A stretch of 64,000 nucleotides of DNA from Candidatus Bathyarchaeota archaeon. Lineage in GTDB: Archaea > Thermoproteota > Bathyarchaeia > Bathyarchaeales > Bathycorpusculaceae. The translations under genes and the position numbers were made by a program. The DNA is taken from NCBI GenBank assembly GCA_017883615.1, contig JADGNF010000023.1:1664-65663 (forward strand), written 5' to 3'. This document shows positions 1 to 64,000 of the stretch, piece after piece. How positions within the stretch are numbered: the first letter of the stretch is position 1; every line of letters starts with the position of its first letter. Below the pieces are notes generated by a model. The model was not told the origin of the DNA, made no database searches, and saw only the letters and a program-made list of their open reading frames with translations.

Positions 1-2143
1 CGTTGACAGCTGCGCCGCCCGTGAACCCGACAGTTCCGACACCGCAACCCACAGCCTTCTCTACCGCTAACGCAGCTAATCCTTTTGCCAGATAAGCATG
101 CACCGAATACGCTAAATCCGCCTTTGAAAACTTGTCTTTGTTTTCAAAAACCGACACTAGCAGTTGAGTTGTATCCAACGCTTTGCCGCAAATTACCGAA
201 GCTAAGCCCAACGCGTCTTTGCCTTTGACGGCTACGGACTCCAGCTTCATGGCTGCTTCGCCCTCGTACGTGCGTTCATAGCAGATTCCGAGAATGGCTG
301 CTGCTGCGTCAAGGATTCTACCCAGACTCGTGGTTTTAGGTGCACTTTGCGTCTTGAGTTGGCTCAGGATAAGATTGGCTTCGGTTTCTCCGTGAGGAAA
401 ACTGTCAGCTTGATGCATTAACCAATCGTCTACGTTGATTTCTTTATTCAGAATCCCTGCGGCGATGCGTAGCGGATAACGGGTGGCAACGTCTCCGCCT
501 AAAAGAGGCTGGGGCTCCAAATAACCCAATCGCCTAAAACCTGCCGAGCCCCGAGTGCAATGGAGGATTTCGCCGCCCCAAGCAGACCCGTCAACCCCAA
601 AACCATACCCGTCGCAAGCGATTCCGACAATTTCGTCCACATAATGCTCAGCCATCAACGCCGCGACGTGGGCATGATGATGCTGCACTTGGATGAGTTT
701 CCAACCATTTTTCTCTGCAAGTTCGCGCGCTAAGTTGGTAGTGGTGAATTTGGGGTGTAAGTCACATGCAATGGCTTCGACTTTGCTGTTGGTTAACCGA
801 ATCAAATGTTCAGTTGCCTGCTGCAAGAAGCGGCGGGTTTCCACGTTTTCGACATCGCCGATGTGCTGGCTCAGGAACGCCTTGTCGCTGTTTAGAACGC
901 AGCTGGTGTTGTTGAGTTCCCCGCCGAGACCAACAACGCAATGCTTCGCTGTCTGTCTAAGCATTATGGGTGCAGGTGCGTAGCCGCGGCATCGCCTCAC
1001 AAACGCGTTTCGGCTTCCGTGGACGCGGGTTACGCTGTCGTCGCATCGCTGGGCGATTTGACGGTTGTGAAACAGGAAATAATCCACACTATCCCCCAAG
1101 ATTTTGAGGGCTTCGTCGTTGTCTTTGACCATGGGCTGGTTCGCGGGATTTGCACTGGTCATTACAAAGGCGGCGTCGGGGATGCCGTCGAAGAGCATGT
1201 AGTGCATGCCGCTGTAGGGCAGCATGACACCGACGTTGTGCAGGTCGGGCGCGATTTGATCGGAGAGGTTGTAGATGCTGTTTTTGTTGAGAAGGACTAT
1301 GGGACGTGCGGGGGATGTTAGAAGGTCCTGTTCTTTCGAATTGACTTCGGCGAAGGATTTGGCGGCTTCCAAACTCTTGGCCATGAGCGCGAAGGGTTTG
1401 GCGTGTCGGTTCTTCGATTCTCGAAGACGCAACAGAGGCGGCTCTTTGATGGCTGAGGTGGCAATGTGGAACCCCCCGTAACCCTTGACGGCGACGACAC
1501 TCCCCTCCGATAGCAACCTGCCAGCTTCCCTCACCGGATCCTTAGCTTCAATAAGCTCACCGCGATTCGAAGTCAGGTACGCTTTGGGTCCGCAACCCGG
1601 GCATGCAACGGTCTGCGCATGGAACCGCCTGTTCTCCGGGTTCTCATACTCCTGCTTGCAGAAGCCGCAGAGGGGAAACTCGCGCATGGTGGTATTTTCG
1701 CGGTCGTAGGGCAACCGCTCGATGATGGTAAATCGGGGTCCGCAGTTGACGCATGTTATGAAGAAATAATCAAAGCGGGGGTCGTTTGGGTCACGCAGTT
1801 CTCGGAGGCAGTCGTTGCAAATAGCGCTGTCCGGCGGAACCACCGAACCTGATTGCTCCAATTGCTCCGAACTCTTTACGATGGTGAAAGTCTGATATTC
1901 GTTTTTGCCACTGAGGGGAGTCTTTTGGATACTGTGGATTTGGGCTTGCGGCGGCTTTTTGTCGATGAGGCTTTGAAGGAACTGCTTGATGGTTTCGTCT
2001 GAGCCTTCCAGCAGGATTTCTACGCCTGCGTCCCCGCGGTTTCGAACGTAACCCGCCAGTCCAAGTCGAACGGCGGTCCGGAAAACGAATGGGCGGAAAC
2101 CTACACCCTGAACAATGCCCGTAACATTGACTTTAACCCGCAA
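1..2143 (-). CDS. hypF: [NiFe]-hydrogenase maturation carbamoyltransferase HypF (C-terminus runs off the left window edge)
   Basis: Absent from the ORF track because it is truncated. My own minus-strand translation gives (TTG)RVKVNVTGIVQGVGFRPFVFR (acylphosphatase-like domain). It has two zinc-finger blocks, CNDCLRELRDPNDPRFDYFFITCVNCGPRF and CGFCKQEYENPENRRFHAQTVACPGCGP. It also has a YrdC-like VAVKGYGGFHIA segment and a Kae1-like VQHHHAHVAA segment. Start assigned to TTG at 2143, directly after an in-frame TGA. Confidence 0.9.
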   Translation of the reverse strand, partial: MRVKVNVTGIVQGVGFRPFVFRTAVRLGLAGYVRNRGDAGVEILLEGSDETIKQFLQSLIDKKPPQAQIHSIQKTPLSGKNEYQTFTIVKSSEQLEQSGSVVPPDSAICNDCLRELRDPNDPRFDYFFITCVNCGPRFTIIERLPYDRENTTMREFPLCGFCKQEYENPENRRFHAQTVACPGCGPKAYLTSNRGELIEAKDPVREAGRLLSEGSVVAVKGYGGFHIATSAIKEPPLLRLRESKNRHAKPFALMAKSLEAAKSFAEVNSKEQDLLTSPARPIVLLNKNSIYNLSDQIAPDLHNVGVMLPYSGMHYMLFDGIPDAAFVMTSANPANQPMVKDNDEALKILGDSVDYFLFHNRQIAQRCDDSVTRVHGSRNAFVRRCRGYAPAPIMLRQTAKHCVVGLGGELNNTSCVLNSDKAFLSQHIGDVENVETRRFLQQATEHLIRLTNSKVEAIACDLHPKFTTTNLARELAEKNGWKLIQVQHHHAHVAALMAEHYVDEIVGIACDGYGFGVDGSAWGGEILHCTRGSAGFRRLGYLEPQPLLGGDVATRYPLRIAAGILNKEINVDDWLMHQADSFPHGETEANLILSQLKTQSAPKTTSLGRILDAAAAILGICYERTYEGEAAMKLESVAVKGKDALGLASVICGKALDTTQLLVSVFENKDKFSKADLAYSVHAYLAKGLAALAVEKAVGCGVGTVGFTGGAAVN

Positions 2144-2276
2144 AGCTGAACCTTCGCTATGTCAGAAACGGAGGTTTTCTCTTATAGATTTCGTAACCCA
2201 AAATCGTGATTTACTCCATAATGACAACAATTAAGTATTATAGTTACGCAACTACATAGTTATATGGTGCAAATAA

Positions 2277-2504
2277 TTGACCAAGTACGCAACAATCTCC
2301 GTTCCCATCGAAGTCAAAGCGCGCCTTGAAAAAGCAAAAGGCGAAAAAGAATGGGGCGAATTCCTCCTGGAGATGTGCACCGAAGGGCAACGCCTCAAAG
2401 GCAAGAAAGCCTTCGAAGACCTAAGGAAACTTCTCTCCAAAGAAGACTTAGAAGCCATACGCGAATCCAGCAAAGAATTCAGGGAGAATTTCAAGCTAAG
2501 ATGA
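2277..2504 (+). CDS. vapB: VapB-type antitoxin (small RHH/CopG-like protein)
   Basis: 75 aa with a TTG start. The N-terminus, TISVPIEVKARLEKAKGEKEWGEFLLEM, resembles archaeal VapB antitoxins (TISV..EV..L..KGE.SFSE pattern). Its stop overlaps the PIN gene start as ATGA (2501-2504). Confidence 0.65.
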   Translation: MTKYATISVPIEVKARLEKAKGEKEWGEFLLEMCTEGQRLKGKKAFEDLRKLLSKEDLEAIRESSKEFRENFKLR

Positions 2505-2845
2505 ACCTACTCGATACAGGCGCAGTCATTGATAAAATGGACAAAGACAGTTATTTTCCTGCCTTCATTTCCACGATAACTCTAATCGAGGTTTTAAGAG
2601 GAGTAGACGACAAAAAGAGGCCGTCAGCGAAGCAGTTGTTGGAAGAAAGCTTTTCCGTTCTAAACCTCGACAACATCATAATAGAAACGTATTGTTACAT
2701 TTATCGTGTTCTGAAAGAAAAAGGCAACCTGCTGCCCGATGCCGACCTCTTAATCGCCGCCACGGCCATAGCGCATGATTTAACGCTTGAAACTAAAGAC
2801 GCCCATTTTCAACGGCTAAAAATGCTTGGCTTAAAGCTCAAGTAA
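2501..2845 (+). CDS. vapC: PIN-domain ribonuclease toxin VapC
   Basis: 114 aa read from ATG 2501 (MNLLDTGAVID...). Acidic PIN residues are spaced as expected: D in LLDTG, E in LIEVL, D in DADLLIAATA and D in TKDAHF. The 164-aa ORF-track version merely reads through vapB in another frame. Confidence 0.8.
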   Translation: MNLLDTGAVIDKMDKDSYFPAFISTITLIEVLRGVDDKKRPSAKQLLEESFSVLNLDNIIIETYCYIYRVLKEKGNLLPDADLLIAATAIAHDLTLETKDAHFQRLKMLGLKLK

Positions 2846-2871
2846 GAAAAAAATGGCAGTTTACGTTTTTC

Positions 2872-4557
2872 TCAAAGCAGCCTCTTCAATACTTTACCCG
2901 TTGAACTTAGTGGCAAGTCTTTGCGGAATTCGAGCCCTCTGACAGCTTTGAAGGCTGCGACCTTGCCGTTCACGAAGCCAACCAATTCCTCCGCTGAGGC
3001 CATAGCGCCTTCTTTGAGGACTACGTAGGCTTTGGGGATTTCTCCCGCTACCGGGTCAGGTTTTCCCACGACGGCGCAGAGTTTTACGGCATGGTGTTCG
3101 TAGAGGATGTCTTCGAGTTCGCGTGGGTAGACGCTGTAGCCTTTGGTTTTGATGAGGTCTTTTTTGCGGTCGGTTATGTAAAAATAGCCATCGGAGTCCA
3201 TGTGGGCGAGGTCGCCTGTGAGGAGCCAGCCATCGCGCAGTACCTGTGCGGTTTCGTCGGGTTGGTTCCAGTAGCCTTTCATTATTTGGGGGCCTTTGAC
3301 GGCGAGTTCGCCTGTTTCTCCGGCACCCAGTGCTTTTTTGCCTGTTTCAGCGTCGACAATCTTTGCCAAAGTGTCGGTCAGGGGCAACCCAATTGAGCCG
3401 ACCTTCACGGTTCGGAGTGTTTTGTCGACGGGGCTGCAGTGCGTGACGGGCGAGGCTTCGGTTAACCCATAGCCTTCAGCCAATAAACCGCCCGTGACTT
3501 GCATGAACTTTTTCTGGACTTCGGAAGGGAGCGGGAAGGCGCCGCTGATGCAGACGCGTATGGAGGTCAAGTCGTATTTGCCGATTTCAGGGTTGGCAAG
3601 GAGGGTTTGGTACATGGTGGGGACGCCGCAGAAAACCGTTACGCGATTTTGCTGAATTGCCATTAGGGCTTTGGCGGGCTCAAATCGTGGCAGCAAAACC
3701 ATCTTCGCCGCTGTTGCGACGGGAACGTTGAGGCTGGTGGTCATTCCGTAAATGTGGAAAAGGGGGAGCGCAACCAGAAAAGTCTCTGACGCCTTTAAGC
3801 ATTTTATCCATGTCGCAAACGCAATTGCATTCGAGACGAGGTTGGCGTGGGTGAGCATTGCCGCTTTCGTAGTGCCCGTGGTTCCGCCCGTGTATTGTAG
3901 AGCCGCCAAATCCTCGGGTGGGTCAAGATGGTTCTTTGGCAACTCAGTCACATTTCGCTTGAGAAGCTCCTGGAATGAATGCAGAACCTTCTTCTCGTTT
4001 TGCACAACAGCCAAATGGGAATTATTAGAGTATTCATCTGAGCCTGTGATTATTGCGTGTTTAAGATTAGTTCTCTGCCAAGTCGCATTAACAATGGGGA
4101 AAAGCGAGTCCAAGACCACTATTGTTTGGGCTTGCGAGTCTACCAACTGATACTCGACTTCCCGTTCCCGATACATCGGACTTATGGTAGTTAAAATGGC
4201 GCCCCCTTTTAGGATGCCGTAATAAGCGATGATAAACTGAGGAATATTCGGTAGAAAGATTGCTACTCGGTCGCCTTTCCCAATACCCAAACCGGCAAGC
4301 CCTGCGGCGAATCTTTCGGAAAGCTCATCCAACTCTCGATAGCTGATTTCCCGATCAAGGTAAGATATCGCAGGTTTTCCTGGGTAATCTCTTGCCGTTT
4401 TCCTGAGCAGATCGTAAAGCGGTACCTTTGGATAATCCAAATGCGTGGGAACATCTTTTGGCCAGCTGCGGAGCCAAGGTTTTTCGTCGATGAATGCCAT
4501 TGGCACTTCTGTTTTTGCTATAGAATCGTCTTTGGGTAATAACGTTTTCCAGTCCAA
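2872..4557 (-). CDS. AMP-dependent acyl-CoA synthetase / long-chain fatty-acid-CoA ligase family
   Basis: 561 aa. AMP-binding signature YTGGTTGTTKAAMLTHANL, plus GYGLTE and a C-terminal GEIPKAYVVL...TGKVLKR typical of the ANL superfamily. TTG start; an alternative ATG lies at MAFIDEK. Confidence 0.85.
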   Translation of the reverse strand: MDWKTLLPKDDSIAKTEVPMAFIDEKPWLRSWPKDVPTHLDYPKVPLYDLLRKTARDYPGKPAISYLDREISYRELDELSERFAAGLAGLGIGKGDRVAIFLPNIPQFIIAYYGILKGGAILTTISPMYREREVEYQLVDSQAQTIVVLDSLFPIVNATWQRTNLKHAIITGSDEYSNNSHLAVVQNEKKVLHSFQELLKRNVTELPKNHLDPPEDLAALQYTGGTTGTTKAAMLTHANLVSNAIAFATWIKCLKASETFLVALPLFHIYGMTTSLNVPVATAAKMVLLPRFEPAKALMAIQQNRVTVFCGVPTMYQTLLANPEIGKYDLTSIRVCISGAFPLPSEVQKKFMQVTGGLLAEGYGLTEASPVTHCSPVDKTLRTVKVGSIGLPLTDTLAKIVDAETGKKALGAGETGELAVKGPQIMKGYWNQPDETAQVLRDGWLLTGDLAHMDSDGYFYITDRKKDLIKTKGYSVYPRELEDILYEHHAVKLCAVVGKPDPVAGEIPKAYVVLKEGAMASAEELVGFVNGKVAAFKAVRGLEFRKDLPLSSTGKVLKRLL

Positions 4558-4665
4558 TTGGATTTAGCAAAAGCTTATTTAAAAAAATCGGAATAGCCAA
4601 TTGCAGGGAACGCTGGGATCTCTATCTTTTTTGAAGGTTCCAGCTAACGCGGAAAGGAGAATCAG

Positions 4666-5682
4666 TTGATTAAGTATATTCATCCAGTAAAACCAAGCTT
4701 AGCCGAGGGACTCGTGGCCGAAGTATATGCCCAGGCTAAACGAGATTTCGGGATAGTTGCCGAACCTTTCCAGATTCATTCACCAGTGCCTAAGGTGCTT
4801 GCTGGGACGTGGATGGTTTGCCGCGAAGTTGAGCTCCTTGGAAACGTTCCCCGACCAGTTAAGGAGGCAATTGCAACGGCGGTTTCTCAATTGAACCAGT
4901 GCCCCTACTGCGTAGATGCACACACCATAATGCTCAATGCTCTCGGAGAAAACGCTGCGGCAAACGCAAACAGCAAAGTCCAGATAGCCTCGATATCTGA
5001 CCCAAAAACCCGCATGGCCACGGAGTGGGCGTTAGCTACAGCTTCGCCGCGGTCGGATTTGTTACGTTGGCTGCCGTTTTCCCGCCAAGAAGCACCCGAA
5101 ATCGTAGGCACAGCGGTTTTCTACCATTACATGAACCGCATGGCAAACGTACTTTTAGACGACACGCCTTTGCCTTCAAACCATAGCTTGCTAAAAAGAC
5201 CCTTGAAGCGGATGGCAAGTTGGATGTTCTCGGGCGCTGTTAACCGCTCCAAAGGCGCGGGGGAGTCGCTACTTTTCCTGCCCAAAACAGACTTGCCAAA
5301 CGATTTGCGGTGGGCAAAATCCTGCCCAAACGTCGCTTGGGCTTACGCTTGCTTCGCTAGGGCAGTTGAAGAGGTTGGAGACCAAACGCTACCTATTGAC
5401 GTTAGAGTTCATTTGCAAGAGGAAATAAGCAACTGGAACGGCTCAACTTCTGAACTCAGTTTAGCATGGTGTGAAGACGCCATTGGCCGCTTCGATGAAT
5501 CAACTCAATCTGCTGCCCGCCTTGCACTGTTGACAGCTTTGGCTCCCAAGAGAGTAGATGAAGAAACAGTCTTGGATTTTCGCAAGCATTTCCCCCAAGA
5601 CGAAAAACTGATTGGTGTCTTGGCATGGTCAAGTTTTGCGGCAGCTCGGAAAATCGGAACTTGGTTACAACCGATGAATTAA
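4666..5682 (+). CDS. AhpD-like / carboxymuconolactone decarboxylase family protein
   Basis: 338 aa with a TTG start. Contains CPYCVDAH, which is the CxxCxxxH motif of the AhpD/CMD fold. Confidence 0.6.
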   Translation: MIKYIHPVKPSLAEGLVAEVYAQAKRDFGIVAEPFQIHSPVPKVLAGTWMVCREVELLGNVPRPVKEAIATAVSQLNQCPYCVDAHTIMLNALGENAAANANSKVQIASISDPKTRMATEWALATASPRSDLLRWLPFSRQEAPEIVGTAVFYHYMNRMANVLLDDTPLPSNHSLLKRPLKRMASWMFSGAVNRSKGAGESLLFLPKTDLPNDLRWAKSCPNVAWAYACFARAVEEVGDQTLPIDVRVHLQEEISNWNGSTSELSLAWCEDAIGRFDESTQSAARLALLTALAPKRVDEETVLDFRKHFPQDEKLIGVLAWSSFAAARKIGTWLQPMN

Positions 5683-5687
5683 CGCTT

Positions 5688-6089
5688 TTAAGAAGGCAGA
5701 TTTTCCGGCAGCGACTGGTGATGAATTGAGGGGTTGTAGTAGAAAATATTAGCATTCACGATCAAGCTATCAGACCCTATGTAGCCCAAACAGTAAAGAG
5801 CGGTTCTTTGCGAATCCAGATAAATAGTGCGTACATTTTGGGATGCGGCTAGATTTTGAAAGTCTGTAAACAGACTCACTATCGCTTTGGAATCGATCCT
5901 AATGTTGGACATAGGCTGCGTTTCCACTGTAAATCCGGCAGCTTCAAGTTGGGCAACATATGTTTTGAGGTTATCCGAGACTTGCCAAGAAGTAAGAGAC
6001 CAAACGCTTACACCCGCGCTCGCCAAAACGATGCATCCAATTGAAGCTGAAAGGACCATAATCATCTGTCTGGTCAGCATCTCATGCAC
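5688..6089 (-). CDS. hypothetical membrane-anchored protein
   Basis: 133 aa with one N-terminal hydrophobic helix (MIMVLSASIGCIVLASAGVSVW). No recognisable motif. Confidence 0.4.
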   Translation of the reverse strand: MHEMLTRQMIMVLSASIGCIVLASAGVSVWSLTSWQVSDNLKTYVAQLEAAGFTVETQPMSNIRIDSKAIVSLFTDFQNLAASQNVRTIYLDSQRTALYCLGYIGSDSLIVNANIFYYNPSIHHQSLPENLPS

Positions 6090-6251
6090 CTAATTGTATA
6101 TTGTACAGATATGAATTAAAGCTTTTTCACACTCAGTCCTTTCAAATAATAAAAATAGCTTAATCGTAACAAGAATTTCCATAGGCAATAGTAATAGAAC
6201 TTAAAATTGTACAAAAGGGATGAGATAGTCTCTTAGAGGCTATTCTTTGGT

Positions 6252-7679
6252 TTACTTCTTGTTGGTGAGATATTCGTGCATTGCTTTTGCTGCACGTTTA
6301 CCTGCACCCATGGCGCTGATTACTGTGGCTGCACCTGTAGCAACATCTCCGCCTGCGTAAACTCCGTCAAGGCTGGTTTTCCCAACTTCGTTCACTGTTA
6401 TGGTTCCGTGTCTCGGGTCACTTTGTAAGCCTTCGGTTGTGCGTTGTATGATTGGGTTTGGAGTTTGTCCGATGGCGATTATTACTGTGTCAACTTCCAT
6501 GGTGAATTCGCTATCAGGAATGACTTTCACACCGCGTCTGCCTTTCGCATCTGGTTCAGTGAGTTCCATGCAAACGGCTTTCATGCTCTTAACCCAGCCC
6601 CGTTCGTCGCCGTAAAACTCGACTGGAGCCGCCAAGAATTTGCAGACTAAGCCTTCTTCTTCAGCGTTTTCGATTTCTTCGTGTCTAGCTGGCAGTTCGT
6701 CGCGGGAACGTCGGTAAACAAGGCAAACGTCAGAACCCAGACGCATGGAGCATCTTGCGCAGTCCATGGCAACGTTTCCGCCGCCTATGACGACGACGTG
6801 TTTGCCGATGCGGATTGGGGTGTCGTATTCTGGGAACAGATAGCCTTTCATGAGGTTAACACGGATGAGGAATTCGTTGGCTGAGTAGATGCCGCCTAGG
6901 TTTTCGCCTGGGCAACCTGTGAACTGTGGCAAACCTGCGCCGCTTCCGATGAACACGGCGTCGTATCCGCCTTCCTTCATCAGTTCGGGTATAGTGTGAG
7001 TTCTTCCAATCAAGTTACCCAACCGCAAGTCTACACCCAATTTCTGGACGTAATTGACTTCGTTTTGGACGATGGCTTTTGGCAAACGGAACTCTGGAAT
7101 ACCGTAAGAGAGCACTCCTCCTCCGACATGGAGAGCCTCAAACTCGGTGACTTCGTGACCTTGCTTAATTAAGTCCGCTGCTACTGTGAGTCCGGCTGGA
7201 CCAGCGCCGATAACCGCGACTTTCTTGCCTGTTGGCGTGGGTTTGGGGGGAAGTTGTGAGCCATTTTCGCGTTCCCAATCTGCCAGAAACCGTTCTAAAC
7301 GTCCGATGCTGATTGGGTCGCCCATTTTTCCAATGACACACTTGCTTTGGCATTGTACTTCCTGAGGGCATACACGTCCACAGACTGCAGGCAGCGCGTT
7401 TTTTGTCTTTATTGCGGCTATGCCTTCAGCGTATTTCTTTTCTTTGATGCATTTAATGAATGTTGGAATAGGAACTTCCACTGGGCAAGCCGTCATGCAC
7501 TGAGGCTTTGGGCAGGTCAAGCATCTGCTGGCTTCCTCCTGTGCTTCTGCTTCGGTGTATCCTAGGGCAACTTCTTTAAAGTTTTTGGCTCGGACTTTAG
7601 GCTCTTGCTTAGCCATTTCTACAGCTTTCTTGTTGAGTTTTGGTTTAGGCTTTGTTTCCGCCACACTTACAACCTCCAC
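6252..7679 (-). CDS. NfnB/SudA/GltD-like NAD(P)H-dependent FAD/Fe-S oxidoreductase (glutamate synthase small-subunit family)
   Basis: 475 aa. N-terminal Cys clusters (CLTCPKPQCMTACP, CGRVCP..C..C). Two Rossmann GxGxxG motifs (VAVIGAGPAGL, VVVIGGGNVAMD). C-terminal GVYAGGD. GTG start overlaps the end of the upstream NfnA-like gene. Confidence 0.85.
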   Translation of the reverse strand: MEVVSVAETKPKPKLNKKAVEMAKQEPKVRAKNFKEVALGYTEAEAQEEASRCLTCPKPQCMTACPVEVPIPTFIKCIKEKKYAEGIAAIKTKNALPAVCGRVCPQEVQCQSKCVIGKMGDPISIGRLERFLADWERENGSQLPPKPTPTGKKVAVIGAGPAGLTVAADLIKQGHEVTEFEALHVGGGVLSYGIPEFRLPKAIVQNEVNYVQKLGVDLRLGNLIGRTHTIPELMKEGGYDAVFIGSGAGLPQFTGCPGENLGGIYSANEFLIRVNLMKGYLFPEYDTPIRIGKHVVVIGGGNVAMDCARCSMRLGSDVCLVYRRSRDELPARHEEIENAEEEGLVCKFLAAPVEFYGDERGWVKSMKAVCMELTEPDAKGRRGVKVIPDSEFTMEVDTVIIAIGQTPNPIIQRTTEGLQSDPRHGTITVNEVGKTSLDGVYAGGDVATGAATVISAMGAGKRAAKAMHEYLTNKK

Positions 7680-8481
7680 TTGTTTCCCACAATAGTGAAC
7701 CTAAGCGCTCCTCAGGGAGCATTGTGCGTTGACGCAAAATTAACTCTTCAAAGTTGGTTTGGTGACCGTCAAATTCGGGTCCGTCAACGCATCCAAACAT
7801 CATTTTTCCGCCGACGGTGACTCGGCACACACCACACATTCCCATGCCGTCAATCATGATTGGCGTCAAAGTAACGACGGTTGGAATGCCAAAGGGTTTG
7901 GTGATTGCGCTGACATCTCGCATCATGACCACGGGACCCATAACGACACATCGGTCAAATTTTTCTTTCTTCAACAGATCGTTGAGGAAGTCTAAGCCTT
8001 TGTTGCCGTAGGAGCCGTCGTCTGTTGCGACGTAGACTTTGTCGCTTAGCGTCTTGGCTTCTTTTTCCATTATCATGGCCTCTTTGGTTCTTGCGCCCAA
8101 GACGGTGGTGACTTGGTTGCCGGCTGCTTTCATGGCTTTAACTTGGAGCAGTAGGGGTGCGATCATGATGCTTCCGCCGATGCAAAGAACTTTGCCGAAC
8201 TTTTTGATTTCAGAAGGATTGCCCAAAGGTCCAGTGACGTTAAGTATCTCTTGACCTTCGCTATAGCAACCCAGTTCTTTGGTGGTTTTGCCGACTTCGT
8301 GGAAAGCAAACGAAACCGTGCCCTTCTTGGCGTCGTAGCCGCTGATGGTTAACGGTACCCGTTCGCCTTTTTCGTGGGGAACCACTATGAGGAATTGGCC
8401 TGCTTGAGCTTTTGCAGCTATGTCTGGGGCTTCAACTTCGAAGAGGGTTTCTTTGTGTGAAAGCGTTTTCTTGCTAATTAT
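7645..8481 (-). CDS. NfnA/SudB-like ferredoxin-NADP reductase-type subunit (FAD barrel, NAD-binding domain, C-terminal 2Fe-2S Cys cluster)
   Basis: The ORF track starts at GTG 8385 (MVPHEKGERVP...). The same frame stays open for 32 more codons: ISKKTLSHKETLFEVEAPDIAAKAQAGQFLIV. That matches the usual N-terminus of this family. C-terminal CGVCRV...FGCVDGPEF. I place the start at ATA 8479-8481, so the start is uncertain (see findings). Confidence 0.8.
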   Translation of the reverse strand: MISKKTLSHKETLFEVEAPDIAAKAQAGQFLIVVPHEKGERVPLTISGYDAKKGTVSFAFHEVGKTTKELGCYSEGQEILNVTGPLGNPSEIKKFGKVLCIGGSIMIAPLLLQVKAMKAAGNQVTTVLGARTKEAMIMEKEAKTLSDKVYVATDDGSYGNKGLDFLNDLLKKEKFDRCVVMGPVVMMRDVSAITKPFGIPTVVTLTPIMIDGMGMCGVCRVTVGGKMMFGCVDGPEFDGHQTNFEELILRQRTMLPEERLGSLLWETSGGCKCGGNKA

Positions 8482-9707
8482 TTTGTACGTTTTCCTTTCG
8501 CCTCCGTCTTAATAGCTACAGTGCTCTGGGGCATTGCAGCAATCTTTTGGTAGAAAGATTCGAACTTGGGTTTGAATTCGCCTTGACATCTAGGGGATAG
8601 CTCGACGTATTCGAAGCGGTCGCTCAGGCCCATTTTTTGGAGCACATCTCGCAACACTGCCAGTTGGCGTTCTGCGACGTCTCGGCCTTCTTGGAGTTTG
8701 CAGTCTGTTGCGGAGCAAACTACGCCCATGACGCCATCAAATCCCGCTCGGAACGCATTCATGACGTGTACGGGGTCCATTGATTTGAAGCAGGGAACTT
8801 CGAGGACCATAGCGTTTTTGCCTTTGAGCACGCTGTCAGGGTCATCTAAGCCTGCGTACTCGGACCATTGGCAGCTAAAAACCACCACGGCTGGAACCTT
8901 CTTTGCCGCCTTGAGTTTAGTGACTGCGTTTGCGTATTTTTCCATGACGTTGTTGAATTCGAAACCTTTCACTTGGATTGCGTCGTGAGGACAAACCAAC
9001 TGGCAGGCGCCACAGCCGGTGCATTTCTCCATGTCTATTTTGGGGTTTGCGAAAGACTGCGCGGTTATGGCTTTGTAGGGGCAGATGAAAACGCATTTGT
9101 CGCAGCCAACGCATTCTTCGGTGACGTGTACTGCTTTGCGGCTGTACTTTACGACTTTGACGGCGTCTTTGCTGTATCCAAGTTGTTCGAGAACTGCTTG
9201 ACCGAGCATAAGGCGTCGGGTTTCAATCTTTGTGCCTTCCTTCATACGGCAGAACGCGTCTTCGCATTGGACCGAGACTATGTTTTTGATGCCGCCTTGG
9301 AGGACGTTGAAAACGAAGTCTGTTGGAATCCTTCCCGCGCATGGAACACGCAACGGGATATAATTCTTCACGTTTAGACCTTGCTCCTTGAAGATGTCAG
9401 CCATTTCGCCGTCTGTGGGCGAGTTGCCTCGGCACATCATGACAAGGGTGTCGGCTTTCACGGTTTTCTTTTCACAGTTAACGTAGTCTATTAGGTGATT
9501 GTAGTCGTAGTAGGCCATCTCTATGGCGGTGACGGGACAGGCGCTGTAGCATATTCCGCAAACCTGACATTTCTGGTTGTCTATTTCGACTTTGCAGGTT
9601 TCCGCGTCACGGGTTATGGCTTCAAACGGGCACATAGAATAGCAGACTTGACATCGACTACACAGGTCTTGGTTAATTTTTACGGCAGCGAGACACATTT
9701 CACTCAT
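8478..9707 (-). CDS. Fe-S protein: tandem [2x(4Fe-4S) ferredoxin + MvhD/FlpD-like domain] x2 fusion
   Basis: 409 aa with four CxxCxxCxxxCP motifs: CSRCQVCYSMCP, CQVCGICYSACP, CVGCDKCVFICP and CTGCGACQLVCP. Each ferredoxin pair is followed by an MvhD-like block. Block 1: LVMMCRGNS...RVPCAGRI...VSVQCEDAFCRMKEG. Block 2: VVFSCQWSEY...EVPCFKSMD...VVCSATDCKLQEG. Confidence 0.75.
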   Translation of the reverse strand: MSEMCLAAVKINQDLCSRCQVCYSMCPFEAITRDAETCKVEIDNQKCQVCGICYSACPVTAIEMAYYDYNHLIDYVNCEKKTVKADTLVMMCRGNSPTDGEMADIFKEQGLNVKNYIPLRVPCAGRIPTDFVFNVLQGGIKNIVSVQCEDAFCRMKEGTKIETRRLMLGQAVLEQLGYSKDAVKVVKYSRKAVHVTEECVGCDKCVFICPYKAITAQSFANPKIDMEKCTGCGACQLVCPHDAIQVKGFEFNNVMEKYANAVTKLKAAKKVPAVVVFSCQWSEYAGLDDPDSVLKGKNAMVLEVPCFKSMDPVHVMNAFRAGFDGVMGVVCSATDCKLQEGRDVAERQLAVLRDVLQKMGLSDRFEYVELSPRCQGEFKPKFESFYQKIAAMPQSTVAIKTEAKGKRTK

Positions 9708-10061
9708 TTCAGTGACCTCAAGTTATGGTTCCCAGTGCTTTTTACACCGTAAGCATGTTAACCTATGCTTATGAAACGATGAAGAGGGGTTTTGGATGAT
9801 ATAACGTTTACTGTTAGGATTCTTGAAATCGCTATATCGCACGGTTCGAGGTAGTTTTGATTAGCTGTTACTTTTTGTTTGCAGTAGTAAAAATTAAAAG
9901 GTTGTCATATGCAAGAACTTCCAAAGGCTTACATTTTGGTCTTTTATTTTGTTGCCGGGATTATGACTCCAAAAGGTCCTTTTTTCGAAATTAGAAAGTC
10001 TTAAGTTTGAATCAAGTCTATCAGCTAATGATTCAGCAATAATGCTTGATACAAAAAAGGT

Positions 10062-10697
10062 ATGCCTATGGAATTAAGCGCTGACGCACAAAAAGTTCTC
10101 CTCAGAATCTACATAGGTCAGAATATTAGAGATGAGGGAATTCTCCAATCTGAAGTCAAAAACAAGGAGACAGAGGAACTTCTAGCGCGAGGAATCATTG
10201 AGCAAAACCATTGGCATTTACCGGAATTCAAGACTACCAATTATGGAACTGCTGTCGCAAGCGAAATCGTCAATGCAAAGATTGACCAAAATAGAACCGC
10301 CTTAAGCGAAAAATTAAGGCTAATTCCAGAAAAAGTTATTGGGTTTTTTAATAGGAGATACCTATCTAAGAAGCTAAATTTCTCTACCGAAAGAGGTAGA
10401 AACGAAACATTCTTTTACTCTGATTCCTGGGCCGACGCAATACTTTTCGACAGTCGAATTTGGTTCCTATGGAACGCGTTCTTTGAAACGCTAATTCCAT
10501 TTGAACTGTGCACAAAAACACATTACTACGTGTCTACAAAGGGCGGGGCGATCAGAGATTATCGTTTTGTAATTTGCCCTGAAGTGCGGGATTTTGCAAT
10601 TCGTAACTTTGACGCTGTGGATTTTACAACGGTTGAGGAAAATACGCTTTCACTCTACCCATTTCTGCGATTAGCAAAAAGTATTGTCTCCATTTGA
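10062..10697 (+). CDS. hypothetical protein, first gene of the TIR island
   Basis: 211 aa in the AT-richer island. No motif recognised; the N-terminal ~50 aa may be helical or wHTH-like. Its 3' end overlaps the TIR gene by 14 nt. Confidence 0.5.
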   Translation: MPMELSADAQKVLLRIYIGQNIRDEGILQSEVKNKETEELLARGIIEQNHWHLPEFKTTNYGTAVASEIVNAKIDQNRTALSEKLRLIPEKVIGFFNRRYLSKKLNFSTERGRNETFFYSDSWADAILFDSRIWFLWNAFFETLIPFELCTKTHYYVSTKGGAIRDYRFVICPEVRDFAIRNFDAVDFTTVEENTLSLYPFLRLAKSIVSI

Positions 10698-11940
10698 CGA
10701 TGTGGAACAAATTCGAGAACGATTCTATAGTTTGTACAAATCATCAAGATTAAGCGAAGGGCAGGTTGCTGCAATAATTGGTGAAATGAGTAAGAGGAGA
10801 ATCACCTCCGAATTCCAAGGTTTTCTATCAGAATGTAAGCCGTTTACAATTCTGAACCCAACAATGTATGATATTTACTTGGAAAAGGAAATTATTGATG
10901 CGGCAACTACCAACCTTTTAAAAGGAATCGGCACAATTAAAAATTACGAATCGGAATATATCTCATCCAGTTCCAGCGGAGAAAGAGCCAAACATGAATC
11001 TGTAACGCCCAAGTTCCAAGTTTTCATTTGCTACAGAAGAGATACTGGGGAAGATTTTGCAGAACACCTGAAAATTGGTTTGGAAAAGTTCGGCATACGT
11101 GCGTTTCTTGATATCAAAGACATCCCAGAGAAATTTAAAGGAACAGAAAAATGGGTGGATATTCGAGATAATGCCATCCGTGAAAGTCAAACGTTCCTGC
11201 TTATTGTGACTCCCGGTTTTTGCGAATCATCTGAAGTCAAGAAAGAATTGAACGCAGGAGTTTCAATTGATAAGTACATAGTATGTTTCAGGCACAAAGA
11301 CATGCACTCGAATCTGAGAATCGATTTAAAAAACAAAGAAATTGACTTGAGTAAACTGCAACAGATAGTTTTTGATACAAAACAAGATCTACTTCGCAAA
11401 GCCCACAGAATTTTGGTGGAAGAAAAAAACAACTCACCACCTGCTGAAACTGTAAACGAAAATACGGCGTTAAATAATTCATGGGGAATAGTCACAAATA
11501 ATGAAAAACAATCGGACTTATTTTTGACAAAAAATTGGAATCCCTTGCCAGTGGTCAAGTTCAACATATCTCAAAATCTAGCCGATGTTTTTCAATTCCC
11601 GCAGGTAGGGTGGGAAGCGTATAATTACAGTCCATACCAGCTTAAGATCAGGATAAATGTTCGCCCAAAACTCGGGGACAAAAAGCTGTATCCCCTTGCT
11701 GATGATGACATAAATGGAACTAAATCTTACGCAGCCGAACCTAATAGTCCAGTTTGGAAGAACGGTTGTTTTTCATTACCCACAGAGTCTGTGCAAAGCA
11801 AAGCAGACCTTATTCTAGAAATACAATCCACGGTATTTGATGTTAACGAGCCAGAAAAAGGAGAATACAATATGCTGCCCAGCATTTGGAAATACAACCG
11901 AAAAGATAACACATGGGATTATTACCCTCAGGGGTTTTAA
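10684..11940 (+). CDS. TIR-domain protein with unknown N- and C-terminal domains
   Basis: 418 aa. The central block FQVFICYRRDTGEDFAEHLKIGLEKFGIRAFLDIKDI...TFLLIVTPGFCESSEVKKELNAG...YIVCF follows the prokaryotic TIR pattern (vFISYrr-D, G-i-vFlD, vvvllSp-y--S-wc--EL). The TTG start at 10684 is uncertain; GTG 10702 or a later ATG are possible. Confidence 0.8.
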   Translation: MSPFDDVEQIRERFYSLYKSSRLSEGQVAAIIGEMSKRRITSEFQGFLSECKPFTILNPTMYDIYLEKEIIDAATTNLLKGIGTIKNYESEYISSSSSGERAKHESVTPKFQVFICYRRDTGEDFAEHLKIGLEKFGIRAFLDIKDIPEKFKGTEKWVDIRDNAIRESQTFLLIVTPGFCESSEVKKELNAGVSIDKYIVCFRHKDMHSNLRIDLKNKEIDLSKLQQIVFDTKQDLLRKAHRILVEEKNNSPPAETVNENTALNNSWGIVTNNEKQSDLFLTKNWNPLPVVKFNISQNLADVFQFPQVGWEAYNYSPYQLKIRINVRPKLGDKKLYPLADDDINGTKSYAAEPNSPVWKNGCFSLPTESVQSKADLILEIQSTVFDVNEPEKGEYNMLPSIWKYNRKDNTWDYYPQGF

Positions 11941-12071
11941 CGAATTGAAAAGATAACAGAAAAAAGAAAGCGATAGAAAAAACGTACAGAAGATTTGCCA
12001 GTCCAAAAATTATGAAAAAGCGCCGCTCACAATTGGAGAAAATCCATCTGTAAAATGACAACCCTTTCGCG

Positions 12072-13013
12072 CTATTTTCTGTAGTAGGGTCGTTTTATGT
12101 ATGCGTAGGCTTCCAGCGCCGCCGTGATGCCTTGTCCCACAGCTGTACCTATCTGTCTCACTGGATAATTCGTTACATCACCCGCAGCAAAGACGCCAGG
12201 AATATTCGTATGTTGGCGTATGTCGATTTTTATGCACCCGCCATCCTCAACCTCCACCCCGGACTCTTTAGCAACTTGGCTGTTTGGGGATTCCCCGATC
12301 TGTACAAAGACGCCATCAATGGCCAATTCTTGGATTGCGCCCGTTTGATAATCAGACACCACCGCAGTTGTGACGACTTTATCGCCCTTGATCTCTTTCA
12401 CTTCGGTGTTCCACATAACCTTCACGTTACCTTTAGACTCCAAATCCTTCACAAGGGCATTTTCAGCCCGGAAAGCATCTCTCCTGTGGACAACAAAGAC
12501 CGCCGCGGCTAAGCCTGAAAGGTATAGGGTAGTTATGCATGCTGAGTTACCGCCGCCAATCACGAGCACGCGTTTGCCCTTGAAAAAGGGACCGTCGCAA
12601 ACGCCGCAATAACTTACGCCTCTTCCCCGAAATTCTTTTTCGCCTTTCACTTCCGCTTCTCTGTAATGCGCACCCGACGCGATTATGATTGCGGGGGCTT
12701 CGTATTCTGCGCGACTGGTTTTCACGATTTTCTTTTCGCCTTTAAGGTCTAAGCTTACAACGGTTTCCAACTCGTGGATGGTGGCGCCAGTTTTTTTGGC
12801 ATGTGAAACCTTTTTGTCTGCCAACTCCGCGCCCGTCACGAAAGGAAAGCCAGGGTAGTTTTCCACGATGGGGGCGTCTGCTGTTGTTCCTCCCGCCAGT
12901 TTCTCGTCCAAAATTAGGGTTTTGAGTCCGCTTCGGGAACCATAAATTCCGGCGGCTAAACCTGCCGCTCCTGCTCCAATGATTATTAGATCCCAGGTTT
13001 CCATGTGAACCAC
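12072..13013 (-). CDS. trxB: thioredoxin-disulfide reductase
   Basis: 313 aa. Contains DLIIIGAGAAGLAAG (FAD GxGxxG), the redox-active CGVCDG, VLVIGGGNSA (NADPH site) and C-terminal GVFAAGDV. TAG stop. Confidence 0.9.
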   Translation of the reverse strand: MVHMETWDLIIIGAGAAGLAAGIYGSRSGLKTLILDEKLAGGTTADAPIVENYPGFPFVTGAELADKKVSHAKKTGATIHELETVVSLDLKGEKKIVKTSRAEYEAPAIIIASGAHYREAEVKGEKEFRGRGVSYCGVCDGPFFKGKRVLVIGGGNSACITTLYLSGLAAAVFVVHRRDAFRAENALVKDLESKGNVKVMWNTEVKEIKGDKVVTTAVVSDYQTGAIQELAIDGVFVQIGESPNSQVAKESGVEVEDGGCIKIDIRQHTNIPGVFAAGDVTNYPVRQIGTAVGQGITAALEAYAYIKRPYYRK

Positions 13014-13078
13014 ACGTTTGATACTCTAATTTGATTTGGCGCGGTTTATGAATCATTCGGAGCCTAAAAGACAGGGAA

Positions 13079-13666
13079 TCAGAGTATGCTTATTCCGAGC
13101 ACCGCGCCAACTATCGATATGGCGCCGAGGATGATGAATAGAGCTGAAGTGCCTGTGTTTATCCACTTCATTGGCAGTCGGCACAGCACTTTGCACCCTA
13201 TTGTCACCCCTATGCCAGTTAGCACCGCAAACGCTGCCATCATCCCCACCAACACCAAAATTGGGTTCGCCTCAGCCGCCAACGTGATAGCGACAATCTG
13301 TGTTTTGTCCCCTAACTCCATAAGCGAAACCAGCGAAAAACAGGAGAAAACGAAAAACTTTCCCCCTTTCTTCAAGTGATGGGTGCTTTCTTTTGCTTTA
13401 TGCAGCCAAGGCAAAACGCCAAAAAAAATGAAAACCGCACCCGCTATCACCTGAATTGCAGTTATGGGAAGAAACGCCAGCAGGGAACCGCCGATGACTA
13501 GGCTAACGCCGTCCACGACTAGAAAAGCCAAAATCGCACCTGCAAAAACCTCCCGCGCCCTATGATTAGAAGCCAGCGAAATTACAGTAAGCTGAGTTTT
13601 GTCGCCAAGTTCCGCGACGAAAATGAGCAGAAACGTTGTGAGCAGGGGAACAAAGTCCATGCACAA
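13079..13666 (-). CDS. GDT1/TMEM165 (UPF0016) family cation transporter
   Basis: 195 aa, multi-pass membrane protein. It has the duplicated E-x-G-D-K-T signature of the family: AELGDKTQL and MELGDKTQI. Confidence 0.85.
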   Translation of the reverse strand: MCMDFVPLLTTFLLIFVAELGDKTQLTVISLASNHRAREVFAGAILAFLVVDGVSLVIGGSLLAFLPITAIQVIAGAVFIFFGVLPWLHKAKESTHHLKKGGKFFVFSCFSLVSLMELGDKTQIVAITLAAEANPILVLVGMMAAFAVLTGIGVTIGCKVLCRLPMKWINTGTSALFIILGAISIVGAVLGISIL

Positions 13667-13716
13667 AGATTCAGTGTTCAGCTATAAAGCATATACCCTG
13701 AAACGAGCATTTATTG

Positions 13717-14664
13717 TTAGGGAATTACGGTTTTGGTCGAAGGCAACGTTGTCCATTGGAAATGGGTTTTGCCAAAGCCGAAATCAAAAAGTGCTGCAGC
13801 ATTCACCAAAGACTCCGCGACAAGAAAAGTTAATAACGTAAATGGGTCGCACTTCGTGGAAAGCCACAGAACAAGCTTTGCCGTTCGAACTGGCTGTGAA
13901 GGCAACATCTGCATGAGGTACTGCGGCGATTCACCCGTCATTTTCTTAATTTGAAAATGGCCAAAGACTACCCGTCGCCTCTGCTGGAAATACTCTTTGA
14001 ATGTTTTAGGGCCGCAAATTGAAATTTGCGCGTCGGGACAGAACTTTATGAGCCAGCCCTTCTTTTTCACATTTACTGCAATGTAGGCGTCATCGTTCAC
14101 CGTTTCAGAAGGCATTTGCTCCACAAGTTCCCTGCGCACAACGAACGCCTCACTTGCGTGCTTCGCAAGCCCGGCATCATTTAGTTCTTCAAAAACGTGA
14201 CCATGAAAACGCCACAAAACTTGAACAATCCGTCCCACCATAGATTTTGAAGTGTTTATTGGCGTTGGGTTACCACACACAAGTCCAGTATTAGTCTGCC
14301 AGAGTTTGGCGAGCATCTTTGCGAAGCCTCCTTTGGAGGGTAGAGTATCCGCGGATATGAATACGATAGCGTCGCCGACTGCATGTGCTGAGATGTAGTT
14401 TATTGCGGAAGCTTTGCCTTTTCGTTCTTTCTCATAATAAGGTTTAACGCGGGCGTCCAGAGCCGCATACTTGTTTACTATATCTGCAGTATTATCTGTA
14501 CAACCTGAGCAAACAACTATGACCTCCGAATCTAGGCAAAGGGACTGCTGTTTTAGGACATTTTGTAATAGTTTCCCTATGTTTTTGCCTTCGTTATACG
14601 CACAAATACCCACTGTAACTTTGCAGGACAAAAACAGCACAACTATAAGGTCTCTAGCCACCAT
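13717..14664 (-). CDS. family 2 glycosyltransferase
   Basis: 315 aa. Contains VTVGICAYNEGKNIG...VIVVCSGCTDNT and ISADT (a DxD-like motif), typical of the GT-A/GT2 fold. C-terminal hydrophobic segments. Confidence 0.75.
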   Translation of the reverse strand: MVARDLIVVLFLSCKVTVGICAYNEGKNIGKLLQNVLKQQSLCLDSEVIVVCSGCTDNTADIVNKYAALDARVKPYYEKERKGKASAINYISAHAVGDAIVFISADTLPSKGGFAKMLAKLWQTNTGLVCGNPTPINTSKSMVGRIVQVLWRFHGHVFEELNDAGLAKHASEAFVVRRELVEQMPSETVNDDAYIAVNVKKKGWLIKFCPDAQISICGPKTFKEYFQQRRRVVFGHFQIKKMTGESPQYLMQMLPSQPVRTAKLVLWLSTKCDPFTLLTFLVAESLVNAAALFDFGFGKTHFQWTTLPSTKTVIP

Positions 14665-14721
14665 AAAAACATTTATGCCTTGAAAGCGCTGAGTATTTAG
14701 CCAACAAAAAAGAGCTCAGTT

Positions 14722-16050
14722 ATGAATTGGAGTCGAAACCCACACTTGATTCACCCGTTAAAGGACAACAGAATTCTTCTTGTCCTGCTCATTGTTGGAC
14801 TTCTTGCAGTGGAAGTTTTTTTGGCTATGTGGACTGGCGAGCAGTACGACATGAACATCTGGTATGAAACCGGAGCATGGATGAATCACGGAATCAACAT
14901 ATACCTGCCCGCTAACCACATCGGCTATCCGCCTTTATGGGCTCTCTGGTGCATGTTCGCTTACGGGATCAACGGATATTTCGGAAACAACGTTGAGATT
15001 TGGCGGCTCACAATTAAACTGCCCATGATTGTGGCGCAATTTGCGCTATCGTTCGTCGTTTGGAAGTTCGCACAGAAACGGTTCAACCCAAAAACAGCTT
15101 TGAAAGTTTTCTTATTCACGTTAACCAGCACCTTTGTCATTTACATAAGCGTACTCTGGGGACAAATCAACATACTTAGTGCGTTGTTAACCTTTCTGGC
15201 GTTCTACGCCGTTGTAAGCAAACGATTTACCGTTGGCGGCCTGCTTTTGGGTCTAGCAGTCGCATTAAAGATTTACCCGCTAATTGCGTTACCAGCGTTT
15301 CTGATCTACATTCAAAAGAACCGGAACTGGAAAGAAGCAGGCAAATTCACGCTCTACACCTGTGCCGTGCCAATTGTGTTTACGCTTTCTGTTTTTGCGG
15401 CTTACGGATGGGACATCATATACTTCCTCAAGACCATCTTTTACTGGGCACCCATCTACGACGTAAATCCCACGCAACTTCAAGGAGGATGCATGAACAT
15501 ATGGAGCTTCGCAGGATTGCTGGGTGTGGACATATCGAAAATTGCGATTCTGCGGTTCCTCTGGATTCCAGTTTTGGCAGCGGCGACCGTTTACTGGTTC
15601 CGCAAGCGTAACATGACGGAGACAGAACTGGGTTTATCCCTTATTTCTTTCTACCTGCTTTTCATGGTTACCTACAGCTGGGTAACAGAACAAACCTTCC
15701 TTGACCCGATGCCTTTTATTTTGCTGCAGATACTTGCCTATCGACCCAAACGGGTTTACCTTTACGCATTGGCGGGCATCCAAACTTTGATCTACGCATT
15801 TTCCGTGTTCAACGGAGGACCCCTCATTCTTGAACCCCTTTTTGCAAGGTTCTATCCTGTGCTCATAGGCCCAGCTCAAAATTTGAGCACAGTCAACAGC
15901 GCTATATCATGGCAAATAAGGGGAAATCTTGGCTTAGCTATTAGCGTATCATTAGTGCTGTTTCTGTTGTTCCTTGTAGAACCTGAGCTTGTGACGAAAA
16001 GCAAAGAGAAACTTTCTAAGTTTCGAGCGCAGGTTTTCCCAAAAACCTAA
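14722..16050 (+). CDS. polytopic membrane protein, putative GT-C-type glycosyltransferase
   Basis: 442 aa with more than 10 predicted TM helices. An early loop with acidic and aromatic residues ([21 protein letters not shown]) is reminiscent of GT-C enzymes. Lies in a glycosylation gene neighbourhood. Confidence 0.5.
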
Positions 16051-16925
16051 ACGTTTGACTTTCGACTTACGCTTATCATATAATCGAAGTGTGTAGTTTT
16101 TGGGTTAAGTGCATATGTCATTCCTGCCCAACAAAATCGGTCTTTAACCAGTTCCCAGCCTCGAACCAAGCTTGCGTCTTTAACGTTCTCAAGTGAAAAG
16201 GAGAAACCCGATTCGGTATCAGAAAAGGTTCCTTTTGCTGCTGTGATTTGAGTCCATGCGCCGATTTGTCTGTTTCGGAGGTGATTTCCATCGGAATCAC
16301 GGTATGTTCGGAAGTGTCTTGCGCCTTGCTCGTTTAGCATTAAAATCTCCTGGCACAGATCCCTATTCAAGCCATAGAGGTCTACGTGAATTCGGATTTG
16401 ATTTGGAAAACAATTGTAGGTAACTACAATACTACCTCTGGATTGCACTTTGACGAATTGAGTTTGCACACCCAACGTTTTCCGCAGCTCCATCATCCAG
16501 TCGAAAACTGGGCGCATGCCCTGACGATTAAGGTAAGAACGCTCAAAAACATCATGGGCTATAGAGTAGAAACCTTCGTTAACGTTCACTCCTCGAACTT
16601 GCTTCTTGGAGATGGCGTCTAAGAAGAAGATCTTTTTGAGAACCAAATTTTCCTCAGTAAACCGTTGGAGGTAAACTTGTGCATTCATGGAGAAGTATGT
16701 TTTGTCTTTGTATTTTGCGATAGGAACTCCAAAACCTGCTCCTTCCTCAATTAATTCGGTTGAGCCATTCATTAAGATCAAGCCTTTCTGCAACTGTGCA
16801 ATCTCCAGATTTCTGGGTCGACAATCAGGATACAGCCTAAGCGACATCGCTTTGTCCAAACTGAAAGTGAAAGGGTAGGCAAGGTTTTCGCTAAAGAGTT
16901 TTTGCCGTGGAAATTGTTCTTCCAA
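16047..16925 (-). CDS. hypothetical soluble protein in the glycosylation cluster
   Basis: 292-aa uninterrupted ORF with no TM helix and no recognised motif. TAG stop. Its end overlaps the convergent gene by 4 nt. Confidence 0.5.
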
Positions 16926-17014
16926 CGAGATTGTTTGTGGCTCTAACGTTTAGGGGTCACTTCCGAAGAGAAAAAGCTGTTTTGTTGTGTTTGCGAAAAG
17001 AACATGAATTCTAG

Positions 17015-18337
17015 GTGCGGGAGGTTTTAAATTCCTTTCTGCCCTCATCTTGGGAAGGAGAAGGTTTTATCTTTGCCCCCGCGAAACTGTTGTGTAACAG
17101 GAGGATAGTCTCCGTCAGTGGGTTTTTTGAGGAAGATTTTGCATTTTGGAGATTCAAGATTCCAAAGAGGATAATTGTTCCCCTAATGGTTGTTCTAGTG
17201 GCTAAAATCTTGGGTGCAGCGTTCATTTACTATTCCATGAACGTTCAGTCGCTGGGAACCTTCTGGACTGATCCAACCCGTGTCTTCAATTGGCCTCAAA
17301 ACCAAGTTTTCCTACGATACACCGGTTTGGCGGGAAACTTTCCTTTTCTGTTTGTAGGCTGGGATAGCGCATGGTACCTGAGCATACTAACCGGAGGGTA
17401 TGCTTTTTCACCCCAAACCTACACATTCATGCCTGGTTTACCTACTGCGGGTTTCCTATTCAACTTGGTTTTCCAGAACCCCCTCATTGCCTTAGTAACT
17501 GTCGCTTTAGTTTTCGGTGTCTTGTGGATTCCCTTGTACCAATTGCTTGCGGAATCCTACATCGGTAGGCGGGCGGCTCTGGCTTCTTCGTTGGTGATGG
17601 CTTTTTCGCCTTACTTGTTCGTCTTCACCACAGTCGTTTACGGTGAAAGCTTGTTTTTGTTTTTCACCTTAAGCGCTTGGTATCTGTTCACCAAAAGAAA
17701 AAGCGCAGCATCATCGGCAGTTGCCGGGGTTGCCGCTTTAACTCGAGTTATGGGCATAATGGTGGTTTTGCCAATGCTTTACTCCTCATTACGACGCAAA
17801 ACTGAGCATAGAGCCCGCAACTTTGCTCTGAACGTTCTGCCTTTTGCCGCCATCGCTCTGTGGCTGGGCTACTGCTTCATTGTTTCTGGAGATTTGTTCG
17901 CATCTATCCACACCACCGAATGGGGCGGCTTGTACACAGTGCCAAGTTTCCTTTTGCGCGACCTACCCCAAATGGGACTCAAAGCCTTTTATCAAATTCC
18001 TCTGCAAAGTTGGCCCGCCATGGAATACTGGCTATCACCCTTAGGGATGTTCCTTGCGTTAGCGCTCCCGCCTTTCCTCATTTATAAACTAAGAAAAATC
18101 GATAGCGCCCTGGCGCTCTATTCGTTGGCGGGGTACGTGGGGTTCGTGGCTTTTGGGGCGATTGTTTCGGCACCGCGATTCGCGTCGGTGCTGTTTCCGC
18201 TTTGGTTGCCCCTTACCACAAAGTTGGCGCTAAAAAGCAAAAAACAGTTAGTTTTAGTTGTTGCAGTGTTGGCTTTGTTCTTGGCTTTATCGTTAGATAT
18301 GTGGATAAGTTTTCTAAATGGACAATTCGTCGCCTAA
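17015..18337 (+). CDS. PIG-V-like (GPI mannosyltransferase 2-like) GT-C membrane glycosyltransferase
   Basis: 440 aa, polytopic. WDSAWYLSILTGGYAF...FMPGLP resembles the (F/W)DS-x-(H/W)Y-x-x-IA-x-x-GY motif of the PIG-V family. The GTG start at 17015 may be too far upstream; the first TM helix begins near MVVLVAKILG. Confidence 0.55.
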   Translation: MREVLNSFLPSSWEGEGFIFAPAKLLCNRRIVSVSGFFEEDFAFWRFKIPKRIIVPLMVVLVAKILGAAFIYYSMNVQSLGTFWTDPTRVFNWPQNQVFLRYTGLAGNFPFLFVGWDSAWYLSILTGGYAFSPQTYTFMPGLPTAGFLFNLVFQNPLIALVTVALVFGVLWIPLYQLLAESYIGRRAALASSLVMAFSPYLFVFTTVVYGESLFLFFTLSAWYLFTKRKSAASSAVAGVAALTRVMGIMVVLPMLYSSLRRKTEHRARNFALNVLPFAAIALWLGYCFIVSGDLFASIHTTEWGGLYTVPSFLLRDLPQMGLKAFYQIPLQSWPAMEYWLSPLGMFLALALPPFLIYKLRKIDSALALYSLAGYVGFVAFGAIVSAPRFASVLFPLWLPLTTKLALKSKKQLVLVVAVLALFLALSLDMWISFLNGQFVA

Positions 18338-18441
18338 TACGTAGGTCCCTGTTCGGGTCACCTCAGCGACTGGGGGTTTTAGCGTTTTTCACAAAAGATT
18401 CATATTTTCTTTATACCTAATAGTTTAGTGGAGATGTTATT

Positions 18442-18879
18442 GTGCCGAAAATTCTCGTGCTCTATTATAGCCGAACAGGGAACACCGAGAAAATGGCCAA
18501 AGCCGTAGCTGAAGGTGCCAAAACCGCGGGCAACGTGCAGGTTGACCTGAATTACTTCGTAGAAGCGGAAGACCTCGGCGGATTCGATGCAATCTTAGTC
18601 GGAACACCCACGTATCACCATGACTTGCCAATCGACATCAAAATGCTGTTCGAGGAAGCCGCAGCCAGAAACATCATTTTGAAGGACAAACCGGGTGCGG
18701 CGTTTGGCTCGTTTGGTTGGAGTGGAGAAGCGCCCAAGTTTGTGCTGGAAATCATGAAAAACAAGTTTGGGATGAAAATTGCCGAAGCGCCCCTACTCAC
18801 AAAATACGTACCCGACGAGAAGATGCTAGATCAGTGCAGGGCTCTTGGAAAACGCCTCGCCGAAAGCCTTATTCCTTAA
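18442..18879 (+). CDS. short-chain flavodoxin
   Basis: 145 aa with a GTG start. Contains KILVLYYSRTGNTEKMA (FMN phosphate-binding loop T/S-x-T-G-x-T), GTPTYHH and FGSFGWSGE. Confidence 0.85.
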   Translation: MPKILVLYYSRTGNTEKMAKAVAEGAKTAGNVQVDLNYFVEAEDLGGFDAILVGTPTYHHDLPIDIKMLFEEAAARNIILKDKPGAAFGSFGWSGEAPKFVLEIMKNKFGMKIAEAPLLTKYVPDEKMLDQCRALGKRLAESLIP

Positions 18880-18900
18880 GCTCACCGTTCCTACATAGAG

Positions 18901-19392
18901 ATGCTGGTTATGAGTAACCCAAACGAAAAGCTAATTGATTTTATGAAAAAGCAAATCGTTAACGAGAACGACATTGTGAAGTCCGTGTCCGAAGGCATCA
19001 AAAACATCAAGAATCCACCTGTTAAAGCGGTTCTGAAGGGGATTTCACTGGATTCCACTAAGCACGCAGAACTTTATGCTTCAGCCGTCACCCTCCTCAC
19101 CACAACCTCGCAAGCCATGACACAACAAAACCTCGACGAACAACGCGCCCTCGTAGAAAAGCACATAAAACTCGAAGCGGACCTCATCAAAAAACTTGAA
19201 AAAGAACTGCCCACAATCGAAAACAAAAAAGTCGCCTTCCTCCTCAACTCAATCCTAATGGATGAACGACGTCACCATGCAATGCTAAAGACCGTTCTCG
19301 AAATCATCGTCCGTGGCGAAACCATAACCGAAGACGATTGGTGGAAACTCCTCTGGGAAGAATCCCCGTTCCACGGAGCACCCGGCGGATAA
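18901..19392 (+). CDS. ferritin-like four-helix-bundle protein (function unknown)
   Basis: 163 aa, helical. Two metal-site-like motifs, DSTKHAELY and MDERRHHAML, are spaced as in ferritin-like or rubrerythrin-like folds. Confidence 0.45.
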   Translation: MLVMSNPNEKLIDFMKKQIVNENDIVKSVSEGIKNIKNPPVKAVLKGISLDSTKHAELYASAVTLLTTTSQAMTQQNLDEQRALVEKHIKLEADLIKKLEKELPTIENKKVAFLLNSILMDERRHHAMLKTVLEIIVRGETITEDDWWKLLWEESPFHGAPGG

Positions 19393-19532
19393 ACCTGGAG
19401 CCTTTCTGGTTTTTTTCTCTTTTCTTGTTGTAAAAAGAAAAAATCGCGTCTATATTTGGAGCTTTAGGGAAGTTACAAGAAAGCCACAATTTATCCTTCT
19501 CAAAAAGGACAAAAAAGGCACCAAGAAGGTGC

Positions 19533-20471
19533 TCAGGAGTTTCCGTTGTGTTTGCGAAACTCTTCCGAGAAGCTCAACGTTTCCTCAACTATTTTGTTGA
19601 CTTCATTGAGCAACCATGCTAGGCGTTCGCCTTTCTCCGTTAGCTCGTACGTTTTGGGGGTTTTGCGGGCGAAAATGAGCTTCTTACCTTTTAATCCCCG
19701 CAGGTACTTGTAGGTCCGCCGTAGCGAAATACCGGTCTTTTGGGAGAGTTTCTTGGCTGAGACGCCGTTGTCGGGTATGTTGCTGTAAACTTTGGTTTCA
19801 GTCGAGGTCAGAATTTCTTTGGTTTGGTCGCGTTTGGATCGGAAGAAGAAGATGTAGTCTCTTTCTTCTGGCGTTTCGATTAGACTGGTGGTTTTGAGTC
19901 TTTTGAGGACCCGGCTAACTATCTTAGTGGGAACAAATCCTTTGATGTCTTCGAAGGTTTTGGGTCCAGAGAGCAATTCTGTGAGGATGTCTTCTTCGTA
20001 GCACTCGCTGTGGGAGGGCAATACATCGGTGAATTCGGGCAAGTTCCCAATTAACTCAGACAACCTACCGCCAAACGTGGTGGCGTAAAACTGGTCATGT
20101 GCTTCTCCAGCTACGCCGACGTTAAGCAGGGGGCGCAAGTATTCCTCGATGAGAGTATCGCGGCTATGCAAGTAGCCTTCTTTTTTGAGTTCCTGCTGAA
20201 GCTTCATGACGGAGTAGCGGCCCTTCACGATTGTCTGTAGGATGGCAACGCGTGTTTCGTTTTTCAAGACGTTAAGCAGGTCCTTCATGAAGTCAGGGTT
20301 TCCCATCGTTTCACAAAGCATCCTCAGTTCGTTACGAAGTTTCCATACATGACAATTAGTTATACATTCAAGGGGAGATACGGGAGCGCAGCTTTTGCAT
20401 TCTCGGTCCAGAGTATGGAGTATCTCGACGATGCTTCCGGTGTTTTCTTCGAGGGATTCTTGAGTTTTCAT
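19533..20471 (-). CDS. ArsR-like winged-helix transcriptional regulator with an N-terminal Cys cluster
   Basis: 312 aa. N-terminal CKSCAPVSPLECITNC. Two wHTH-like segments (NETRVAILQTIVKGRYSVMKLQQEL; VSAKKLSQKTGISLRRTYKYLRGLKGKKLI). Confidence 0.6.
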   Translation of the reverse strand: MKTQESLEENTGSIVEILHTLDRECKSCAPVSPLECITNCHVWKLRNELRMLCETMGNPDFMKDLLNVLKNETRVAILQTIVKGRYSVMKLQQELKKEGYLHSRDTLIEEYLRPLLNVGVAGEAHDQFYATTFGGRLSELIGNLPEFTDVLPSHSECYEEDILTELLSGPKTFEDIKGFVPTKIVSRVLKRLKTTSLIETPEERDYIFFFRSKRDQTKEILTSTETKVYSNIPDNGVSAKKLSQKTGISLRRTYKYLRGLKGKKLIFARKTPKTYELTEKGERLAWLLNEVNKIVEETLSFSEEFRKHNGNS

Positions 20472-20521
20472 GACCTCACTTCCTTTGGGAAGGCGTGCGC
20501 CCGGCGGGATGAAAAGTCGGG

Positions 20522-20548
20522 TTTGGGAGATTTGGGAGATTTAGGAGA
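20522..20548. repeat. three tandem 9-bp units, TTTGGGAGA TTTGGGAGA TTTAGGAGA
   Basis: Read directly from the sequence. Lies in the divergent promoter region between the ArsR-like gene and the XRE-like gene. Confidence 0.9.
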
Positions 20549-20638
20549 GTGGTCCCGCCAGGACATACGTCATAAAGTGTATGACATACGGCATGTTTAA
20601 ATAGATTTTCCCGAGAGATTACAATATCTGGTGGATAA

Positions 20639-21016
20639 TTGATAGCCCCCTGCGAAGTTGCCGTAAAAACCGTTTCTCCAGCCCTAAGAGCACTTCTTGC
20701 ACAAACCCTCCTCCAAAAACACGAACTAAAAGAGATAGAGGTCGCACAGGTCCTAGGTGTATCGCAATCTGCAGTCAGCAAATACAACAAAAAAGTCCGT
20801 GGAACAACAATACCCCTTGATGGCCTTCCAGAAATCCACGCAATCACAGACCAAATGGCCACTTTGCTCTTAGCCAACCCAATTCAGCAACTAGAAGTCA
20901 TGAAGCTGTTCTGCCAAGCCTGCGCCCTGATAAGGAGCAAAGGTTTAATGTGTGAACTCTGCCAGCAAAATCAGGCGCCCAAAATCGTTGGTTGCGACTT
21001 CTGCGGATTACCCTGA
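20639..21016 (+). CDS. XRE-type HTH regulator with a C-terminal six-Cys domain
   Basis: 125 aa with a TTG start. HTH segment EIEVAQVLGVSQSAVSKYNKK. C-terminal CQAC-x10-CELC-x11-CDFC. Confidence 0.6.
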   Translation: MIAPCEVAVKTVSPALRALLAQTLLQKHELKEIEVAQVLGVSQSAVSKYNKKVRGTTIPLDGLPEIHAITDQMATLLLANPIQQLEVMKLFCQACALIRSKGLMCELCQQNQAPKIVGCDFCGLP

Positions 21017-21050
21017 AGCTTGAAGATTTATTAAATCGTCCCTAAAACCA

Positions 21051-22010
21051 TTGCAGAAGAGGCGCACCACATTGTCTTTGTACGACGAAAATAAAGTTCT
21101 GGAAGTCATTGAGAAAGTAACCAAAAGTGTGGTTAACATAAGCTCAGTAAGGGTCGTACGAAACTTGTTTTACCAAGCAGTCCCCGTTGCAGGCATGGGC
21201 TCCGGAACCATATTTGACGCCGACAAAGGACTCATTTTAACCAATAACCACGTAGTGGGCGGCGCCGAAAAAATCAGCGTCACTCTATGGAATAATCAGG
21301 TGATTGAAGGTGACATAGTTGGTTCATGCGTTGCACGGGACATTGCCGTCGTTAAAGTTGAAGCGAAGGAGCTTCGGTCTGCGGATCTGGGAGACTCGGA
21401 TAAGCTCCGTGTCGGGCAACGTGTCTACGCCATTGGAAACCCCTTCGGCTTATCAGGCGGACCCACCGTGACTTCGGGAGTAATCAGTGCCTTGAACCGA
21501 ACTATTGAATCCGACCGTGGACTAATTGAAAATCTGGTGCAAACCGACGCCGCCATTAACCCGGGCAACAGCGGCGGTCCACTGGTGGATTTAGAGGGCA
21601 AAATCGTCGCCATTAGTACAGCCATAATACCTTTTGCGCAGGGCATAGGCTTTGCAGTCCCAATTAACTCGGCGAAAACTTGCACAACAGACATTCTAAC
21701 TGAAGGTACCGGTAAACGGCCCTGGTTGGGCGTGGTCGGCTTAACTTTAACGGAAGAAATCGCGCGGTACTATGGTTTACCTGTAGGACACGGAGTTATC
21801 GTCACTAAAGTGGGTGAGGGCAGCCCCGCCGAATTCGCGGGGATGACCCAAGGAGACATCATCTTAGAAGTGGACAACGTGGAAACCCTCAGCATAGAGG
21901 ACTTGGTGAGGGAAATCCGCAAGCGAAAAGTCGGCGACAAAATAAGGATATTCGCGCTACGAAACGGCAAGGAACACTTCTTTGAACTCAAACTCCGCGG
22001 CATCCCATAA
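21051..22010 (+). CDS. HtrA/DegP-family serine protease with a PDZ domain
   Basis: 319 aa. Catalytic triad context TNNHVV ... DIAVVKV ... GNSGGPLVD. C-terminal PDZ-like segment (GVIVTKVGEGSPAEFAGMTQGDIILEVD). Confidence 0.9.
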   Translation: MQKRRTTLSLYDENKVLEVIEKVTKSVVNISSVRVVRNLFYQAVPVAGMGSGTIFDADKGLILTNNHVVGGAEKISVTLWNNQVIEGDIVGSCVARDIAVVKVEAKELRSADLGDSDKLRVGQRVYAIGNPFGLSGGPTVTSGVISALNRTIESDRGLIENLVQTDAAINPGNSGGPLVDLEGKIVAISTAIIPFAQGIGFAVPINSAKTCTTDILTEGTGKRPWLGVVGLTLTEEIARYYGLPVGHGVIVTKVGEGSPAEFAGMTQGDIILEVDNVETLSIEDLVREIRKRKVGDKIRIFALRNGKEHFFELKLRGIP

Positions 22011-22089
22011 CAGCCCCATAGCATTTGTAAATTTTTATAAACGTGAAAACACCCAGTTACATAATAGTTGCTCTCAATCTAGTTTTTGG

Positions 22090-22524
22090 GTGGGTAGTTT
22101 GAGCCAAAAAGAAATCGAAAATATTCTTCAAAGCTACAGGGTAATAGCAGTCGTGGGACTCTCAAAGGACCAAGATAAGCCAAGTTACAGGGTCTCCGAG
22201 TATATGCAGATGCACGGTTACCGAATTGTCCCCGTGAATCCCACAGTGGATGATGTTTTGGGCGAAAAAAGCTACAAGAGCCTGCTGGATATTCCTTTGG
22301 AAATTCAGCAAACAATAGAGATTGTGGATATTTTTAGGCGACCCACCGAGGTAGCTTCGGCTGTTGAACAAGCCATCAAGCTCAAGCTTGCTAATGGGAA
22401 ACCATACGTTGTTTGGATGCAGGCAGGTATAGTGAATCTTGAAGCAGCTGAGGCAGCACGAAAGTCTGGGTTAAGCGTGGTTATGGATCGGTGCATCATG
22501 GTCGAGCATCGGCATGTTTTCTAA
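22090..22524 (+). CDS. CoA-binding domain protein (YccU-like)
   Basis: IENILQSYRVIAVVGLSKDQDKPSYRVSEYMQMHGYRIVPVNP...IVDIFRRP is the typical CoA-binding (Rossmann-like) pattern. The ORF-track start at 21982 overlaps htrA. I prefer GTG 22090 or TTG 22099, so the start is uncertain. Confidence 0.7.
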   Translation: MGSLSQKEIENILQSYRVIAVVGLSKDQDKPSYRVSEYMQMHGYRIVPVNPTVDDVLGEKSYKSLLDIPLEIQQTIEIVDIFRRPTEVASAVEQAIKLKLANGKPYVVWMQAGIVNLEAAEAARKSGLSVVMDRCIMVEHRHVF

Positions 22525-22535
22525 GAGACTCTGCC

Positions 22536-23396
22536 TTAAAGGACACCCAATAGAACCGAAGCAATCGTAGCAATAGCCACAATCGCGAGCGTTTCTAGAA
22601 GAGTTATTTTCCAGTGAACCCGGGTCTTTCTTGAACGATAGCGCACAAGGAAAACACCCGAAACCAAAGCGACCACGGTTAGAGACACAATTGTGTTGAA
22701 GGGAGCAGGTAACCCAACGAAGGCCGCTATCGGTATGCTTCCTGCCACGAAGGTTGTGACCCCGCTAATTGATGCTGCAAAAAGGTTTGACCTGCGTATT
22801 TCCTTGTCAAGGACCAAGAACAGTTTCTCCACAAGCATTAGGGATTTATCGCGCTCTTTCTTGTCGGGAATATCGCTTAAGCTATAATTCATGAGCGTAC
22901 GCAGTGTCATAATATCTGCTAGATCTTCTGTAATCCCGCCTAGGAAGAAGCTGGAAAAGTTCGTTATCGCCACGGCGGTTAACGTTAAAAAAGCTGTGAA
23001 AATCACGTTCTTTGGGGTAAACAAAACGCCGCTATTCGTTAGAATAGAAATGAACGTGGAGAGAATTACAACTAATCCTGTGATGGACCCATCAACTAGT
23101 CCTGCGACAACCTCTAGAATCGGGTCCTTTTTGAGGAGAAGGCTCTGCCATTCCTTGCCTAGTCTGAGACCCTCATCAGTGAGTTGTACGCTGTCAACGT
23201 TGTCGATAATGAGACCTTCAATGGTCATTTCTTTAAGTGCCTTTTCGAGCTCGTTCATGTCGACGCATGCAAGGCTTGAGCAGACTTTGTCGATTCGACG
23301 TTTAAGGGCAATCTTAGACATAGGCTTGCCCTTGCTCAGGTTCAGAAGGACGATTACCCTGATAACATCTCGCAACTCTTGGATTTCAAAGGCCAC
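22536..23396 (-). CDS. VIT1/CCC1-family membrane protein with an N-terminal winged-helix-like domain
   Basis: 286 aa. The AGLVDGSITGLVVI motif and five C-terminal TM helices fit the VIT family. The N-terminal ~95 aa are soluble and wHTH-like (PMSKIALKRRIDKV...TIEGLII...LTDEGLRLG). Confidence 0.65.
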   Translation of the reverse strand: MAFEIQELRDVIRVIVLLNLSKGKPMSKIALKRRIDKVCSSLACVDMNELEKALKEMTIEGLIIDNVDSVQLTDEGLRLGKEWQSLLLKKDPILEVVAGLVDGSITGLVVILSTFISILTNSGVLFTPKNVIFTAFLTLTAVAITNFSSFFLGGITEDLADIMTLRTLMNYSLSDIPDKKERDKSLMLVEKLFLVLDKEIRRSNLFAASISGVTTFVAGSIPIAAFVGLPAPFNTIVSLTVVALVSGVFLVRYRSRKTRVHWKITLLETLAIVAIATIASVLLGVL

Positions 23397-23553
23397 TTAG
23401 CAAATCACCAATTCTATGGTACCCCATTTGCTTAAGCGGAAATAATAACTTTTATGCATGCCTTCTTTACATTTTGTAAAACTTTATATTCGAACTCGAA
23501 ACAAGGATTTGGGCGACTAAGTTTTTGGCAAAACTAAAAAAGAGAAAAGAAGT

Positions 23554-24747
23554 TTATTTATTGACTTCTTTGGCTATTTGTACGCCGAGCGCGAAGCATT
23601 TCTTGTAGTCTTCTTCATCGGGCACGTATTTGATTTCTAGCCCGGAATCGTGGACTTCGAATCCTGCTTTGCGCGCCATTTCTTCCATGGCTCGGACTGC
23701 GCCGCCGCCCCACCCGAAACTGCCAAAGAAGCTCCAGATTTTATCTTTAGGTTTGAGTCCGGCAGCATACGTCATGAAGTAGCCGACTGTGGGAAACATG
23801 CCGTTGTTGAGTGTTGGAGAACCTACTAGTACGGCTTTGGAGTCGAGGATTTCCGTCATGGCTTCGGTGTTGGTTGCGGAGCGGAGTTTGAGCATTTTGA
23901 CTTCTACGCCTTGGCTTGTGGCGCCTTCTGCGATGGATCGGGCCATTTTGTCGGTGCTGCCCCACATTGTGTCGTAAACTATGCTGATTTTCTTTCTGGA
24001 GGTACCTGCTGCCCATTCCGCGTATGCTTTTATGATTTTGGAGGGGTCTTTGCGCCAGATAACTCCGTGGCTTGGAGCAATCATACAACACGTTAACCCA
24101 GTCGCTACGACCTCTTGGATTTTCTTTGCAACAAGTGGACCCAGAGGCATGAGGATGTTGGCATAGTAAGTTGCGGCTTCCTCCATTAGGACGTGTTCAT
24201 CGACTTGGTCATCGAAACGTTCCCCCGATGCGATATGCTGCCCAAAAGCGTCGTTTGGCATCAGGATATGGTCTTCGAGGACGTATGTGAACATACTGTC
24301 CGGCCAATGCAGCATGGGCGCTTCGAGGAACTTAAGGGTGCGGTTGCCCAGCTTGAGTTCGTCGCCGCTCTTAACGGTCTTGACCCTGTCAAAATCGTGC
24401 CCGTAATGTTCGATGAGGGCATCTTTACCGCGCTCGGAAGAAAGGATTGTAGCATTTTTCGCCAGCTTTGCCACTGTGGGTAGGCTGCTCGAGTGATCCA
24501 TTTCGACGTGGTTCACGATGATGTAGTCGAGTTTTTCCAGATCCACAAACTCCTTCACGTTTCGGACCAGTTCGTCGCAAAACGTGCTTTTGACGGTGTC
24601 GATAAGGACGGTTTTCTCGTCTTGAATCAGGTAGGCGTTGTAGCTGCTGCCTCTGCGAGTGATGTACCCGTGGAAGTCGCGAATGTTCCAGTCGACCACG
24701 CCAACCCAATAGATTCCGTTTGCTAATTCAACTTTTGCCATTTTCAT
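23554..24747 (-). CDS. fprA: flavodiiron protein (A-type flavoprotein; O2/NO reductase)
   Basis: 397 aa. Metallo-beta-lactamase-like di-iron motif NHVEMDHSSS. C-terminal flavodoxin domain (ISIVYDTMWGSTDKMA...FGSFGWGGGA). Confidence 0.9.
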   Translation of the reverse strand: MKMAKVELANGIYWVGVVDWNIRDFHGYITRRGSSYNAYLIQDEKTVLIDTVKSTFCDELVRNVKEFVDLEKLDYIIVNHVEMDHSSSLPTVAKLAKNATILSSERGKDALIEHYGHDFDRVKTVKSGDELKLGNRTLKFLEAPMLHWPDSMFTYVLEDHILMPNDAFGQHIASGERFDDQVDEHVLMEEAATYYANILMPLGPLVAKKIQEVVATGLTCCMIAPSHGVIWRKDPSKIIKAYAEWAAGTSRKKISIVYDTMWGSTDKMARSIAEGATSQGVEVKMLKLRSATNTEAMTEILDSKAVLVGSPTLNNGMFPTVGYFMTYAAGLKPKDKIWSFFGSFGWGGGAVRAMEEMARKAGFEVHDSGLEIKYVPDEEDYKKCFALGVQIAKEVNK

Positions 24748-25166
24748 TTTACTCCTTTTTGTGTTTTTATGGTATACGTTATCTTGACCCCAGCTTTCTC
24801 GAAGAGCACGCCTACGGGGCAGTTCTTCAGAGTGTGCTCGTGGAGCCGTTTGACTTGGTCTTCTGTGGCGTCGGTTTTGTAGGTTATGTCGAAGGTTTCC
24901 TCAACAATGGTTCCAGCCTCATCACTTTTGATCGCCTCCAATTTGACGTCTAAACCTTTGATCTGGATCCGCATCTTGCCAGCAACAAGCTGCGCGATTG
25001 TAACGTAACAACCCGCGTGACTCATAACGCACAACTCCAGGGGCGTTGGGCCAACTCCCGGCGACAACGAAGAAGGCTGATCCACCACAGTTGCATGAGC
25101 GCGACCATTCTCAAGAACAATCAAAGGCCCCTCAACCATTCTTGCACTAGCATGAAGCTTCGCCAA
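24744..25166 (-). CDS. OsmC/Ohr-family peroxiredoxin-like protein
   Basis: 140 aa. Contains GPTPLELCVMSHAGCY ... LKNCPV, typical of OsmC. Its stop overlaps the fprA start as ATGA. TTG start; an alternative ATG lies at MVEGPL. Confidence 0.8.
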   Translation of the reverse strand: MAKLHASARMVEGPLIVLENGRAHATVVDQPSSLSPGVGPTPLELCVMSHAGCYVTIAQLVAGKMRIQIKGLDVKLEAIKSDEAGTIVEETFDITYKTDATEDQVKRLHEHTLKNCPVGVLFEKAGVKITYTIKTQKGVK

Positions 25167-25670
25167 ACTTTCACAGCCTCAAAAGACAAAAAAACTCTGT
25201 GCGTCGAGCTAATAACAGTTTCGTCACAGCGATTTCCCAGCTAACCATTTTGGTTTTTGGGTCGCGTAATAATTCAGCCAACAAGAAGATCAATGTATTC
25301 CAAACGAGTTTGCAAGTTTGCAAATCATGTTTGGAGCCTAATAGCGACTCTATGCACAAACCTATAGGGGGTAGGGTGGAAGGGCGGGTTTTTCGTTAGG
25401 CAAAAAAGGTAGGGGTAGGGGTCGCTATTGGCGGATTTTTCGCCCAATAGCATGGTGAAAAAACCGTAGAGGGCGAAGAATATGTCAAAAACCTAGCTTA
25501 TCTACCTATGAACCATATGCAATGCATGGCTCTTCAAACAAGGTATACCAATGAAAAAAGCTACAGACACCGCGAAAAGAACCGGGTTTCTTCACAAAGA
25601 TAATATCCTAGAGGTAAGTTCAGTTATTGCAGAAGTTCTACTTAGCGCCATATTTGGAGGATAAATCCGT

Positions 25671-26321
25671 ATGAGTCTTTTGCCAGACGACAAAAAAGAA
25701 CAATTAAGAACCGAGTTCAAAGAAAAACTTGTCGACCCAGTCCAACTTGTCATGTTCACTCAGGAAATGGAATGCCGCTTCTGTAGCGACACACGCACGC
25801 TCGCTCAAGAAATGACGACTTTAAGCGACAAAATCCATCTAGATGTCTTTGATTTTGTAGCGGACGCGCAAAAAGCCAAGGAATACGGCATAGACAAAAT
25901 TCCCGCCATAGCCGTCATCGGCAAAATTGACCATGGCGTACGCATCTACGGTATACCATATGGTTACGAACTTTCGACGCTCATTGAAGCCATAGAAAGC
26001 GTCTCAAGCGGAAAGACAAACCTAACTGACAGAACGAAAGAAATCCTCAAAGATATCAAAAACCCTGTTCACATCCAAGTCTTCGTCACCCTCACCTGCC
26101 CACACTGCCCAGCCGCAGCTGCGATCGCCCACAAACTCGCCGTGGAAAGCCCCATGATCCGAGCAGACGTCATCGACGCCCAAGAATTCCCCGCACTCGC
26201 TCAAAAATACGGAGTTATCGGAGTCCCAAAAATAATCATAAACGAAAAAGTCGAGTTCACCGGCGCATTCAACGAAGACTTATTCGCCGAGCAAGCAGTC
26301 TTGGGCGCGTACCAAACCTAA
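25671..26321 (+). CDS. archaeal protein disulfide oxidoreductase (two thioredoxin folds)
   Basis: 216 aa with two CxxC sites, CRFC and CPHC, in glutaredoxin-like units. GGAGG lies 10 nt upstream of the ATG. Confidence 0.85.
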   Translation: MSLLPDDKKEQLRTEFKEKLVDPVQLVMFTQEMECRFCSDTRTLAQEMTTLSDKIHLDVFDFVADAQKAKEYGIDKIPAIAVIGKIDHGVRIYGIPYGYELSTLIEAIESVSSGKTNLTDRTKEILKDIKNPVHIQVFVTLTCPHCPAAAAIAHKLAVESPMIRADVIDAQEFPALAQKYGVIGVPKIIINEKVEFTGAFNEDLFAEQAVLGAYQT

Positions 26322-26339
26322 ACAAAAAATGAACGAGGT

Positions 26340-26372
26340 AGCTGGCTAAAAACCAGCTTTCCAAACTTTTTT
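26340..26372. terminator. putative bidirectional terminator between convergent genes
   Basis: Hairpin AGCTGG-ctaaaaa-CCAGCT (26340-26358) followed by a T6 run. Sits between the PDO stop and the YHS gene stop. Confidence 0.4.
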
Positions 26373-26376
26373 GGGT

Positions 26377-26571
26377 CTAATGTCCTCCGCAACCGCAGCC
26401 ACACGCGTGACTTCCCCCGCCCGCGGAGCCTTTCGCGTATTTCTCTGGGGTCTTGTCAAACGTTGCCTTGCAGGAAGCTGCACAGAAAAAGTAGGTCTTG
26501 CCGTTGTAGTCGGATTTAAATTTCGCGGTTTTCTCGTCAACCATCATGCTGCAAATCGGATCTTTAGCCAT
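26377..26571 (-). CDS. YHS/TRASH-domain metal-binding protein with a Cys/Gly/His tail (copper chaperone-like)
   Basis: 64 aa. DPICSMMVDEK...YFFCAASCKATF is the YHS/TRASH pattern. C-terminal tail GGGSHACGCGCGGH. Lies directly downstream of copA. TAG stop. Confidence 0.8.
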   Translation of the reverse strand: MAKDPICSMMVDEKTAKFKSDYNGKTYFFCAASCKATFDKTPEKYAKGSAGGGSHACGCGCGGH

Positions 26572-26572
26572 T

Positions 26573-28717
26573 CTAATTCACCTCCCCAGACACTTGAGTT
26601 TCTTTGTCGTTAAACTTTGTGTAACTAAACTTCGCCACTTTCAACAAGGCAGAGTTGCTTACTACAGTTAAGCTGCTTATCGCCATTGCACCAGCTGCAT
26701 ACATGGGACCCTGTGGACCCAACAAACCCGCGGCTGCTATTGGAATCATGACCGAGTTATACGCAAACGCCCAGAACAAATTAGAATTAATCTTCCGCAT
26801 AGTTCGCCTGCTCAACTCAACACTTAAAGCCACGTCACGCAAATCATCCTTGATGAGTACGATTCCGCCAGTCTCTTTGGCAATGTCTGTTCCACTCCCA
26901 ATCGCAATGCCAATGTCCGCCGCCGCCAGCGCAGGCGCATCATTTATGCCGTCGCCAACCATTGCAACCACCTTGCCTTGTGCCTGCAGCTTCTTGATTT
27001 CTTCTTCCTTCTGCCAAGGCAACACATTCGCAATAACCGTGTCAATACCGACCTGCGCCGCAACAGCTCTAGCCGTCACCTCATTATCACCAGTCAACAT
27101 CGCAACCTCCAACTTCATGCTCTTCAACGCATGAATCGCATCCGCAGCATGCTCCTTGGGCAAATCCATAGCCGCTACCACACCCGCAACCGCACCATCC
27201 ACCGCAAGAATCACCGCGGTTTTTCCCTCAGCCTCCAATCCAGCCATATCAGACTCCAACTGAGCAGCAGCGATACCCTTCTCCTGCATGAGCCTACGAT
27301 TTCCCAAGAGCACTCTCCTGCCGCCCACAATGCATTTCACGCCTCTTCCCGGCAAAGCCTCAAACTCTTCCACCTTCTCGAGTTTCGCGTTAGCGGTTTC
27401 TGCGCGTTTCAGGATGGCTTCTGCAAGGGGATGTTCCGAGCTTTTCTCAGCGGAACCCGCCAAAACTAGCACATCCGCTTCTGTAAAGCCATTGTATGTT
27501 TTAACATCGGTCACGGAAGGCTCACCCTTCGTAAGTGTTCCCGTTTTGTCAAAAACTACGATACTGAGTTTTCGTGCGCGCTCCACATATTCCCCGCTAC
27601 GCAACAGCACACCGTACTCAGCGCCTTTTCCGACACCTGCCAAAATCGCAGTCGGAGTTGCGATGCCCATGGCGCATGGACAAGCAACCAAAAGCACAGC
27701 CAATAGCGCAAAGAACGCCGTCGAGAAACCCACGGTTACAAACCAGAAAATGAAAGAGATTGTGGCAGCCGTGAAGACTATAGGAACAAATCTAGCGACC
27801 ACTCGATCCGCAAACCGCTGGACTGGTGCACTAGTCGCTTGGGCCTCTTCGACAAGATGCACAATCTGTGAAAGCGCCGTATCTTCGCCAACTTTGGTCA
27901 CTTTAACTTGTAGCACTCCTGTTTTGTTTATGGTGGCGCCGATAACTTGGCTGCCCACATTCTTTTCGACGGGAATGCTTTCGCCAGTTAGCAGTTTCTC
28001 ATCAACCGAAGAGTAACCAGAAGAGACGATTCCATCTGTGGGAATCTTTTCACCTGGCTTAACAATAATCATGTCGTCAACTTGGAGTTCATCAATTCCA
28101 ACCTCTACCTCTTGTCCACCCCGGATGACTCTAGCGGTTGTAGGCTGCAACTCAAGAAGCTGACGAATAGAAGCGGCAGACTTGCGCCGAATCATCTCCT
28201 CAATATACTTGCCCAACAACACGAAAGCGAGAATCGCGATAGAAACTTCCAGATACCCCGAGCCGCCATCAGCTACGTTTGGGAAAAACGCGTTTAGCGC
28301 CCCATACATCCAACCAGCAAGCACACCGGTTGTGACTAGAACGTCCATGTTTATTTTGCGGTTCCTAAGCGAAAAATACGCGCCTTTAAATATGCTAAAT
28401 CCAGCGATCCAGATAATTGGCAGGGAAACGAGGAAGATTACGAGGCCGTAGACTTCAAGTCCGCCGACGAGTTCGAGCGACATTATTGTGCCTACAAGTC
28501 CAAACAAAGCTACGATCTTGAGGGCTGCAGCAGCAACCGCGCCAATTAGGGTCATTGCGACCCGGCGTTTCATTGCGCGAAGTTCCCGTTCGGGTTGCTC
28601 GTAAACGTCTGCGCATTGTTGGCTGCAGAAGTAGTACCATCGGTCGCCGATTTTGCGTTTGATAGCGGTTTCCTTGTCTACGGTCATGCCGCAGACTGGG
28701 TCTCTGGCTGTAGTCAT
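26573..28717 (-). CDS. copA: copper-translocating P1B-type ATPase with an N-terminal YHS/TRASH domain
   Basis: 714 aa. Contains DPVCGMTV...YYFCSQQC (YHS), TGES, the transmembrane CPC motif ([11 protein letters not shown]), [15 protein letters not shown] and MLTGDN. TAG stop. Confidence 0.95.
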
Positions 28718-28772
28718 GTTAACCCATTCTCCGGAAGTATAGTAGTTACTGGTAGTTATTTCTTATAAGTAT

Positions 28773-28801
28773 ATCTGAAATAGATCTATCTAAATTAGAT
28801 A
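28773..28801. promoter_or_regulatory. two ATCT-N5-AGAT palindromic sites upstream of copA (candidate operator)
   Basis: ATCTgaaatAGAT at 28773-28785 and tATCTaaattAGATa at 28787-28801, with centres 15 bp apart. The same half-sites occur in the regulator promoter at 29062-29076. Confidence 0.35.
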
Positions 28802-29061
28802 CTAATGCTTCAGAGAAAGACACTTGGACAATACTTGCACACGCAAAAAGGATTTGCAGGATCGCCGCAGTTGGCCTTTTTTTGGGAGAAAGGAGAAAAG
28901 GCAGGAAAAAACAGTTTCCTCCACGACGACCTATCTGCCCCCTTAACAACTGACAAGCAAGTCTCCCACTGAAACAGAGGAATCGGGGTAATTAGCGGTC
29001 GAATTAGAACAGCAACGCATCGTTACTCAATAAAACTAAGTTTAAAAGTGTCCTATAAATA

Positions 29062-29076
29062 TATCTTAGCAAGATA
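29062..29076. promoter_or_regulatory. TATCT-N5-AGATA palindrome just downstream of a TATA-like box of the PadR-TRASH gene (candidate autoregulatory operator)
   Basis: TATCTTAGCAAGATA read directly from the sequence. It is preceded by CTATAAATATA (29053-29063) and lies 13 nt upstream of ATG 29089. Confidence 0.4.
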
Positions 29077-29088
29077 GGTTAACGTTTC

Positions 29089-29538
29089 ATGGCTAATTCG
29101 GCGGAGATAAACGAGATAGTCAGCGACTTCAGCCGCGTTTACATACTAACCATACTCCACGAAGGACCAGTGCACGGATACCAAATAATCAGCAGATTCA
29201 AAAAAGTCATAGGCAAAGAGGTTAGCCCGAGCCTTGTCTACCCGTTCCTCAAACAACTCGAGCAAAAAGGACTAGTAACCCACACTTTAAAGCCTGTGGG
29301 CGCTAAGAAGAGAAAAGTTTTCGAACTCACCATCGACGGTAAAGAGTTCAGTGAGCAGTTGTTTAAGCGGTTTTCAGAGCTCATCAGTGTCGCTTTGGAG
29401 CCTAGCTTGGAGGTTTGTGCTCATTGTGGTTGCAAAGTTTACGAAGGCGGCTACACGGAACGCATAAAAGATAAAGAACTGAAGTTTTGCTGCATCCACT
29501 GCGCAGCCTCGTACAAGCAAAGTTTAGGTGTGAAATAA
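29089..29538 (+). CDS. PadR-like winged-helix regulator fused to a C-terminal TRASH metal-binding domain
   Basis: 149 aa. YILTILHEGPVHGYQIISRF...LVYPFLKQLEQKGLV is the PadR signature. C-terminal CAHCGCKV-x17-FCCIHCA is a TRASH-type Cys pattern. Divergent from copA. Confidence 0.8.
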   Translation: MANSAEINEIVSDFSRVYILTILHEGPVHGYQIISRFKKVIGKEVSPSLVYPFLKQLEQKGLVTHTLKPVGAKKRKVFELTIDGKEFSEQLFKRFSELISVALEPSLEVCAHCGCKVYEGGYTERIKDKELKFCCIHCAASYKQSLGVK

Positions 29539-29542
29539 ACTC

Positions 29543-31135
29543 CTAACTGAATGAGAGTACGAATATTTTGTTGGGCCAATTTCCGAAGCTGGCTTGCTGG
29601 GTAAAATGCCCAGTTTCGTTGAGCATGTTGTAGACTTCTTTTTCTGTCATTGTTGAGTTGAAGTACTGCAACCAGCCGTACTCATACAACAGAACGTATT
29701 TTACGTTGTGCTCTTGGCATAGGGTTATAAATTCGGTTGGGTTGAAACTTGGCGTGTAGGCATCAGCCGCTAGTTGAGGGTATTGCCAGGTTTGGTTGTA
29801 GTTCTGATTCGGGTTCTTAATATTCAAATAGAACCAGACCATGAACATAGTGAAGCGGTTTGTTGGACAAGCGACCACGATTGTCTGGTTTTGAGCAAGG
29901 TCTTTAGCAGCGAAGTAGGTTGCTTGGTCCACCGGAACTTGAAATTGGTTTGCATTCACCCAAGTATAGGCGTCCGCACAACTGAAATAAACACCCGACG
30001 CCGTGAAGACTATCAGGAGAATTGCCGCGAGTTTTGTGCCCCATTTTCGGGTAAGATTATTTTTTGCCGTTCGCCCAATTTTCAAGAAAATATCGAACGC
30101 CGACACCAAAAAGCTCGCTGCAGCGATTGCCAAAACTGGAAAAGCGATGGTGACGTAGCGCCATTCCCTGTTAGGAATCAACGTGAAAACAACGTAGATG
30201 ACCGTGAACCAGAGTATCAGGAACTTGTCTTCCCGTCTTCTTCTGTAGACGAAAAATCCGATACCTGCTAGTCCAGTAAGGTAAAGTAAGAGAGAGACCG
30301 GGTGCATAATTGTGTCTGCCCAGGTCATTTCTATTAAGTAGAAAATTGGAGTCGGATACCTTACACTGTAAACCGCCTTTTCCGCTGTACCTTCCCGGAT
30401 GGCGTAGATCAATGTGTTCAAAAGCCCCGATGATAGGAGAACAAACGCTACCGCCCCAACCGCAACGATTGCAGCTAAGACGATTGCTAAACGGGGAAAC
30501 TTGAAGTAGCGTTTGAGTTCAGCTTTCAGGTAGTCCCGTTTCCAAAAGTACATACCCAGCAACATGATTATGGGCACAACGACGAGCATCTGATATTTTA
30601 CCGCGACTCCCACGGCGAGGGCGGCTACGCTGATTATTCGGTCTCTTTCCTTGTTGTTGCGAATCCAGCTGAAGAAGAACAACATAGACAGTGAGAAGAT
30701 GAAAAGGAGCAGGGTTTCAATCATGGCCATCCGGGAAAGAAAGACAACGCCAGGCGTGACGCCGAAAAAGATGGCTGCAACCAGGGCAGTTTTGCTGTTG
30801 TAAAATTGATTGGCAATCTCGTAAACAACAAAAACCGATAACACTGAGAAGGTTACGGCAACGAACCTGCCAGCGAAAACGCTTGGACCCCCGATGAGAA
30901 AGTAAGCGGCTGCAACGATGTCGTAAACTGGCGGGTAAAACGAGTTAGTCCAAACCCATAAACCCACCTGCCCTCTTGATAAGAGGAGTCCGCCCGTGAA
31001 GTGGGTAACTTCATCCCACATCATCGACTTAGTCCCCAAGTCAACGGCGAGAATAAACCCGTAGGCAACGGCGAAAATAATTAGGCAAAGTCGCCATCTA
31101 TCAAATCGCCTAAACAGATTAACCACGAAACTCAA
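29543..31135 (-). CDS. GT39/ArnT/PMT-like GT-C glycosyltransferase
   Basis: 530 aa with about 12 TM helices. DE motif in the first loop (MWDEVTHFTGG). Soluble C-terminal domain. TTG start. Confidence 0.7.
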   Translation of the reverse strand: MSFVVNLFRRFDRWRLCLIIFAVAYGFILAVDLGTKSMMWDEVTHFTGGLLLSRGQVGLWVWTNSFYPPVYDIVAAAYFLIGGPSVFAGRFVAVTFSVLSVFVVYEIANQFYNSKTALVAAIFFGVTPGVVFLSRMAMIETLLLFIFSLSMLFFFSWIRNNKERDRIISVAALAVGVAVKYQMLVVVPIIMLLGMYFWKRDYLKAELKRYFKFPRLAIVLAAIVAVGAVAFVLLSSGLLNTLIYAIREGTAEKAVYSVRYPTPIFYLIEMTWADTIMHPVSLLLYLTGLAGIGFFVYRRRREDKFLILWFTVIYVVFTLIPNREWRYVTIAFPVLAIAAASFLVSAFDIFLKIGRTAKNNLTRKWGTKLAAILLIVFTASGVYFSCADAYTWVNANQFQVPVDQATYFAAKDLAQNQTIVVACPTNRFTMFMVWFYLNIKNPNQNYNQTWQYPQLAADAYTPSFNPTEFITLCQEHNVKYVLLYEYGWLQYFNSTMTEKEVYNMLNETGHFTQQASFGNWPNKIFVLSFS

Positions 31136-31292
31136 CGCCTATTCCCTCTCGCCATTACTAAATGCTCGCGGATTTCACGTATGTTAATTAGCTAATAAAA
31201 CCTGTCGAAAAGATCGCGCCAAAAAACGGAGCTACAAAATATCGATTAGCACCAGAACATTTTAACAAAAATAAAAAACTGAAGGGGATCTG

Positions 31293-31568
31293 TTATTCTG
31301 TTCGTTTAATGAGGTGGTACCCGAACTGGGTCTTGACTGGAGCCGAAGTTTCACCTTTCTGGAGAGCAAAAGCTGCGGTTTCAAATTCTTTGACCATTTG
31401 GCCGCGTCCAAATTTCCCCAAGTCGCCGCCTTTTTTGCCTGAGGGGCATTGGGAAACTTGTTGGGCGATTGCGCTGAAGGTTTCGCCTTTCGCTAGTCGG
31501 TCCTGCGCTGCTTTGGCTTCGGTTTGGGTTTTGACGAGTATGTGGGCACAACGAATTTTGTCTGGCAT
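31293..31568 (-). CDS. parvulin-type peptidyl-prolyl cis-trans isomerase
   Basis: 91 aa. CAHILV...CPSGKKGGDLGKFGRGQMVKEFE...TQFGYHLIK matches single-domain archaeal parvulins. Confidence 0.9.
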   Translation of the reverse strand: MPDKIRCAHILVKTQTEAKAAQDRLAKGETFSAIAQQVSQCPSGKKGGDLGKFGRGQMVKEFETAAFALQKGETSAPVKTQFGYHLIKRTE

Positions 31569-31704
31569 ATCAAAATCTAAGAGAAGAATGTCTTAATAAC
31601 TCTTACCAGCCAAAACGAACTTTCTTTGTTTTTAGTTGAAGCATGCTCCTGTGCTGACAAATCCTGCAATATGTTTAATTTCTGCTGGGCGATTCTGGTT
31701 TTTT

Positions 31705-32103
31705 ATGCATGAATGGGCATTAGCAGAAGCCGTTATCAAGACGGCATCAGAAATCGCAAAGAAAGAAGGATTAAAGCAGGTTACAGAAGTTAGTGTGAAA
31801 ATCGGCGAGCTCCAACAAATAGAACGACCTATTTTCCGCTTCGCACTCGCCCAGATTAAACCCGATAACTTCAAGGATGCCAAGTTCCGCATATCCACGG
31901 CTAAAACGACTCTTAAATGCCGAGTCTGCGGCAATACGTGGACCTACGACAAGAAGAAGATGGATAAGGCAACGGCGGAAGCTATCCACTTCATCCCCGA
32001 AGTAGCCCACACATATATGAAATGTCCTAAATGTGGCAGTCCCGACTTTGAAATCACCCAAGGGCGCGGCGTCTGGCTTGAAAGCATAAAAGGAGCCCGA
32101 TAA
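31705..32103 (+). CDS. hypA: hydrogenase nickel incorporation protein HypA
   Basis: 132 aa read from ATG 31705. N-terminal MHEWALAE (Ni site) and zinc site CRVCG...CPKCG. The ORF-track N-extension from 31636 is hydrophobic junk. Confidence 0.9.
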   Translation: MHEWALAEAVIKTASEIAKKEGLKQVTEVSVKIGELQQIERPIFRFALAQIKPDNFKDAKFRISTAKTTLKCRVCGNTWTYDKKKMDKATAEAIHFIPEVAHTYMKCPKCGSPDFEITQGRGVWLESIKGAR

Positions 32104-32828
32104 CACTGACTGACCCGCGAACAAGCGTAATTAGCCAACGACTCAAGGGGATAAGACGAATAATCGCAGTTTCAAGCGGCAAAGGCGGGGTGGGCAAAAG
32201 CCTCGTCGCAACCACCCTCGCACTATCGCTGGCGCACAAAGGCTGCAAAGTCGGCTTATTCGACCTTGATTTTACAAGTCCCTCAACACACCTTATACTT
32301 GGAGCAAAAGACGCCCAACCCACTGAAGACAAAGGGTTGATTCCGCCTAAAGTTGAGGGATTAGAATACATGTCGCTTATCTATTACTGCGGAAACGGAG
32401 CAGCTCCTTTGCGTGGAGCAGACACATCCAACGCACTGATTGAGTTGCTTGCTGTTACGTTGTGGGGGGATCTGGATTTTCTTGTTATTGATTCGCCACC
32501 GGGAATTGGCGACGCAATGCTTGACCTGGTCAGGCTGGTGCCTGACATCGAGTTCTTGATTGTGACTACCCCGTCCCAACTGGCATTCGAAACAGTCAAG
32601 AAACAACTCCGACTTCTGCAAGAGCTCAAGATCCCCATTGTGGGCGTTGTGGAAAACATGAAGATGACTGAAGCAAAAACGGTTCAGGAGCAAACCCAGT
32701 GTTTGGGCATAAAATTCCTCACAGAAATCCCGTATGACGCCTCAGTAGAATCAGCCATAGGTAACCCAGACAAACTTTTAGCCACAGAGGTTGCTAAGAA
32801 AATCATGAAGCTATCGCAAACACTATAA
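32100..32828 (+). CDS. Mrp/MinD-family P-loop ATPase (archaeal HypB-type candidate)
   Basis: The ORF-track GTG (32190) lies inside the Walker A motif. The open frame upstream reads TLTDPRTSVISQRLKGIRRIIAVSSGKGGVGKS. Also DLDFTSPS, WGDLDFLVIDSPPGIGD and GVVENM. Start placed at ATA 32100, overlapping the hypA TAA as ATAA, with AAGGAG 5-10 nt upstream. Confidence 0.85.
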   Translation: MTLTDPRTSVISQRLKGIRRIIAVSSGKGGVGKSLVATTLALSLAHKGCKVGLFDLDFTSPSTHLILGAKDAQPTEDKGLIPPKVEGLEYMSLIYYCGNGAAPLRGADTSNALIELLAVTLWGDLDFLVIDSPPGIGDAMLDLVRLVPDIEFLIVTTPSQLAFETVKKQLRLLQELKIPIVGVVENMKMTEAKTVQEQTQCLGIKFLTEIPYDASVESAIGNPDKLLATEVAKKIMKLSQTL

Positions 32829-32866
32829 TCTGCGCCTTAACCTTTGTGAACGGAAGAGGAGACTAG

Positions 32867-33607
32867 TTGCATCAGGCTAAAGCCGTAATCTTTGATTATA
32901 TCGGTACGTTAACGAATGTTCGCCACTACACTATGGAAGCTTCAATCGAGAAACTTTACGTTGCTTTAATTAACGCTGGATTTCCTTCGGAAAAAGAAAT
33001 GTTTATGGCAGCGTACAACCGATCGCATGAGAAGTACCGACTAATCCGTTACGGGGAACTAAGGGAAATAACAAACGCGGTTTGGGTTTCCGAAACGCTG
33101 CGCTGTTTAGGCTTTGATGCAACCGTTAACGACCAAAAAATGAAAACCGCACTCGACGTTTTCTTTCAAGATTACATCGATTCTCTTGAACTCAGACCTT
33201 GCGCGAAAATGCTCCTCAAGAAAGCCAAAGAATTTTGCAAGTTGGGTTTAATCTCGAACTTCACTTACGCACCGGTTGTACATACCAGTCTACGGAAACT
33301 GGGAATAAGCAACTACTTCGATATGGTCGTCGTTTCAGGAGACTGCGGCTGGCGAAAACCTCACCTAAACATATTCGTAGAAGCCCTAAAGCGGCTAGGG
33401 GTCAAAGCAGAAGAAGCGATCTTCATCGGTGACTGCCCAATGGAAGACATCAAAGGCGCATTAGATTCTGGGTTGCGAACGGTTTTTGTGCGTTCCCAAT
33501 TCTATGAAAACGGAGATCTTAAGGCGAGCGGCCAGAAACCTGACTTTGTTGCACAAGATTTACAGGAAATCTGCGAAAAGTTGGCGGAAATTACTGAATG
33601 CAAGTAA
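32867..33607 (+). CDS. HAD-superfamily hydrolase
   Basis: 246 aa with a TTG start. Motif I VIFDYIGTL, motif II ISNFT, and motifs III/IV K...FIGDCPMEDIKGA. Confidence 0.75.
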   Translation: MHQAKAVIFDYIGTLTNVRHYTMEASIEKLYVALINAGFPSEKEMFMAAYNRSHEKYRLIRYGELREITNAVWVSETLRCLGFDATVNDQKMKTALDVFFQDYIDSLELRPCAKMLLKKAKEFCKLGLISNFTYAPVVHTSLRKLGISNYFDMVVVSGDCGWRKPHLNIFVEALKRLGVKAEEAIFIGDCPMEDIKGALDSGLRTVFVRSQFYENGDLKASGQKPDFVAQDLQEICEKLAEITECK

Positions 33608-33665
33608 GAAAGTTCCTATCAAATGCATTGCCAATTCATATAGCTTATATTGAGAAACCACAAAC

Positions 33666-33896
33666 TTGCTCTCTGGTGAAACGTTGCCGAATCGACGAAC
33701 TCTCACGTTCATTCTGCTACCCGCTCTCATTTTCATTTTCATGACCGGTTGGATATTGTATAAAGCTCCCTCTTCGCCAAAAGTTGTGAGTAACAAACAA
33801 AAGCAGCTAACCTCCAAAGAAACTTCCATGAGCAACTTGGAAATTGGAGCAATATCCGAATTGACTCAGAAAGAAGTACCCTTAATCAAAGCATAA
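33666..33896 (+). CDS. possible small single-pass membrane protein
   Basis: 76-aa ORF with a TTG start and one hydrophobic helix (LTFILLPALIFIFMTGWILY). No other support. Confidence 0.25.
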   Translation: MLSGETLPNRRTLTFILLPALIFIFMTGWILYKAPSSPKVVSNKQKQLTSKETSMSNLEIGAISELTQKEVPLIKA

Positions 33897-34048
33897 TTGT
33901 TCAAAATCAGGCGTCGTTTGTAGGCGCGCGCATATTCGGTTTCTCTGTTATGTCTTCTTGGGTTTCCATGGTTTTATCTTAAAAATGTCCTAAAAGCTCA
34001 TAAGTGCCCGTTTTCACTAATGTGTTTCTGCACTAGAAGGGGAACAGT

Positions 34049-35545
34049 ATAGGCTGCGGTGTCTTCGGCGCAAAAAACTTCGAGAACCAACCAGTCTTTT
34101 CATACGTGTATTGGGGTCTCCGCGCCGAGAATCATCGAGGGCACCAGTCCCACGGCTTCTTAACCTACAACGAAGGTAAATTTTACAGTTACAAAAATCT
34201 GGATTTGGTTCCTAAACTTAAAACCAGCGTCATCCAAGAATGGTTTGGACGGTTACCAGGCAACATAGGCATAGCTAATGTTCGATACACCACATCGGGC
34301 AAATGCGACGACCAATCAATCATACAGGGCACCCAGCCCATGACCGCGGAAGCCGACGGTGTCAAAATAGCGGTTTCTTTCAACGGTAACATCGTTAACA
34401 CCCAGCAACTCCTTCAAGAAGTCACTAAAGAATTTCCCGAGATAAAATGCGGCTGCGACTCAGACTTAGTTTGCAACAAATTGCTAATAGAGCTCAAGAG
34501 CGGCAAAACCCTCCCCGAAGCAGTTAAAGCTACAATGCTAAGCTTAGATGGAGCGTTCTCGGTTCTTTGCATAATGGGCAACGGAGAATTCTTCGCCTTT
34601 AAAGACCCACACGGCATAAAACCCCTCTGTGCTGGACACAGCCCAGACGGAAAAACTCTTGTTTTTTCATCCGAAACGGTCAGCTTAGACATTAACGGGT
34701 TTGAACGCGACTTCGAACTGGAGCCGGGGGAACTCGTAACCACAACCAAAGACGGGCATTTTGAGCGTCATCAACTCATCGAGAAACCCCAGAAAGCTTT
34801 CTGCGCTTTTGAATATGCGTATTTTGCAAGACCTGACTCGCTTTTCGACGGTAGGTATGTTTACGAAATCCGCGAAGAGTTCGGCAGAAACCTCGTCAAA
34901 GAGTACCCTGAAATCAGCAAGAACTCCGACATCGTGCTTTCGGTGCCTGAAACCGGCGACGACCCAGCTATGGGTGTACATGAGGCTTCAGGTTTAAGAT
35001 GGGAACGAGCCAGCCGACGACACCGTTATGTGACGGAACGTGCATTTATTCTCTTGAACAATGAACGGTACTCGACGATTGACCGCAAAGTAAACATTTT
35101 AGGTTCGAAAGTGGATGGGAAACGTGTCATCGTAACTGAGGACAGCATCGTCCGCGGAGACACAACCAAAGTCATCATTGAGAAGCTGCGCAAGTCTGGT
35201 GCAGAGAAAGTTTACATGTTTGTTACTTTTCCGCGTATCATCGGACCATGCTTCTACGGCATCGACATGTCCACTTATGGACAACTCATAGGCTCTACAC
35301 ATAACGAGGAAGAAATCGCCAAAATCATCGGTGCCGACCAGGTTTGCTACCAATCCATAGAGAACCTTGTGAAAGCGACGGGCTGCAAAAAAGAGGACTT
35401 GTGCATGGCATGCATCACGGGCAAATACCCTACACCCCTAGCTCAAGAATTCGCTGACAAAATGAAGACAAGATTCCTTGCCGGCTACCAAGAAAAAACG
35501 AGGATTTACGAAACCGTCAGCGAATCTCAAGGCGTACAGTGGTAA
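34049..35545 (+). CDS. purF: amidophosphoribosyltransferase
   Basis: Ntn-amidotransferase N-terminus (I/M)GCGVFGAKN...YWGLRAENHRGHQSHG, and a PRTase motif VIVTEDSIVRGDT. The catalytic Cys codon (34055) lies upstream of the ORF-track GTG start (34106). Start placed at ATA 34049 (see findings). Confidence 0.9.
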   Translation: MGCGVFGAKNFENQPVFSYVYWGLRAENHRGHQSHGFLTYNEGKFYSYKNLDLVPKLKTSVIQEWFGRLPGNIGIANVRYTTSGKCDDQSIIQGTQPMTAEADGVKIAVSFNGNIVNTQQLLQEVTKEFPEIKCGCDSDLVCNKLLIELKSGKTLPEAVKATMLSLDGAFSVLCIMGNGEFFAFKDPHGIKPLCAGHSPDGKTLVFSSETVSLDINGFERDFELEPGELVTTTKDGHFERHQLIEKPQKAFCAFEYAYFARPDSLFDGRYVYEIREEFGRNLVKEYPEISKNSDIVLSVPETGDDPAMGVHEASGLRWERASRRHRYVTERAFILLNNERYSTIDRKVNILGSKVDGKRVIVTEDSIVRGDTTKVIIEKLRKSGAEKVYMFVTFPRIIGPCFYGIDMSTYGQLIGSTHNEEEIAKIIGADQVCYQSIENLVKATGCKKEDLCMACITGKYPTPLAQEFADKMKTRFLAGYQEKTRIYETVSESQGVQW

Positions 35546-35594
35546 AACAATTTAAGCCCACGCGTTAATTCTGTAAACCAAACGGTGTTTCCTA

Positions 35595-37010
35595 ATGGAG
35601 AAAATAGGCGTACTGGTTGTTTCGTATGGGGCACGAGAAGTCGCTATGGTTGACGCGTTGAGCAGAAGTCCCAACTACAAGGTCGATTTGTACATTGCGG
35701 ATAAGCAGCGTAATCCCTTTAACGTTGAGAAAGCCGCCAAACACGTCGTCATCCCCGATCTGAACGTGGAGGACATCTGCAAATTCGCAGAAGTCAACAG
35801 GCAACAAATTGACTTCGCCATCGTTGGACCTGAAAAACCCATAATCGAGGGCGCAAGAGACCAAATTGAGAAGCGCACAGGCATTCCCGTAATCTGCCCG
35901 AAACAGAAATACGCCATAGAAGTTAGCAAGGTGGAACAACGCCTCCTTTTCCAAGAGATTGCACCTGAAGCTAACCCTCGCTTCAAAGTTTTCAACCCCA
36001 AAGACTTCAAAAGCACCGAAGATGCCAAAAAAGCCGTTTATTTGTGGCTTGACGAGCTCAAAAATCAAGCTGTTGTGAAACCCGACAGACCCACCGCGGG
36101 AAAAGGTGTGGGAGTTTGGGGAGACCATTTCGCGACGCGAGAACAGCTTTTTGACCATTTTATGTCCAATTTCCAGTATGGCACCGTCCTAATTGAGGAG
36201 AAAATTGATGGGGAAGAATCGAGCTTTATGGCTTTCTGCGACGGAAAACACCTTGCAGTTCTACCCGACACAAGAGATCACAAACGGGCGTTTGACGACG
36301 ACAAAGGTCCCAACACGGGGGGAATGGGCAGCTACAAAGACGTCGTCGATCAGCTGCCGTTTATGACGAAGGCGGACAGAGAAAACGAGCTTGCGATTGC
36401 GCAGAAGATCTTCAGGGAATGGTCAGCCAAAATAAACGACAGCACAGCACTTCGGGGAGTGCCGCTTTATTTGGCTTTCATGCATACTCGTGGGGGACCC
36501 AAGATTCTTGAAGATAACAGTCGTCCAGGCGACCCCGAAATCATGAACATCCTGCCGGTTTTAAAGGAGGATTTTGTGGATGTTTGCTATGGGATGTTGG
36601 AGGGCAATTTGACCCGCGTGGATGTAGACAAGGTTGCGACGGTTTTGACATACAAGGTTCCGCCCAGCTACGGCGGCTACGCAGAAGTTTTTCCTGGCAA
36701 TGTGAAGAAAGCAGAGATTGATACGCCGGTGGATCTTTCGGCAGCTTATGAACTTACTCGCAAGTTTGGTGACAGAATCCGAGTTTACCCGGGCTCAATG
36801 GAGCTGAAAAACGGCCTGACTTATCCGCTCAAATCCAGAGTGGTCGGGGTTTTAGGCGTGGGCGAAAGCATCGAGGAGGCACGTGCTGTTAGCTTGGAAG
36901 GTGCAAACGCTATCAAAGGCGGTGGGCTCTGGAACCGCACCGATGTCGCCTCGAAACGTACAATTGAGAAAAGCGTTCATCATATGAAACAACTGAGGAT
37001 TCAAGCGTGA
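35595..37010 (+). CDS. purD: phosphoribosylamine-glycine ligase
   Basis: 471 aa. ATP-grasp layout, IGVLVVSYGAREVAMVDAL at the N-terminus, VVKPDRPTAGKGV, GPNTGGMGSY. Lies between purF and other pur genes. Confidence 0.85.
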   Translation: MEKIGVLVVSYGAREVAMVDALSRSPNYKVDLYIADKQRNPFNVEKAAKHVVIPDLNVEDICKFAEVNRQQIDFAIVGPEKPIIEGARDQIEKRTGIPVICPKQKYAIEVSKVEQRLLFQEIAPEANPRFKVFNPKDFKSTEDAKKAVYLWLDELKNQAVVKPDRPTAGKGVGVWGDHFATREQLFDHFMSNFQYGTVLIEEKIDGEESSFMAFCDGKHLAVLPDTRDHKRAFDDDKGPNTGGMGSYKDVVDQLPFMTKADRENELAIAQKIFREWSAKINDSTALRGVPLYLAFMHTRGGPKILEDNSRPGDPEIMNILPVLKEDFVDVCYGMLEGNLTRVDVDKVATVLTYKVPPSYGGYAEVFPGNVKKAEIDTPVDLSAAYELTRKFGDRIRVYPGSMELKNGLTYPLKSRVVGVLGVGESIEEARAVSLEGANAIKGGGLWNRTDVASKRTIEKSVHHMKQLRIQA

Positions 37011-38089
37011 AACGCGTTTTCGTTTCAGACTGCGAAGGGCCTATCTCCAAAAACGACAACGCCTACGAATTAACCGCCCAATTCGTGCCAGATGGGGATA
37101 AGTTGTTCTCTATCATCAGCAGGTACGACGACGTTTTAGCCGACGTCGTAAAGAAAGAGGGCTATAATGCGGGGGACACGCTTAAGCTGATTTTGCCTTT
37201 CCTGAAAGCATACGACGTCACCGACGAGAAAATCATGGCTTTCTCCGTCCAGAACCTATTGCTTATCGCGGGAACCAAAGAAACGTTGAAGCACATTTCA
37301 AGCATCGCTCCCGCCTTCATCGTTAGCACGAGCTACGAGCATTATATCATGGCGCTTTGCGCGTTTGTTGGCTTCCCATTTGAGAACACATATTGCACGC
37401 GTATTTGCATCAACAAATACGGCCTTACCGATCAGGAAAAGACGAAGCTGAAAGCTTTTGCTCAGGAAATCGCTACCATGAACATGGTGACCATTCCAAC
37501 AGGAGCCAAATCCACCAGCGATTTCTCGGAACCAGACCAAGTAACTCTCAAGCGGCTGGACCAGATTTTCTGGAAAGAAATTCCCGCGATGGCCTGCGCC
37601 AAACTTTTCTCCGAAGTTACTACTGTTGGCGGGGAACAGAAAGCTCAGGCAATCCGCGAAATCACAAAAAAACTCCGACTGCCCCTCTCCAACGTGATGT
37701 ATGTCGGCGACAGCATAACGGATGTTCAAGCGTTTCAGCTTGTCCGCGAAAACGGCGGATTAACTGTATCCTTCAACGGCAACAACTACGCGGTCACAAA
37801 CGCAGAGGTGTCCGTTATGTCAGAAAATAACATAGTCACTGCAGTAATCGCCGACGCTTTTGTTAAAAGGGGAAAAGATGAAGCGGTGAAGATTGTTGAG
37901 AACTGGAACCCTTCGCACTTGAAAAGTAGCCCAATTGAACCGTCGCTAATCAGTCTCCTTTTCGCATTGTATCCTGAAGCGTTGCCGAAAGTTCAAATAG
38001 TCACACAAGCGAATAAGGAATCGCTGACTCGGGAGAGCAGCGAGTTCAGGAAAAAGGTGCGAGGACAAGCGGTTGGACGACTCGGATAG
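37007..38089 (+). CDS. hypothetical HAD-like protein (N-terminal SDCEGP motif)
   Basis: 360 aa. GTG start overlaps the purD stop as GTGA. N-terminal VFVSDCEGPISKND and a late YVGDSITD resemble HAD motifs I and IV. From memory, similar proteins are annotated EhaR-like; I cannot verify that here. Confidence 0.45.
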   Translation: MKRVFVSDCEGPISKNDNAYELTAQFVPDGDKLFSIISRYDDVLADVVKKEGYNAGDTLKLILPFLKAYDVTDEKIMAFSVQNLLLIAGTKETLKHISSIAPAFIVSTSYEHYIMALCAFVGFPFENTYCTRICINKYGLTDQEKTKLKAFAQEIATMNMVTIPTGAKSTSDFSEPDQVTLKRLDQIFWKEIPAMACAKLFSEVTTVGGEQKAQAIREITKKLRLPLSNVMYVGDSITDVQAFQLVRENGGLTVSFNGNNYAVTNAEVSVMSENNIVTAVIADAFVKRGKDEAVKIVENWNPSHLKSSPIEPSLISLLFALYPEALPKVQIVTQANKESLTRESSEFRKKVRGQAVGRLG

Positions 38090-38996
38090 ACCCAAATCCC
38101 CAGTTGAAGATACTTACGCGGAAGCGTTTGAGGGAATTTTTTGCCGTTTAATAGTTACGGCGGATGACGAGCGAACGGTTCGGGCTGCGGCTGAAGATGC
38201 GACTGCTACACCATCGGTAGTTGTCGGCAGAGTGGAGGGCGGCGTGGAGCGATATCTGAACAAGAAAGAGACGCCGGATTGCCGCGACGGCGCTGTTGTT
38301 CAGTTCTGGGCAGAAGAAAAACCTCAAAAACTTTTTGCGAAGTCGCTGGAGAAATTTGAAAAGGAACTTTCATACCGAATTCGTCAGGACATATTAGTTA
38401 AACCCTTTACCGCCGTCTTTGATGGCTTACAGAAGGCCGAAGGAAAAGTAGACATGATGGAGAGGGTGGGCCACTGCGGCGACGGCTTTGAATATGTCGA
38501 GAAGCGGTTTGGCAAAAAAGTCATCGTTGTACCGCTGATGGTTTCTGACTTTGTTATCGAGCGACAGTTGGGTTACGCTCACGGCGTTACAGGTGCGAAT
38601 TTCTGGATTATGTGCGAGACCAAGCATTCCGTGATGAAGGCAGGCGACAAAGCCTTAGAAGCCATCCACCGCGTGACCGGCGTGGTTACGCCTTTTGACG
38701 TTTGCTCAGCCGGTTCCAAGCCCGAAACCCATTACCCACTCATCGGACCCACCACGAACCACCTGTATTGCCCATCGCTCAAACACAAACTCGGCGAGGA
38801 ATCCAAAGTACCCGACGGCGTCAACTACATCCCAGAAATCGTCATCAACGGCGTCTCCATGGACGCAGTAAAGAAGGCGATGAAGGCAGGAATCGAAGCC
38901 GCACGCACCATCGAAGGTGTCGTAGCGATTTCCGCGGGCAACTACGGCGGCAAACTGGGCAAATACAAAATCAGTCTGCGCGAGCTGTTCAAATGA
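38073..38996 (+). CDS. formylmethanofuran-tetrahydromethanopterin N-formyltransferase (Ftr)-like protein
   Basis: 307 aa. VEDTYAEAFEGIFCRLIVTA closely resembles the Ftr N-terminus (IEDTFAEAFE...VLITA, as I recall from methanogen Ftr). Later GANFWIMCE...VVTPFD...SAGSKPE...GPTTNHLYCPSLK also fits. TTG start is uncertain. Confidence 0.75.
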   Translation: MDDSDRPKSPVEDTYAEAFEGIFCRLIVTADDERTVRAAAEDATATPSVVVGRVEGGVERYLNKKETPDCRDGAVVQFWAEEKPQKLFAKSLEKFEKELSYRIRQDILVKPFTAVFDGLQKAEGKVDMMERVGHCGDGFEYVEKRFGKKVIVVPLMVSDFVIERQLGYAHGVTGANFWIMCETKHSVMKAGDKALEAIHRVTGVVTPFDVCSAGSKPETHYPLIGPTTNHLYCPSLKHKLGEESKVPDGVNYIPEIVINGVSMDAVKKAMKAGIEAARTIEGVVAISAGNYGGKLGKYKISLRELFK

Positions 38997-39919
38997 CAGG
39001 CCTAGAGGTTGTCGGGTTTGGAGCGCTCAACGTGGACAAACTATTCAAAGTTAACCGAATAGCATGTGCCGAGGAAGAAAGCTCCATTATAACCCATTCG
39101 GAATCGTGTGGGGGCTCAGCAGCCAACACCATGGTGGGTTTGGCGCGGCTTGGATGCAAAGTGGGCTTCATCGGCAAAGTTGGCAGTGACCGAGAAGGCA
39201 ACGTACTGTTGGAAGATTTCCGCAGGGAAAACGTTGATCTCAAGGGTGTTGTTCGCGCAAAGCTGGGTGAAAGCGGGCTTGTGATGGGTTTTGTTGACAA
39301 GAAAAGCGAACGAGCGTTATACATTAACTCAGGCGTCAACGACACCATTGCCCTCAGCGAAATAGACCCTAAGTATGTTTTTCAGGCGAAGTTTCTTCAT
39401 TTGACTTCTTTTGTGGGAGAAAAATCCTTCCAGACACAAAAAAAACTCTTGGAAATGCTACCTGAAACCGTTAAGGTTAGCTTTGACCCGGGCGCGCTTT
39501 ATGCAAGACGGGGATTAGCCGAGCTGGAGCCCGTAATCAAAAGAGCTTATGTTATGTTACCAAACCGCGGCGAACTCAAGCTCATAACCGGCTACGACGA
39601 ATACGTGAAAGGCGCCGACGCGCTGATTGCGAAAGGGGTAAAGGTGGTGGCTGTTAAGCTTGGCAGTGAAGGCAGCTATATCACGAATGGGCGCGAACGC
39701 TATCACATAGACGCTTTTAAAGTGAAAGCGGTGGATTCAACTGGAGCGGGTGATGCGTTCTGCGCGGGTTTCCTTTACGGCTTGCTTGGCAATCGGGGAC
39801 TGAGAGAATGCGGTGCTCTGGGCAACTTTGTGGCTTCCAGAAAAGTGTTGGAAATAGGGGCTAGGAAAAACCTGCCCTACGCCAAGGATTTAGAGCTTTT
39901 TCGCAAAATGGTCAAGTAA
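38993..39919 (+). CDS. PfkB-family carbohydrate/nucleoside kinase
   Basis: 308 aa read from ATG 38993, which overlaps the Ftr-like stop as ATGA. Contains VVGFGALNVD, GGSAANT and DSTGAGDAFCAGFLYG (PfkB signature 2). The 405-aa ORF-track version reads through the Ftr gene out of frame. Confidence 0.85.
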   Translation: MTGLEVVGFGALNVDKLFKVNRIACAEEESSIITHSESCGGSAANTMVGLARLGCKVGFIGKVGSDREGNVLLEDFRRENVDLKGVVRAKLGESGLVMGFVDKKSERALYINSGVNDTIALSEIDPKYVFQAKFLHLTSFVGEKSFQTQKKLLEMLPETVKVSFDPGALYARRGLAELEPVIKRAYVMLPNRGELKLITGYDEYVKGADALIAKGVKVVAVKLGSEGSYITNGRERYHIDAFKVKAVDSTGAGDAFCAGFLYGLLGNRGLRECGALGNFVASRKVLEIGARKNLPYAKDLELFRKMVK

Positions 39920-40705
39920 GCTTTCGAAAATGAGTTTTCCGTCACCGAACTGCGGCATCGCTTGCTGGCTTGTCCAGTCGGGTTGTTGCCACCAGTAAAA
40001 AGCGCGTTCAGGATGGGGCATTAAGCCAAACACTGTGCCTTCGCGGTTGCATATACCTGCGATATCGTGGAAGCTACCGTTGGGGTTCGCGGGGTACTTG
40101 CCGTTGGCATCGGCTCCGTCCTTGCTGCAATATCTGAGGGCAACCATGTCATTGTCGATCAATTTCTGCAGGAGCGCCTCTTCTTTCTCTTTTGGAAACA
40201 GGAATCTGCCTTCGCCGTGCGCGATGGGCATACGGAGCACCTTGCCTTTGGGGATTTTGGTCGTGAAGATGCATTTGGATTTGTTTTCGTTTTTGAGATA
40301 GACCCATTGGCACCTGTAGCCGCGGCTGTTGTTGGCTAGCGAAGCTTCCGGGAAGTCGCTAACACCTTCGAAACCCGGCAGCAGACCTTCTTCAACCAGG
40401 ATTTGGAATCCGTTGCAGATGCCCAAGATTGGGCGGTTCTGGTCAATGAAGCTGCGAAGATCCTTACCGAGTTTGGCTGTTAGCATTCTTGCGAATATGG
40501 CGCCTGAACGCACGTAGTCTCCGTAGCTGAAGCCGCCCGGGAAAACCAGCATATGGTAATCCAGCAGGTTCCGCTGCTTCACCAGTTCGTTAAGGTGGCG
40601 AACGTCAGCCTGTACGCCGAGTTCATGGAAGGCACGTTGGGTTTCAGCGTCGCAGTTAGTTCCTCCGACCCGCATGACGCAAACTCGGATATCTTGAAGC
40701 TTCAA
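39890..40705 (-). CDS. purQ: phosphoribosylformylglycinamidine synthase, glutaminase subunit
   Basis: 271 aa. Class-I amidotransferase with GICNGFQIL (nucleophile Cys) and MPHPER. Directly downstream of purL. TTG start. Confidence 0.9.
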   Translation of the reverse strand: MKLQDIRVCVMRVGGTNCDAETQRAFHELGVQADVRHLNELVKQRNLLDYHMLVFPGGFSYGDYVRSGAIFARMLTAKLGKDLRSFIDQNRPILGICNGFQILVEEGLLPGFEGVSDFPEASLANNSRGYRCQWVYLKNENKSKCIFTTKIPKGKVLRMPIAHGEGRFLFPKEKEEALLQKLIDNDMVALRYCSKDGADANGKYPANPNGSFHDIAGICNREGTVFGLMPHPERAFYWWQQPDWTSQQAMPQFGDGKLIFESLLDHFAKKL

Positions 40706-40708
40706 GTG

Positions 40709-43084
40709 TTAAGCCTCCTCGCTTAGTGTGCGTTTCCATGCCGCACGCAAACCAGCCACATCCGCATCAACGATGGTTGAGCCTTTGAGGCCTTTGATTT
40801 TCAGGGTTGGATTCTTGGTGACTTTGCCAATTTCCGCGCAGACCTTTCCCTTCATGACCGCTTCGAATGCGGCTTTGTCTTTGGGGTTGATTTCTACGAG
40901 GAAGCGGCTGTTGGATTCGGAGAACAATAGAAAATCGTCCCGTTTTATGCCGTTTGATGGAACTTTTGCCAAGTCCAGTTCTAATCCGAGGTTGCTGGCG
41001 AAGGCCATTTCTGATGCTGACACTGCTAACCCGCCTTCCGACAAGTCATGGCAGGCTTTTACTGTGCCTTTGCTGATGGCTTTTGTGATTGCGTTGAAGG
41101 TTTTTTTGGCTTTGGCCGCGTGGACTTTTGGCACGGATTTGCCGAGGTAACCTTGGAGTTTGTAGTATTCGGAGCCGCCTAGTTCGAGGTAGGTTTTGCC
41201 CACAATATAGAGCAAGTTACCGGGTGCTTTGAGGTCCATGGACACCGCCGAGCGGATATCAGGAACCAATCCGACGGCTGTTATCAAAAGTGTCGGGGTT
41301 ACGGGTCCCAATGGCGACTCGTTGTAGAGGCTGTCTTTGCCTGAGATAAACGGCGTTCCGTATGCGGTTGCGACGTCGTAGCAGGCTTCGCATGCCCGCA
41401 CTAGTGAACCGAGTCGTTCGGGTTTTTCGGGGTTGCCCCACACGAAGTTGTCGAGCAGTGCGATTCGGGAGCCGCCGACGGCGATGTTGTTTCGAACGGC
41501 TTCGTCTATCGCGGAAGCAGCCATGTCGTAAGCGTCAATTTTGCCGTAGTTGGGGTTCATGCCGCAGCTGATGGAGACACCCCGCCACGAGTTATCTAAT
41601 GGCTTCAAAATCGAAGCGTCGTTGGGTCCGGCATATTCGCCTTGGAACGGTTTGAGGGCGGTGTTGCCCTTGACCTCGTGGTCATAGCTACGAACTACGC
41701 TTTCTTTGCTAGCGATGTTTGACGCCGAAAGAAGCTGCATCAATGTTTCGGTGAGGTTTTTTGGTACAGAGAAAATAGGTTCTGTAAGGGTGATTTTCTC
41801 GAACGAAGCAGTTTTTGCACTTTTTATTGGTTTGAAGAGGAACTGCATATCCAAATCTGCCACAGTGACGCCTTCGAAACGAAGCCGCAGATGCTTCTCC
41901 GGAGTAAGTATGCCAATGGCTGTAGCTTCGACATCTTCCTTTTCGAAAACCTCAAAAACTGCCTTCAGATTCTCGGGCGGCACGACGATGAGCATGCGTT
42001 CTTGGGACTCGGAAACGTAGATTTCCCATGGAGCCAAACCCGCGTACTTCAACGGAACCTTGTCGAGGTCTACGGTGACGCCGCAGCCGTATCGTTCAGC
42101 CGTTTCGCCCACTGAGGAGGACATGCCGCCTCCGCCCAAGTCGGTGGTTGCGGATGCGAGTTCACGGTCCCGTATCTCGATCATGGCGCGTTTTACTTTT
42201 TCTTCTTCGATGGGGTCTGCGATTTGGACTGCGGGTCGGCTAATTTCCTCTGATTTCTCAGTCAACTCCGCACTGGCGAAGGTGACGCCGTGGATGCCGT
42301 CGCGCCCCGTCTTGCCGCCCGCCACGATGAGCACGTGTCCCGCTTTGGCTTCTTTCTTGTACTTGTCCAGCGGCAAGAGCCCGATGCAGCCGCAGTAGAC
42401 AACGACGTTGCCCGTGTAGGATTCATCAAAATATATTGCGCCGTTAACTGTTGGGATACCCATATTGTTGCCATAGGTGGCGATGCCAGCGGTTACTCCC
42501 ATGTAAACGTATTTGGGATGTTTCACACCCGGGGGTAACTTGTTGTAATCGTAATCTAGTGGTCCAAAACCCAGAACATCTGTGCATGCAATTGGGTCTG
42601 CCCAAACGCCCAGCACATCACGAATTACGCCGCCCACGCCCGTCGCTGCTCCGCCAAAAGGTTCCACTGCCGACGGATGATTGTGGGTTTCTACTTTCGC
42701 GGCGATTCCATAGCCTTTGTCAAAGCTGACTATGCCTGCGTTGTCCTCAAAAACGCTGATGCACCATTTCGCGGCGATTTCTTGGGTGGCTTTGGCTATG
42801 TAGGTTTTGAAGAGGCTGTCGATTTCTTTTCCGTCGAAGCGGATTTTTCCTTTGAAGGTTTTGTGGTAGCAGTGTTCGCTCCAAGTTTGCCCGATGGTCT
42901 GAAGTTCAACGTCGGTTGGGTTGCGTTTCTGTGTTTTGAAGTATGTTTGGACTTGTTTCATTTCGCCAAGGCTTAACCCTAATCCGAGTTCGCCGCTGAC
43001 CTCTGCTAATTGGTGGTCTGTAGCGTCTTTTGTGTTTATTTCATGGAGGTTGAAAGCGGCGTTGGTGCGTGTGAAGAGGCTCAT
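40709..43084 (-). CDS. purL: phosphoribosylformylglycinamidine synthase subunit II
   Basis: 791 aa. Contains EHCYHKTF, ETHNHPSAVEPFGGAATGVGG and the duplicated AIR-synthase-like domains typical of small PurL. Confidence 0.95.
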   Translation of the reverse strand: MSLFTRTNAAFNLHEINTKDATDHQLAEVSGELGLGLSLGEMKQVQTYFKTQKRNPTDVELQTIGQTWSEHCYHKTFKGKIRFDGKEIDSLFKTYIAKATQEIAAKWCISVFEDNAGIVSFDKGYGIAAKVETHNHPSAVEPFGGAATGVGGVIRDVLGVWADPIACTDVLGFGPLDYDYNKLPPGVKHPKYVYMGVTAGIATYGNNMGIPTVNGAIYFDESYTGNVVVYCGCIGLLPLDKYKKEAKAGHVLIVAGGKTGRDGIHGVTFASAELTEKSEEISRPAVQIADPIEEEKVKRAMIEIRDRELASATTDLGGGGMSSSVGETAERYGCGVTVDLDKVPLKYAGLAPWEIYVSESQERMLIVVPPENLKAVFEVFEKEDVEATAIGILTPEKHLRLRFEGVTVADLDMQFLFKPIKSAKTASFEKITLTEPIFSVPKNLTETLMQLLSASNIASKESVVRSYDHEVKGNTALKPFQGEYAGPNDASILKPLDNSWRGVSISCGMNPNYGKIDAYDMAASAIDEAVRNNIAVGGSRIALLDNFVWGNPEKPERLGSLVRACEACYDVATAYGTPFISGKDSLYNESPLGPVTPTLLITAVGLVPDIRSAVSMDLKAPGNLLYIVGKTYLELGGSEYYKLQGYLGKSVPKVHAAKAKKTFNAITKAISKGTVKACHDLSEGGLAVSASEMAFASNLGLELDLAKVPSNGIKRDDFLLFSESNSRFLVEINPKDKAAFEAVMKGKVCAEIGKVTKNPTLKIKGLKGSTIVDADVAGLRAAWKRTLSEEA

Positions 43085-43332
43085 TTCTGCTCCTCAACTT
43101 CGATTGTGTAGTTATCCTTAGTTGGGTTTGCCAAAAGCCGCTTTGCCATTTCCTCCGCCTTGATTTTTGCTTCTTTGAGCGCAGAGGCTTCGAGTTGGAT
43201 GCTGTAGACTTTGTTCACGTTCACGGCGTCTACAGAGTAGCCAAGTTCCTTTAGTAGACGTTGGGTGGTGTTGCCTTCAGGGTCGGTGTGCCCGGGTTTT
43301 AGGCTGACTTCGATTTTGGCGCGGTATTTCAT
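43081..43332 (-). CDS. purS: phosphoribosylformylglycinamidine synthase subunit PurS
   Basis: 83 aa. Contains VSLKPGHTDPEGNTTQRLLKELGY. Its stop overlaps the purL start as ATGA. Confidence 0.9.
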   Translation of the reverse strand: MKYRAKIEVSLKPGHTDPEGNTTQRLLKELGYSVDAVNVNKVYSIQLEASALKEAKIKAEEMAKRLLANPTKDNYTIEVEEQK

Positions 43333-43389
43333 GGCTTTAATGCAGAGGATTTAGGATTTAAACGCTTTTGCTGCGAAACTGCCAAGATG

Positions 43390-44469
43390 TTACGCCAAAA
43401 CCAGTTTTTTGCCTGCGTATTGAACAGTTATTTGAGGATTACCTGTGACGCTGCCTATTTGTTCGGGATACGCGCCTGCTTTCTCCAAGACGCTTAATGT
43501 CGCGTCACGATCTTCTTTCGCTACGATCACACCGAAACCCCAGCCCATGTTAAAACTCGTAAACATCTCCTCATCTGATACCTTGTAGCCGAGTTCTGCG
43601 GCAGTTGTCTGAATTAAACTGAAAATGGGTTGCGGCTTAAAGTTGTCGAATTGGAACCCTATGCCCTTGGAATAACCTGTGAGGTTGCGGAATTTAGTGT
43701 AAGCGTCGCCGGTTATGTGGACGGCGCCTTTGATTTTCACCGTTTCTGCCAGTTTGAGGAAAGGTCTTACGTAGATTTTTGTGGGCTCGAGCATCTCGCT
43801 CACAATTTCCCTGTTTAGTCCTTCGGGTTTGTCGCCGAGATTGTATTTTCCGCCCCATTGCTTAAGCAGGATTTTTCTGGCGAAGGTTATTCCATTGCTA
43901 TGCAAGCCACTACTTGGCAAACCGATTATTGCGTCGCCGGGCTTGATGCCGTAGCCTGTGATGATGCGTTCTTTGGCGACTTGCCCCACGCTTGCAACAA
44001 CCATGTCGAATCCTTCGCCGGCTGAGATGCCGTTTATGATTTCTGCCACGTCGCCGATTTCCCCGCTCACAACTGGGCACTCGGCTTGGTTTGCGCCATC
44101 CACGATTCCTTCCAGCCAAGCTTTCACGAGCTGTGGGTTGCTAGCTTGCGCGTGGATATTATCTGAGATGGCAAGCGGGGTGGCGCCTGAGCGGATAACG
44201 TCGTTAACCGCCATAGCAACTGCATCTACTCCGATGGTATCGTATCTTCCTGCTAACTCCGCCAGAAGGACTTTGGTTCCAACGCCCTCAATTGTTAAAT
44301 CCAAAAATGTGTCTTCGGTTAGTTGGAATATGTTGCTATAGGGCAAATGGACAACGGGACCAAACCGGCTGTACTTGTAGGTTTCATGCAGCAAATCAAG
44401 TGCCTTTTTGGATTCGTGGCGTTGATCGCGGTTCACGCCTGCGTCGGTGTATGTGTAGTTTTTTGGCAT
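43390..44469 (-). CDS. purM: phosphoribosylformylglycinamidine cyclo-ligase (AIR synthetase)
   Basis: YTDAGVNRDQ, TIEGVGTKVL and DAVAMAVNDV are typical PurM motifs. I prefer ATG 44469 (MPKNYTYTDAGV) to the 23-codon longer ORF-track start at 44538. Confidence 0.9.
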   Translation of the reverse strand: MPKNYTYTDAGVNRDQRHESKKALDLLHETYKYSRFGPVVHLPYSNIFQLTEDTFLDLTIEGVGTKVLLAELAGRYDTIGVDAVAMAVNDVIRSGATPLAISDNIHAQASNPQLVKAWLEGIVDGANQAECPVVSGEIGDVAEIINGISAGEGFDMVVASVGQVAKERIITGYGIKPGDAIIGLPSSGLHSNGITFARKILLKQWGGKYNLGDKPEGLNREIVSEMLEPTKIYVRPFLKLAETVKIKGAVHITGDAYTKFRNLTGYSKGIGFQFDNFKPQPIFSLIQTTAAELGYKVSDEEMFTSFNMGWGFGVIVAKEDRDATLSVLEKAGAYPEQIGSVTGNPQITVQYAGKKLVLA

Positions 44470-44581
44470 GGAATCCGTTTTCTCCTTGTGTCCGAGTGTT
44501 TCTTTGTGGGTTGGTGCTGATAACGATTTTGGCGGCAACGGTTAAAAGTCTAATTGTCAAATGTTTGTGTAACTGTTGTTT

Positions 44582-44658
44582 GCGGTCTTAGTCCAGCCTG
44601 GCTAGGACATCAGGTTCCCAACCTGACGACCCGGGTTCAAATCCCGGAGACCGCACCA
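44582..44658 (+). tRNA. tRNA-Gly (anticodon CCC), CCA encoded
   Basis: Hand-folded cloverleaf. Acceptor stem GCGGTCT/AGACCGC, D stem GTCC/GGAC, anticodon stem TCAGG/CCTGA with loop TTCCCAA, T stem CCGGG/CCCGG with loop TTCAAAT. Ends in ACCA. Confidence 0.9.
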
Positions 44659-44733
44659 AAAAACTTGCTCATTACCAATGCACAAATTTGTGCACTATCG
44701 GTGCATGGATTTTGGGAAGAGTAGATACGAGTT

Positions 44734-45339
44734 TTATTGCGGTTGGGTACTGGCTTTCCTTTTGTTGCGCCATTCGTCGAAGGTTCCCGAATAGATGCCC
44801 CAGGCTTTGAGTTTGGGTGAAAGCGTTCTAACTAGTGCAGGACAAGTTAAGAGGACAATGGGCAGATTGAGCGCAAATGTTGGGATTACGAAGGCTTCTG
44901 CGAAGCTCCATGGGAATACACCTAAAGTTGAAAGTTGCCAGAGGATGTAAAGCGTGCCCACAAACAGAGTTAGCGCATATACGCACGCCATTGTGATAAG
45001 TCCTTTTCTGGATTTGCCCTCGGTAGCCCATCTGGGAATAAGGAACCAGTTTAGCCCGAAAATTATCAATGCTGTGACGGATTCTGCCCAAGCAAAATGC
45101 AGGGGTAACTGTTCAACGAATACGCCACCAACATAGGCTCCTATTACTGCACCTGCTAAGCCGCTTCGACCAAACCACAGTGGAAAAACGCCTAGTAATA
45201 TAATTGGCAAATAAAGGAGGGTAAAGCTTGGCACCGCTATTGAGTAGGAAATATAGAAGAACACTGCGTAAAGCGCGGCGGACATTGCCATTATTGAAAC
45301 ACTTTTTGCTTTACTAGTTCGATGAGATACCATGTACAA
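44734..45339 (-). CDS. polytopic membrane protein, possibly an ECF-type S component or vitamin transporter
   Basis: 201 aa with about 6 TM helices. Lies immediately downstream of cobT on the same strand. The functional call rests only on size, topology and neighbourhood. Confidence 0.4.
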   Translation of the reverse strand: MYMVSHRTSKAKSVSIMAMSAALYAVFFYISYSIAVPSFTLLYLPIILLGVFPLWFGRSGLAGAVIGAYVGGVFVEQLPLHFAWAESVTALIIFGLNWFLIPRWATEGKSRKGLITMACVYALTLFVGTLYILWQLSTLGVFPWSFAEAFVIPTFALNLPIVLLTCPALVRTLSPKLKAWGIYSGTFDEWRNKRKASTQPQ

Positions 45340-45344
45340 GTCGC

Positions 45345-46442
45345 CTAGACCGTTTTCCCGCTTACAAGTTGTGAGTAGTTGCGTTCCACTTCCTGGAGCA
45401 TGACGGCTTTGGTGATTTTGCCTTCAGTCTTTGCAATCGCGGCTATGGTTGAGCCGCCGACGCCAACGCCTTCTTTTACGACGCCTGCCTCGTAAGCTTT
45501 TAGCCCGCTAAACTTTGAGTTGCTAAAGTCCAAGTCCGCAGCTAAGATTGGAACGTCCGCAATCTGATTCACTATTCCTTTAAGGTCGGAAGTTTTGTCT
45601 GAAACTATCCATCTCGTTGTCCCGATGGCAACGTTGCTCAACACTTGAGGATTCAAAGCGTTGATCATAGCTAATACAGCGGTCATCTGGGTTCCGCCAG
45701 CCATCAAAACAGGAACACGTTGTGCGGCACCTAAAACTAAACCTGCAAAAGCGGGCATCATAGGGTCTCCCACGCAGGAAACCGCCTTCAACGGGTCGTC
45801 GGCTAGTGCTCCGAATTTCAGGTTTAGGGATTTTAAGCCGGCTTCGGCGGTTTGGATTTTGAGGTCGTGGGGGTTGGCGGGCATGCTGCTGCTGACTTTG
45901 CCCCATGCATTTATGCCCATTGCAAGAAGAACAGCCAGCGCGGTGGTGGTGCCGCCGGGGATGCTTTCGCCTATGACGAGATAATCCACAGTTTTGGAGA
46001 GGGTTTCGCCTGCCAGTTTGGCGCGATCTAACACTTCTTGGGCGTTGTCTACGGCTTTTCCGGTGCGGATGTCTTTGCCAGGTTTTGCGCCTAACTCTAA
46101 ATATGGGACGTTTGGTAGCACGCGTAGTCCGGCGTTTACGGCAAGGGCAGGGATGTCTGCTAATTTCAAGGCAGACATCGTAACTAGTGCGGGTGTTGGG
46201 ATGCCGTCTGGCGTGACTGGGACGCCGTTTATGCATTTGCACCTGCCTAACAATAGGAGTTCGATGTCTGCAGGTGGAGTGTAGTCGGTGATTTCTGGGT
46301 TGGCTCCGGCGGCTGAGATGCCGGATATTTTTCCGGTTTCGGTTGTGCCCAGCGTGCAGACAAAGAGGGGTTTTTTGGCTGTGATTTTTTTGAGGAAAAC
46401 TTCAGCTTTGGGCTGGTTATTGGTCATTATTACGTCGTTCAT
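45345..46442 (-). CDS. cobT: archaeal-type nicotinate-nucleotide-dimethylbenzimidazole phosphoribosyltransferase (CobT/UPF0284 family)
   Basis: 365 aa. FVCTLGTTETGKISGISAAGA...PADIELL...IGESIPGGTT resembles the archaeal CobT family as I remember it. TAG stop. Confidence 0.7.
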   Translation of the reverse strand: MNDVIMTNNQPKAEVFLKKITAKKPLFVCTLGTTETGKISGISAAGANPEITDYTPPADIELLLLGRCKCINGVPVTPDGIPTPALVTMSALKLADIPALAVNAGLRVLPNVPYLELGAKPGKDIRTGKAVDNAQEVLDRAKLAGETLSKTVDYLVIGESIPGGTTTALAVLLAMGINAWGKVSSSMPANPHDLKIQTAEAGLKSLNLKFGALADDPLKAVSCVGDPMMPAFAGLVLGAAQRVPVLMAGGTQMTAVLAMINALNPQVLSNVAIGTTRWIVSDKTSDLKGIVNQIADVPILAADLDFSNSKFSGLKAYEAGVVKEGVGVGGSTIAAIAKTEGKITKAVMLQEVERNYSQLVSGKTV

Positions 46443-46672
46443 TGTTCTCGTTCCCGCAGGTTTAACTCAGGAATGTATGGATGTGATAAAAGCTTTCCCG
46501 CGTGTATTACGGGCGTAGTGCGATTTGCAGTTTGGTATACGAAAGCATCAACAAACAGCCCAAAAAACAAAATGAACCTCAACAAAAAGATTTTTGTCAG
46601 CATTGTAAGCCAGAAATTTTCTGGCCTTTAAATAAGGGGGGTATAGAAGAAAAATCGCAACAGGTCCTATGC

Positions 46673-47992
46673 TTACGGCGTTAAACGACTTCGATCTCTT
46701 GGGTAAAGAGCTACTTCACGAATATTTTTCTTGCCAGTCAAAACCATCGTCAACCGCTCCAGCCCAATTGCCCACCCCGCGTGCGGCGGCATACCATAAT
46801 CGAACGCTTGTAAGTGGTACTTGAACGAATCCGGGTTCAGCCCTTTCTCTTTCATTCGTTCCATCAACAGGTTTTTGTCGGCGATTCGGGTTCCACCCGA
46901 AACCAACTCAATCCATCGCCACATCAAATCGAAACCTTCACAAAGTTCAGGGTTACCATCTTTGGGTTTAATGTAGAAAGCTTTGCTTTTGGTGGGCCAA
47001 TCCGTTATGAAGTAGTAGTAACCGCGGTTCTTGCCCAGAACCCGGAAAGCCTCGGTGGTTATGTCTTCGCCCCACGGAATAGTTACGCCTTCTTTGGCTA
47101 GGTCAGCCAGAACCTCATCATATGTGAAGCGTTTGAATGGGATTTCGGGGATTGTTGCGCGGTATTTCAGTGCAGCGAGTTCTTTGGCGCATTTTTCGGC
47201 AATCGCCTTGCATGTAAACTGGATAACCTGCTCAAGTAATTTCATGACATCTTCGGCGCTAGCAAATGCTTGCTCAACGTCTACAGAAACGAATTCGCTC
47301 AGGTGCCTTCGGGTGTGGGAAAGTTCCGCGCGGAAGAATGGACCAACTTCGAAAACTTTCTCCAAGCTCATGGTCAGTTGTTCTTTGTAAAGTTGCGGGC
47401 TCTGCGCGAGGAAAGCTTTTTGACCAAAATAATCGACAGGGAAAAGTTCTGCGCCGCCTTCCGTTGCTGAGGCAATTATGCGTGGTGTGTGAACTTCTAA
47501 GTAGCCTTTTTCGAAGAGAAAATCCCTGATTGCTGATAGCGCGGTGTGTTGGATTTTGAAGGCTGCCGCGTTCTGTTCCAATGAAAGGTCCAGGGCTCTG
47601 GCGTCTAGGCGGGTTTCGATGTTTGCAGGGGTTTTGCCCGTGATATCTATGGGTAACTGTTCGGCGGCTACGTTGAATACGCGGATTTCTTTGGGGATGA
47701 CTTCGATTCCTCTTGAAGTCATGTTAGTCTTTTTTACCGTGCCCTTAACGCCTATACTGAAGCGTTTCTGGAGCGTATCAGATTTGGAGAGAACTTCGGG
47801 TGCCACACGTTTTTTAGGTATAGTGACCTGCAAGGTCCCTTCGCGGTCTTGCATGATGATAAAACGAATTCCCCCTAAATCGCGGACTTCCTGCACCCAA
47901 CCAAAAAGCGTTATTTCCACGCCGTCCAATTCAGGCGTAACATTGCCGGAATAGTGTGTTCTAACCCAATCTCCAATTGAGTCAAGCGTCAT
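46673..47992 (-). CDS. aspS: aspartyl-tRNA synthetase, archaeal/eukaryotic type
   Basis: 439 aa. N-terminal OB fold (LFGWVQEVRDLGGIRFIIMQDREG). Class II motifs FRAE..HT.RHLSEF and GFDYGMPPHAGWAIGLERL. Confidence 0.95.
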   Translation of the reverse strand: MTLDSIGDWVRTHYSGNVTPELDGVEITLFGWVQEVRDLGGIRFIIMQDREGTLQVTIPKKRVAPEVLSKSDTLQKRFSIGVKGTVKKTNMTSRGIEVIPKEIRVFNVAAEQLPIDITGKTPANIETRLDARALDLSLEQNAAAFKIQHTALSAIRDFLFEKGYLEVHTPRIIASATEGGAELFPVDYFGQKAFLAQSPQLYKEQLTMSLEKVFEVGPFFRAELSHTRRHLSEFVSVDVEQAFASAEDVMKLLEQVIQFTCKAIAEKCAKELAALKYRATIPEIPFKRFTYDEVLADLAKEGVTIPWGEDITTEAFRVLGKNRGYYYFITDWPTKSKAFYIKPKDGNPELCEGFDLMWRWIELVSGGTRIADKNLLMERMKEKGLNPDSFKYHLQAFDYGMPPHAGWAIGLERLTMVLTGKKNIREVALYPRDRSRLTP

Positions 47993-48010
47993 AAGCTGGT
48001 TTCTCCGTTT

Positions 48011-48520
48011 TTAGTCGGCGAATTCCACGCGTATGCTCATTTTGCGTACGCTGCTTGCAATTTCTTTGATGGCTGCTAAATCGAAGGGCATTTGTGTACC
48101 GCGTTTTCTGCGCAAAATTACTCGTGTTTCAGTTGTTCCGTCCGGTACCCAAATCGTGTTGATTGTTAATATATTTAGGGGAGTGAAGAGGTCTTCGAGG
48201 AATTTGCGGTCATCTACTCCGTTTTCGAGGATGCGTACGGATTTGCCTGTTTCTTCGCCCAGTGCTTTAACGATTTTGCCGCCGTAACCCAGAAGCCTTG
48301 GGACGTCTCCGTGACCAACGATTAAAGCTATAGTTCGGTTTGCGTCGACAGCTTTGTAGAAGCAAACGTTTTGCAGGGAAGGATACTTTTCTTCGAGAAT
48401 CAGCAGTTGTCTGGCGATTTTAAGGTCTAGCTCACTGATTTCGCCAGCTTTAACTTTGGCTGAACATTTTTGGCACAGCATGCCACTTTTTAAACAGAAA
48501 CTGCATAGTTCGGTTTTCAT
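48011..48520 (-). CDS. predicted RNA-binding protein: N-terminal zinc ribbon plus KH-like domain (NusA-like)
   Basis: 169 aa. Contains CSFC...CQKC, followed by LLGYGGKIVKALGEETGKSVRILE, which is a KH-type GxxG context. Confidence 0.5.
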   Translation of the reverse strand: MKTELCSFCLKSGMLCQKCSAKVKAGEISELDLKIARQLLILEEKYPSLQNVCFYKAVDANRTIALIVGHGDVPRLLGYGGKIVKALGEETGKSVRILENGVDDRKFLEDLFTPLNILTINTIWVPDGTTETRVILRRKRGTQMPFDLAAIKEIASSVRKMSIRVEFAD

Positions 48521-48572
48521 TTGGAGGAGACCTGCAAACTTTTGAGGAGCCGTTAGCTCCGGTTATTGTGAT

Positions 48573-48848
48573 TTACCGTTCAAGGACTATTTCGATAGTG
48601 CTCACGTTAGTTAATCCTTCTGCATCCACATGTGAAAGCTGGTCTTTTCCGATGCCGATTCGCTTGATTTTCACATTTGGCAGGAATTTATGCCTGACGA
48701 CTTCGGCGACATCGATTGCTGGACAGATTGCTTTTCCGCGCGCTTTAATGCTGATTTCTTTGGCGCCACCGTGAAAGAGCGTAATGCATGCCAGCACGTA
48801 GTTCATGAGTGGTTTGTGTCCAATCAGCACCGAGTTGCCTTCGGACAT
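48573..48848 (-). CDS. albA: DNA/RNA-binding protein Alba
   Basis: NSVLIGHKPLMNYVLACITLFHGGAKEISIKARGKAICPAIDVAEVVRHKFLP...VSTIEIVLER is a clear Alba sequence. ATG 48848 gives the canonical length. A TTG at 48935 would add a 29-aa basic extension. Confidence 0.9.
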   Translation of the reverse strand: MSEGNSVLIGHKPLMNYVLACITLFHGGAKEISIKARGKAICPAIDVAEVVRHKFLPNVKIKRIGIGKDQLSHVDAEGLTNVSTIEIVLER

Positions 48849-49080
48849 GGCTAACGTGTCGCTCCCTGCCTTGATTGTGGGCTTCTTAAGTTTTTTTCTC
48901 CGCGAATTTATAGGTTGTGGTGCATTAACTGACAAATCTGACCAAGGAAACTGTTATTTTTTTTCCAACTCAACATTCAGAGAACAAATCTATGCATACA
49001 TTAGAGCATTCCTAGAAACAAAAGCGGAAAAATACAAGGCTTTCTGCATAAAGATGCCATAATCTTTACTTATCATTATA

Positions 49081-49145
49081 GAGCGGCAAACAAACTCACC
49101 GCTCACAAAAACAAAAACGAAAACAAGAAAAAACCAAAAGAGAAG
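49081..49145 (-). terminator. putative terminator downstream of the L40e gene
   Basis: On the minus strand, several oligo-T tracts (CTTTTGGTTTTTTCTTGTTTTCGTTTTTGTTTTTGT) are followed by the hairpin GAGCGG-N12-CCGCTC. Confidence 0.35.
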
Positions 49146-49153
49146 AGCGATGT

Positions 49154-49315
49154 TTACTTTACGAGCTCTCTCTTCTTCCATCGCAGGTTTTTGCTGTGGC
49201 ATTTTCGGCATTTGGTAGCTGTCGCTGCGTTTCTGCTTCCACAATCCCTGCAGATCTTCATGTAGAGCCGAGCTTTCTGAGCTATGGCTTTCTTAACTGG
49301 ATCAAGTATCGGCAT
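49154..49315 (-). CDS. rpl40e: 50S ribosomal protein L40e
   Basis: 53 aa, below the ORF-track size cutoff. My translation is MPILDPVKKAIAQKARLYMKICRDCGSRNAATATKCRKCHSKNLRWKKRELVK. It shows the L40e C4 zinc-ribbon pattern CRDC...CRKC. Confidence 0.85.
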   Translation of the reverse strand: MPILDPVKKAIAQKARLYMKICRDCGSRNAATATKCRKCHSKNLRWKKRELVK

Positions 49316-49402
49316 TAGCTAACCTTCTTTATGGGCTAACACCAAAACGCGAGCCTTTCAGATATACTTTTTGCCTTAAACCGCTAAAGTGCAAACTCAA
49401 AA

Positions 49403-50281
49403 CTATTCCTCGCGAAGCGTTTGAGCCAACAGTTCAGCAACGCCGCTTGGAGTTCGAGCGACCCTGACGCCTGCTGCCTCCAAAGCAGTAATCTTAGATT
49501 CAGCCGTACCCGCTTTACCCATAACGATGGCTCCTGCGTGCCCCATACGCTTCCCAACCGGAGCCGAACGTCCAGCAACGTAAGCAACAATTGGCTTTGG
49601 ATATCTACTTTCTGAAATGTATTGGGCGGTTAACTCTTCGATGTTACCGCCTATCTCACCAATCAAGGCAATGGCGTTGGTTTTTTGGTCCTTTCGAAAC
49701 ATTTCTAGGGGATCAATAAAATTCAAGCCAGTCACTGGGTCTCCACCTACACCTAAACAGGTAGATTGTCCGATTCCTGCTTTGGTCAAAGCCGCCGCGA
49801 TTTCGTAAGTTAACGTTCCGCTTCGGGAAGCAACACCTATGTTTCCAGATGCGAACACGTTTGCAGGCATAATTCCCAATTTGTATTCGCCAGGGGTAAT
49901 TGCTCCAGGAGTGTTTGGACCTACGATTTGAGCATCCAACCGCTTTGCGTAGCTCATTAGTTCCACGGCGTCTTTCACTGGAACATGCTCTGTGATTATT
50001 ACTACAGTCTTAATTCCCGCTTCCAATGCTTCAAACGCCACATCTGCTGCAAAAGGTGCCGGAACAAAAACAATTGACGCGTTCGCAGAGTGGTTCTTTT
50101 GGGCGTCTAAAACGGTGTCGTAAACGGGAACGTCGTGAACGGTGGTTCCGCCTTTGCCTGGGCTTGTCCCCGCCACGATATCGGTTCCGTAATTTTGCAT
50201 TAGTTCAGTGTGGAAGCGTCCTTGGACTCCTGTAATCCCCTGAACGATGACCCGAGCGCCGGAGTCAATCAATATCCCCAT
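49403..50281 (-). CDS. sucD: succinyl-CoA synthetase alpha subunit
   Basis: [18 protein letters not shown]...GTSPGKGG...SRSGTLTYE...MGHAGAI (phosphohistidine loop). ATG 50281 is preferred to the 7-codon longer ORF-track start. Confidence 0.9.
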
Positions 50282-50282
50282 G

Positions 50283-51429
50283 TTATGGCGGTCCTCCTGC
50301 AATTTCCACCGCTTTCATAGCAGCTTCCTCCATGCTATCAAAAACTGGCAAATTCGCTTCAGCAAGTATGCGTTGCCCTTCTACTTCGTTTGTCCCAACA
50401 AGTCTAATCGCTATAGGCTTCGATGCGACCAATTCTTTTCGCGCTTGAATTATACCTCGCGCAACTTCGTCGCATAAGGTAATGCCGCCCAAAATATTCA
50501 CGAATAGCACTTTAACCTGCGGATTTGTCAGGAGAATCTTGAATGCTACTTCGATTCTTTGGAGACGAGCTCCGCCGCCCAGATCCAAGAAGGATCGCCG
50601 GTTTTCCTCCGTAGAGGTTTATCATGTCAAGCGCCGCCATCACTAAGCCAGCGCCGTTGCCCACAACGCCGATGTCCCCATCAAGCATAACATAGTCCAA
50701 GCCGTTCTTTAGCGCTTCAAACTCTTCTGAGCTAAGATCCCTCACTTCCTGCAGGCGTTTTTGCCGATATTCGTCATGCCTAAAGAGCGCATTATCGTCT
50801 AAGATTATGCGAGCATCAACGGCAACGAATTTTCCGTTTTGAGTTTCCACAAGCGGATTCAGCTCCACCAACTCGGCATCAAAATCTACGTTTGCTCTGT
50901 ACACTCTCGCCATAATTTCCGTGAGAGCCTGCATTTGGTCGCCAACATACCCCAAGTCCTTTGCCATTTGCCTTGCGTGGAAGCTGCGAAAACCCAATTG
51001 CGGATTTATGAGTTGTTTGTAGATTTTTTGCGGCTGAAGCTCTGCCACTTCTTCAATGTCTACGCCGCCGAAGTTCGAAGCCACCGCGATGTAACATCGG
51101 TTGAGTCTGTCAACCGTAATGCCAAAATAAAGTTCCTTCTTTACCGGAATTTTTTCTTCAACCAAAACCTTCGAAACTGGCACGCCCTTTATCTATGAAC
51201 CTAAAAGTTTCCCCGCAGCCTCCCCCGCTACTTTTGAGGAGATAACAAATAGGATTCCGCCTGCTTTTCCTCGTCCTGAAACCAAAACTTGAGCTTTAAC
51301 CGCGAGGGGCACTGCAAGTTTAGCTGCAACTTCGCGGGCTTGCGCCTCGGTTGTAGCTAGCTCGCCATCGGGGATTGGGACTTCATAAGTTGCGATTATA
51401 GTCTTGGCTTCGTACTCGTAGAGTTTCAA
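50283..51429 (-). pseudogene. sucC: succinyl-CoA synthetase beta subunit, interrupted by an in-frame TAG (51193-51195) and a 1-nt frameshift (about 50589-50595)
   Basis: Three ORF-track fragments (51193..51429, 50512..51183, 50283..50588) together read as one SucC. Fragment 1: MKLYEYEAKTII...KAQVLVSGRGKAGG...LLGS. After the TAG: IKGVPVSKVLVEEKIPVKKELYFGITVDR...GNGAGLVMAALDMINLYGGKPAI. After the shift: FLDLGGGA...NILGGITLCDEVA... Confidence 0.8.
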
Positions 51430-51464
51430 AAAGGAGTTACTTCCTACAAAATGGAGGTTTGGTT

Positions 51465-51932
51465 CTACTTTATAACTTCGATGGTTACGTAGCTTCGCGT
51501 GTCCTGTATGCCGTCGACAGTGTAGAGTTTCTTGAGGGTTTCATCCATGTTTTCCCGCTCAACCATGATTAGCGCGTCGACGTCTCCTGCGATGCGGAAA
51601 GCTCTGGCGATAGCAAGTTCGCGGATTTTCTCATAAACCTCAATGCGTTTAACGGGTGAAACTTTGATGAGTATGAATGCGGGTGTTGTTGAAACGCCTA
51701 GGGCGTTTAGTCCTTTTTCGGTTACGTCTATGAAGCCGCGTCCAGTGCGTATGTATCCGGTGCCTTTGAGTTTGCGCAGATGAACGTTAAGAGCTTGGCG
51801 GCTTATGCCTAGCTGCTTTGAGAGCTCATCTTGCTTTACTCTTAGCGTGTATGTGTTTGTTGATTGACCTTTGTCGTAGAGCGTTTTTAGAAGTTGGATT
51901 GAACGTTTGGTTAGCGGTTCCACTTTGGTCAT
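51465..51932 (-). CDS. Lrp/AsnC-family transcriptional regulator
   Basis: 155 aa. wHTH segment (QDELSKQLGISRQALNVHLRKLKGTGYI) plus a C-terminal RAM/AsnC-type domain (AFILIKV...GDVDALIMV). Confidence 0.8.
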   Translation of the reverse strand: MTKVEPLTKRSIQLLKTLYDKGQSTNTYTLRVKQDELSKQLGISRQALNVHLRKLKGTGYIRTGRGFIDVTEKGLNALGVSTTPAFILIKVSPVKRIEVYEKIRELAIARAFRIAGDVDALIMVERENMDETLKKLYTVDGIQDTRSYVTIEVIK

Positions 51933-52071
51933 CCTATTTTGTTACTTTGTTAAATTAAACCTTTACAATAGTGAGGTTGCTTAAGAATTTGACGCCTAAA
52001 AGACTAGGCATGTAGAAATTAACAGGCCCATGGATAAATGAACCGAATAGAAAAAGTTGTTGACTCAGCGT

Positions 52072-52686
52072 CTAAAGGGTTTTTGTCAATGTTTCCAAGT
52101 TAAAAACGGTGTTCGAGCACCCATTTTTCAGCAAGGGAACAGATTGGCCAACCACGCTCATGCTTGACAATAAGTCAAGAGACATCTTTACTTCTTCGCC
52201 ACAGGCAACCCCCACTATTCCTTCATATTTGTGTGTCTTCAGAATCTTTGGCACACAAGAGCCACCTGGAAGAACATAAACGTCATATCCCTTCTCCTTG
52301 GCAATTTTGTCTGCCTTGTTAACATCGCAATCAGGGGAACAATGCGCGCAAATATAGGAAGGGATGTTAGAATCGAAAATTGCCTTGCACCGGCCATCCA
52401 TAAATTTGCGGCTACAGTGAGGAAGGAAAACAGCCCGTTTCTTTGTTTGAAGAAACTTTCCCCTCATCATCAGGTTAGATGCCTGAATGTCAATTAAATC
52501 TTGAAGGAGAACGATAGCGTCTTGAACGTTTAGCCCTGTGGCTTCCTGAAGTCTAAATTTCTTAATTATGTCTTGCATTGTATTCAATAAGACTTTGTGA
52601 ACCCCTTTTTGGTAGCTTGCCACTGCAATTTCCGTGAAGAAATGATGCGGGGTTTTGGAAAGATCGAATGTGAACTTATAGGGCAT
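52072..52686 (-). CDS. DUF116-family Cys-rich protein
   Basis: 204 aa. FLPHCSRKFMDGRCKA...ICAHCSPDCDVNK...VLPGGSCV...GVACGEE matches my recollection of the DUF116 Cys pattern. Confidence 0.6.
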   Translation of the reverse strand: MPYKFTFDLSKTPHHFFTEIAVASYQKGVHKVLLNTMQDIIKKFRLQEATGLNVQDAIVLLQDLIDIQASNLMMRGKFLQTKKRAVFLPHCSRKFMDGRCKAIFDSNIPSYICAHCSPDCDVNKADKIAKEKGYDVYVLPGGSCVPKILKTHKYEGIVGVACGEEVKMSLDLLSSMSVVGQSVPLLKNGCSNTVFNLETLTKTL

Positions 52687-52870
52687 AGTCCAAGTATTGA
52701 ATTTGGGCGCTTAAAAGAATATCTCTAAAAAATACGTATTGTTAAACTTGAACTACGCAAAATCTGGGTATTCTACGTTTTAGAGGCAGAAACTGTTTCC
52801 TTTGAGTTACTTTCTAAGATTGTATTGTTAGCTATTTGGGTAAGAAATTCACAAAAAGAAAAGAAGGTGT

Positions 52871-53887
52871 TTAGATACTGATTTGGAACATCAGCCTTTC
52901 GACGAGTTCCTTATAGCGGTTCCTGATTGTGACCTCCGTCACTTGTGCAATTTCTGCAATTTCCCGTTGCGTCTTTCGTTCACCGGTCAACACTGACGCG
53001 ATGTAGCTTGCAGCTGCGGCGATACCCGTAGGACCACGTCCAGAAGTTAACTTCAGCTCCTTAGCGGATGCCAAGATTTTGTGGGCGATTTCCTCAACTT
53101 TTCCCTGCATGGTCAGTTGGTTGCTGAATTTTGTAATGTATTGGCTTGGTCTGAGCGGTGGAATCGAATAGTTAAGTTCTTTGATTAGGAAACGGTAGCT
53201 TCGACCGACCTCTTTCTTGTGAACATTGGATGCTGTGGCGATTTCGTCGAGGGTTCTGGGCAGTCCGCACTGTCTGCAAGCGAGGTAAAGTGCAGCTGAA
53301 GTTACACCCTGGATTGAGCGACCTCGAATGAGACGTTCCTTCACAGCTTTACGATAGATAACTGAGGCAGTTTCCAAGATGTTCTTTGGCAGATTCAGGT
53401 TGTTAGAAATCTTTGTGATCTCGGAGAGGGCAAACGCTAAGTTGCGTTCTGTAGCATCGGAAACTCTGATGCGTCTTTGCCATTTCCTTAGGCGATAAAC
53501 TTGGGCTTTCTGGCCTGGAGAAAGGCTTTTGCCGTAAATGTCTCGATCGTGCCAATCGATAGTTGTTGAAAGACCCTTATCGTGAATTGTGTATGTCAAG
53601 GGGGCGCCAACTCTGGTTCGTTTTGATCTTTGCTCGTCATCGAAAGCTCTCCATTCGGGTCCGCGATCGGCGATTTTGGCAGCAACTACGTAGCCGCAGT
53701 CCATGCAGACTATTTCGGCACATTCATAATCACGCATTAACCGGGTGCTTCCGCACTCGGGACAAGATTGCACCTTCATCGCGGCTTCTACACGTTGCGA
53801 CCCTGAAGACGAGTCCGTATCCTCATTCAACCCGTTTTGTCCACTCATGTGTTCTTTAACTCCGTTCTCTTCTCGAGGGAGAGACAT
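52871..53887 (-). CDS. tfb: transcription initiation factor IIB (TFB)
   Basis: 338 aa. Zinc ribbon CPECGS...CMDCG, followed by two cyclin-fold repeats. An alternative ATG at 53848 would remove the 32-nt overlap with gar1. Confidence 0.95.
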
Positions 53888-54104
53888 AGAGCTGCCTGTT
53901 AACCAGCATTTCCGGGGCTTTCACAGAGGGCTTAATCACGGCGTACGGAGAAGAAACTGGGCCAATTATGTCAAAGATGCTACCGACATTCTTCAAATTC
54001 TCATCAATGACAGCGGCGCCCAACTTTGGAGCGTTTTCGAGCTTCACAACCATGTTTTGTGACGGCGTCACGTTGAGAACTTTCCCTAATCTCTGCAACA
54101 ACAT
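53856..54104 (-). CDS. gar1: H/ACA RNP component Gar1
   Basis: [23 protein letters not shown]...[29 protein letters not shown] is the Gar1 barrel pattern. gar1-tfb adjacency is common in archaea. ATG 54104 is preferred to TTG 54131. Confidence 0.8.
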
Positions 54105-54263
54105 CCCCCTCTCGAAAAACAAGAACGTCAACGTAGTACCCCTTATAAATCTTTCTGCAAAAACCCTTAGCTGCTTCTTAAGTTAAACGTTTCAGAGCAG
54201 AAAGCTTCTTAAATAAGTAGTGCGGATATTTTGGTGCCTTAAATTTAAGGGTGAGGCCAAGAT

Positions 54264-54644
54264 ATGTCAAAACCATTTTATGTAAAATATGAAGCACCAA
54301 AGGAAGTTGTAGATGCAGCCTATGAAGCCCTAACTATAGCTTCAAAAACAGGACTAGTCCGAAAAGGAACCAACGAAGCAACTAAAGCTGTGGAACGAGC
54401 GATAGCGAAACTCGTAGTCATAGCTGAAGACGTTGAACCACCAGAAGTCATCGCCCACTTACCATTACTATGCGACGAAAGAAAAATCCCGTACGTGTTC
54501 GTACCAAGTAAAGAACAAATCGGCAAAGCCATCGGCATCGATGTCCCAGCAGCTTCCGCATGCATAATCAAAGAAGGAGAAGCCACAGGCTTAATCAAAG
54601 AAATCATTACGCGCCTTGAACAAATGAAGAAGGGCACTCAGTAA
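54264..54644 (+). CDS. rpl7ae: 50S ribosomal protein L7Ae
   Basis: 126 aa. Contains [49 protein letters not shown]. Confidence 0.95.
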
Positions 54645-54877
54645 TGAGCACTAAGGAAGAGAAAGCGCAGGCAGCTGAAGCTCTTACACCAGCAGAAGTA
54701 ATCCAAATCATAGCCCGCACTGGAGTCACAGGGGAAATTACACAAGCACGCGTACGCATACTCGAAGGCAGAGACAAGGGACGCATCATCACACGAAACG
54801 TTAAAGGACCAGTACGAGTCCAAGACCTTCTGATGCTGCGAGAAACAGAACGCGAAGCAAAGAAAATCAACAGATAA
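54644..54877 (+). CDS. rps28e: 30S ribosomal protein S28e
   Basis: 77 aa. Contains [46 protein letters not shown]. Its start overlaps the L7Ae stop (TAATG). Confidence 0.95.
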
Positions 54878-54894
54878 AAAAGGGGCACGCGTAT

Positions 54895-55092
54895 ATGCCG
54901 AAACCAAGAAAATGTTCATTTTGTGGCACCGAGTTCCCAGCTGGCACTGGAATGATGCACGTTAAGAACGACGGCACAATTCTGTGGTTTGATTCAAACA
55001 AGTGCAAGAAAAGCTCATTGCTGTTCCATCGCGACGCACGCAAACTCAAGTGGACAACCTACTTCGGGAAAGAAGAAAAAGGCAAAGCCTAA
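54895..55092 (+). CDS. rpl24e: 50S ribosomal protein L24e
   Basis: 65 aa. Contains RKCSFCGTEFPAGTGMMHVKNDGTILWFDSNKCKK. Confidence 0.95.
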   Translation: MPKPRKCSFCGTEFPAGTGMMHVKNDGTILWFDSNKCKKSSLLFHRDARKLKWTTYFGKEEKGKA

Positions 55093-55443
55093 ACCGGCAA
55101 GCCAACCAACAATTTTTTCCTATTTTAATTTTAGACTTCAGTACTTTACTCCAGAGTATGTTGGAACCGTTGAAAAAGCAAATTGACAACTTTTAGCTAA
55201 TTTTTGTTACAGCAATATGCGCAACGGCAAACAGGAACCAAACCTAACAACAAGATGCGACAAGCTGAAAACCTGTTGATTGTTGTACATAGTGGGGATC
55301 TTATTACTGCATACAAGAGAAAAATAGGTACAGCAGCAAACCTGCAATTTAACGGAGCTATTATAGTTTCTACAGACAGGGGTTATAAGAGAAAATCGCA
55401 AGTCAGATTCAAGAACAGGGCGCAGGGATTTTGTGGCGGATGA

Positions 55444-55522
55444 TGGTAGCGGGGAGTAGATTTGAACTACTGATCTCTGGGTTATGAGCCCAGCGGGTTA
55501 ATCCTGGCTACCCCACCCCGCT
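55444..55522 (-). tRNA. initiator tRNA-Met (anticodon CAT), CCA encoded
   Basis: The minus strand reads AGCGGGGTGGGGTAGCCAGGATTAACCCGCTGGGCTCATAACCCAGAGATCAGTAGTTCAAATCTACTCCCCGCTACCA. It has an A1:U72 pair, three consecutive G:C pairs at the bottom of the anticodon stem (CTGGG/CCCAG) and the loop CTCATAA. These are hallmarks of archaeal initiator tRNA. Confidence 0.9.
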
Positions 55523-55655
55523 GCAAACTTCTTAGGACAGAACCTAAGTGGATTCTTGATACTACCTCTCTGCCAATTATTAATAGTTTCTTTTTTATGG
55601 GCGCAAAAGCATTTTAGAGGCGCCAATTCATCAGTACACTGAAGGGCACCTTGCA

Positions 55656-56315
55656 ATGGATAAGCCGTATTTGCGTGAGCTGTCAAACCCAAATCTAGAA
55701 AACCCGACGTTCATACAGGGACTCCCTGGATTTGGCAACGTGGGCAGAATCGCCGCGCACCTCCTGATAAAATATTGCAAGGCAAAGCCATTTGCGGAGT
55801 TGTATTCACCAAGCTTCCCCGACTACGTTGCAGTCAACTCGAAAGGCACCTGTCATTTGCCCCGTTATGATTTTTACTCAGCTACGCTTGAAGGCACAAA
55901 CTATGTTATCATGTCTGGGGAGACGCAGCCATCATTTGATGATGTTCTGGCGCATTACGAAGTTTGCGGCGAGATTGTGGATTATGTTCAAAAGCTCGGT
56001 TGCCGATTCGTCATAACTGTCGGCGGCGTACCCTTAACAGAGGAGAAAGCCCAGGTGTATATAGCAGCAACATCACCAAGACTCGCGACGGAATTCATGG
56101 AGAAAGGCGGCGCCGCCATCTATAGCCGAGGCAGAATCGTGGGCGAAACAGGCTTAACTTTGGCCTTGGCAAAAGAACGCGGTTTAGAGGGCATCTGCGT
56201 ATTAGGTGCAACGGCTGGTTTCGAGTCGGATAAAGGTGCAGGTATGCTTGCTTTCAAGTTTTTGATGAAGGCTTTAGGAAAAGAGATAAAAGAAGGGTTA
56301 CCAGAAACACAGTAA
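55656..56315 (+). CDS. PAC2-family proteasome assembly chaperone-like protein
   Basis: 219 aa. PTFIQGLPGFGNVGRIAAHLL...MSGETQP...ITVGG fits the archaeal PAC2 family pattern. Confidence 0.75.
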   Translation: MDKPYLRELSNPNLENPTFIQGLPGFGNVGRIAAHLLIKYCKAKPFAELYSPSFPDYVAVNSKGTCHLPRYDFYSATLEGTNYVIMSGETQPSFDDVLAHYEVCGEIVDYVQKLGCRFVITVGGVPLTEEKAQVYIAATSPRLATEFMEKGGAAIYSRGRIVGETGLTLALAKERGLEGICVLGATAGFESDKGAGMLAFKFLMKALGKEIKEGLPETQ

Positions 56316-56342
56316 CCGTGAGCGTTTGCGAGACGAGTCTGA

Positions 56343-56582
56343 ATGACACAAAACGACCAAATAAAGACCATGGACAATAGCTTCCTCAGTTCCAAGTTCG
56401 GAAAAGTCTTAATGACGATAGTTGCAGTTTTCCTTGTTTTCGCTGGACCAACGTATGTGGTCTACGGATTAGCCGTTGTCATCAAACTGGATCTTGCCGC
56501 TGCATTCGGCGTGGGATTGGTTCTCTTCATCATCGGGTTAGTCATGATGCGTTATCTAGTGCAAAAGAAAATCATATCTTAA
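56343..56582 (+). CDS. possible small two-helix membrane protein
   Basis: 79-aa ORF with two hydrophobic helices. No other support. Confidence 0.3.
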   Translation: MTQNDQIKTMDNSFLSSKFGKVLMTIVAVFLVFAGPTYVVYGLAVVIKLDLAAAFGVGLVLFIIGLVMMRYLVQKKIIS

Positions 56583-56787
56583 CTTTTTTGCCTCAGATAC
56601 CCCAGGGTGCATCATCAAGTCAGCTGTTAAGTATTCTTCATCGGCAACTTGTAAGCCGTGCAGCATCTATTAAATTTGTTCACCCAAAAACGAGTTAACC
56701 GTTTCACCGTTAGCATCTGGCTGTACGTTTTAGACCTGAATTTGGACTCAACAAAGCATATAACCTATTCCAACCGACATACTCGGT

Positions 56788-57396
56788 ATGCCAAGTGATG
56801 GGAAAAAGAATTCTAACCAATTTCTGGGTAAAAACAGCCTAAGCTCATCAGCCAGGCGAACAACCATCATTCTGGACAAGGAAGAACGCGAATTCATCGA
56901 CTCATTAATCCGTGAGGGCAAAGAACCCGGGATTAAACCGCTCATCAGCAAGATGCTTGATGTTTATAGAAACATGATGGTTTATGACTGGCGGTTCCCT
57001 GGAGAATACTACTGTGGCATAAGCCGTATCGCTTTCGTCAACGTGGAAATAATCAATATTCTAATTCAGCAGACCCCCAAAGAGAAATGGCGCGAAATCG
57101 GCAGAAAAATGGGTGCCGGCTTGAAAGTATCAATGGAAACCACGTTAGACATGGCTGCCATAACGAGGGATAATTGGGACAGCGTCTTTAAGAGATTGAG
57201 AGTGCAGGGTTTTGGCGACTTCTACACAAAAGACAAGTACCTGCTCGCAAAGACGCCGTTCATCAACGAGTGGGATATCTTGGCAGGAGTCCTTGAAGGA
57301 CTGTTGGAAGTCGAGTTGGATCTGAAGAACACTATTCCGCCTCTTGTTTTTGAAGTGCTCAAAGGCTCCAATGCGCTCCAAGCAAAACAAGCGTAG
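56788..57396 (+). CDS. hypothetical protein (possible N-terminal RHH-like segment)
   Basis: 202-aa ORF. RRTTIILDKEEREFIDSLIREG resembles a CopG/RHH beta-strand plus helix. The rest is unrecognised. Confidence 0.45.
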   Translation: MPSDGKKNSNQFLGKNSLSSSARRTTIILDKEEREFIDSLIREGKEPGIKPLISKMLDVYRNMMVYDWRFPGEYYCGISRIAFVNVEIINILIQQTPKEKWREIGRKMGAGLKVSMETTLDMAAITRDNWDSVFKRLRVQGFGDFYTKDKYLLAKTPFINEWDILAGVLEGLLEVELDLKNTIPPLVFEVLKGSNALQAKQA

Positions 57397-57669
57397 GTTA
57401 AAGCTTAAATCGCGATTTGACTGCTAAGATACGTTTATTAGAATGACTCACTAATGGTGCAATCCAGTGATTAAACATGAGGGATTGCATTCACCAAAGG
57501 CGATTGCGTTCATCCGAACTAAATGCAGTCGAAACCCTAATCGTTTAGAAACGAAAAATTATTCTATCGTACGCATACTCTCAAATCGAAAACAGTTTTG
57601 TCAGACAGAAAATCAAGTAGCAAACACTCTAAATGTTTCCTTAATCAAAAAAAGTGAAAGTGACTTAAT

Positions 57670-58665
57670 ATGGACAAAATAAAATTCGCCATACCAAAAG
57701 GCTCCCTAGAAAAAGCAACAGCAGAATTCTTCTCTAAATCAGGCTTCAAAATCGGCGGAACAGAACGCACATACCGCCCAAGCATAAACGACCCCCAAAT
57801 AGAACTGAAGGTTCTGCGACCCCAAGAAATCCCCGTTTTCGTCTCTGAAGGTCTACAAGACATAGGAATCACAGGCGAAGACTGGGTAAAAGAAAACCGC
57901 GCCGACGTCGAAATCCTCCAAAACCTCGAATACGGCAAAATCCGCCTCGTCATAGCCGTCCCAAAAAGCGTACCAGAAAACACCACAATGAGCGAATACA
58001 TGGAGTCTATCTGGAACCAGGGCAAGAACTTCCGCGTCAGCACTGAATACCTCAACATTGCCTCCGAATACCTCAAGAGCCAACCCTCCTACAAGAAACG
58101 CTTTGGCAAAGCCGACCCAATGTTTGTTACCCCTTGGTGGCGGAAAGGCGACAACGCCCGCGCCAAAATTTTCTTGTCATTTGGTGCTACCGAAGCTAAA
58201 CCACCGGAAGATTCCGATTGCATCATGGACGTTACTGAAACCGGCAGCACCATAGAGGCAAACAACCTGCGAATCATAGAAACCGTCATGCAGTCCGCCG
58301 CTGTACTAATCGCAAACAAGAAAGCGTTAGAAGATCCGGAGAAACAGGAAAAAATCTACGACATAGTCGCACTGCTCAAAGGCGTCGTAGACGGCTCAAA
58401 ACGCATACACATATTCGTTAACGTAAAAAAGGCGAACCTGCAAAAACTGCTAACTGAGCTGCCGGCATTGAAAAACCCAACTATATCGCCACTAGCCGAC
58501 GACACATGGGTCAGCGTCAACACTGTCATCGAAAAAGACTGTCTCATCGGACTGCTACCAAAAATACGCAAACTCGCTCAAGGCTTAGTGGTTTATGAGC
58601 CGCGGCAGGTTCTGGCGTTAGACGAAATGGCGCGGAGAAAAGAAGGCAAATGCCAAACCGACTAA
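57670..58665 (+). CDS. hisG: ATP phosphoribosyltransferase (long form)
   Basis: 331 aa. Contains KFAIPKGSLEKAT...LRPQEIPVFVSEGLQDIGITGEDWV...DVTETGSTIEAN. First gene of the his operon. Confidence 0.9.
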   Translation: MDKIKFAIPKGSLEKATAEFFSKSGFKIGGTERTYRPSINDPQIELKVLRPQEIPVFVSEGLQDIGITGEDWVKENRADVEILQNLEYGKIRLVIAVPKSVPENTTMSEYMESIWNQGKNFRVSTEYLNIASEYLKSQPSYKKRFGKADPMFVTPWWRKGDNARAKIFLSFGATEAKPPEDSDCIMDVTETGSTIEANNLRIIETVMQSAAVLIANKKALEDPEKQEKIYDIVALLKGVVDGSKRIHIFVNVKKANLQKLLTELPALKNPTISPLADDTWVSVNTVIEKDCLIGLLPKIRKLAQGLVVYEPRQVLALDEMARRKEGKCQTD

Positions 58666-59954
58666 CCGTGAAGGTCTGGGACTCCGCCCAGCTTCCCTCC
58701 GATTGGGTCAAACGAGGAAAAACTGACGACAAAGGCAGCGAAGATGTGGAAAAAACCGTTGGAAACGTCCTCGGAGAGGTCAGACAACGGGGAGATGTTG
58801 CGGTCGTTGAGTTCACGGAAAGATTCGACAAAACCAAACTGACCCCAAAAGACATGAGGGTGACAGATAAGGAAATCGAGGCAGCCTACAAAGCAGTCAC
58901 CAAAGAACAAGTCGCTGCCCTAAAATTCGTGAAGGAAAAGCTGGAGGCCATAGAAGAACTGACGCTCCTACAGCAGCCTGCCAAAACTACGCATGAAGGC
59001 ATAACAGTGCAAACTGCGTTGCGTCCGGTGGAGAGTGTCGGATGCTACGTTCCAGGAGGACAAGCAATTTACCCCAGCACACTTGTTATGACCGCTACCC
59101 CGGCCAAAGTTGCAGGCGTTCAAAGAATCGTCGTTTGCTCCCCACCCACCACAAACGGCACCATTAATCCGCTGATTCTGGTTGCGGCGGACATCTGCGG
59201 GGTGGACGAGGTTTATAAGATCGGTGGAGTGCAAGCAATAGCCGCATTAGCATACGGCACAGAAAGCATCAAGCCAGTCAGGAAAATCGTTGGTCCAGGA
59301 AGCAAGTACGTCACCGCCGCCAAAATCTTAGTTTCGCAGCATGTTGCCATCGACATGCCAGCGGGTCCAAGTGAAGTCCTCGTCTTAGCTGATGAATCGG
59401 CGAACACCAAACTGATTGCCGCCGACATGGTTAGCCAAGCTGAACATGGCGCAGACAGCGTTGCTGGACTTGTTACGACTTCGACAAAGTTGGCGGACGA
59501 AGTTCAGGGTTGGCTTGAAAAGCTTGTTGATGCAGCCAAACGGAAAGAAATCGTGCATGAAGCGCTTTCAAAGTACGGATTCATAATTACATGTAAGGAA
59601 CGCGACGAGTTGGCAGTCTTGGCGAATTTGTTTGCGCCAGAACACTTAGAAATAGTTACCCAGAACCCAGCGGAAATCGCGGAAAAGATCACGACCGCAG
59701 GACTAATCCTAATCGGGCAGTTTAGTCCAGTCGCGCTGAGCGACTACGCCAGCGGAACCGACCATGTGTTGCCAACAGGCGGTTACGGTTACGCGTTTTC
59801 AGGACTAAGCGTCCTAGACTTCACGCGCCGAGTCAGCATAGTTGAAAGCTCAAAAGAGGGGCTGCAAAAAGTTAAATCAACAATCAAGGTGCTTACAGAA
59901 GCGGAAGGACTTCCTAATCACTACAAAGCCGTTGAAGCGAGGTTTGAACAATGA
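58650..59954 (+). CDS. hisD: histidinol dehydrogenase
   Basis: 434 aa. Contains VGCYVPGG.A.YPSTLVM, IAADMVSQAEHG and SDYASGTDHVLPTGG. Confidence 0.95.
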   Translation: MPNRLTVKVWDSAQLPSDWVKRGKTDDKGSEDVEKTVGNVLGEVRQRGDVAVVEFTERFDKTKLTPKDMRVTDKEIEAAYKAVTKEQVAALKFVKEKLEAIEELTLLQQPAKTTHEGITVQTALRPVESVGCYVPGGQAIYPSTLVMTATPAKVAGVQRIVVCSPPTTNGTINPLILVAADICGVDEVYKIGGVQAIAALAYGTESIKPVRKIVGPGSKYVTAAKILVSQHVAIDMPAGPSEVLVLADESANTKLIAADMVSQAEHGADSVAGLVTTSTKLADEVQGWLEKLVDAAKRKEIVHEALSKYGFIITCKERDELAVLANLFAPEHLEIVTQNPAEIAEKITTAGLILIGQFSPVALSDYASGTDHVLPTGGYGYAFSGLSVLDFTRRVSIVESSKEGLQKVKSTIKVLTEAEGLPNHYKAVEARFEQ

Positions 59955-61066
59955 ATTCAAAGTGTGAAGCATGGTTAGGGAAGAAGCTTAATGAATTGAA
60001 GGGTTCAGAAGTTTACGTTGCTGAGAAAACAAACGAGGAAATTGCGAAGCAGTATGGACTCAAAATAAGCGACATCGTGAAACTCAACTACAACGAGAAC
60101 CTTTACATCCCACGCGAAAAAGTAGCGGCAATGCTCAAAGATGTTGCAGATGAGGTTGATGTTCGGATTTACCCGCAAGATGAAGAGTTCATGCTTAAAG
60201 AAGCTATAGCGGAATACCTGAATGTTACAGCAGACTGTGTAACGCTTGGCAACTCTAGCGATGAAGTTATGGAACGAACCATCCGCCTCTTCCTCGGTAA
60301 GGGCGAAAGCGCAGTGACGTTTACTCCAACATTCTCCGTGTTCAAATGTGACGTTGACTATCAGGGCTCGGAATATGTTACTGTTCCGCTGAAAGACGAT
60401 TTCAGCATTGACATGGAAGGCATGCTCAAAACATTCACCTCAACGGCGAAGCTGATGTATTTGTGCTCGCCCAACAACCCGACAGCCAGCCAACTTAAAC
60501 CCAGAGAAATCGAGACTCTCATCGAAGAGTTCCCCGGCATCGTCTTAGTGGACGAGGCTTATGCAGAGTACGCAGACTACTCAATTGTCCCCTTGATTAA
60601 GAAATACGAGAATCTAATAGTTTTAAGGACGTTTTCGAAGGCTTTCAGCTTGGCGGGTCTAAGACTCGGCTACGCTCTTGCAGGTCCAGGCCTTACAAAA
60701 GCGTTAGATAGAACACCAGCACCGTACGTGGTGAACGTCGTTTCGCTTCGCATGGGCAGGAAAATGCTCGAAAACATCGAAGTAATGCGAGAATCAGTAA
60801 AGGTGTTGAAAGCGGAGCGGAGAAAACTCATAAATCAACTCAACGAAATAAAAGGCATAGAAGCGTTTGATTCCAAAGCGAATTTCGTCCTTTTCAACAC
60901 GGATAAGCCCTCAGGCGAGGTTTATGAGGCTGCATTGAAGCAGGGCTTGGTAATCAAAAAGCTTGGAAAGTTGCTAAAGTACCAAAACTGCCTACGAACC
61001 ACCGTTGGGTTGCCCAAAATGAACGCCAAACTCCTAAAAGCACTAGGCGAATATATGGAGGATTAA
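59951..61066 (+). CDS. hisC: histidinol-phosphate aminotransferase
   Basis: 371 aa. Class II aminotransferase with LNYNEN, VLVDEAYAEY and RTFSKAFSLAGLRLGY (PLP-binding Lys). ATGA overlap with hisD. Confidence 0.9.
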   Translation: MNSKCEAWLGKKLNELKGSEVYVAEKTNEEIAKQYGLKISDIVKLNYNENLYIPREKVAAMLKDVADEVDVRIYPQDEEFMLKEAIAEYLNVTADCVTLGNSSDEVMERTIRLFLGKGESAVTFTPTFSVFKCDVDYQGSEYVTVPLKDDFSIDMEGMLKTFTSTAKLMYLCSPNNPTASQLKPREIETLIEEFPGIVLVDEAYAEYADYSIVPLIKKYENLIVLRTFSKAFSLAGLRLGYALAGPGLTKALDRTPAPYVVNVVSLRMGRKMLENIEVMRESVKVLKAERRKLINQLNEIKGIEAFDSKANFVLFNTDKPSGEVYEAALKQGLVIKKLGKLLKYQNCLRTTVGLPKMNAKLLKALGEYMED

Positions 61067-61067
61067 G

Positions 61068-61643
61068 ATGAGAACCGACGAAGTCTATAGAAAAACTAAG
61101 GAAACTGAAGTCACCGCCAAGGTGAATCTTGATGGTGAAGGAAAAATCGAAGTGGAGACAGGAGTGCCTTTCTTTGACCATCTTTTGACGAGTTTTGCCA
61201 CGCATAGCCTCATCGACGTAACCGTCAAGGTGAAAGGCGATTTGAAGCACCACAGCATCGAAGACTTAGCCATCGGCTTAGGCGAAGCGCTCAGCAAGTC
61301 TTTAGGCACGCGGGAAGGCATTACACGCTTTGGCAACGCAACTGTACCCATGGACGACTCTGTCGCATCTGCAGCCGTAGACCTAGTGAAACGCCCATAC
61401 GCCGTCATTGACCTAAAGCTCAGAGGCAAAAAAGTCGAGGACATGGCAACCGAAGACATCGTGCATTTCTTCGAAACCCTCGCCACATCTTTGGGCGCAA
61501 ATATTCACGTTTGGACGCTCTATGGCGGTAACGATCACCACAAAGCAGAAGCAGCCATCAAAGCACTGGCGCTGAGCCTTAAACAAGCACTCGCAATGGA
61601 TCCCAGACGGAAAGGTGTCCCAAGCTCGAAGGGTGCCATGTAA
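61068..61643 (+). CDS. hisB: imidazoleglycerol-phosphate dehydratase
   Basis: 191 aa. Contains RKTKETEV...TGVPFFDHLL...DLKHHSIEDLAI..G and GGNDHHKAEAA.KA. Confidence 0.95.
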   Translation: MRTDEVYRKTKETEVTAKVNLDGEGKIEVETGVPFFDHLLTSFATHSLIDVTVKVKGDLKHHSIEDLAIGLGEALSKSLGTREGITRFGNATVPMDDSVASAAVDLVKRPYAVIDLKLRGKKVEDMATEDIVHFFETLATSLGANIHVWTLYGGNDHHKAEAAIKALALSLKQALAMDPRRKGVPSSKGAM

Positions 61644-62248
61644 TGCCGCAGGTACTAATCGTCGACTATGGCGTAGGCAACCTGCTCAGCCTAAAATTCG
61701 CCCTCGAAAAGGCAGGGTTGAAAGCGAAGATTGCTACACAGTCCCAGAAATTCAAGGAGGCTGATGCAATCGCGCTGCCAGGTGTTGGAAACTTCACAGC
61801 CGCCGCGAAGGCGCTTAACTCGGTGAAACAGGAGCTGGTGGACGCTGTCGAAGCGGGCACACCGATTCTTGGCATCTGCCTCGGGCTGCAACTTTACTTT
61901 GAAGCCAGCGAAGAAGGACCCGGCGAGGGCTTGGCGTTCTTCAAGGGCAAAAACGTTAGGTTAACGGGCCAAGTGAAGATTCCGCATATGGGCTGGAACA
62001 CCATCCAAAAAGTCGAACAAAACGAGTTGTTCGATGGCGTCGCAGACGACTCCTACGTTTACTTCGTTCACTCGCTCTACCCAGTGCCCGCTGACAAGGA
62101 GATAATCTGCACCCAAACCGAATACGCGCAAACCTTCACTTCTGCCGTAGCCAGCAAAAACATCTATGGAACCCAATTCCACCCAGAAAAAAGCGGCGAT
62201 GTGGGCTTACAAATCCTCAAAAACTTCGCCCAAATTGTATCAAGGTGA
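61643..62248 (+). CDS. hisH: imidazole glycerol phosphate synthase, glutaminase subunit
   Basis: 201 aa. Contains LPGVGNF, GICLGLQL (nucleophile Cys) and QFHPEKSG. Confidence 0.95.
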   Translation: MPQVLIVDYGVGNLLSLKFALEKAGLKAKIATQSQKFKEADAIALPGVGNFTAAAKALNSVKQELVDAVEAGTPILGICLGLQLYFEASEEGPGEGLAFFKGKNVRLTGQVKIPHMGWNTIQKVEQNELFDGVADDSYVYFVHSLYPVPADKEIICTQTEYAQTFTSAVASKNIYGTQFHPEKSGDVGLQILKNFAQIVSR

Positions 62249-62982
62249 CAAACATGCAAGTTATTCCAGCAATCGACTTAATGAAAGGCAAAGTTGCCCG
62301 CTTAATCCGAGGCGACCCAGAACAAGCCACCTTCTACAACAGTATGGGCACGCCCGTGGAAATTGCGCTCCAATGGAAAAACGAAGGCGCCCAGCGACTA
62401 CACATTATTGATTTAGACGCGGCATTTGGTAAGCCGGACAACCTTAAAGTAGTGTCCGCAATCGCGGAGGCTACGAAGTTACCGATTCAGGTAGGCGGCG
62501 GAATCCGCACCGTAGAAGCCGTTGAAAGACTCTTAAACGCAGGTATCCAGTACGTCATTTTGGGTTCATTGGCGCTACGCACTCCAACTGCCGTGACTCA
62601 GCTTCAGGCAAAGTTTGGCGCCGACCGAATCATCGTAGCACTGGACCACCGAGAAGGCATTGTGATGGCTGAAGGATGGACAAGCACCACCTCATTCACA
62701 CTCGAAGACGCAATAGAAGCTTACGCGAAACTCGGCGTGAAAGCCTTCCTAATTACTTCGATAACTAAGGATGGTACGCTTTCGGGTCCCGACTTAGATA
62801 CCTTGGAGGAAGCATGCAAGTGGTCAGGTCAAGGAGGCATCATCGCGGCAGGCGGCATAGGCACCCTCAAAGACCTTGTTGCGCTCAAACGTGTCGGAGT
62901 CGAGGCTGCTGTCGTGGGGAAGGCTCTTTACGAGGGCAAATTCTCACTTAAAGAAGCAATAGAAACCGTGAAGGAGAACTAA
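62245..62982 (+). CDS. hisA: 1-(5-phosphoribosyl)-5-[(5-phosphoribosylamino)methylideneamino]imidazole-4-carboxamide isomerase
   Basis: 245 aa. Contains [30 protein letters not shown] and AAGGIG. GTGA overlap with hisH; an alternative ATG lies at 62254. Confidence 0.95.
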
Positions 62983-62984
62983 AC

Positions 62985-63788
62985 ATGCCATTAGCCAAAA
63001 GAATAATCCCATGCTTGGACGTGACAGGCGGGTGCGTCGTTAAAGGCGTCAACTTCCTCAACCTCCAAAACGCAGGCGACCCAGTCGAACTCGCAAAACG
63101 ATACTCCGACGCAGGCGCAGACGAACTCGTCTTCCTAGACATCACCGCCTCGTCAGATAACCGCGAAACGCTCCGAGACGTTGTAGAGGGCGTCGCAAAA
63201 GCAATTAACATCCCGTTCACAGTTGGCGGTGGCATACGCAGCGAATCCGACGCTCGTTTGGTCCTATGTAGTGGCGCAGACAAAACCTCCGTCAACACCT
63301 CAGCAGTCGAAAACCCCAAGCTCATTTCGAAACTGGCAGACCTGTTTGGGCAGCAATGCGTAGTTGTTGCCATAGACGCAAAAAGAAACTATTCTAAACA
63401 AAAAGAAAAAGTCACTGTTGAGACGGCTGCTGGGGAGTGCTGGTTTGAAGTTTACACGTATGGCGGACGCAAACCCACTGGCATAGACGCCGTTCAGTGG
63501 TCAACAAAAGCTATGGAGCTGGGTGCCGGCGAGTTTTTAGTGACGTCGATGGATTGCGACGGAACAAAAAACGGCTTCGACCTCGACCTGACCCGCGCAA
63601 TATCGGAGCGGGTGAACGTACCCGTCATCGCAAGCGGAGGCGCAGGCAAACCCGAGCACTTCTTGGAAGCCTTCACGAAAGGCAAAGCCGACGCCGCGTT
63701 GGCAGCGTCAGTTTTCCACTATAACCAGTACCCCGTCTCAGTTGTCAAAGATTATTTGCGAAAGATGGGGGTGACAATTAGACCATGA
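62985..63788 (+). CDS. hisF: imidazole glycerol phosphate synthase, cyclase subunit
   Basis: 267 aa. Contains [29 protein letters not shown] and IASGGAG. Confidence 0.95.
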
Positions 63789-64000
63789 CCGAAACTAACC
63801 TCGTAGAAAAGATAGATTGGAAGAAGATGGACGGACTCATACCCGTCGTAGTGCAAGATGTTAAAACCAAAGAAGTCCTGATGCTGGCATATGCTAACAA
63901 AGAAGCATTGCAAAACACCCTCAAGACAGGAAAAGCTACCTATTGGAGCCGTAGCAGGAAAGGCCTTTGGGTTAAGGGCGAAACCAGCGGACACACACAG
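63785..64000 (+). CDS. hisI: phosphoribosyl-AMP cyclohydrolase (HisI, possibly HisIE), truncated at the right window edge
   Basis: ATG 63785 overlaps the hisF stop as ATGA. My translation is [72 protein letters not shown], which is typical HisI. Confidence 0.9.

Follow-up and report, generated by a model that had tools for sequence, protein, structure and literature searches.

Comparison With Described Systems

In the TIR-SAVED and TIR-STING effectors of CBASS, in PycTIR of Pycsar, and in the DUF4062 "Swarozyc" proteins, an effector precedes a constant C-terminal module. The protein described here has the same order. It is encoded in an insertion within the window (the whole 64,000-nucleotide stretch of DNA that was analyzed), from a host chromosome that is archaeal and probably bathyarchaeial, and its TIR domain is followed by an all-beta module, named C-beta. 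As in those single-protein NADase systems, the effector is exchanged on the constant part; TIR, CAP12-type TIR, DUF4062, HNH, and TM parts all occur on C-beta, and activation by assembly would be expected by analogy. However, C-beta matches SAVED, STING, cNMP-binding, and other known sensors neither in sequence nor, at a significant level, in fold, it was seen in Bathyarchaeota only, and the window protein carries a second constant module at its front. No CBASS or Pycsar nucleotide cyclase and no known nucleotide-sensing domain was found in the insert, and the match to the SAVED-TIR model of PADLOC was restricted to the TIR part of the protein.

Thoeris is the other system to be compared, as the first-pass annotation had proposed a Thoeris-like TIR protein with a partner gene. 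The likeness consists of a TIR domain with a conserved Glu and a weak similarity to ThsB models that covers the TIR part only (PADLOC, E 6e-6; NCBIfam ThcB4, E 6e-6, 25.2 bits against a cut-off of 220). In contrast to Thoeris, the window locus has neither ThsA nor a second gene, and its protein is multi-domain. No ThsA effector (SIR2/SLOG, Macro, or TM) adjoins the TIR gene within the insert, which is bordered by housekeeping genes in conserved synteny, and no recurring partner gene was found beside the relatives of either constant module in the contexts examined. With a single gene in the insert, no ThsA-like neighbor, and no pair that recurs in relatives, the proposal of a TIR-plus-partner system was not upheld. 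To our knowledge, immunity in uncultivated archaea has hardly been explored, and a literature search found no paper joining Bathyarchaeota, TIR, and defense.

Genomic Context of the Insertion

The insertion spans 2,252 nt (9813..12064, no strand assigned) between the operon of the Fe-S protein and NfnAB and the trxB gene. Its GC content is 0.382, compared with 0.480 in the remaining window (z = -4.5), and it is the lowest-GC 2.25-kb stretch in the 64 kb. GC is 0.37–0.39 over 9750–12000 and 0.47–0.52 in the flanks; GC3 is 0.37–0.39, compared with 0.46–0.58 in the neighboring genes. The AT-richness, which had been judged by eye, was thus confirmed by computation for both base composition and codon positions.

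The insertion is strain-specific. In the nearest relative (L009), the segments corresponding to 6021–9812 and 12065–13140 of the window are contiguous by blastn, so the insert is missing there, and 111 nt separate trxB from the Fe-S gene. A spacing of about 105–115 nt between these two genes was seen in 17 of 26 informative related loci. Together with the composition, this synteny shows that the region is not a core locus. The insert contains one gene only, its neighbors trxB, Fe-S protein, and NfnAB form a conserved synteny, and the further large ORFs scanned in the window were all housekeeping genes. An Rfam scan gave just two tRNAs, both distant from the insert, which therefore is not a tRNA-linked island. 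A viral origin was considered and rejected because no C-beta relative turned up among the viral contigs of IMG/VR. A search for a target-site duplication or terminal repeats of the insert gave nothing convincing; the sole repeat candidate was a 13-nt inverted repeat (9896–9908 and 12055–12067), which may be due to chance.

A Single Frameshifted Gene

Read literally, the insert contains two ORFs on the forward strand with a 14-nt overlap: ORF1 (10062–10697, 211 aa, ATG start) and ORF2 (10684–11940, 418 aa, TTG start). The first-pass annotation had described them as two overlapping genes. The ORFs and their overlap exist, but alignment with intact homologues indicates that they are one gene broken by a +1 frameshift of one extra T. 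Three-frame translation places the frameshift site at 10693..10697 on the forward strand, where a T-run (10693–10695) is followed by the resulting in-frame TGA (10695–10697). Deletion of one T gives the reading ...S I V S I D D V E Q..., in which KSIVSI before the junction and DDVEQIRERFY after it correspond to RRILGIDDVEQARQRFY of the homologue P0050. The repaired gene (10062..11940, forward strand) encodes a 625-aa protein, as supported by BLASTP, MAFFT, and more than 20 homologues.

Several observations support this repair. The repaired translation and P0050 form a single BLASTP HSP over the junction (297 aa, 55% identity, one gap), and the MAFFT alignment with homologues has no gap at the junction. 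More than 20 intact homologues cross it in frame; P0050–P0068 cover 86–94% of the fusion with 39–55% identity. Homology also extends over residues that precede any start codon, the gene is interrupted near residue 209, within the compact fold predicted for the front module, and the same split point was found in no other genome among the homologues. The apparent genes of 211 and 418 aa therefore arise because the extra T at 10693–10695 shifts the frame within this module, and the 14-nt overlap is the trace left by the +1 frameshift in the T-run. The supposed separate partner of 211 aa makes up the first two thirds of a module of about 300 aa that is one polypeptide in more than 20 relatives and one compact predicted fold, and the region of about 110 aa at the start of ORF2, which had been set apart as unassignable, is the last third of it. 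For annotation, this means that a pair recorded as a TIR protein plus an unknown partner may be one broken gene.

Domain Organization of the Repaired Protein

The front module (N-module; 10062..10956, forward strand; ORF1 plus ORF2 residues 5–91) was delimited by homology and by an AlphaFold2 (AF2) model of a homologue. It consists of winged helix 1 (motif IYIGQNIRDEGILQS), a long helix, winged helix 2 with a YVSTRGG wing, and a helical bundle. The model of the homologous module (P0050 residues 1–303, alignment A4) is a single compact unit with pLDDT 91.6 and pTM 0.87. Foldseek gave local matches only, to winged-helix proteins such as ScpB, Rio2, MntR, and Sso10a, and no global match; neither the N-module nor ORF1 alone matched any model in Pfam, NCBIfam, PADLOC, or PHROGs.

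By its 55% identity over 297 aa and the motif IYIGQNIRDEGILQS, the window protein belongs with the N-terminal module of a double winged-helix/HEPN family (P0050–P0072). All relatives found with the N-module end in a HEPN RNase, which in the intact relatives has the motif GRNP[IL]MH or RNxxSH, and this HEPN part matches the PADLOC candidate PDC-M34B (E 3e-13). The front 300 or so residues of the window protein are thus 39–55% identical to proteins ending in a Swt1/Abi2-type HEPN, whereas the window protein has TIR and C-beta where HEPN stands; no HEPN C-terminus (R-x4-6-H) was matched in it by Pfam or PADLOC. The alignment shows that homology to the HEPN family stops at a Ser-rich linker (ISSSSSGERAKHESVTP; 10957..11010, forward strand), where the relatives run on into HEPN and the TIR domain starts in the window protein. 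Two of the relatives lie in islands of restriction-modification (R-M) and GmrSD genes: P0059 has GmrSD on one side and a transposase with a type I R-M system on the other, and P0052 lies between a BamHI-like R-M system and GmrSD. The HEPN family in such defense islands was described in a 2013 survey, among whose architectures the double winged-helix front module was not found (Anantharaman et al., 2013, PMC3710099).

The TIR domain (11011..11418, forward strand; ORF2 residues ~110–245), which had been proposed for the second ORF, was recognized by Pfam TIR_2 (E 8.2e-12, 46.1 bits, cut-off 28, ORF2 residues 113–216) and Pfam TIR (E 2.3e-5, 24.7 bits, cut-off 21.3). A candidate catalytic Glu was likewise located where it had been expected, in ...SSEVKKEL, at E188 of ORF2 (nt 11245–11247) or E395 of the repaired protein. 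All 12 homologous TIR domains that were aligned carry this Glu, in the context S-x-E-[IV]-x-K-E-[LVF]. The closest solved structure in a profile search of the PDB was the SARM1 TIR (E 8e-5), with the best sequence match over strands A–C (FICYRRDTGEDFAEHLK... versus FISYRRNSGSQLASLLK...). However, only about 65 residues align, and the window protein has no ARM or SAM domains. The SARM1 stretch between strand C and the catalytic Glu is presumably missing from the window TIR. Since the HMMER alignments to SARM1, including that of the TIR-alignment profile against the PDB, stop before the Glu position, the putative catalytic equivalence is based on where the motif lies and on the invariance of the Glu.

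C-beta (11536..11937, forward strand; about 135 aa) is predicted to be an all-beta Ig-like sandwich, as judged from alignment A1 and an AF2 model with pLDDT 87.7 and nine strands. Its motifs are WxPLP, VGWE, SPYQL, DDDING, NGCF[ST]LP, WKY, and YYPQ. Mean column identity in A1 is 66% among proteins with unrelated N-termini; of the 21 other sequences, 20 share 52–64% identity with the window C-beta, and the most divergent one shares 43%. The A1 profile matched P0001, the NCBI copy of ORF2, at its C-terminus (E 3.5e-63, 227.8 bits, residues 275–411 of 412). No match was found in Pfam, NCBIfam, or PADLOC. The best PDB match of the model was ApaG (E 8e-3, TM 0.43). A specific fold assignment was rejected, as Foldseek against PDB and BFVD gave only generic Ig-like, ApaG, PapD, and C2 folds (best E 8e-3 and 6.5e-3; TM ≤0.52).

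A search with the A1 profile retrieved 101 clusters among 1.84 billion proteins, and the four genome loci found for C-beta are all from Bathyarchaeota. A Pfam scan of 71 C-beta proteins identified TIR_2 in 11, CAP12/Pycsar-type TIR in four, HNH in two, and ThsB_TIR and DUF4062 in one each; N-terminal TM helices were present in 16 of the 71. DUF4062, which occurs in C-beta paralogues such as P0013 but has no Pfam match in the window protein, has been reported as a TIR-like NADase defense effector (bioRxiv 10.64898/2026.05.01.722283; bioRxiv 10.64898/2026.09.04.749371). Stand-alone TIR–C-beta proteins also exist (P0002, P0003, and P0006; a family of proteins of about 300 aa). In L007, a TIR–C-beta gene has an OLD-like ATPase on one side and Mrr on the other, and in L008 a copy adjoins an AAA_21 ATPase. 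P0029 adjoins an integrase and Mrr_N, P0003 a transposase, and L001 an integrase and a second TIR gene. On the other hand, P0006 lies among housekeeping genes, which counts against a defense reading. The neighborhood evidence for both modules consists of individual cases at a handful of loci.

Proposed Function and Alternative Explanations

The architecture of N-module, TIR, and C-beta is a singleton: among 5.8 billion clusters, coverage of ORF2 by any other protein is at most 73%, and a fusion of the N-module with a TIR domain occurs in no other protein. Sequence comparison shows the window gene to be a recombinant of two families, one in which the N-module otherwise carries HEPN and one of stand-alone TIR–C-beta proteins of about 300 aa. 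A defense role is plausible because the families of both other modules occur beside restriction, OLD, or Mrr genes, integrases, and transposases. Our main reading, to which we assign a probability of about 0.6, is that 9813–12064 is a horizontally acquired single-gene cassette in a variable intergenic spot, encoding a modular abortive-infection-type sensor-effector that is frameshifted here. The uncharacterized defense module suggested by the first-pass annotation is retained in its genuine TIR domain, its strain-specific insertion, and the defense-type neighborhoods of its relatives, but not as a two-gene module.

The intact protein would most likely be a single-protein antiviral sensor-effector. 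One or both constant modules may recognize an infection cue, the winged helices by binding nucleic acid and C-beta by binding a protein or a small ligand. Recognition would lead to self-association of the TIR domain and formation of a composite NAD+-cleaving site around the conserved Glu, and depletion of NAD+ (or production of a signal) would arrest the growth of the infected cell. The locus points to two modules absent from Pfam, NCBIfam, PADLOC, and PHROGs, and each behaves as would be expected of the constant (sensor) half in a modular defense protein: the double winged-helix module is tied to HEPN RNases in restriction-gene neighborhoods, and the Ig-like C-beta to NADase-type, HNH, or membrane effectors. 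A further reading, somewhat short of an even chance, is that C-beta is a new Bathyarchaeota-restricted infection sensor defining a single-protein abortive-infection family with interchangeable NADase, HNH, HEPN-like, or membrane effectors, that the double winged-helix module is the basis of another family of this kind, and that the window gene is a natural recombinant with a TIR NADase under two sensors, in which modular shuffling of archaeal immune genes is caught in the act. If confirmed, these modules would add archaeal-specific sensors to the theme of TIR/NADase immunity common to bacteria, plants, and animals and would provide handles for finding what the viruses of Bathyarchaeota expose to their hosts.

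Two other functions were weighed. TIR domains can serve as scaffolds, and the protein might be a non-immune mobile-element or regulatory protein, with the winged helices as a transcription factor and TIR and C-beta as protein-interaction scaffolds. The winged-helix-like front module and the location of several relatives within integrated elements would fit such a role; it is nevertheless improbable, as the swapped partners (HEPN, HNH, TIR, DUF4062, and TM) are enzymatic toxins typical of conflict systems and the putative catalytic Glu is invariant. A Thoeris-like or other signaling system, in which the TIR domain would produce a cyclic ADPR-type signal for a separately encoded effector, is very improbable despite the ThsB matches described above, given that the insert holds no ThsA-type or any second gene between its syntenic flanks and that no partner recurs beside the relatives.

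As to the lesion, the sequence suggests that the gene copy is probably inactivated. The full-length protein would not be made from it, and at most a free double winged-helix fragment and a truncated protein of helical stub, TIR, and C-beta, started from TTG, GTG, or an internal ATG, would be left. The extra T could instead be a sequencing or assembly error in this metagenome-assembled genome, with the real gene intact at 625 aa and the system functional. This is unlikely but a serious contender, since the lesion is a single nucleotide in the homopolymer TTT at 10693–10695, the remainder is open and conserved, the sequence comes from one source contig only (P0001/P0044, 68,210 nt), and several such shifts occur in a low-coverage relative (L049, 2x). 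On the other hand, a run of three T is short for a homopolymer error, and decay of such genes appears common because genuine lesions of other kinds are present in independent relatives, such as TGG>TAG in three contigs (L001–L003), each from a different sample. We consider it distinctly improbable that the split is functional, with the two polypeptides reassembling or acting as regulator or antitoxin and toxin. The ORF2 product could still act because stand-alone TIR–C-beta proteins exist, and L047 and L048 have a true two-gene layout, in which a 130-aa winged-helix-1 gene and a 99-aa HEPN-like ORF (motif RSKVVH) share a 4-nt overlap; yet the break in the window gene lies away from any domain boundary in the compact predicted fold, homology runs upstream of any start codon, and no other genome shares the split point. 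A programmed +1 ribosomal frameshift, giving a regulated low level of full-length protein, is extremely improbable. The shift does occur exactly at an in-frame UGA, with a C after it and a U-rich codon before it, and the site AUU-UGA-C (10692–10698) is, we presume, similar to the CUU-UGA-C site of bacterial prfB, but slippage would leave the Ile-tRNA mispaired at the first position, and the site is not conserved because all of the more than 20 homologues are in frame there. In the NCBI copy of ORF2 (P0001, 412 aa), the gene is called from GTG 10702, and there is no overlap with ORF1.

Genomic Context of the Insert

The AT-richness that the first-pass annotation had noticed by eye was borne out by computation: GC content in 500-nt segments was 0.37–0.39 across 9750–12000 of the window versus 0.47–0.52 on either side. 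In L009, the locus of the closest relative (flanking proteins 92–97% identical, DNA approximately 86%), the sequences matching 6021–9812 and 12065–13140 are contiguous, indicating that the window carries a 2,252-nt insertion at 9813–12064, between the Fe-S protein/NfnAB operon and trxB. The composition of this insert also departs from that of its flanks; its GC content of 0.382 is the lowest of all equal-sized stretches in the window (z -4.5), and its GC3 is 0.37–0.39 versus 0.46–0.58 in the neighboring genes.

A scan of metagenome contigs for the neighboring Fe-S protein retrieved 30 loci. The trxB end lies approximately 105–115 nt ahead of the Fe-S gene in 17 of the 26 informative loci, and these 17 other loci keep a spacer of approximately 110 nt. 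At this position, four relatives with 85–87% identity harbor different, unrelated inserts (L010:1-3563, L012:3050-4480, L013:9137-10000, and L014:1-2555); the site is therefore variable, and the trxB/Fe-S spacer is a recurrent insertion spot. The inserts range from 0.35 to over 3.5 kb; the one in L010, for example, encodes proteins that are membrane-bound or secreted, and the one in L014 contains unknown ORFs.

An integrase, a tRNA, a target duplication, and a convincing terminal repeat were looked for in the insert of the window, and none was found. A 13-nt inverted repeat (AAAAGGTTGTCAT at 9896–9908 and ATGACAACCCTTT at 12055–12067, 92% complementary), whose right arm coincides exactly with the right border of the insert and whose left arm lies 84 nt inward of the left border, may be fortuitous. 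A 31-codon ATG ORF within the insert (MQELPKAYILVFYFVAGIMTPKGPFFEIRKS; 9909–10004, + strand), which has a hydrophobic core and closely precedes the main gene in the same orientation, may be a chance occurrence. Rfam matched only two tRNA genes in the window (44582–44655, + strand; 55447–55522, - strand), neither near the insert. Of ten further large ORFs scanned in the window, eight were housekeeping genes (acyl-CoA synthetase, P-type ATPase, PurL, AspRS, and others), and two had no Pfam match.

A Single Frameshifted Gene

ORF calling placed ORF1 (10062–10697, 211 aa) and ORF2 (10684–11940, 418 aa, TTG start) on the same strand with a 14-nt overlap, as the first-pass annotation had described. 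NCBI annotates ORF2 on this contig from a GTG at 10702 (P0001, 412 aa), so the overlap is annotation-dependent. Homologs of ORF1 were scarce and odd, namely, four proteins of approximately 130 aa and one partial protein. In the related locus L001, an in-frame TAG separates a 125-aa ORF1 homolog from a downstream 329-aa ORF that begins with a match to the C-terminal half of ORF1 and continues into a match to the ORF2 N-terminus. Therefore, a conceptual fusion of ORF1 and ORF2 (from residue 5) was used as a query. More than 20 intact proteins of 440–525 aa covered 86–94% of it at 39–55% identity, and four more distant proteins matched at 31–39% identity. The junction is gapless in the MAFFT alignment (window, LSLYPFLRLAKSIVSI|DDVEQIRERFY; intact homolog P0050, LKLYSFLKPARRILGIDDVEQARQRFY), and BLASTP of the fusion against P0050 gave one HSP of 297 aa with 55% identity, whose single gap is not at the junction. 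The junction DNA reads GTC TCC ATT TGA C, and deletion of one T from the run at 10693–10695 yields an open frame of 625 codons (10062–11940). The homologs thus demonstrate that the insert carries one frameshifted gene and not the two genes previously proposed, and the window copy probably does not yield the full-length protein.

An assembly error as the source of the frameshift is unlikely, though it deserves consideration, and a functional split of ORF1 and ORF2 is distinctly less probable. Programmed +1 frameshifting would have to occur at AUU UGA C (10692–10698), a sequence similar to CUU UGA C, where programmed frameshifting takes place in bacterial prfB, but the site is conserved in no homolog; the resemblance is therefore probably a coincidence, and this explanation is very improbable.

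The N-Terminal Module

ORF1 had no match in the Pfam, PADLOC, NCBIfam, or PHROGs libraries. The AlphaFold model of the homologous region of P0050 (residues 1–303), built from a 21-sequence alignment, is a single compact unit (pLDDT 91.6, pTM 0.87) in which two winged helices with a long helix between them are followed by a helical bundle. The break in the window falls at about residue 209, inside this unit. The intact homologs, the gapless junction, the 297-aa HSP, and the compact model indicate that the 211-aa protein once regarded as a separate partner and the N-terminal approximately 110 aa of ORF2 are both fragments of a single module of approximately 300 aa (N-module), which is undescribed so far. 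Foldseek found no global relative of it, only local winged-helix matches (for example, ScpB, Rio2, MntR, and Sso10a).

Every intact relative of the N-module ends in a HEPN domain, and only the window copy has, in the MAFFT alignment with the relatives, a Ser-rich linker followed by a TIR domain and a beta-rich tail instead. Most intact relatives have GRNP[IL]MH in the HEPN domain, which is a Swt1-like HEPN (Pfam E value, 1e-3 in the L001 copy), and the HEPN of P0050 matches the PADLOC candidate PDC-M34B (E value, 3e-13). The four distant relatives have a different HEPN with RNxxSH. Two intact relatives sit in classic defense neighborhoods: P0059 has GmrSD on one side and a transposase with a type I R-M operon on the other, and P0052 is bracketed by GmrSD and a BamHI-like R-M pair.

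Broken copies were also seen. A HEPN-ended relative (L001:8001-9380; also L002 and L003) is cut by the same in-frame TAG on contigs of three samples, a TGG>TAG lesion of a Trp codon that the intact sister P0060 retains (TGG); in L001, this gene has a tyrosine integrase and a further TIR-domain gene (L001:1-793) in its vicinity. The L049 copy has several frameshifts at a coverage of 2x. A genuine two-gene form exists in L047:1401-2089 and L048:812-1500, where a 130-aa winged-helix gene overlaps a 99-aa HEPN-like ORF by 4 nt. The 130-aa protein contains the first winged helix only, with the motif IYIGQNIRDEGILQS, and the 99-aa ORF has an R-x4-H motif (RSKVVH); this layout looks like a toxin-antitoxin pair.

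The TIR Domain

The TIR domain proposed in ORF2 is bona fide according to Pfam (TIR_2, residues 113–216; E value, 8.2e-12; 46 bits against a cut-off of 28). PADLOC and NCBIfam gave weak matches to the TIR part only (ThsB, SAVED-TIR, Argonaute-associated TIR, Thoeris ThcB4, and retron-TIR). Among solved structures, SARM1 TIR domains are the closest in sequence (E value, 8e-5; strands A–C). E188 of ORF2 (11245–11247), the Glu that the first-pass annotation had singled out, does not vary among 12 homologous TIRs; it lies within S-x-E-[IV]-x-K-E-[LVF], approximately ten residues after strand C, the location of the catalytic Glu in TIR NADases (SARM1 E642, ...WVHKEI...). Since the HMMER alignments to SARM1 end just short of E188, its role as the putative catalytic Glu is consistent with the sequence, not proven.

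The C-Terminal Beta Domain

Homologs of ORF2 formed two groups: stand-alone proteins of approximately 300 aa (for example, P0002, P0003, and P0006) sharing the TIR and tail (73% of ORF2) at 46–57% identity, and many proteins with unrelated N-termini sharing the last approximately 135 residues alone (C-beta) at 52–64% identity. An alignment of 22 C-beta segments had a mean column identity of 66% with 28 invariant positions. AF2 models C-beta as an all-beta sandwich of nine strands (pLDDT 87.7) resembling generic Ig-like folds (ApaG, PapD-like, and C2 domains), with no match below an E value of 1e-3 in PDB and BFVD. When 1.84 billion cluster representatives were searched exhaustively with a C-beta profile, only 101 proteins were retrieved, in which C-beta is almost always C-terminal; a scan of 185,579 species genomes gave four loci, all in Bathyarchaeota MAGs, and none was found in IMG/VR.

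Among the 71 members scanned, C-beta was joined to TIR_2 (11), a CAP12/Pycsar-type TIR (4), ThsB_TIR (1), DUF4062 (1), or HNH (2), and 16 members had N-terminal transmembrane helices. DUF4062 is reported in two 2026 preprints to be a TIR-like NADase serving as a defense effector (bioRxiv 10.64898/2026.05.01.722283, 10.64898/2026.09.04.749371). The evidence is clean that C-beta is a lineage-specific domain collecting NADase, HNH, and membrane effectors. Its genes neighbor an OLD-like ATPase and Mrr (L007), an AAA_21 ATPase (L008), an integrase fragment (L005), and, in one case each, an integrase with Mrr_N and a transposase; one copy has housekeeping surroundings. No partner gene recurred across the inspected C-beta neighborhoods.

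Proposed Function

The insert gene is chimeric, derived from two families that each combine a constant module with exchangeable toxin-type effectors, and both families are repeatedly, though not always, found beside defense or mobile genes. The intact protein would be a self-contained sensor-effector, in which the winged-helix module, C-beta, or both would serve in recognition and thereby bring about assembly of the TIR domains and cleavage of NAD+, resulting in abortive infection. CBASS/Pycsar effectors and single-protein NADase systems are similar in having the effector first and the constant module last and in their parallel effector repertoire; however, no cyclase is present, and C-beta is related to no known sensor. 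The Thoeris-like partner system suggested earlier was rejected because the insert contains neither ThsA nor any second gene, while the island, the TIR domain, and a plausible defense role hold. The window gene is a candidate TIR-based single-protein defense system made of two undescribed modules, of which this copy appears broken.

Other C-beta Arrangements

In L005, a Bathyarchaeota MAG locus, a transmembrane C-beta gene has a C-terminal fragment of a tyrosine recombinase on one side and a Cys-rich ORF of 346 aa on the other (5954–6508 and 8678–9718), which suggests that it lies in a small integrated element. P0043 is an exception to the C-terminal rule, with C-beta first and a TIR-like domain behind, and P0004 and P0005 have approximately 190–230 extra residues of unassigned nature downstream of C-beta. 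A further shuffled module of approximately 100 aa, lacking a Pfam assignment, lies before or after the TIR in the ORF2 relatives P0009, P0010, P0011, P0022, and P0032, with the pattern …AISNLAAFYDTV.GARKVQKVYPKLF…ADKICR[VI]LE…LHR.YS…LGF.

Follow-up and report, generated by a model that had tools for sequence, protein, structure and literature searches.

Start-codon selection in archaea involves the eukaryote-like factors aIF1, aIF1A and aIF2, and in E. coli the codons CUG and AUA have about 1% or less of the activity of AUG. Some rare non-canonical starts, such as the AUU codons of E. coli infC and pcnB, are kept for regulation. Ribosome profiling of H. volcanii placed about 30% of the putative alternative initiation sites at near-cognate codons, which were not followed further (PMC7261190), and termination-reinitiation at overlapping stop/start pairs was demonstrated in H. 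volcanii and E. coli (Huber et al., 2019, PMC6728339). Non-canonical starts, ATGA-type coupling and the Mrp/MinD-type HypB family are already known; the literature consulted yielded no report of ATA or CTG starts in Bathyarchaeia, or for hypB or purF.

The gene considered here lies immediately after hypA in the window (the whole stretch of 64,000 nucleotides that was analysed), and its predicted product is a full-length Mrp/MinD-type HypB, the ATPase partner of the nickel chaperone HypA. HypB proteins of this type enhance, in an ATP-dependent manner, how HypA handles Ni in the maturation of [NiFe]-hydrogenase. It resembles the Tk-mHypB of PDB entry 3vx3 in its size (about 240 aa), the GKGGVGKS motif, the N-terminal xDPRxxxIxxRL, the absence of a CxxC Fe-S motif and its position directly behind hypA. 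Unlike Tk-mHypB, the window gene has no ATG, GTG or TTG start, and its host is Bathyarchaeia-like and not Thermococcus. On comparative sequence grounds we consider it rather probable that this hypB is intact and functional and that its translation would begin at a near-cognate codon, AUA 32100 or CUG 32106, at the hypA stop (Table 1).

Table 1. Coordinates of the hypA-hypB junction and of two further loci of the window
Feature	Position	Strand	Basis or remark
hypA	31705..32103	+	132 aa; Pfam HypA E 1e-25; NCBIfam NF003008 E 5e-50
hypA stop	TAA 32101-32103	+	sequence
In-frame stop closing the hypB frame 5'	TGA 32079-32081	+	translation
Shine-Dalgarno-like AAGGAG	32090..32095	+	within the last hypA codons (K G A)
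ATA, candidate near-cognate start	32100..32102	+	overlaps hypA TAA as ATAA; column of the ATG of the three closest relatives
CTG, candidate near-cognate start	32106..32108	+	usual start position of the family; the Asp of DPR follows two codons later
GTG, first canonical start in the hypB frame	32190..32192	+	Val within the P-loop; start of the 212-aa database call P0001
Mrp/MinD-type hypB coding region (putative start at ATA)	32100..32828	+	3vx3 and PF10609 homology; stop TAA 32826-32828
Deviant Walker A / P-loop GKGGVGKS	32178..32201	+	aligned to GKGGVGKS of 3vx3; signature Lys AAA 32181
purF ATA, supporting case (candidate start)	34049..34051	+	two codons before the catalytic Cys TGC 34055
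NfnA/PyrK-like gene	7645-8508	-	called from GTG 8385 as 246 aa

The hypA protein begins with MHE, carries two CxxC zinc motifs and ends with ...ESIKGAR, and the Mrp-type frame 3' of it reads ...RSPITLTDPRTSVISQRLKGIRRIIAVSSGKGGVGKS. The hypB frame opens at 32082, which is 19 nt ahead of the hypA stop (K H K R S P I T L T D P R T S V I S Q R L K G I R R I I A V S S G K G G V G K S). A preliminary description had opened it only from 32091, behind a TAA at 32088-32090; these bases are AAA and the real stop is the TGA of Table 1. The same description was right that the first canonical start is the GTG coding for the Val of GKGGVGKS, since none of the 36 codons from 32082 to GTG 32190 is ATG, GTG or TTG. 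By chance, 36 sense codons would be free of canonical starts with a probability of (58/61)^36, about 0.16, so the missing start alone is not rare and its significance comes only from homology, because conservation extends over the 28 codons ahead of GTG 32190, P-loop included, and about 116 of 120 related junctions are canonical. The + strand of the window contains 210 copies of the tetranucleotide ATAA.

Both the ATAA overlap and the AAGGAG stand in the sequence where they had been described. The two genes are co-directional, with an offset of -4 nt for the ATAA overlap or of +5 nt, counted from the first stop base, for CTG. The GGAG lies 4 nt from ATA 32100 and 10 nt from CTG 32106, the latter spacing being that of the relatives with a GTG start at the same column. 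AAAGGAG is also found in the relatives L081-L086, which were retrieved by protein and not by this motif. Stop/start proximity and a Shine-Dalgarno motif in the upstream gene, a feature of termination-reinitiation pairs, are thus both present at hypA-hypB. A spacing of 4 nt between GGAG and ATA is short for Shine-Dalgarno-led initiation, which counts against a near-cognate start at that codon.

Homology identifies the protein and where it has to begin. Read from 32082, residues 10-245 of the query align with residues 4-245 of 3vx3_A (E 1.1e-68, 234 bits); the homology runs from T 32109 to the C-terminus and the register of Met1 falls on ATA 32100. The next structure match is the Fe-S carrier 8zkc (1.2e-39), and MinD matches are at 1e-11 or weaker. 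The product also matches Pfam PF10609 (E 7e-56), a family that it shares with the Mrp/NBP35/ApbC carriers, from which it differs in its hypA gene context. An assignment as an Mrp/NBP35/ApbC Fe-S cluster carrier was considered and rejected: the equivalog cut-offs were missed by NCBIfam MrpORP (E 1e-48, 166 bits against 450) and ApbC (E 8e-46, 157 bits against 348), and the product has three isolated Cys with no CxxC. The gene was filed as an ATPase-type HypB because of these scores, well under the cut-offs, and the absence of a CxxC pair.

The predicted protein would measure 242 aa from ATA 32100 or 240 aa from CTG 32106, and the SGKGGVGKS encoded at 32175-32201 is whole only with a start upstream of GTG 32190. 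The 120 best database homologues, several of them named Bathyarchaeota or Bathyarchaeia, are 72-88% identical (the window's own entry aside) and range from 224 to 279 aa, almost all being of 240-242 aa, the length of those with 74-88% identity. Those of 236-246 aa, 115 in number, begin with M/V-x-DPRT(S), N-terminus included. Since the alignment with 3vx3 starts at 32109 and these 115 homologues begin with M/V-x-DPRT, the protein must begin upstream of GTG 32190, as the preliminary description had held; its expectation that orthologues of this family start ahead of the P-loop was likewise borne out.

Substitution patterns point in the same direction. Between the window gene and the three closest relatives (L081, L082 and L083, 84-88% aa identity) dN/dS over the whole gene is 0.07-0.09, against 0.06-0.09 among relatives with intact starts, and over codons 3-30, all of them upstream of GTG 32190, it is 0.15-0.22, with eight synonymous and four non-synonymous differences between the window and L081. 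At 118 columns the conservation among the 115 homologues reaches at least 95%, and the window HypB deviates at none of them, the homologues themselves showing a median of 1 and a maximum of 4. The low dN/dS and the lack of deviations indicate that the stretch before GTG 32190 evolved as coding sequence under purifying selection and that the gene is undecayed. The dS between the window and its nearest relatives is about 1, so that a recent loss of the start would leave no trace in dN/dS.

The junction was then compared among relatives. A contig scan with the HypB protein was uninformative, as its SGKGGVGK pattern gave generic bacterial Mrp/ApbC genes of 32-44% identity and no orthologues; the 212-aa database call, looked up exactly, matched no contig record. 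A metagenome scan with a hypA C-terminal pattern supplied 120 further loci. The hypA-hypB pairing is present in L081-L086 and in about 120 metagenome loci, and L082 is syntenic with the window from PadR through purF. L081, L082 and L083 read GGAGC(C/T)CGATGAA against GGAGCCCGATAAC in the window, which places an ATGA overlap at the column of the window ATAA (CGATGAA vs CGATAAC). L081 continues as ATG AAG GTG ACA GAC, with its GTG in the CTG 32106 column, L082 and L083 as ATG AAC CTG ACA GAC, and the window as ATA ACA CTG ACT GAC. The more distant L084-L086 have a GTG start just past the hypA stop, which in L084 occupies the CTG 32106 column.

Across the collection, about 120 junctions include the DPR motif, and 116 of these show a canonical start in frame; the one nearest DPR is ATG in 76, GTG in 20 and TTG in 20. 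In about 116 junctions the start lies -11 to +8 nt from the hypA stop (one locus with extra distant in-frame TTG/GTG codons excepted), which makes tight hypA-hypB coupling a property of the family. Four junctions, three of them independent, are without canonical start: the window, L173 and the identical pair L155/L202. L173 reads ATA AGC CTG GTT GAT and comes from an independent lineage, in the relatives of which GTGA...TTG or ATG is found; among about 120 junctions it is the only match to the ATA..CTG of the window, an arrangement that is not kept across orthologues. With only three independent non-canonical cases in about 120, the canonical start is normally kept by selection. The window could also be a defective exception among these junctions.

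The ATAA itself proved to be commonplace. When the junctions were collapsed to 95 unique ones, the register of the window was the commonest, and in 32 of the 95 the hypA stop is overlapped, in that register, by an in-frame ATA (ATAA or ATAG); a canonical start precedes the Asp of DPR by one or two codons in 30 of these 32. GTG, ATG or TTG stands at the CTG 32106 column in L081, L084 and most of the unique junctions. The ATAA is thus an ordinary, incidental junction of the family. The preliminary description had taken it to mirror the ATGA/GTGA overlaps at 2501, 24744, 37007, 38993, 43081, 59951, 62245 and 63785; all eight are present in the window, and the idea that ATAA is their functional mimic finds no support in these counts. 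Its choice of ATA 32100 as the start agrees with the ATG found there in the three closest relatives, and left aside CTG 32106 at the family-typical position. Two mutational routes to the window junction would be conceivable: an L082-like ancestor may have changed its ATG to ATA, or GTG/TTG may have become CTG in an ancestor in which the ATG had never existed. A phylogeny of hypA, hypB and purF favours neither, leaving the window, L081 and L082 as a trichotomy in which the three topologies have 7, 6 and 4 informative sites.

A supporting case of a near-cognate start lies in the same window at purF, which was called as 479 aa from GTG 34106. The catalytic Cys, which corresponds in alignment to Cys1 of mature PurF from B. 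subtilis (1ao0), is encoded upstream of this GTG, and no canonical start occurs between TAG 34034-36 and this Cys (AAG GGG AAC AGT ATA GGC TGC). The ATA is the only plausible near-cognate codon for purF. ATA GGC TGC is found in all ten Bathyarchaeia loci compared (the window, L081, L082, L084-L086, L157 and L211-L213), each with AAGG(G) 6-9 nt upstream of the ATA, while the sequence further 5' is unconserved; the upstream frame was tabulated for six of these loci, none of which has a canonical start past the preceding stop. Seventeen of the 119 closest PurF homologues begin with MGCG, and 41 carry variable, non-homologous extensions ending in ...IGCG, with at most one exception (P0358, ...GIECG). 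Such an alternation of M and I in first position marks a conserved ATA start, and the conservation of ATA at purF makes ATA initiation credible in the lineage.

The NfnA/PyrK-like gene adds a possible third case. Its conserved N-terminus YKIISKKTL..., matched in alignment to residue 8 of 5jca_S, the NfnI-S of P. furiosus, lies upstream of GTG 8385, and the sequence after TAA 8511-09 (GAC GGA GGC GAA AGG AAA ACG TAC AAA ATA ATT) holds no canonical start. The TAA and the missing ATG are common to three independent assemblies at 96% identity (four assemblies with the window), and other lineages start with MYKIV, with ATG in the ACG column. At least three of about 65 genes in the window (hypB, purF and the NfnA-like gene) are accordingly without canonical start. 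An unusual initiator tRNA was sought in the window, where the tRNA-Met at 55444-55522 (- strand) shows the initiator hallmarks A1:U72 and G29-31:C39-41 and the normal anticodon CAU; the Rfam matches in the window are two tRNAs only. On these comparisons purF supports a clade-wide near-cognate habit and the NfnA-like gene suggests one; as a rule for the whole genome it is unproven.

Four other explanations of the hypB junction have to be weighed. That the database call is correct and translation runs from GTG 32190 to a 212-aa protein is scarcely tenable: GTG 32190 is the first canonical start and the choice of the gene caller (P0001, the only entry for this hypB in the collection), but the product begins with MGKS, without the GKGG of Walker A and its signature Lys, the 28 upstream codons are conserved in protein with mostly synonymous changes, and the N-terminus is present in all homologues of 236-246 aa. 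The preliminary description had named a fusion by readthrough or frameshift as a finding that would speak against its reading. A HypA-HypB fusion by -1 frameshift on the A-run 32088-32091 (A AAA G) would require no hypB start codon and is expected to give the junction peptide ...ESIKRSPITLTDPR. The hypB frame does open ahead of the hypA stop, at 32082, a tRNA-Lys paired with AAA 32089-91 could slip back onto AAA 32088-90, and in T. kodakarensis HypA and the Mrp-type HypB form a complex (entries 5aun-5auq). Such a fusion is very improbable, however, given that the site shows neither a canonical X_XXY_YYZ heptamer nor a stimulatory structure, that among relatives hypB occurs in each of the three possible registers to hypA, at offsets of -11 to +8, and that the 120 best homologues include no fusion.

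The other two explanations accept the reading frame and question the start. Were the canonical start recently mutated, hypB would be silent or nearly so, either a pseudogene in the making or a gene under strong down-regulation, with the rest of its ORF still undecayed. The window stands out where about 97% of related junctions are canonical, the nearest relatives sampled are at a dS of about 1, which could hide a recent loss, and no [NiFe]-hydrogenase catalytic or large subunit turned up in the scanned ORFs of the window, so that a local need for HypB is not demonstrated. Such a loss is nevertheless unlikely, the ORF being pristine at the 118 conserved columns, the neighbouring hypA intact, the lineage reliant on ATA for purF, and L173 independently in the ATA..CTG state. 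An error of sequencing, assembly or consensus, or a minority allele, with a real G at 32102 that would give ATG 32100, is quite improbable. It would take a single G-to-A difference to turn ATGA into ATAA in this metagenome-derived NCBI contig of 68,210 nt, which is represented once in the collection, and a second assembly of the junction was not found among the 120 scanned loci. Against this, the next codon is ACA in the window and AAC or AAG in all the relatives with which it was compared, so that the neighbouring codon has diverged as well and ordinary divergence is indicated instead of an isolated miscall. The two other genes of the contig with non-canonical starts also recur in independent assemblies; as the purF and NfnA-like starts are reproduced elsewhere, the contig is not generally error-prone at starts.

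If hypB does start at a near-cognate codon, ribosomes translating hypA would terminate at UAA 32101-03, the AAGGAG in the last hypA codons would hold the small subunit, and initiator tRNA would then pair with AUA 32100 or CUG 32106, initiation being driven by AAGGAG together with coupling, or termination-reinitiation, from hypA. At AUA 32100 the mismatch would be in the third position and the overlap would allow reinitiation as at the AUGA of the relatives; at CUG 32106 the mismatch would be in the first position, as in GUG and UUG. The balance between the two codons seems about even. That initiation takes place at the junction, which codon serves and that coupling helps are all points that we infer. 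HypB output would probably be below that of relatives with ATG, judging from the general efficiencies of near-cognate codons. No significant RNA structure that hypA translation might unmask was found at the junction (z = -0.14), an observation that counts against a dedicated coupling element.

Compared with the E. coli AUU starts, hypB of the window is similar in combining a near-cognate codon with a good Shine-Dalgarno before an ordinary conserved protein, and the purF ATA of the lineage is conserved in like manner to that of infC. The hypB ATA/CTG differs from infC in being found in one genome plus the L173 parallel, with no clade conservation and no known regulatory loop. Its likeness to ATGA/GTGA coupling (PMC6728339) lies in the co-directional genes, the Shine-Dalgarno inside the upstream gene and the true ATGA in three close relatives. 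It differs from this coupling in that the overlap codon in the window is ATA, and reinitiation at near-cognate codons is outside the tests of that work, as far as its accessible part goes.

It seems a real possibility, short of probable, that this Bathyarchaeia lineage has a relaxed start selection in which near-cognate starts (AUA, perhaps CUG and ACG) are routine and heritable. If true, a lineage that tolerates AUA and CUG would offer a natural system for the study of start-codon stringency and of whether termination-reinitiation lowers it. The purF AUA, conserved in most of the 119 closest homologues, might possibly be a regulatory device by analogy with the AUU of bacterial infC, and a weak hypA-coupled hypB start, if real, would set a low HypB:HypA ratio and so the stoichiometry of these nickel chaperones. 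Near-cognate starts in the lineage would also lead standard gene callers to truncate proteins or extend them wrongly in public databases. The collection entries for the three genes are defective in this manner: the 212-aa HypB has no P-loop, the 479-aa PurF has no catalytic Cys and the 246-aa NfnA-like protein is missing its first strands. Metabolic reconstructions and structure predictions based on such short calls would be wrong. Many related metagenome proteins are shortened in the same way; among the 119 closest PurF homologues, 61 are short calls without the Cys.

At purF, no canonical start is present upstream of the catalytic N-terminal cysteine within the start region (Table). The sequence ATA GGC TGC is kept in 10 of 10 Bathyarchaeia loci, as is an AAGG(G) motif located 6–9 nt on its 5′ side. 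Among the 119 closest purF homologues, an MGCG start was found in 17 and IGCG behind unconserved extensions in 41, and truncated calls account for 61. The purF ATA looks like a clade-wide start codon.

Table. Coordinates of the purF start region, the NfnA/PyrK-like gene with its neighbors and the tRNA-Met gene
Feature	Position	Strand	Remarks
purF start region	34034-34110		ATA 34049-34051; catalytic Cys = TGC 34055-57
NfnA/PyrK-like subunit gene	7645-8511	minus	
GltD/NfnB-like gene	6252-7679		adjoins NfnA/PyrK-like gene
FlpD-ferredoxin gene	8478-9707		adjoins NfnA/PyrK-like gene
tRNA-Met (CAU)	55444-55522	minus	archaeal initiator hallmarks

The NfnA/PyrK-like protein also has a conserved N-terminus (YKIISKKTL...), encoded upstream of the first canonical start of its gene, GTG 8385, and matching the Pyrococcus furiosus NfnI-S chain (5jca_S) from residue 8 in the alignment. 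Past the TAA at 8511-09 the frame offers only three near-cognate candidates (ACG 8490, ATA 8481 and ATT 8478), with a GGAGG placed 10 nt upstream of the ACG. Three independent assemblies bearing the gene (L207–L209) show the same TAA and likewise lack an ATG, and the column of the ACG is ATG in other lineages.

The public protein collection holds only truncated calls from this contig for all three genes: 212 aa for hypB (P0001, 32190-32828), 479 aa for purF (P0241, 34106-35545) and 246 aa for the NfnA-like gene (P0242, 7645-8385, minus strand). These truncations recur in related genomes, e.g., purF calls of 445–480 aa and NfnA-like gene calls of 178–273 aa.

A canonical hypB start is also absent from some other hypA-hypB junctions. 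L173 reads ATA AGC CTG GTT GAT (~535-580) and thus shares the window's junction architecture, although it belongs to another lineage. The identical pair L155/L202 carries AGC ACG TTT GAC, in contrast to the ACG ATG GAC of related loci. Synonymous divergence was compared between window positions 32106-32189 and the orthologous codons 3–30 of the three closest relatives (L081–L083). Among the window, L081 and L082/L083, dS was 0.14–0.51 in the first ~28 codons of hypB and 1.06–1.75 in the remainder, that is, two to six times lower at the 5′ end; in the closest pair, L082–L083, the drop is barely visible (0.14 vs 0.21). Comparisons with L084, a more distant relative, gave dS values of 0.7–1.7. 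The low 5′-end values suggest that the mRNA is constrained around the start; no significant RNA fold was found at the hypB start (z = -0.14).

The tRNA-Met gene of the window has an A1:U72 pair, an anticodon stem closed by three G:C pairs and an encoded CCA. Its anticodon is normal, and therefore this tRNA does not explain the ATA starts.

Directly upstream of the rotamase-hypA-hypB cluster, two genes lie at 26573-29538, one for a 714 aa P-type heavy-metal ATPase and one for a PadR-family regulator. The gene order PadR-PMT-rotamase-hypA-hypB is kept in L082 and in the more distant L085, and an ATPase is also present in L084 and L085, which hints at a metal-handling neighborhood. Elsewhere in the window, a 418 aa ORF (10684-11940, plus strand) carries a TIR domain (PF13676, E 8e-12); it is unusual amid archaeal housekeeping genes and may have a defence-related role.

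What the first reader, a model, noticed from the sequence alone, without database searches (positions are those of the whole stretch)
34034..34108. purF: the catalytic Cys1 codon lies upstream of every canonical start, and only ATA is available
After the in-frame stop TAG (34034-34036) the purF frame reads AAG GGG AAC AGT ATA GGC TGC GGT GTC TTC GGC, that is K G N S I G C G V F G. CGVFG is the N-terminal nucleophile motif that every class-II (Ntn) amidophosphoribosyltransferase needs.

The first ATG/GTG/TTG in this frame is GTG 34106, which is 17 codons after that Cys. Between the stop and the Cys codon the only near-cognate codon is ATA 34049-34051. It is preceded by the purine-rich GAAGGGGAA.

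The same situation occurs at 8479-8481 and 32100-32102. Three independent conserved genes in 64 kb argue for genuine AUA initiation, or another non-standard initiation mechanism, rather than random error.
Basis: partly seen in the sequence, partly recalled or inferred. Interest (0 to 1): 0.78.

Follow-up and report, generated by a model that had tools for sequence, protein, structure and literature searches.

The report
Conserved AUA start codon of archaeal purF
In this Bathyarchaeia genome and about two dozen related species, the purine-synthesis gene purF has no ATG, GTG or TTG ahead of its essential first cysteine. It almost certainly starts at a conserved ATA, and a neighbouring gene starts at ACG, so standard gene finders cut off the catalytic residue.

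Summary
The sequence is as described: TAG 34034-36, then AAG GGG AAC AGT ATA(34049-51) GGC TGC(Cys) GGT GTC TTC GGC, with the first canonical start at GTG 34106.

It is not an error. 24 related species-level Bathyarchaeia genomes and independent short-read assemblies keep ATA-GGC-TGC. In 7 loci an in-frame TAA, TAG or TGA lies 0-1 codon upstream. The site varies only to ATG or ACG, never ATT or ATC. Codon periodicity starts at the ATA, and a purine-rich Shine-Dalgarno-like block sits at the usual -13.

- **8479-81:** this ATA is an internal Ile codon held in place by an overlapping stop. The likely start is ACG 8490..8488, which aligns with ATG in 14 relatives and is ACG in 61 of 78, with GGAGG at -15.
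- **32100:** the start is either ATA or CTG 32106.

Near-cognate starts are gene-specific and sporadic, not pervasive. ATA still reads as Ile and ACG as Thr inside genes. The initiator tRNA in the window has a normal CAU anticodon.

Best explanation: Shine-Dalgarno-positioned initiation by Met-tRNAi on near-cognate codons. I found no report of this in archaea, and public annotation holds only the truncated protein. No experimental proof exists.

The parts
33986..34004 (+). Promoter-like BRE/TATA element TGTCCTAAAAGCTCATAAG. It is conserved across Bathyarchaeia purF loci (consensus TGTaCTAAAAGcTGATAAA) and ends 44 nt upstream of the ATA.
   Evidence: Alignment of 40 upstream regions. Its function as a promoter is inferred from resemblance to archaeal BRE/TATA, not tested.
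34034..34036 (+). In-frame TAG that closes the purF frame 4 codons upstream of the ATA.
   Evidence: It is conserved in L001-L003. Other species have TAA, TGA or TAG 0-4 codons upstream of the ATA.
34036..34044 (+). Purine-rich Shine-Dalgarno-like block GAAGGGGAA. The GAAGG core starts 13 nt before the ATA.
   Evidence: It is the only conserved block in the 21 nt upstream. -13 is the modal position of GGAGG before canonical starts in these loci.
34049..34051 (+). ATA, the proposed purF initiation codon.
   Evidence: Among clade loci the codon is ATA in 24, ATG in 2 and ACG in 2, never ATT or ATC. Stops abut it in L006 and lie one codon away in 6 loci. 3-periodicity begins here.
34055..34057 (+). 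TGC, the catalytic N-terminal nucleophile Cys1 of PurF.
   Evidence: It aligns with Cys1 of 1AO0, 1GPH and 1ECB and with position 1 of TIGR01134.
34049..35545 (+). Full purF coding sequence as proposed: 498 codons including the start, with the stop included in the coordinates. The public call begins at GTG 34106.
   Evidence: The truncated 479-aa form P0001 is the only one on record.
8501..8505 (-). GGAGG Shine-Dalgarno sequence of the NfnA/PyrK-like gene, 10 nt upstream of the ACG.
   Evidence: GGAGG starts at -15 in 53 and -14 in 14 of 78 orthologous loci.
8488..8490 (-). ACG, the proposed start codon of the sulfide/dihydroorotate dehydrogenase-like FAD/NAD-binding subunit (NfnA/PyrK-like). 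The CDS runs 8490..7645.
   Evidence: The codon is ACG in 61, ATG in 14 and GTG in 1 of 78 loci at the same position. It matches profile position 1 of NF004862. ATG appears scattered at least 7 times on the tree.
8479..8481 (-). It is an internal Ile codon (residue 4) that overlaps the TAA stop (8480..8478) of the upstream polyferredoxin-like gene.
   Evidence: ATA|TAG in 54 loci and ATA|TAA in 17. ATT or ATC appear in 8 of the 79 listed loci, where no TAA/TAG stop overlaps the codon.
32100..32108 (+). Start region of the Mrp/ApbC-type Fe-S carrier ATPase: ATA 32100-02 (overlapping the hypA stop TAA 32101-03) and CTG 32106-08. Neither is canonical. GGAG lies at 32092-95.
   Evidence: Relatives have ATG at the first position and/or GTG at the third. 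SD spacing is -8 for ATA and -14 for CTG. The first canonical codon, GTG 32190, lies inside the Walker A motif.

Best explanation
purF of this Bathyarchaeia genome is translated from AUA 34049-51. This is the proposed sequence of events:

1. A short leader carrying a purine-rich Shine-Dalgarno-like sequence (GAAGGGG, core 13 nt upstream) positions the 30S subunit.
2. The ordinary initiator Met-tRNA (anticodon CAU) pairs with AUA with one third-position A:C mismatch.
3. The product begins Met-Gly-Cys.
4. Met and Gly are removed, as must also happen in relatives that encode ATG-GGC-TGC. This exposes Cys1, the Ntn nucleophile.

The same tolerance of single-transition neighbours of AUG explains ACG as the start of the NfnA/PyrK-like gene (8490..8488). 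It also explains the ATA/CTG start region of the Mrp gene (32100-32108).

What is shown: no canonical alternative exists, the codon is under start-like selection, and the SD is correctly placed. What is inferred: the identity of the initiating tRNA and amino acid, the N-terminal processing, the transcript start, and any regulatory purpose such as low or tunable expression.
For: - **Not an error.** ATA-GGC-TGC and the upstream TAG are identical in three independent assemblies at 93-94% protein identity, while the 12-nt spacer differs. The state holds in 24 species-level genomes forming one clade down to about 66% identity.
- **No alternative start.** An in-frame stop abuts the ATA in L006 and lies one codon upstream in L009, L017, L021, L023, L024 and L061. 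All three stop codons occur. Most loci have no canonical start in any frame feeding into the site.
- **Start-like selection.** The site varies only among ATA (24), ATG (2) and ACG (2), although ATA is only 25-30% of Ile codons. ATC appears only in the sister clade, which has an ATG eight codons upstream of the Cys.
- **Coding begins there.** The pattern of invariant first and second positions with a variable third position begins exactly at the ATA. Upstream, only the purine block is conserved.
- **SD position.** The SD-like core sits at -13, the modal position for canonical starts.
- **Catalytic residue.** The Cys is residue 1 of solved PurF structures and of TIGR01134.
- **Independent second case.** nfnA has ACG in 61 and ATG in 14 of 78 loci at one aligned position with a fixed GGAGG. 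ATG arises repeatedly on the tree.
- **Sporadic further cases.** Each has an SD and a family profile beginning at or within about 20 residues of the codon.
- **Standard decoding otherwise.** ATA reads as Ile and ACG as Thr inside genes. The initiator tRNA in the window has a normal CAU anticodon.
Against: - There is no direct evidence of initiation: no N-terminal peptide, no ribosome profiling and no transcript 5' end.
- The NCBIfam purF equivalog score is below its cut-off (317.6 against 350), so this is a divergent PurF.
- GGC and TGC after the ATA are also nearly invariant at their third positions. Nucleotide conservation alone is therefore not specific to the ATA. The argument rests on which alternatives occur at the site.
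- For nfnA, the C and G of ACG also belong to an Arg codon (CGT) of the overlapping upstream gene, which confounds the synonymous-site argument there.
- In families with a clear canonical start column, only 1 of 424 members showed a clean near-cognate start. The machinery is therefore not grossly permissive.
- Published work on archaea describes AUG, GUG and UUG as starts and aIF1 discrimination against AUU (PMC7531240, PMC4705826).
Confidence: 0.75

Rival explanations
1. Termination-reinitiation. A ribosome that has translated a short upstream ORF (ATG 34020 ... TAG 34050-52, overlapping the start as ATAG) restarts on the overlapping AUA, so the codon need not be recognised de novo. The same logic would apply to the ATAA overlap at 32100 and to the 13-nt gene overlap at nfnA.
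For: The window and L001 carry a 10-codon uORF in the +1 frame ending in the ATAG. The Mrp and nfnA starts do overlap the end of an upstream gene.
Against: Even the close relative L003 lacks the uORF, and so do about 19 of the 26 ATA-start loci. Several loci have no canonical start in any frame upstream. purF follows a 440-nt intergenic region with its own promoter-like element.
Confidence: 0.07
2. The mRNA is edited back to AUG: A-to-I at the third base of AUA, and C-to-U at the second base of ACG. Initiation would then be canonical at the RNA level.
For: None from the tools. Both codons are single transitions from ATG, which is what deaminase editing would reverse.
Against: It needs two different editing chemistries targeted to start codons. 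No conserved RNA structure surrounds the site. Sporadic CTG, ATC and ATT candidates cannot be repaired by A-to-I or C-to-U deamination.
Confidence: 0.04
3. A specialised decoding route. Either part of the initiator tRNA pool carries a modified C34 that reads AUA (as f5C does in mitochondria), or the AUA-reading tRNA-Ile2 (agmatidine) initiates so that the protein starts with Ile.
For: AUA-reading CAU-anticodon tRNAs exist in archaea (background knowledge). The initiator gene in the window has C34.
Against: It does not explain ACG or CUG starts. ATA behaves as ordinary Ile in elongation. No unusual feature is seen in the initiator tRNA sequence.
Confidence: 0.05
4. Artefact or decay: a sequencing or assembly error, or a purF pseudogene whose function is supplied elsewhere.
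For: The same contig has a sucC with an in-frame TAG and a 1-nt frameshift. Single-base problems or gene decay therefore do occur in this window. That is relevant to the window-specific ATG-to-ATA change at 32100.
Against: For purF the ATA is identical in MEGAHIT, SPAdes-type and long-read assemblies from different samples and in 24 species. The ORF is intact for 498 codons and aligns end to end with solved PurF. Codon-level purifying selection covers the segment upstream of GTG 34106.
Confidence: 0.02
5. Translation starts at an upstream canonical codon (for example GTG 34004 or 34022) and reads through the TAG, by pyrrolysine insertion or suppression.
For: In-frame GTG codons lie upstream of the TAG in the window.
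Against: In relatives the blocking stop is TAA, TGA or TAG at different positions, often with no canonical codon before the next stop. The upstream 21 nt show no coding periodicity.
Confidence: 0.01

Closest known systems
Bacterial infC (IF3) AUU start codon, and other rare non-canonical starts allowed by NCBI translation table 11 (which lists ATA, ATT, ATC and CTG as initiators) (background knowledge)
   Same: A specific gene keeps a weak, non-AUG/GUG/UUG start codon over long evolutionary time, downstream of a Shine-Dalgarno sequence. Gene finders miss it.
   Different: Here the organisms are archaea, which use aIF1/aIF2 rather than IF3. The codons are AUA and ACG, and ACG is not in table 11. 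The genes (purF, nfnA) have no known feedback link to initiation fidelity.
Eukaryotic near-cognate initiation (CUG, GUG, ACG, AUA and others) policed by eIF1 and eIF5 (PMC4705826 and background knowledge)
   Same: Single-mismatch pairing of Met-tRNAi. Archaea share the e/aIF1, e/aIF1A and e/aIF2 core. ACG and AUA are among the codons used.
   Different: Eukaryotes scan from the cap and rely on Kozak context. Here positioning appears to be SD-based, and the near-cognate is the only start of an essential enzyme rather than an alternative isoform or uORF.
Mitochondrial AUA initiation (AUA reassigned to Met and read by f5C34 tRNA-Met) (background knowledge)
   Same: AUA serves as a start codon.
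   Different: In these genomes ATA aligns with Ile, Val and Leu like ATT, not with Met. There is no codon reassignment.
B. subtilis-type [4Fe-4S] PurF with an N-terminal propeptide (PDB 1AO0, 1GPH)
   Same: The alignment is full-length from Cys1. CGVFG is conserved, as are Cys residues aligned with B. subtilis PurF (cluster ligand positions not mapped). Residues before Cys1 must be removed.
   Different: The propeptide would be only Met-Gly, against 11 residues in B. subtilis and 8 (MGEQLKIA) in the sister clade of Bathyarchaeia. The NCBIfam equivalog score is below its cut-off.

Membership tests
Amidophosphoribosyltransferase PurF (class II / Ntn glutamine amidotransferase) | N-terminal nucleophile Cys in a CG[VI][FV]G motif, aligned with Cys1 of characterised enzymes. 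| tested here: met
   Residue 3, counted from the ATA, aligns with residue 1 of 1AO0, 1GPH and 1ECB and with TIGR01134 position 1.
Amidophosphoribosyltransferase PurF (class II / Ntn glutamine amidotransferase) | Full-length match to the curated equivalog model above its cut-off. | tested here: not met
   TIGR01134 scores 317.6 bits against a cut-off of 350, although profile positions 1-432 of 432 are covered. E-value to B. subtilis PurF is 3e-74. This is a divergent subfamily.
Amidophosphoribosyltransferase PurF (class II / Ntn glutamine amidotransferase) | Genomic context with other purine-synthesis genes. | tested here: met
   purD lies immediately downstream, and purQ, purL, purS and purM lie within 10 kb.
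Genuine non-canonical (near-cognate) start codon | Conserved, functionally required coding sequence lies upstream of every ATG/GTG/TTG, and an in-frame stop excludes a farther start. | tested here: met
   Stops lie 0-4 codons upstream in many species.
Genuine non-canonical (near-cognate) start codon | The codon aligns with ATG in orthologues and shows start-like rather than synonymous variation. | tested here: met
   purF: ATA 24, ATG 2, ACG 2, ATT/ATC 0. 16 of the 120 best homologues start MGC. nfnA: ACG 61, ATG 14, GTG 1.
Genuine non-canonical (near-cognate) start codon | Ribosome-binding site at the normal distance. | tested here: met
   GAAGG lies at -13 (purF) and GGAGG at -15 (nfnA). Canonical starts peak at -13, with a range of -17 to -12.
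Genuine non-canonical (near-cognate) start codon | Direct demonstration of initiation at the codon (N-terminal peptide, TIS profiling or a reporter). | not testable with these tools
   No expression data were available.
Codon reassignment AUA = Met (mitochondrial type) | ATA codons align with conserved Met positions in orthologues. | tested here: not met
   ATA aligns with I 45%, V 23%, L 14% and M 3%, the same as ATT.
Recoding by stop-codon readthrough or pyrrolysine | One specific stop codon in frame, with coding signal on both sides. | tested here: not met
   TAA, TAG and TGA all occur at varying positions. There is no periodicity upstream of the ATA.

The most novel reading that the evidence does not exclude
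Bathyarchaeia, or at least the order containing this genome, have a heritably relaxed or tunable start-codon checkpoint, for example through altered aIF1/aIF2 or an initiator-tRNA modification. As a result, all three single-transition neighbours of AUG (GUG, ACG, AUA), and sometimes CUG/AUY, work as real SD-dependent start codons. Selection has fixed the weak ones on particular metabolic genes (purF, nfnA) as a built-in expression setting. This would be the first archaeal lineage with conserved AUA/ACG initiation. It would make many of its annotated proteins N-terminally wrong.
Probability: 0.4. Interest if true: 0.8.

Novelty: new variant of a known kind. Interest (0 to 1): 0.68.

Why it matters
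1. **Translation biology.** Reviews of archaeal initiation list AUG, GUG and UUG as the start codons. A core enzyme whose only possible start has been AUA across a whole clade, plus a second gene on ACG, would extend that list. It would also give a natural system for studying start-codon fidelity in a lineage whose initiation factors are of the eukaryotic type.

2. **Annotation.** 59 of the 120 closest PurF entries in a 5.8-billion-protein collection are called without the catalytic cysteine, and 45 more carry probably spurious N-terminal extensions. The correct 498-residue protein of this window is absent from the 15-billion-sequence collection. Start-codon models for Bathyarchaeia genomes assembled from metagenomes should allow ATA and ACG when an SD and homology support them.

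3. **Evolution.** The sister clade has ATG eight codons upstream, about 23 nt from the TATA-like box, which looks leaderless. The ATA clade has a short SD-bearing leader. This suggests a switch of initiation mode that left a near-cognate start behind.

Tried and rejected
- **Looking up the window's own truncated PurF by exact sequence.** This failed twice. Relatives P0002 and P0003 worked.
- **Automatic detection of start columns in ortholog alignments.** It picked internal Met columns or was confused by unaligned upstream sequence. It was usable only for 19 of 36 families, and the rest were inspected by eye.
- **Flagging ORFs whose BLAST homology starts upstream of the first canonical codon.** This was too noisy: 215 of 833 were flagged, because conserved SD and overlap regions align. 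It was not used for counting.
- **SD-anchored codon tabulation.** It was dominated by the two anchor genes, so it served only to find extra candidates.
- **Rfam scan of the window and consensus folding of the purF leader.** Neither found a riboswitch or conserved structure.
- **Pfam check of ten other window ORFs with long stop-to-start distances.** All are compatible with canonical starts.
- **Literature searches for ATA/ACG starts in Bathyarchaeia or archaea.** Nothing specific turned up. A Methanosarcina Ribo-seq study assigns CTG as the predicted start of 5% of its novel small ORFs.
- **Rejected readings.** These were codon reassignment, stop-codon readthrough, sequencing error for purF and nfnA, and the ATA at 8479-81 as a start.
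Full report
**1. The observation**

The window reads TAG (34034-36) AAG GGG AAC AGT ATA (34049-51) GGC TGC (34055-57) GGT GTC TTC GGC. The first ATG/GTG/TTG in this frame is GTG 34106, 17 codons past the Cys.

The ORF is a PurF. Counting the ATA as residue 1, residue 3 (Cys) aligns with residue 1 of mature B. subtilis PurF (1AO0, 1GPH) and E. coli PurF (1ECB). The alignment then runs to residue 467. TIGR01134 positions 1-432 map to residues 3-461, although the score (317.6) is under the equivalog cut-off of 350. purD follows, and purQ, purL, purS and purM are nearby.

One detail of the finding is loose: AAG 34037-39 is also a one-base neighbour of ATG.

**2. Who owns the window**

The best PurF homologues are from Candidatus Bathyarchaeota / Bathyarchaeia genomes assembled from metagenomes. 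The clade includes Candidatus Bathycorpusculum, order Bathyarchaeales. Other window genes (TFB, HypF, his and pur operons, AspRS) fit an archaeon.

**3. It is not an error and no other start is available**

Three independent assemblies at 93-94% protein identity, including short-read ones, keep TAG...ATA GGC TGC. The 12 nt between the TAG and the ATA differ in all three from the window.

In one genome per GTDB species, the ATA state with no nearby canonical start is found in 24 loci. In L006 a TAA directly abuts the ATA. In L009, L017, L021, L023, L024 and L061 a stop lies one codon upstream. TAA, TAG and TGA all occur. That excludes an upstream start and excludes readthrough of one particular stop.

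Most loci have no canonical start in any frame that could feed the site. A +1-frame uORF ending in the ATAG is present in the window and L001 but is absent from L003 and from about 19 of 26 ATA-start loci.

**4. The codon behaves like a start codon, not like an Ile codon**

Anchoring 28 clade sequences on this codon gives ATA 24, ATG 2, ACG 2, and no ATT or ATC. Yet ATA is only 25-30% of Ile codons in these genomes, and nearby Ile codons use ATC, ATT and ATA freely.

The pattern of invariant first and second positions with a variable third position starts exactly at the ATA. In the 21 nt upstream, only a purine block at -12 to -8 is conserved. That block (GAAGG in the window) starts at -13, which is the modal position of GGAGG before canonical starts in these loci.

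Among the 120 best database homologues, 16 begin M-G-C, with ATG at the same codon. 45 carry called N-terminal extensions with Ile at -2. 59 are called without the Cys at all.

A caveat: GGC and TGC after the ATA are also almost invariant at their third positions. The argument therefore rests on which alternatives occur, not on conservation alone.

**5. History**

On a PurF tree the ATA-only state forms one large clade, with ATG (L015, L022) and ACG (L026, L027) nested inside it. The sister clade has ATG eight codons upstream of the Cys (propeptide MGEQLKIA), and its -2 codon there is ATA or ATC. L028 looks like an independent loss of that ATG. L060, a deeper lineage, also lacks a canonical start.

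A BRE/TATA-like element (TGTaCTAAAAGcTGATAAA) is conserved across all of these loci. In the sister clade the ATG lies about 23 nt after it, which suggests a leaderless mRNA. In the ATA clade the start lies 41-44 nt after it, leaving room for a leader of about 20 nt that carries the SD-like block. The promoter and transcript ends are inferred, not shown.

No Rfam family and no conserved structure was found in the leader.

**6. The other two sites**

*Site 8479-81, minus strand.* The gene is a sulfide/dihydroorotate dehydrogenase-like FAD/NAD-binding subunit (NfnA/PyrK-like, NF004862), followed by its GltD-like partner.

In the two loci where it is ACC, an ATG immediately precedes it. GGAGG starts at -15 or -14 in 67 loci. 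48 of the 61 ACG loci have no in-frame canonical codon upstream, and the next canonical codon downstream is typically 9-88 codons in.

Profile position 1 of NF004862 falls on the ACG. On the tree, ACG is the predominant state and ATG appears in at least seven separate places.

Its conservation is explained by the overlapping TAG/TAA stop of the upstream polyferredoxin-like gene.

A caveat: the C and G of ACG are also the first two bases of an Arg codon of that upstream gene. 'Never ACA/ACC/ACT' is therefore not clean evidence here. The absence of any canonical start, the ATG alignment and the SD spacing carry the case.

*Site 32100-02.* The gene is an Mrp/ApbC-type ATPase whose first canonical codon, GTG 32190, lies inside the Walker A motif.

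The window has gATAA where L001-L003 have gATGA. Two codons on, five relatives have GTG where the window and L003 have CTG. GGAG 32092-95 is 8 nt from the ATA but 14 nt from the CTG, and the latter is in the normal range.

The start is therefore non-canonical either way, but ATA versus CTG is open. Because this change is specific to the window, an error or a mildly deleterious mutation cannot be excluded (see section 9).

**7. How general is it?**

I clustered 1761 ORFs from about 145 Bathyarchaeia loci. In 19 families with a clear canonical start column, only 1 of 424 members had a clean near-cognate start: L030 sucC, ATA at profile position 1. The other flagged members were mostly fragmented or frameshifted genes, or loci from other lineages.

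An SD-anchored search added further candidates. Family profiles begin at or within about 20 residues of the codon for the first five:
- L031 hisA (ATA)
- L014 GPN-type GTPase (ATA)
- L017 and L027 cdhD (ACG)
- L118 ferredoxin (CTG)
- L090 acyl-CoA ligase (ATC)
- L124 RuBisCO-like N-terminus (ATT or CTG; no profile run, judged from the N-terminal sequence alone)

Ten other window ORFs with long stop-to-start gaps are fine with canonical starts. The picture is gene-specific, conserved use (purF, nfnA) on top of a low background of sporadic cases. I had no matched control lineage, so I cannot say whether that background is unusually high.

**8. Mechanism**

ATA aligns with Ile, Val and Leu exactly as ATT does, and ACG aligns with Thr. 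So there is no reassignment.

The tRNA at 55444-55522 (minus strand) has A1:U72, three G:C pairs in the anticodon stem and anticodon CAU. By background knowledge of archaeal initiator features, it is a standard initiator tRNA.

AUA and ACG, like GUG, are single-transition neighbours of AUG. The simplest reading is SD-positioned initiation by Met-tRNAi with one mismatch. The resulting Met-Gly is then removed to expose Cys1, as must also happen in the relatives that encode ATG-GGC-TGC. These last steps are inferred.

The rivals are reinitiation after a uORF, RNA editing, a modified tRNA or Ile initiation, error or pseudogene, and readthrough. They are weighed in the rivals section. None fits the comparative data as well, but only expression data can exclude editing or a special tRNA.

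**9. What is known**

Reviews in the library state that archaea use AUG, GUG and UUG and that aIF1 discriminates against AUU (PMC7531240, PMC4705826). A Methanosarcina Ribo-seq study assigns CTG as the predicted start of 5% of its novel small ORFs (PMC11456600).

I found nothing on ATA or ACG starts in Bathyarchaeia. The full-length proteins with these starts are not in the 15-billion-sequence collection. Only the truncated 479-residue PurF is there.

Near-cognate initiation as such is known in bacteria (infC AUU; table 11 lists ATA), eukaryotes and mitochondria. This is therefore a new variant of a known kind, not a new kind.

**10. Verdict**

The purF observation is real and the AUA-start reading is the best-supported explanation (confidence about 0.75). 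The three-gene generalisation should be restated as AUA (purF), ACG (nfnA) and ATA-or-CTG (mrp). Interest is 0.68: surprising to specialists in archaeal translation, directly testable, and of immediate consequence for annotating genomes assembled from metagenomes.

Noticed in passing
window 50283-51429, minus strand: sucC (succinate-CoA ligase beta subunit, TTG start about 51429) is broken. It has an in-frame TAG at 51195..51193 where eight orthologues have Q, K or R. It also has a 1-nt insertion near 50585 (CTTCTTGGATCT) that shifts the frame before the GGKPA.FLD.GGGA motif. sucD downstream is intact. This is either a pseudogene or an assembly error, and it is a caution for window-specific single-base features.
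   Followed up: partly
window 55444-55522, minus strand: The tRNA-Met (CAU) gene has archaeal initiator hallmarks: A1:U72, a GGG:CCC anticodon stem and an encoded CCA. The anticodon loop CUCAUAA is standard, with no sequence feature that would explain AUA or ACG reading.
   Followed up: partly
window 33986-34004 and orthologous positions in L001-L047: A 19-nt AT-rich element (TGTaCTAAAAGcTGATAAA) upstream of purF is conserved across very divergent Bathyarchaeia. This is far more conservation than a generic promoter would need, so it could also be a regulator binding site for purine control.
   Followed up: partly
L030-L041 (sister clade), about 8 codons upstream of Cys1: purF here starts with ATG about 23 nt after the TATA-like box, so it is probably leaderless, and encodes an 8-residue propeptide MGEQLKIA. 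The ATA clade seems to have replaced this with a short SD-bearing leader. The purine-rich SD-like block may descend from the old Gly-Glu codons (ATGGGAGAA).
   Followed up: partly
L003 (ENA contig_51118), several genes: purD, purL, FTR and other genes are split into fragments, which is typical of indel errors in a long-read assembly. The purF start region is nevertheless identical to the short-read assemblies.
   Followed up: no
window 10675-11940, plus strand: A 421-codon ORF carries a TIR domain (PF13676). A PIN-domain ORF lies at 2330-2845. These are possible defence or toxin genes unrelated to the finding.
   Followed up: no
window 6252-7679, minus strand, and 45 orthologues: The GltD-like partner gene (NfnB-type) uses GTG at its start column in all 45 orthologues examined. 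So both genes of this pair use non-ATG starts (ACG then GTG).
   Followed up: no
L026 and L027, purF start: Two species have ACG-GGC-TGC instead of ATA-GGC-TGC, with ATG-bearing L022 as their close relative. This suggests ATA to ATG to ACG changes at the same start site.
   Followed up: partly
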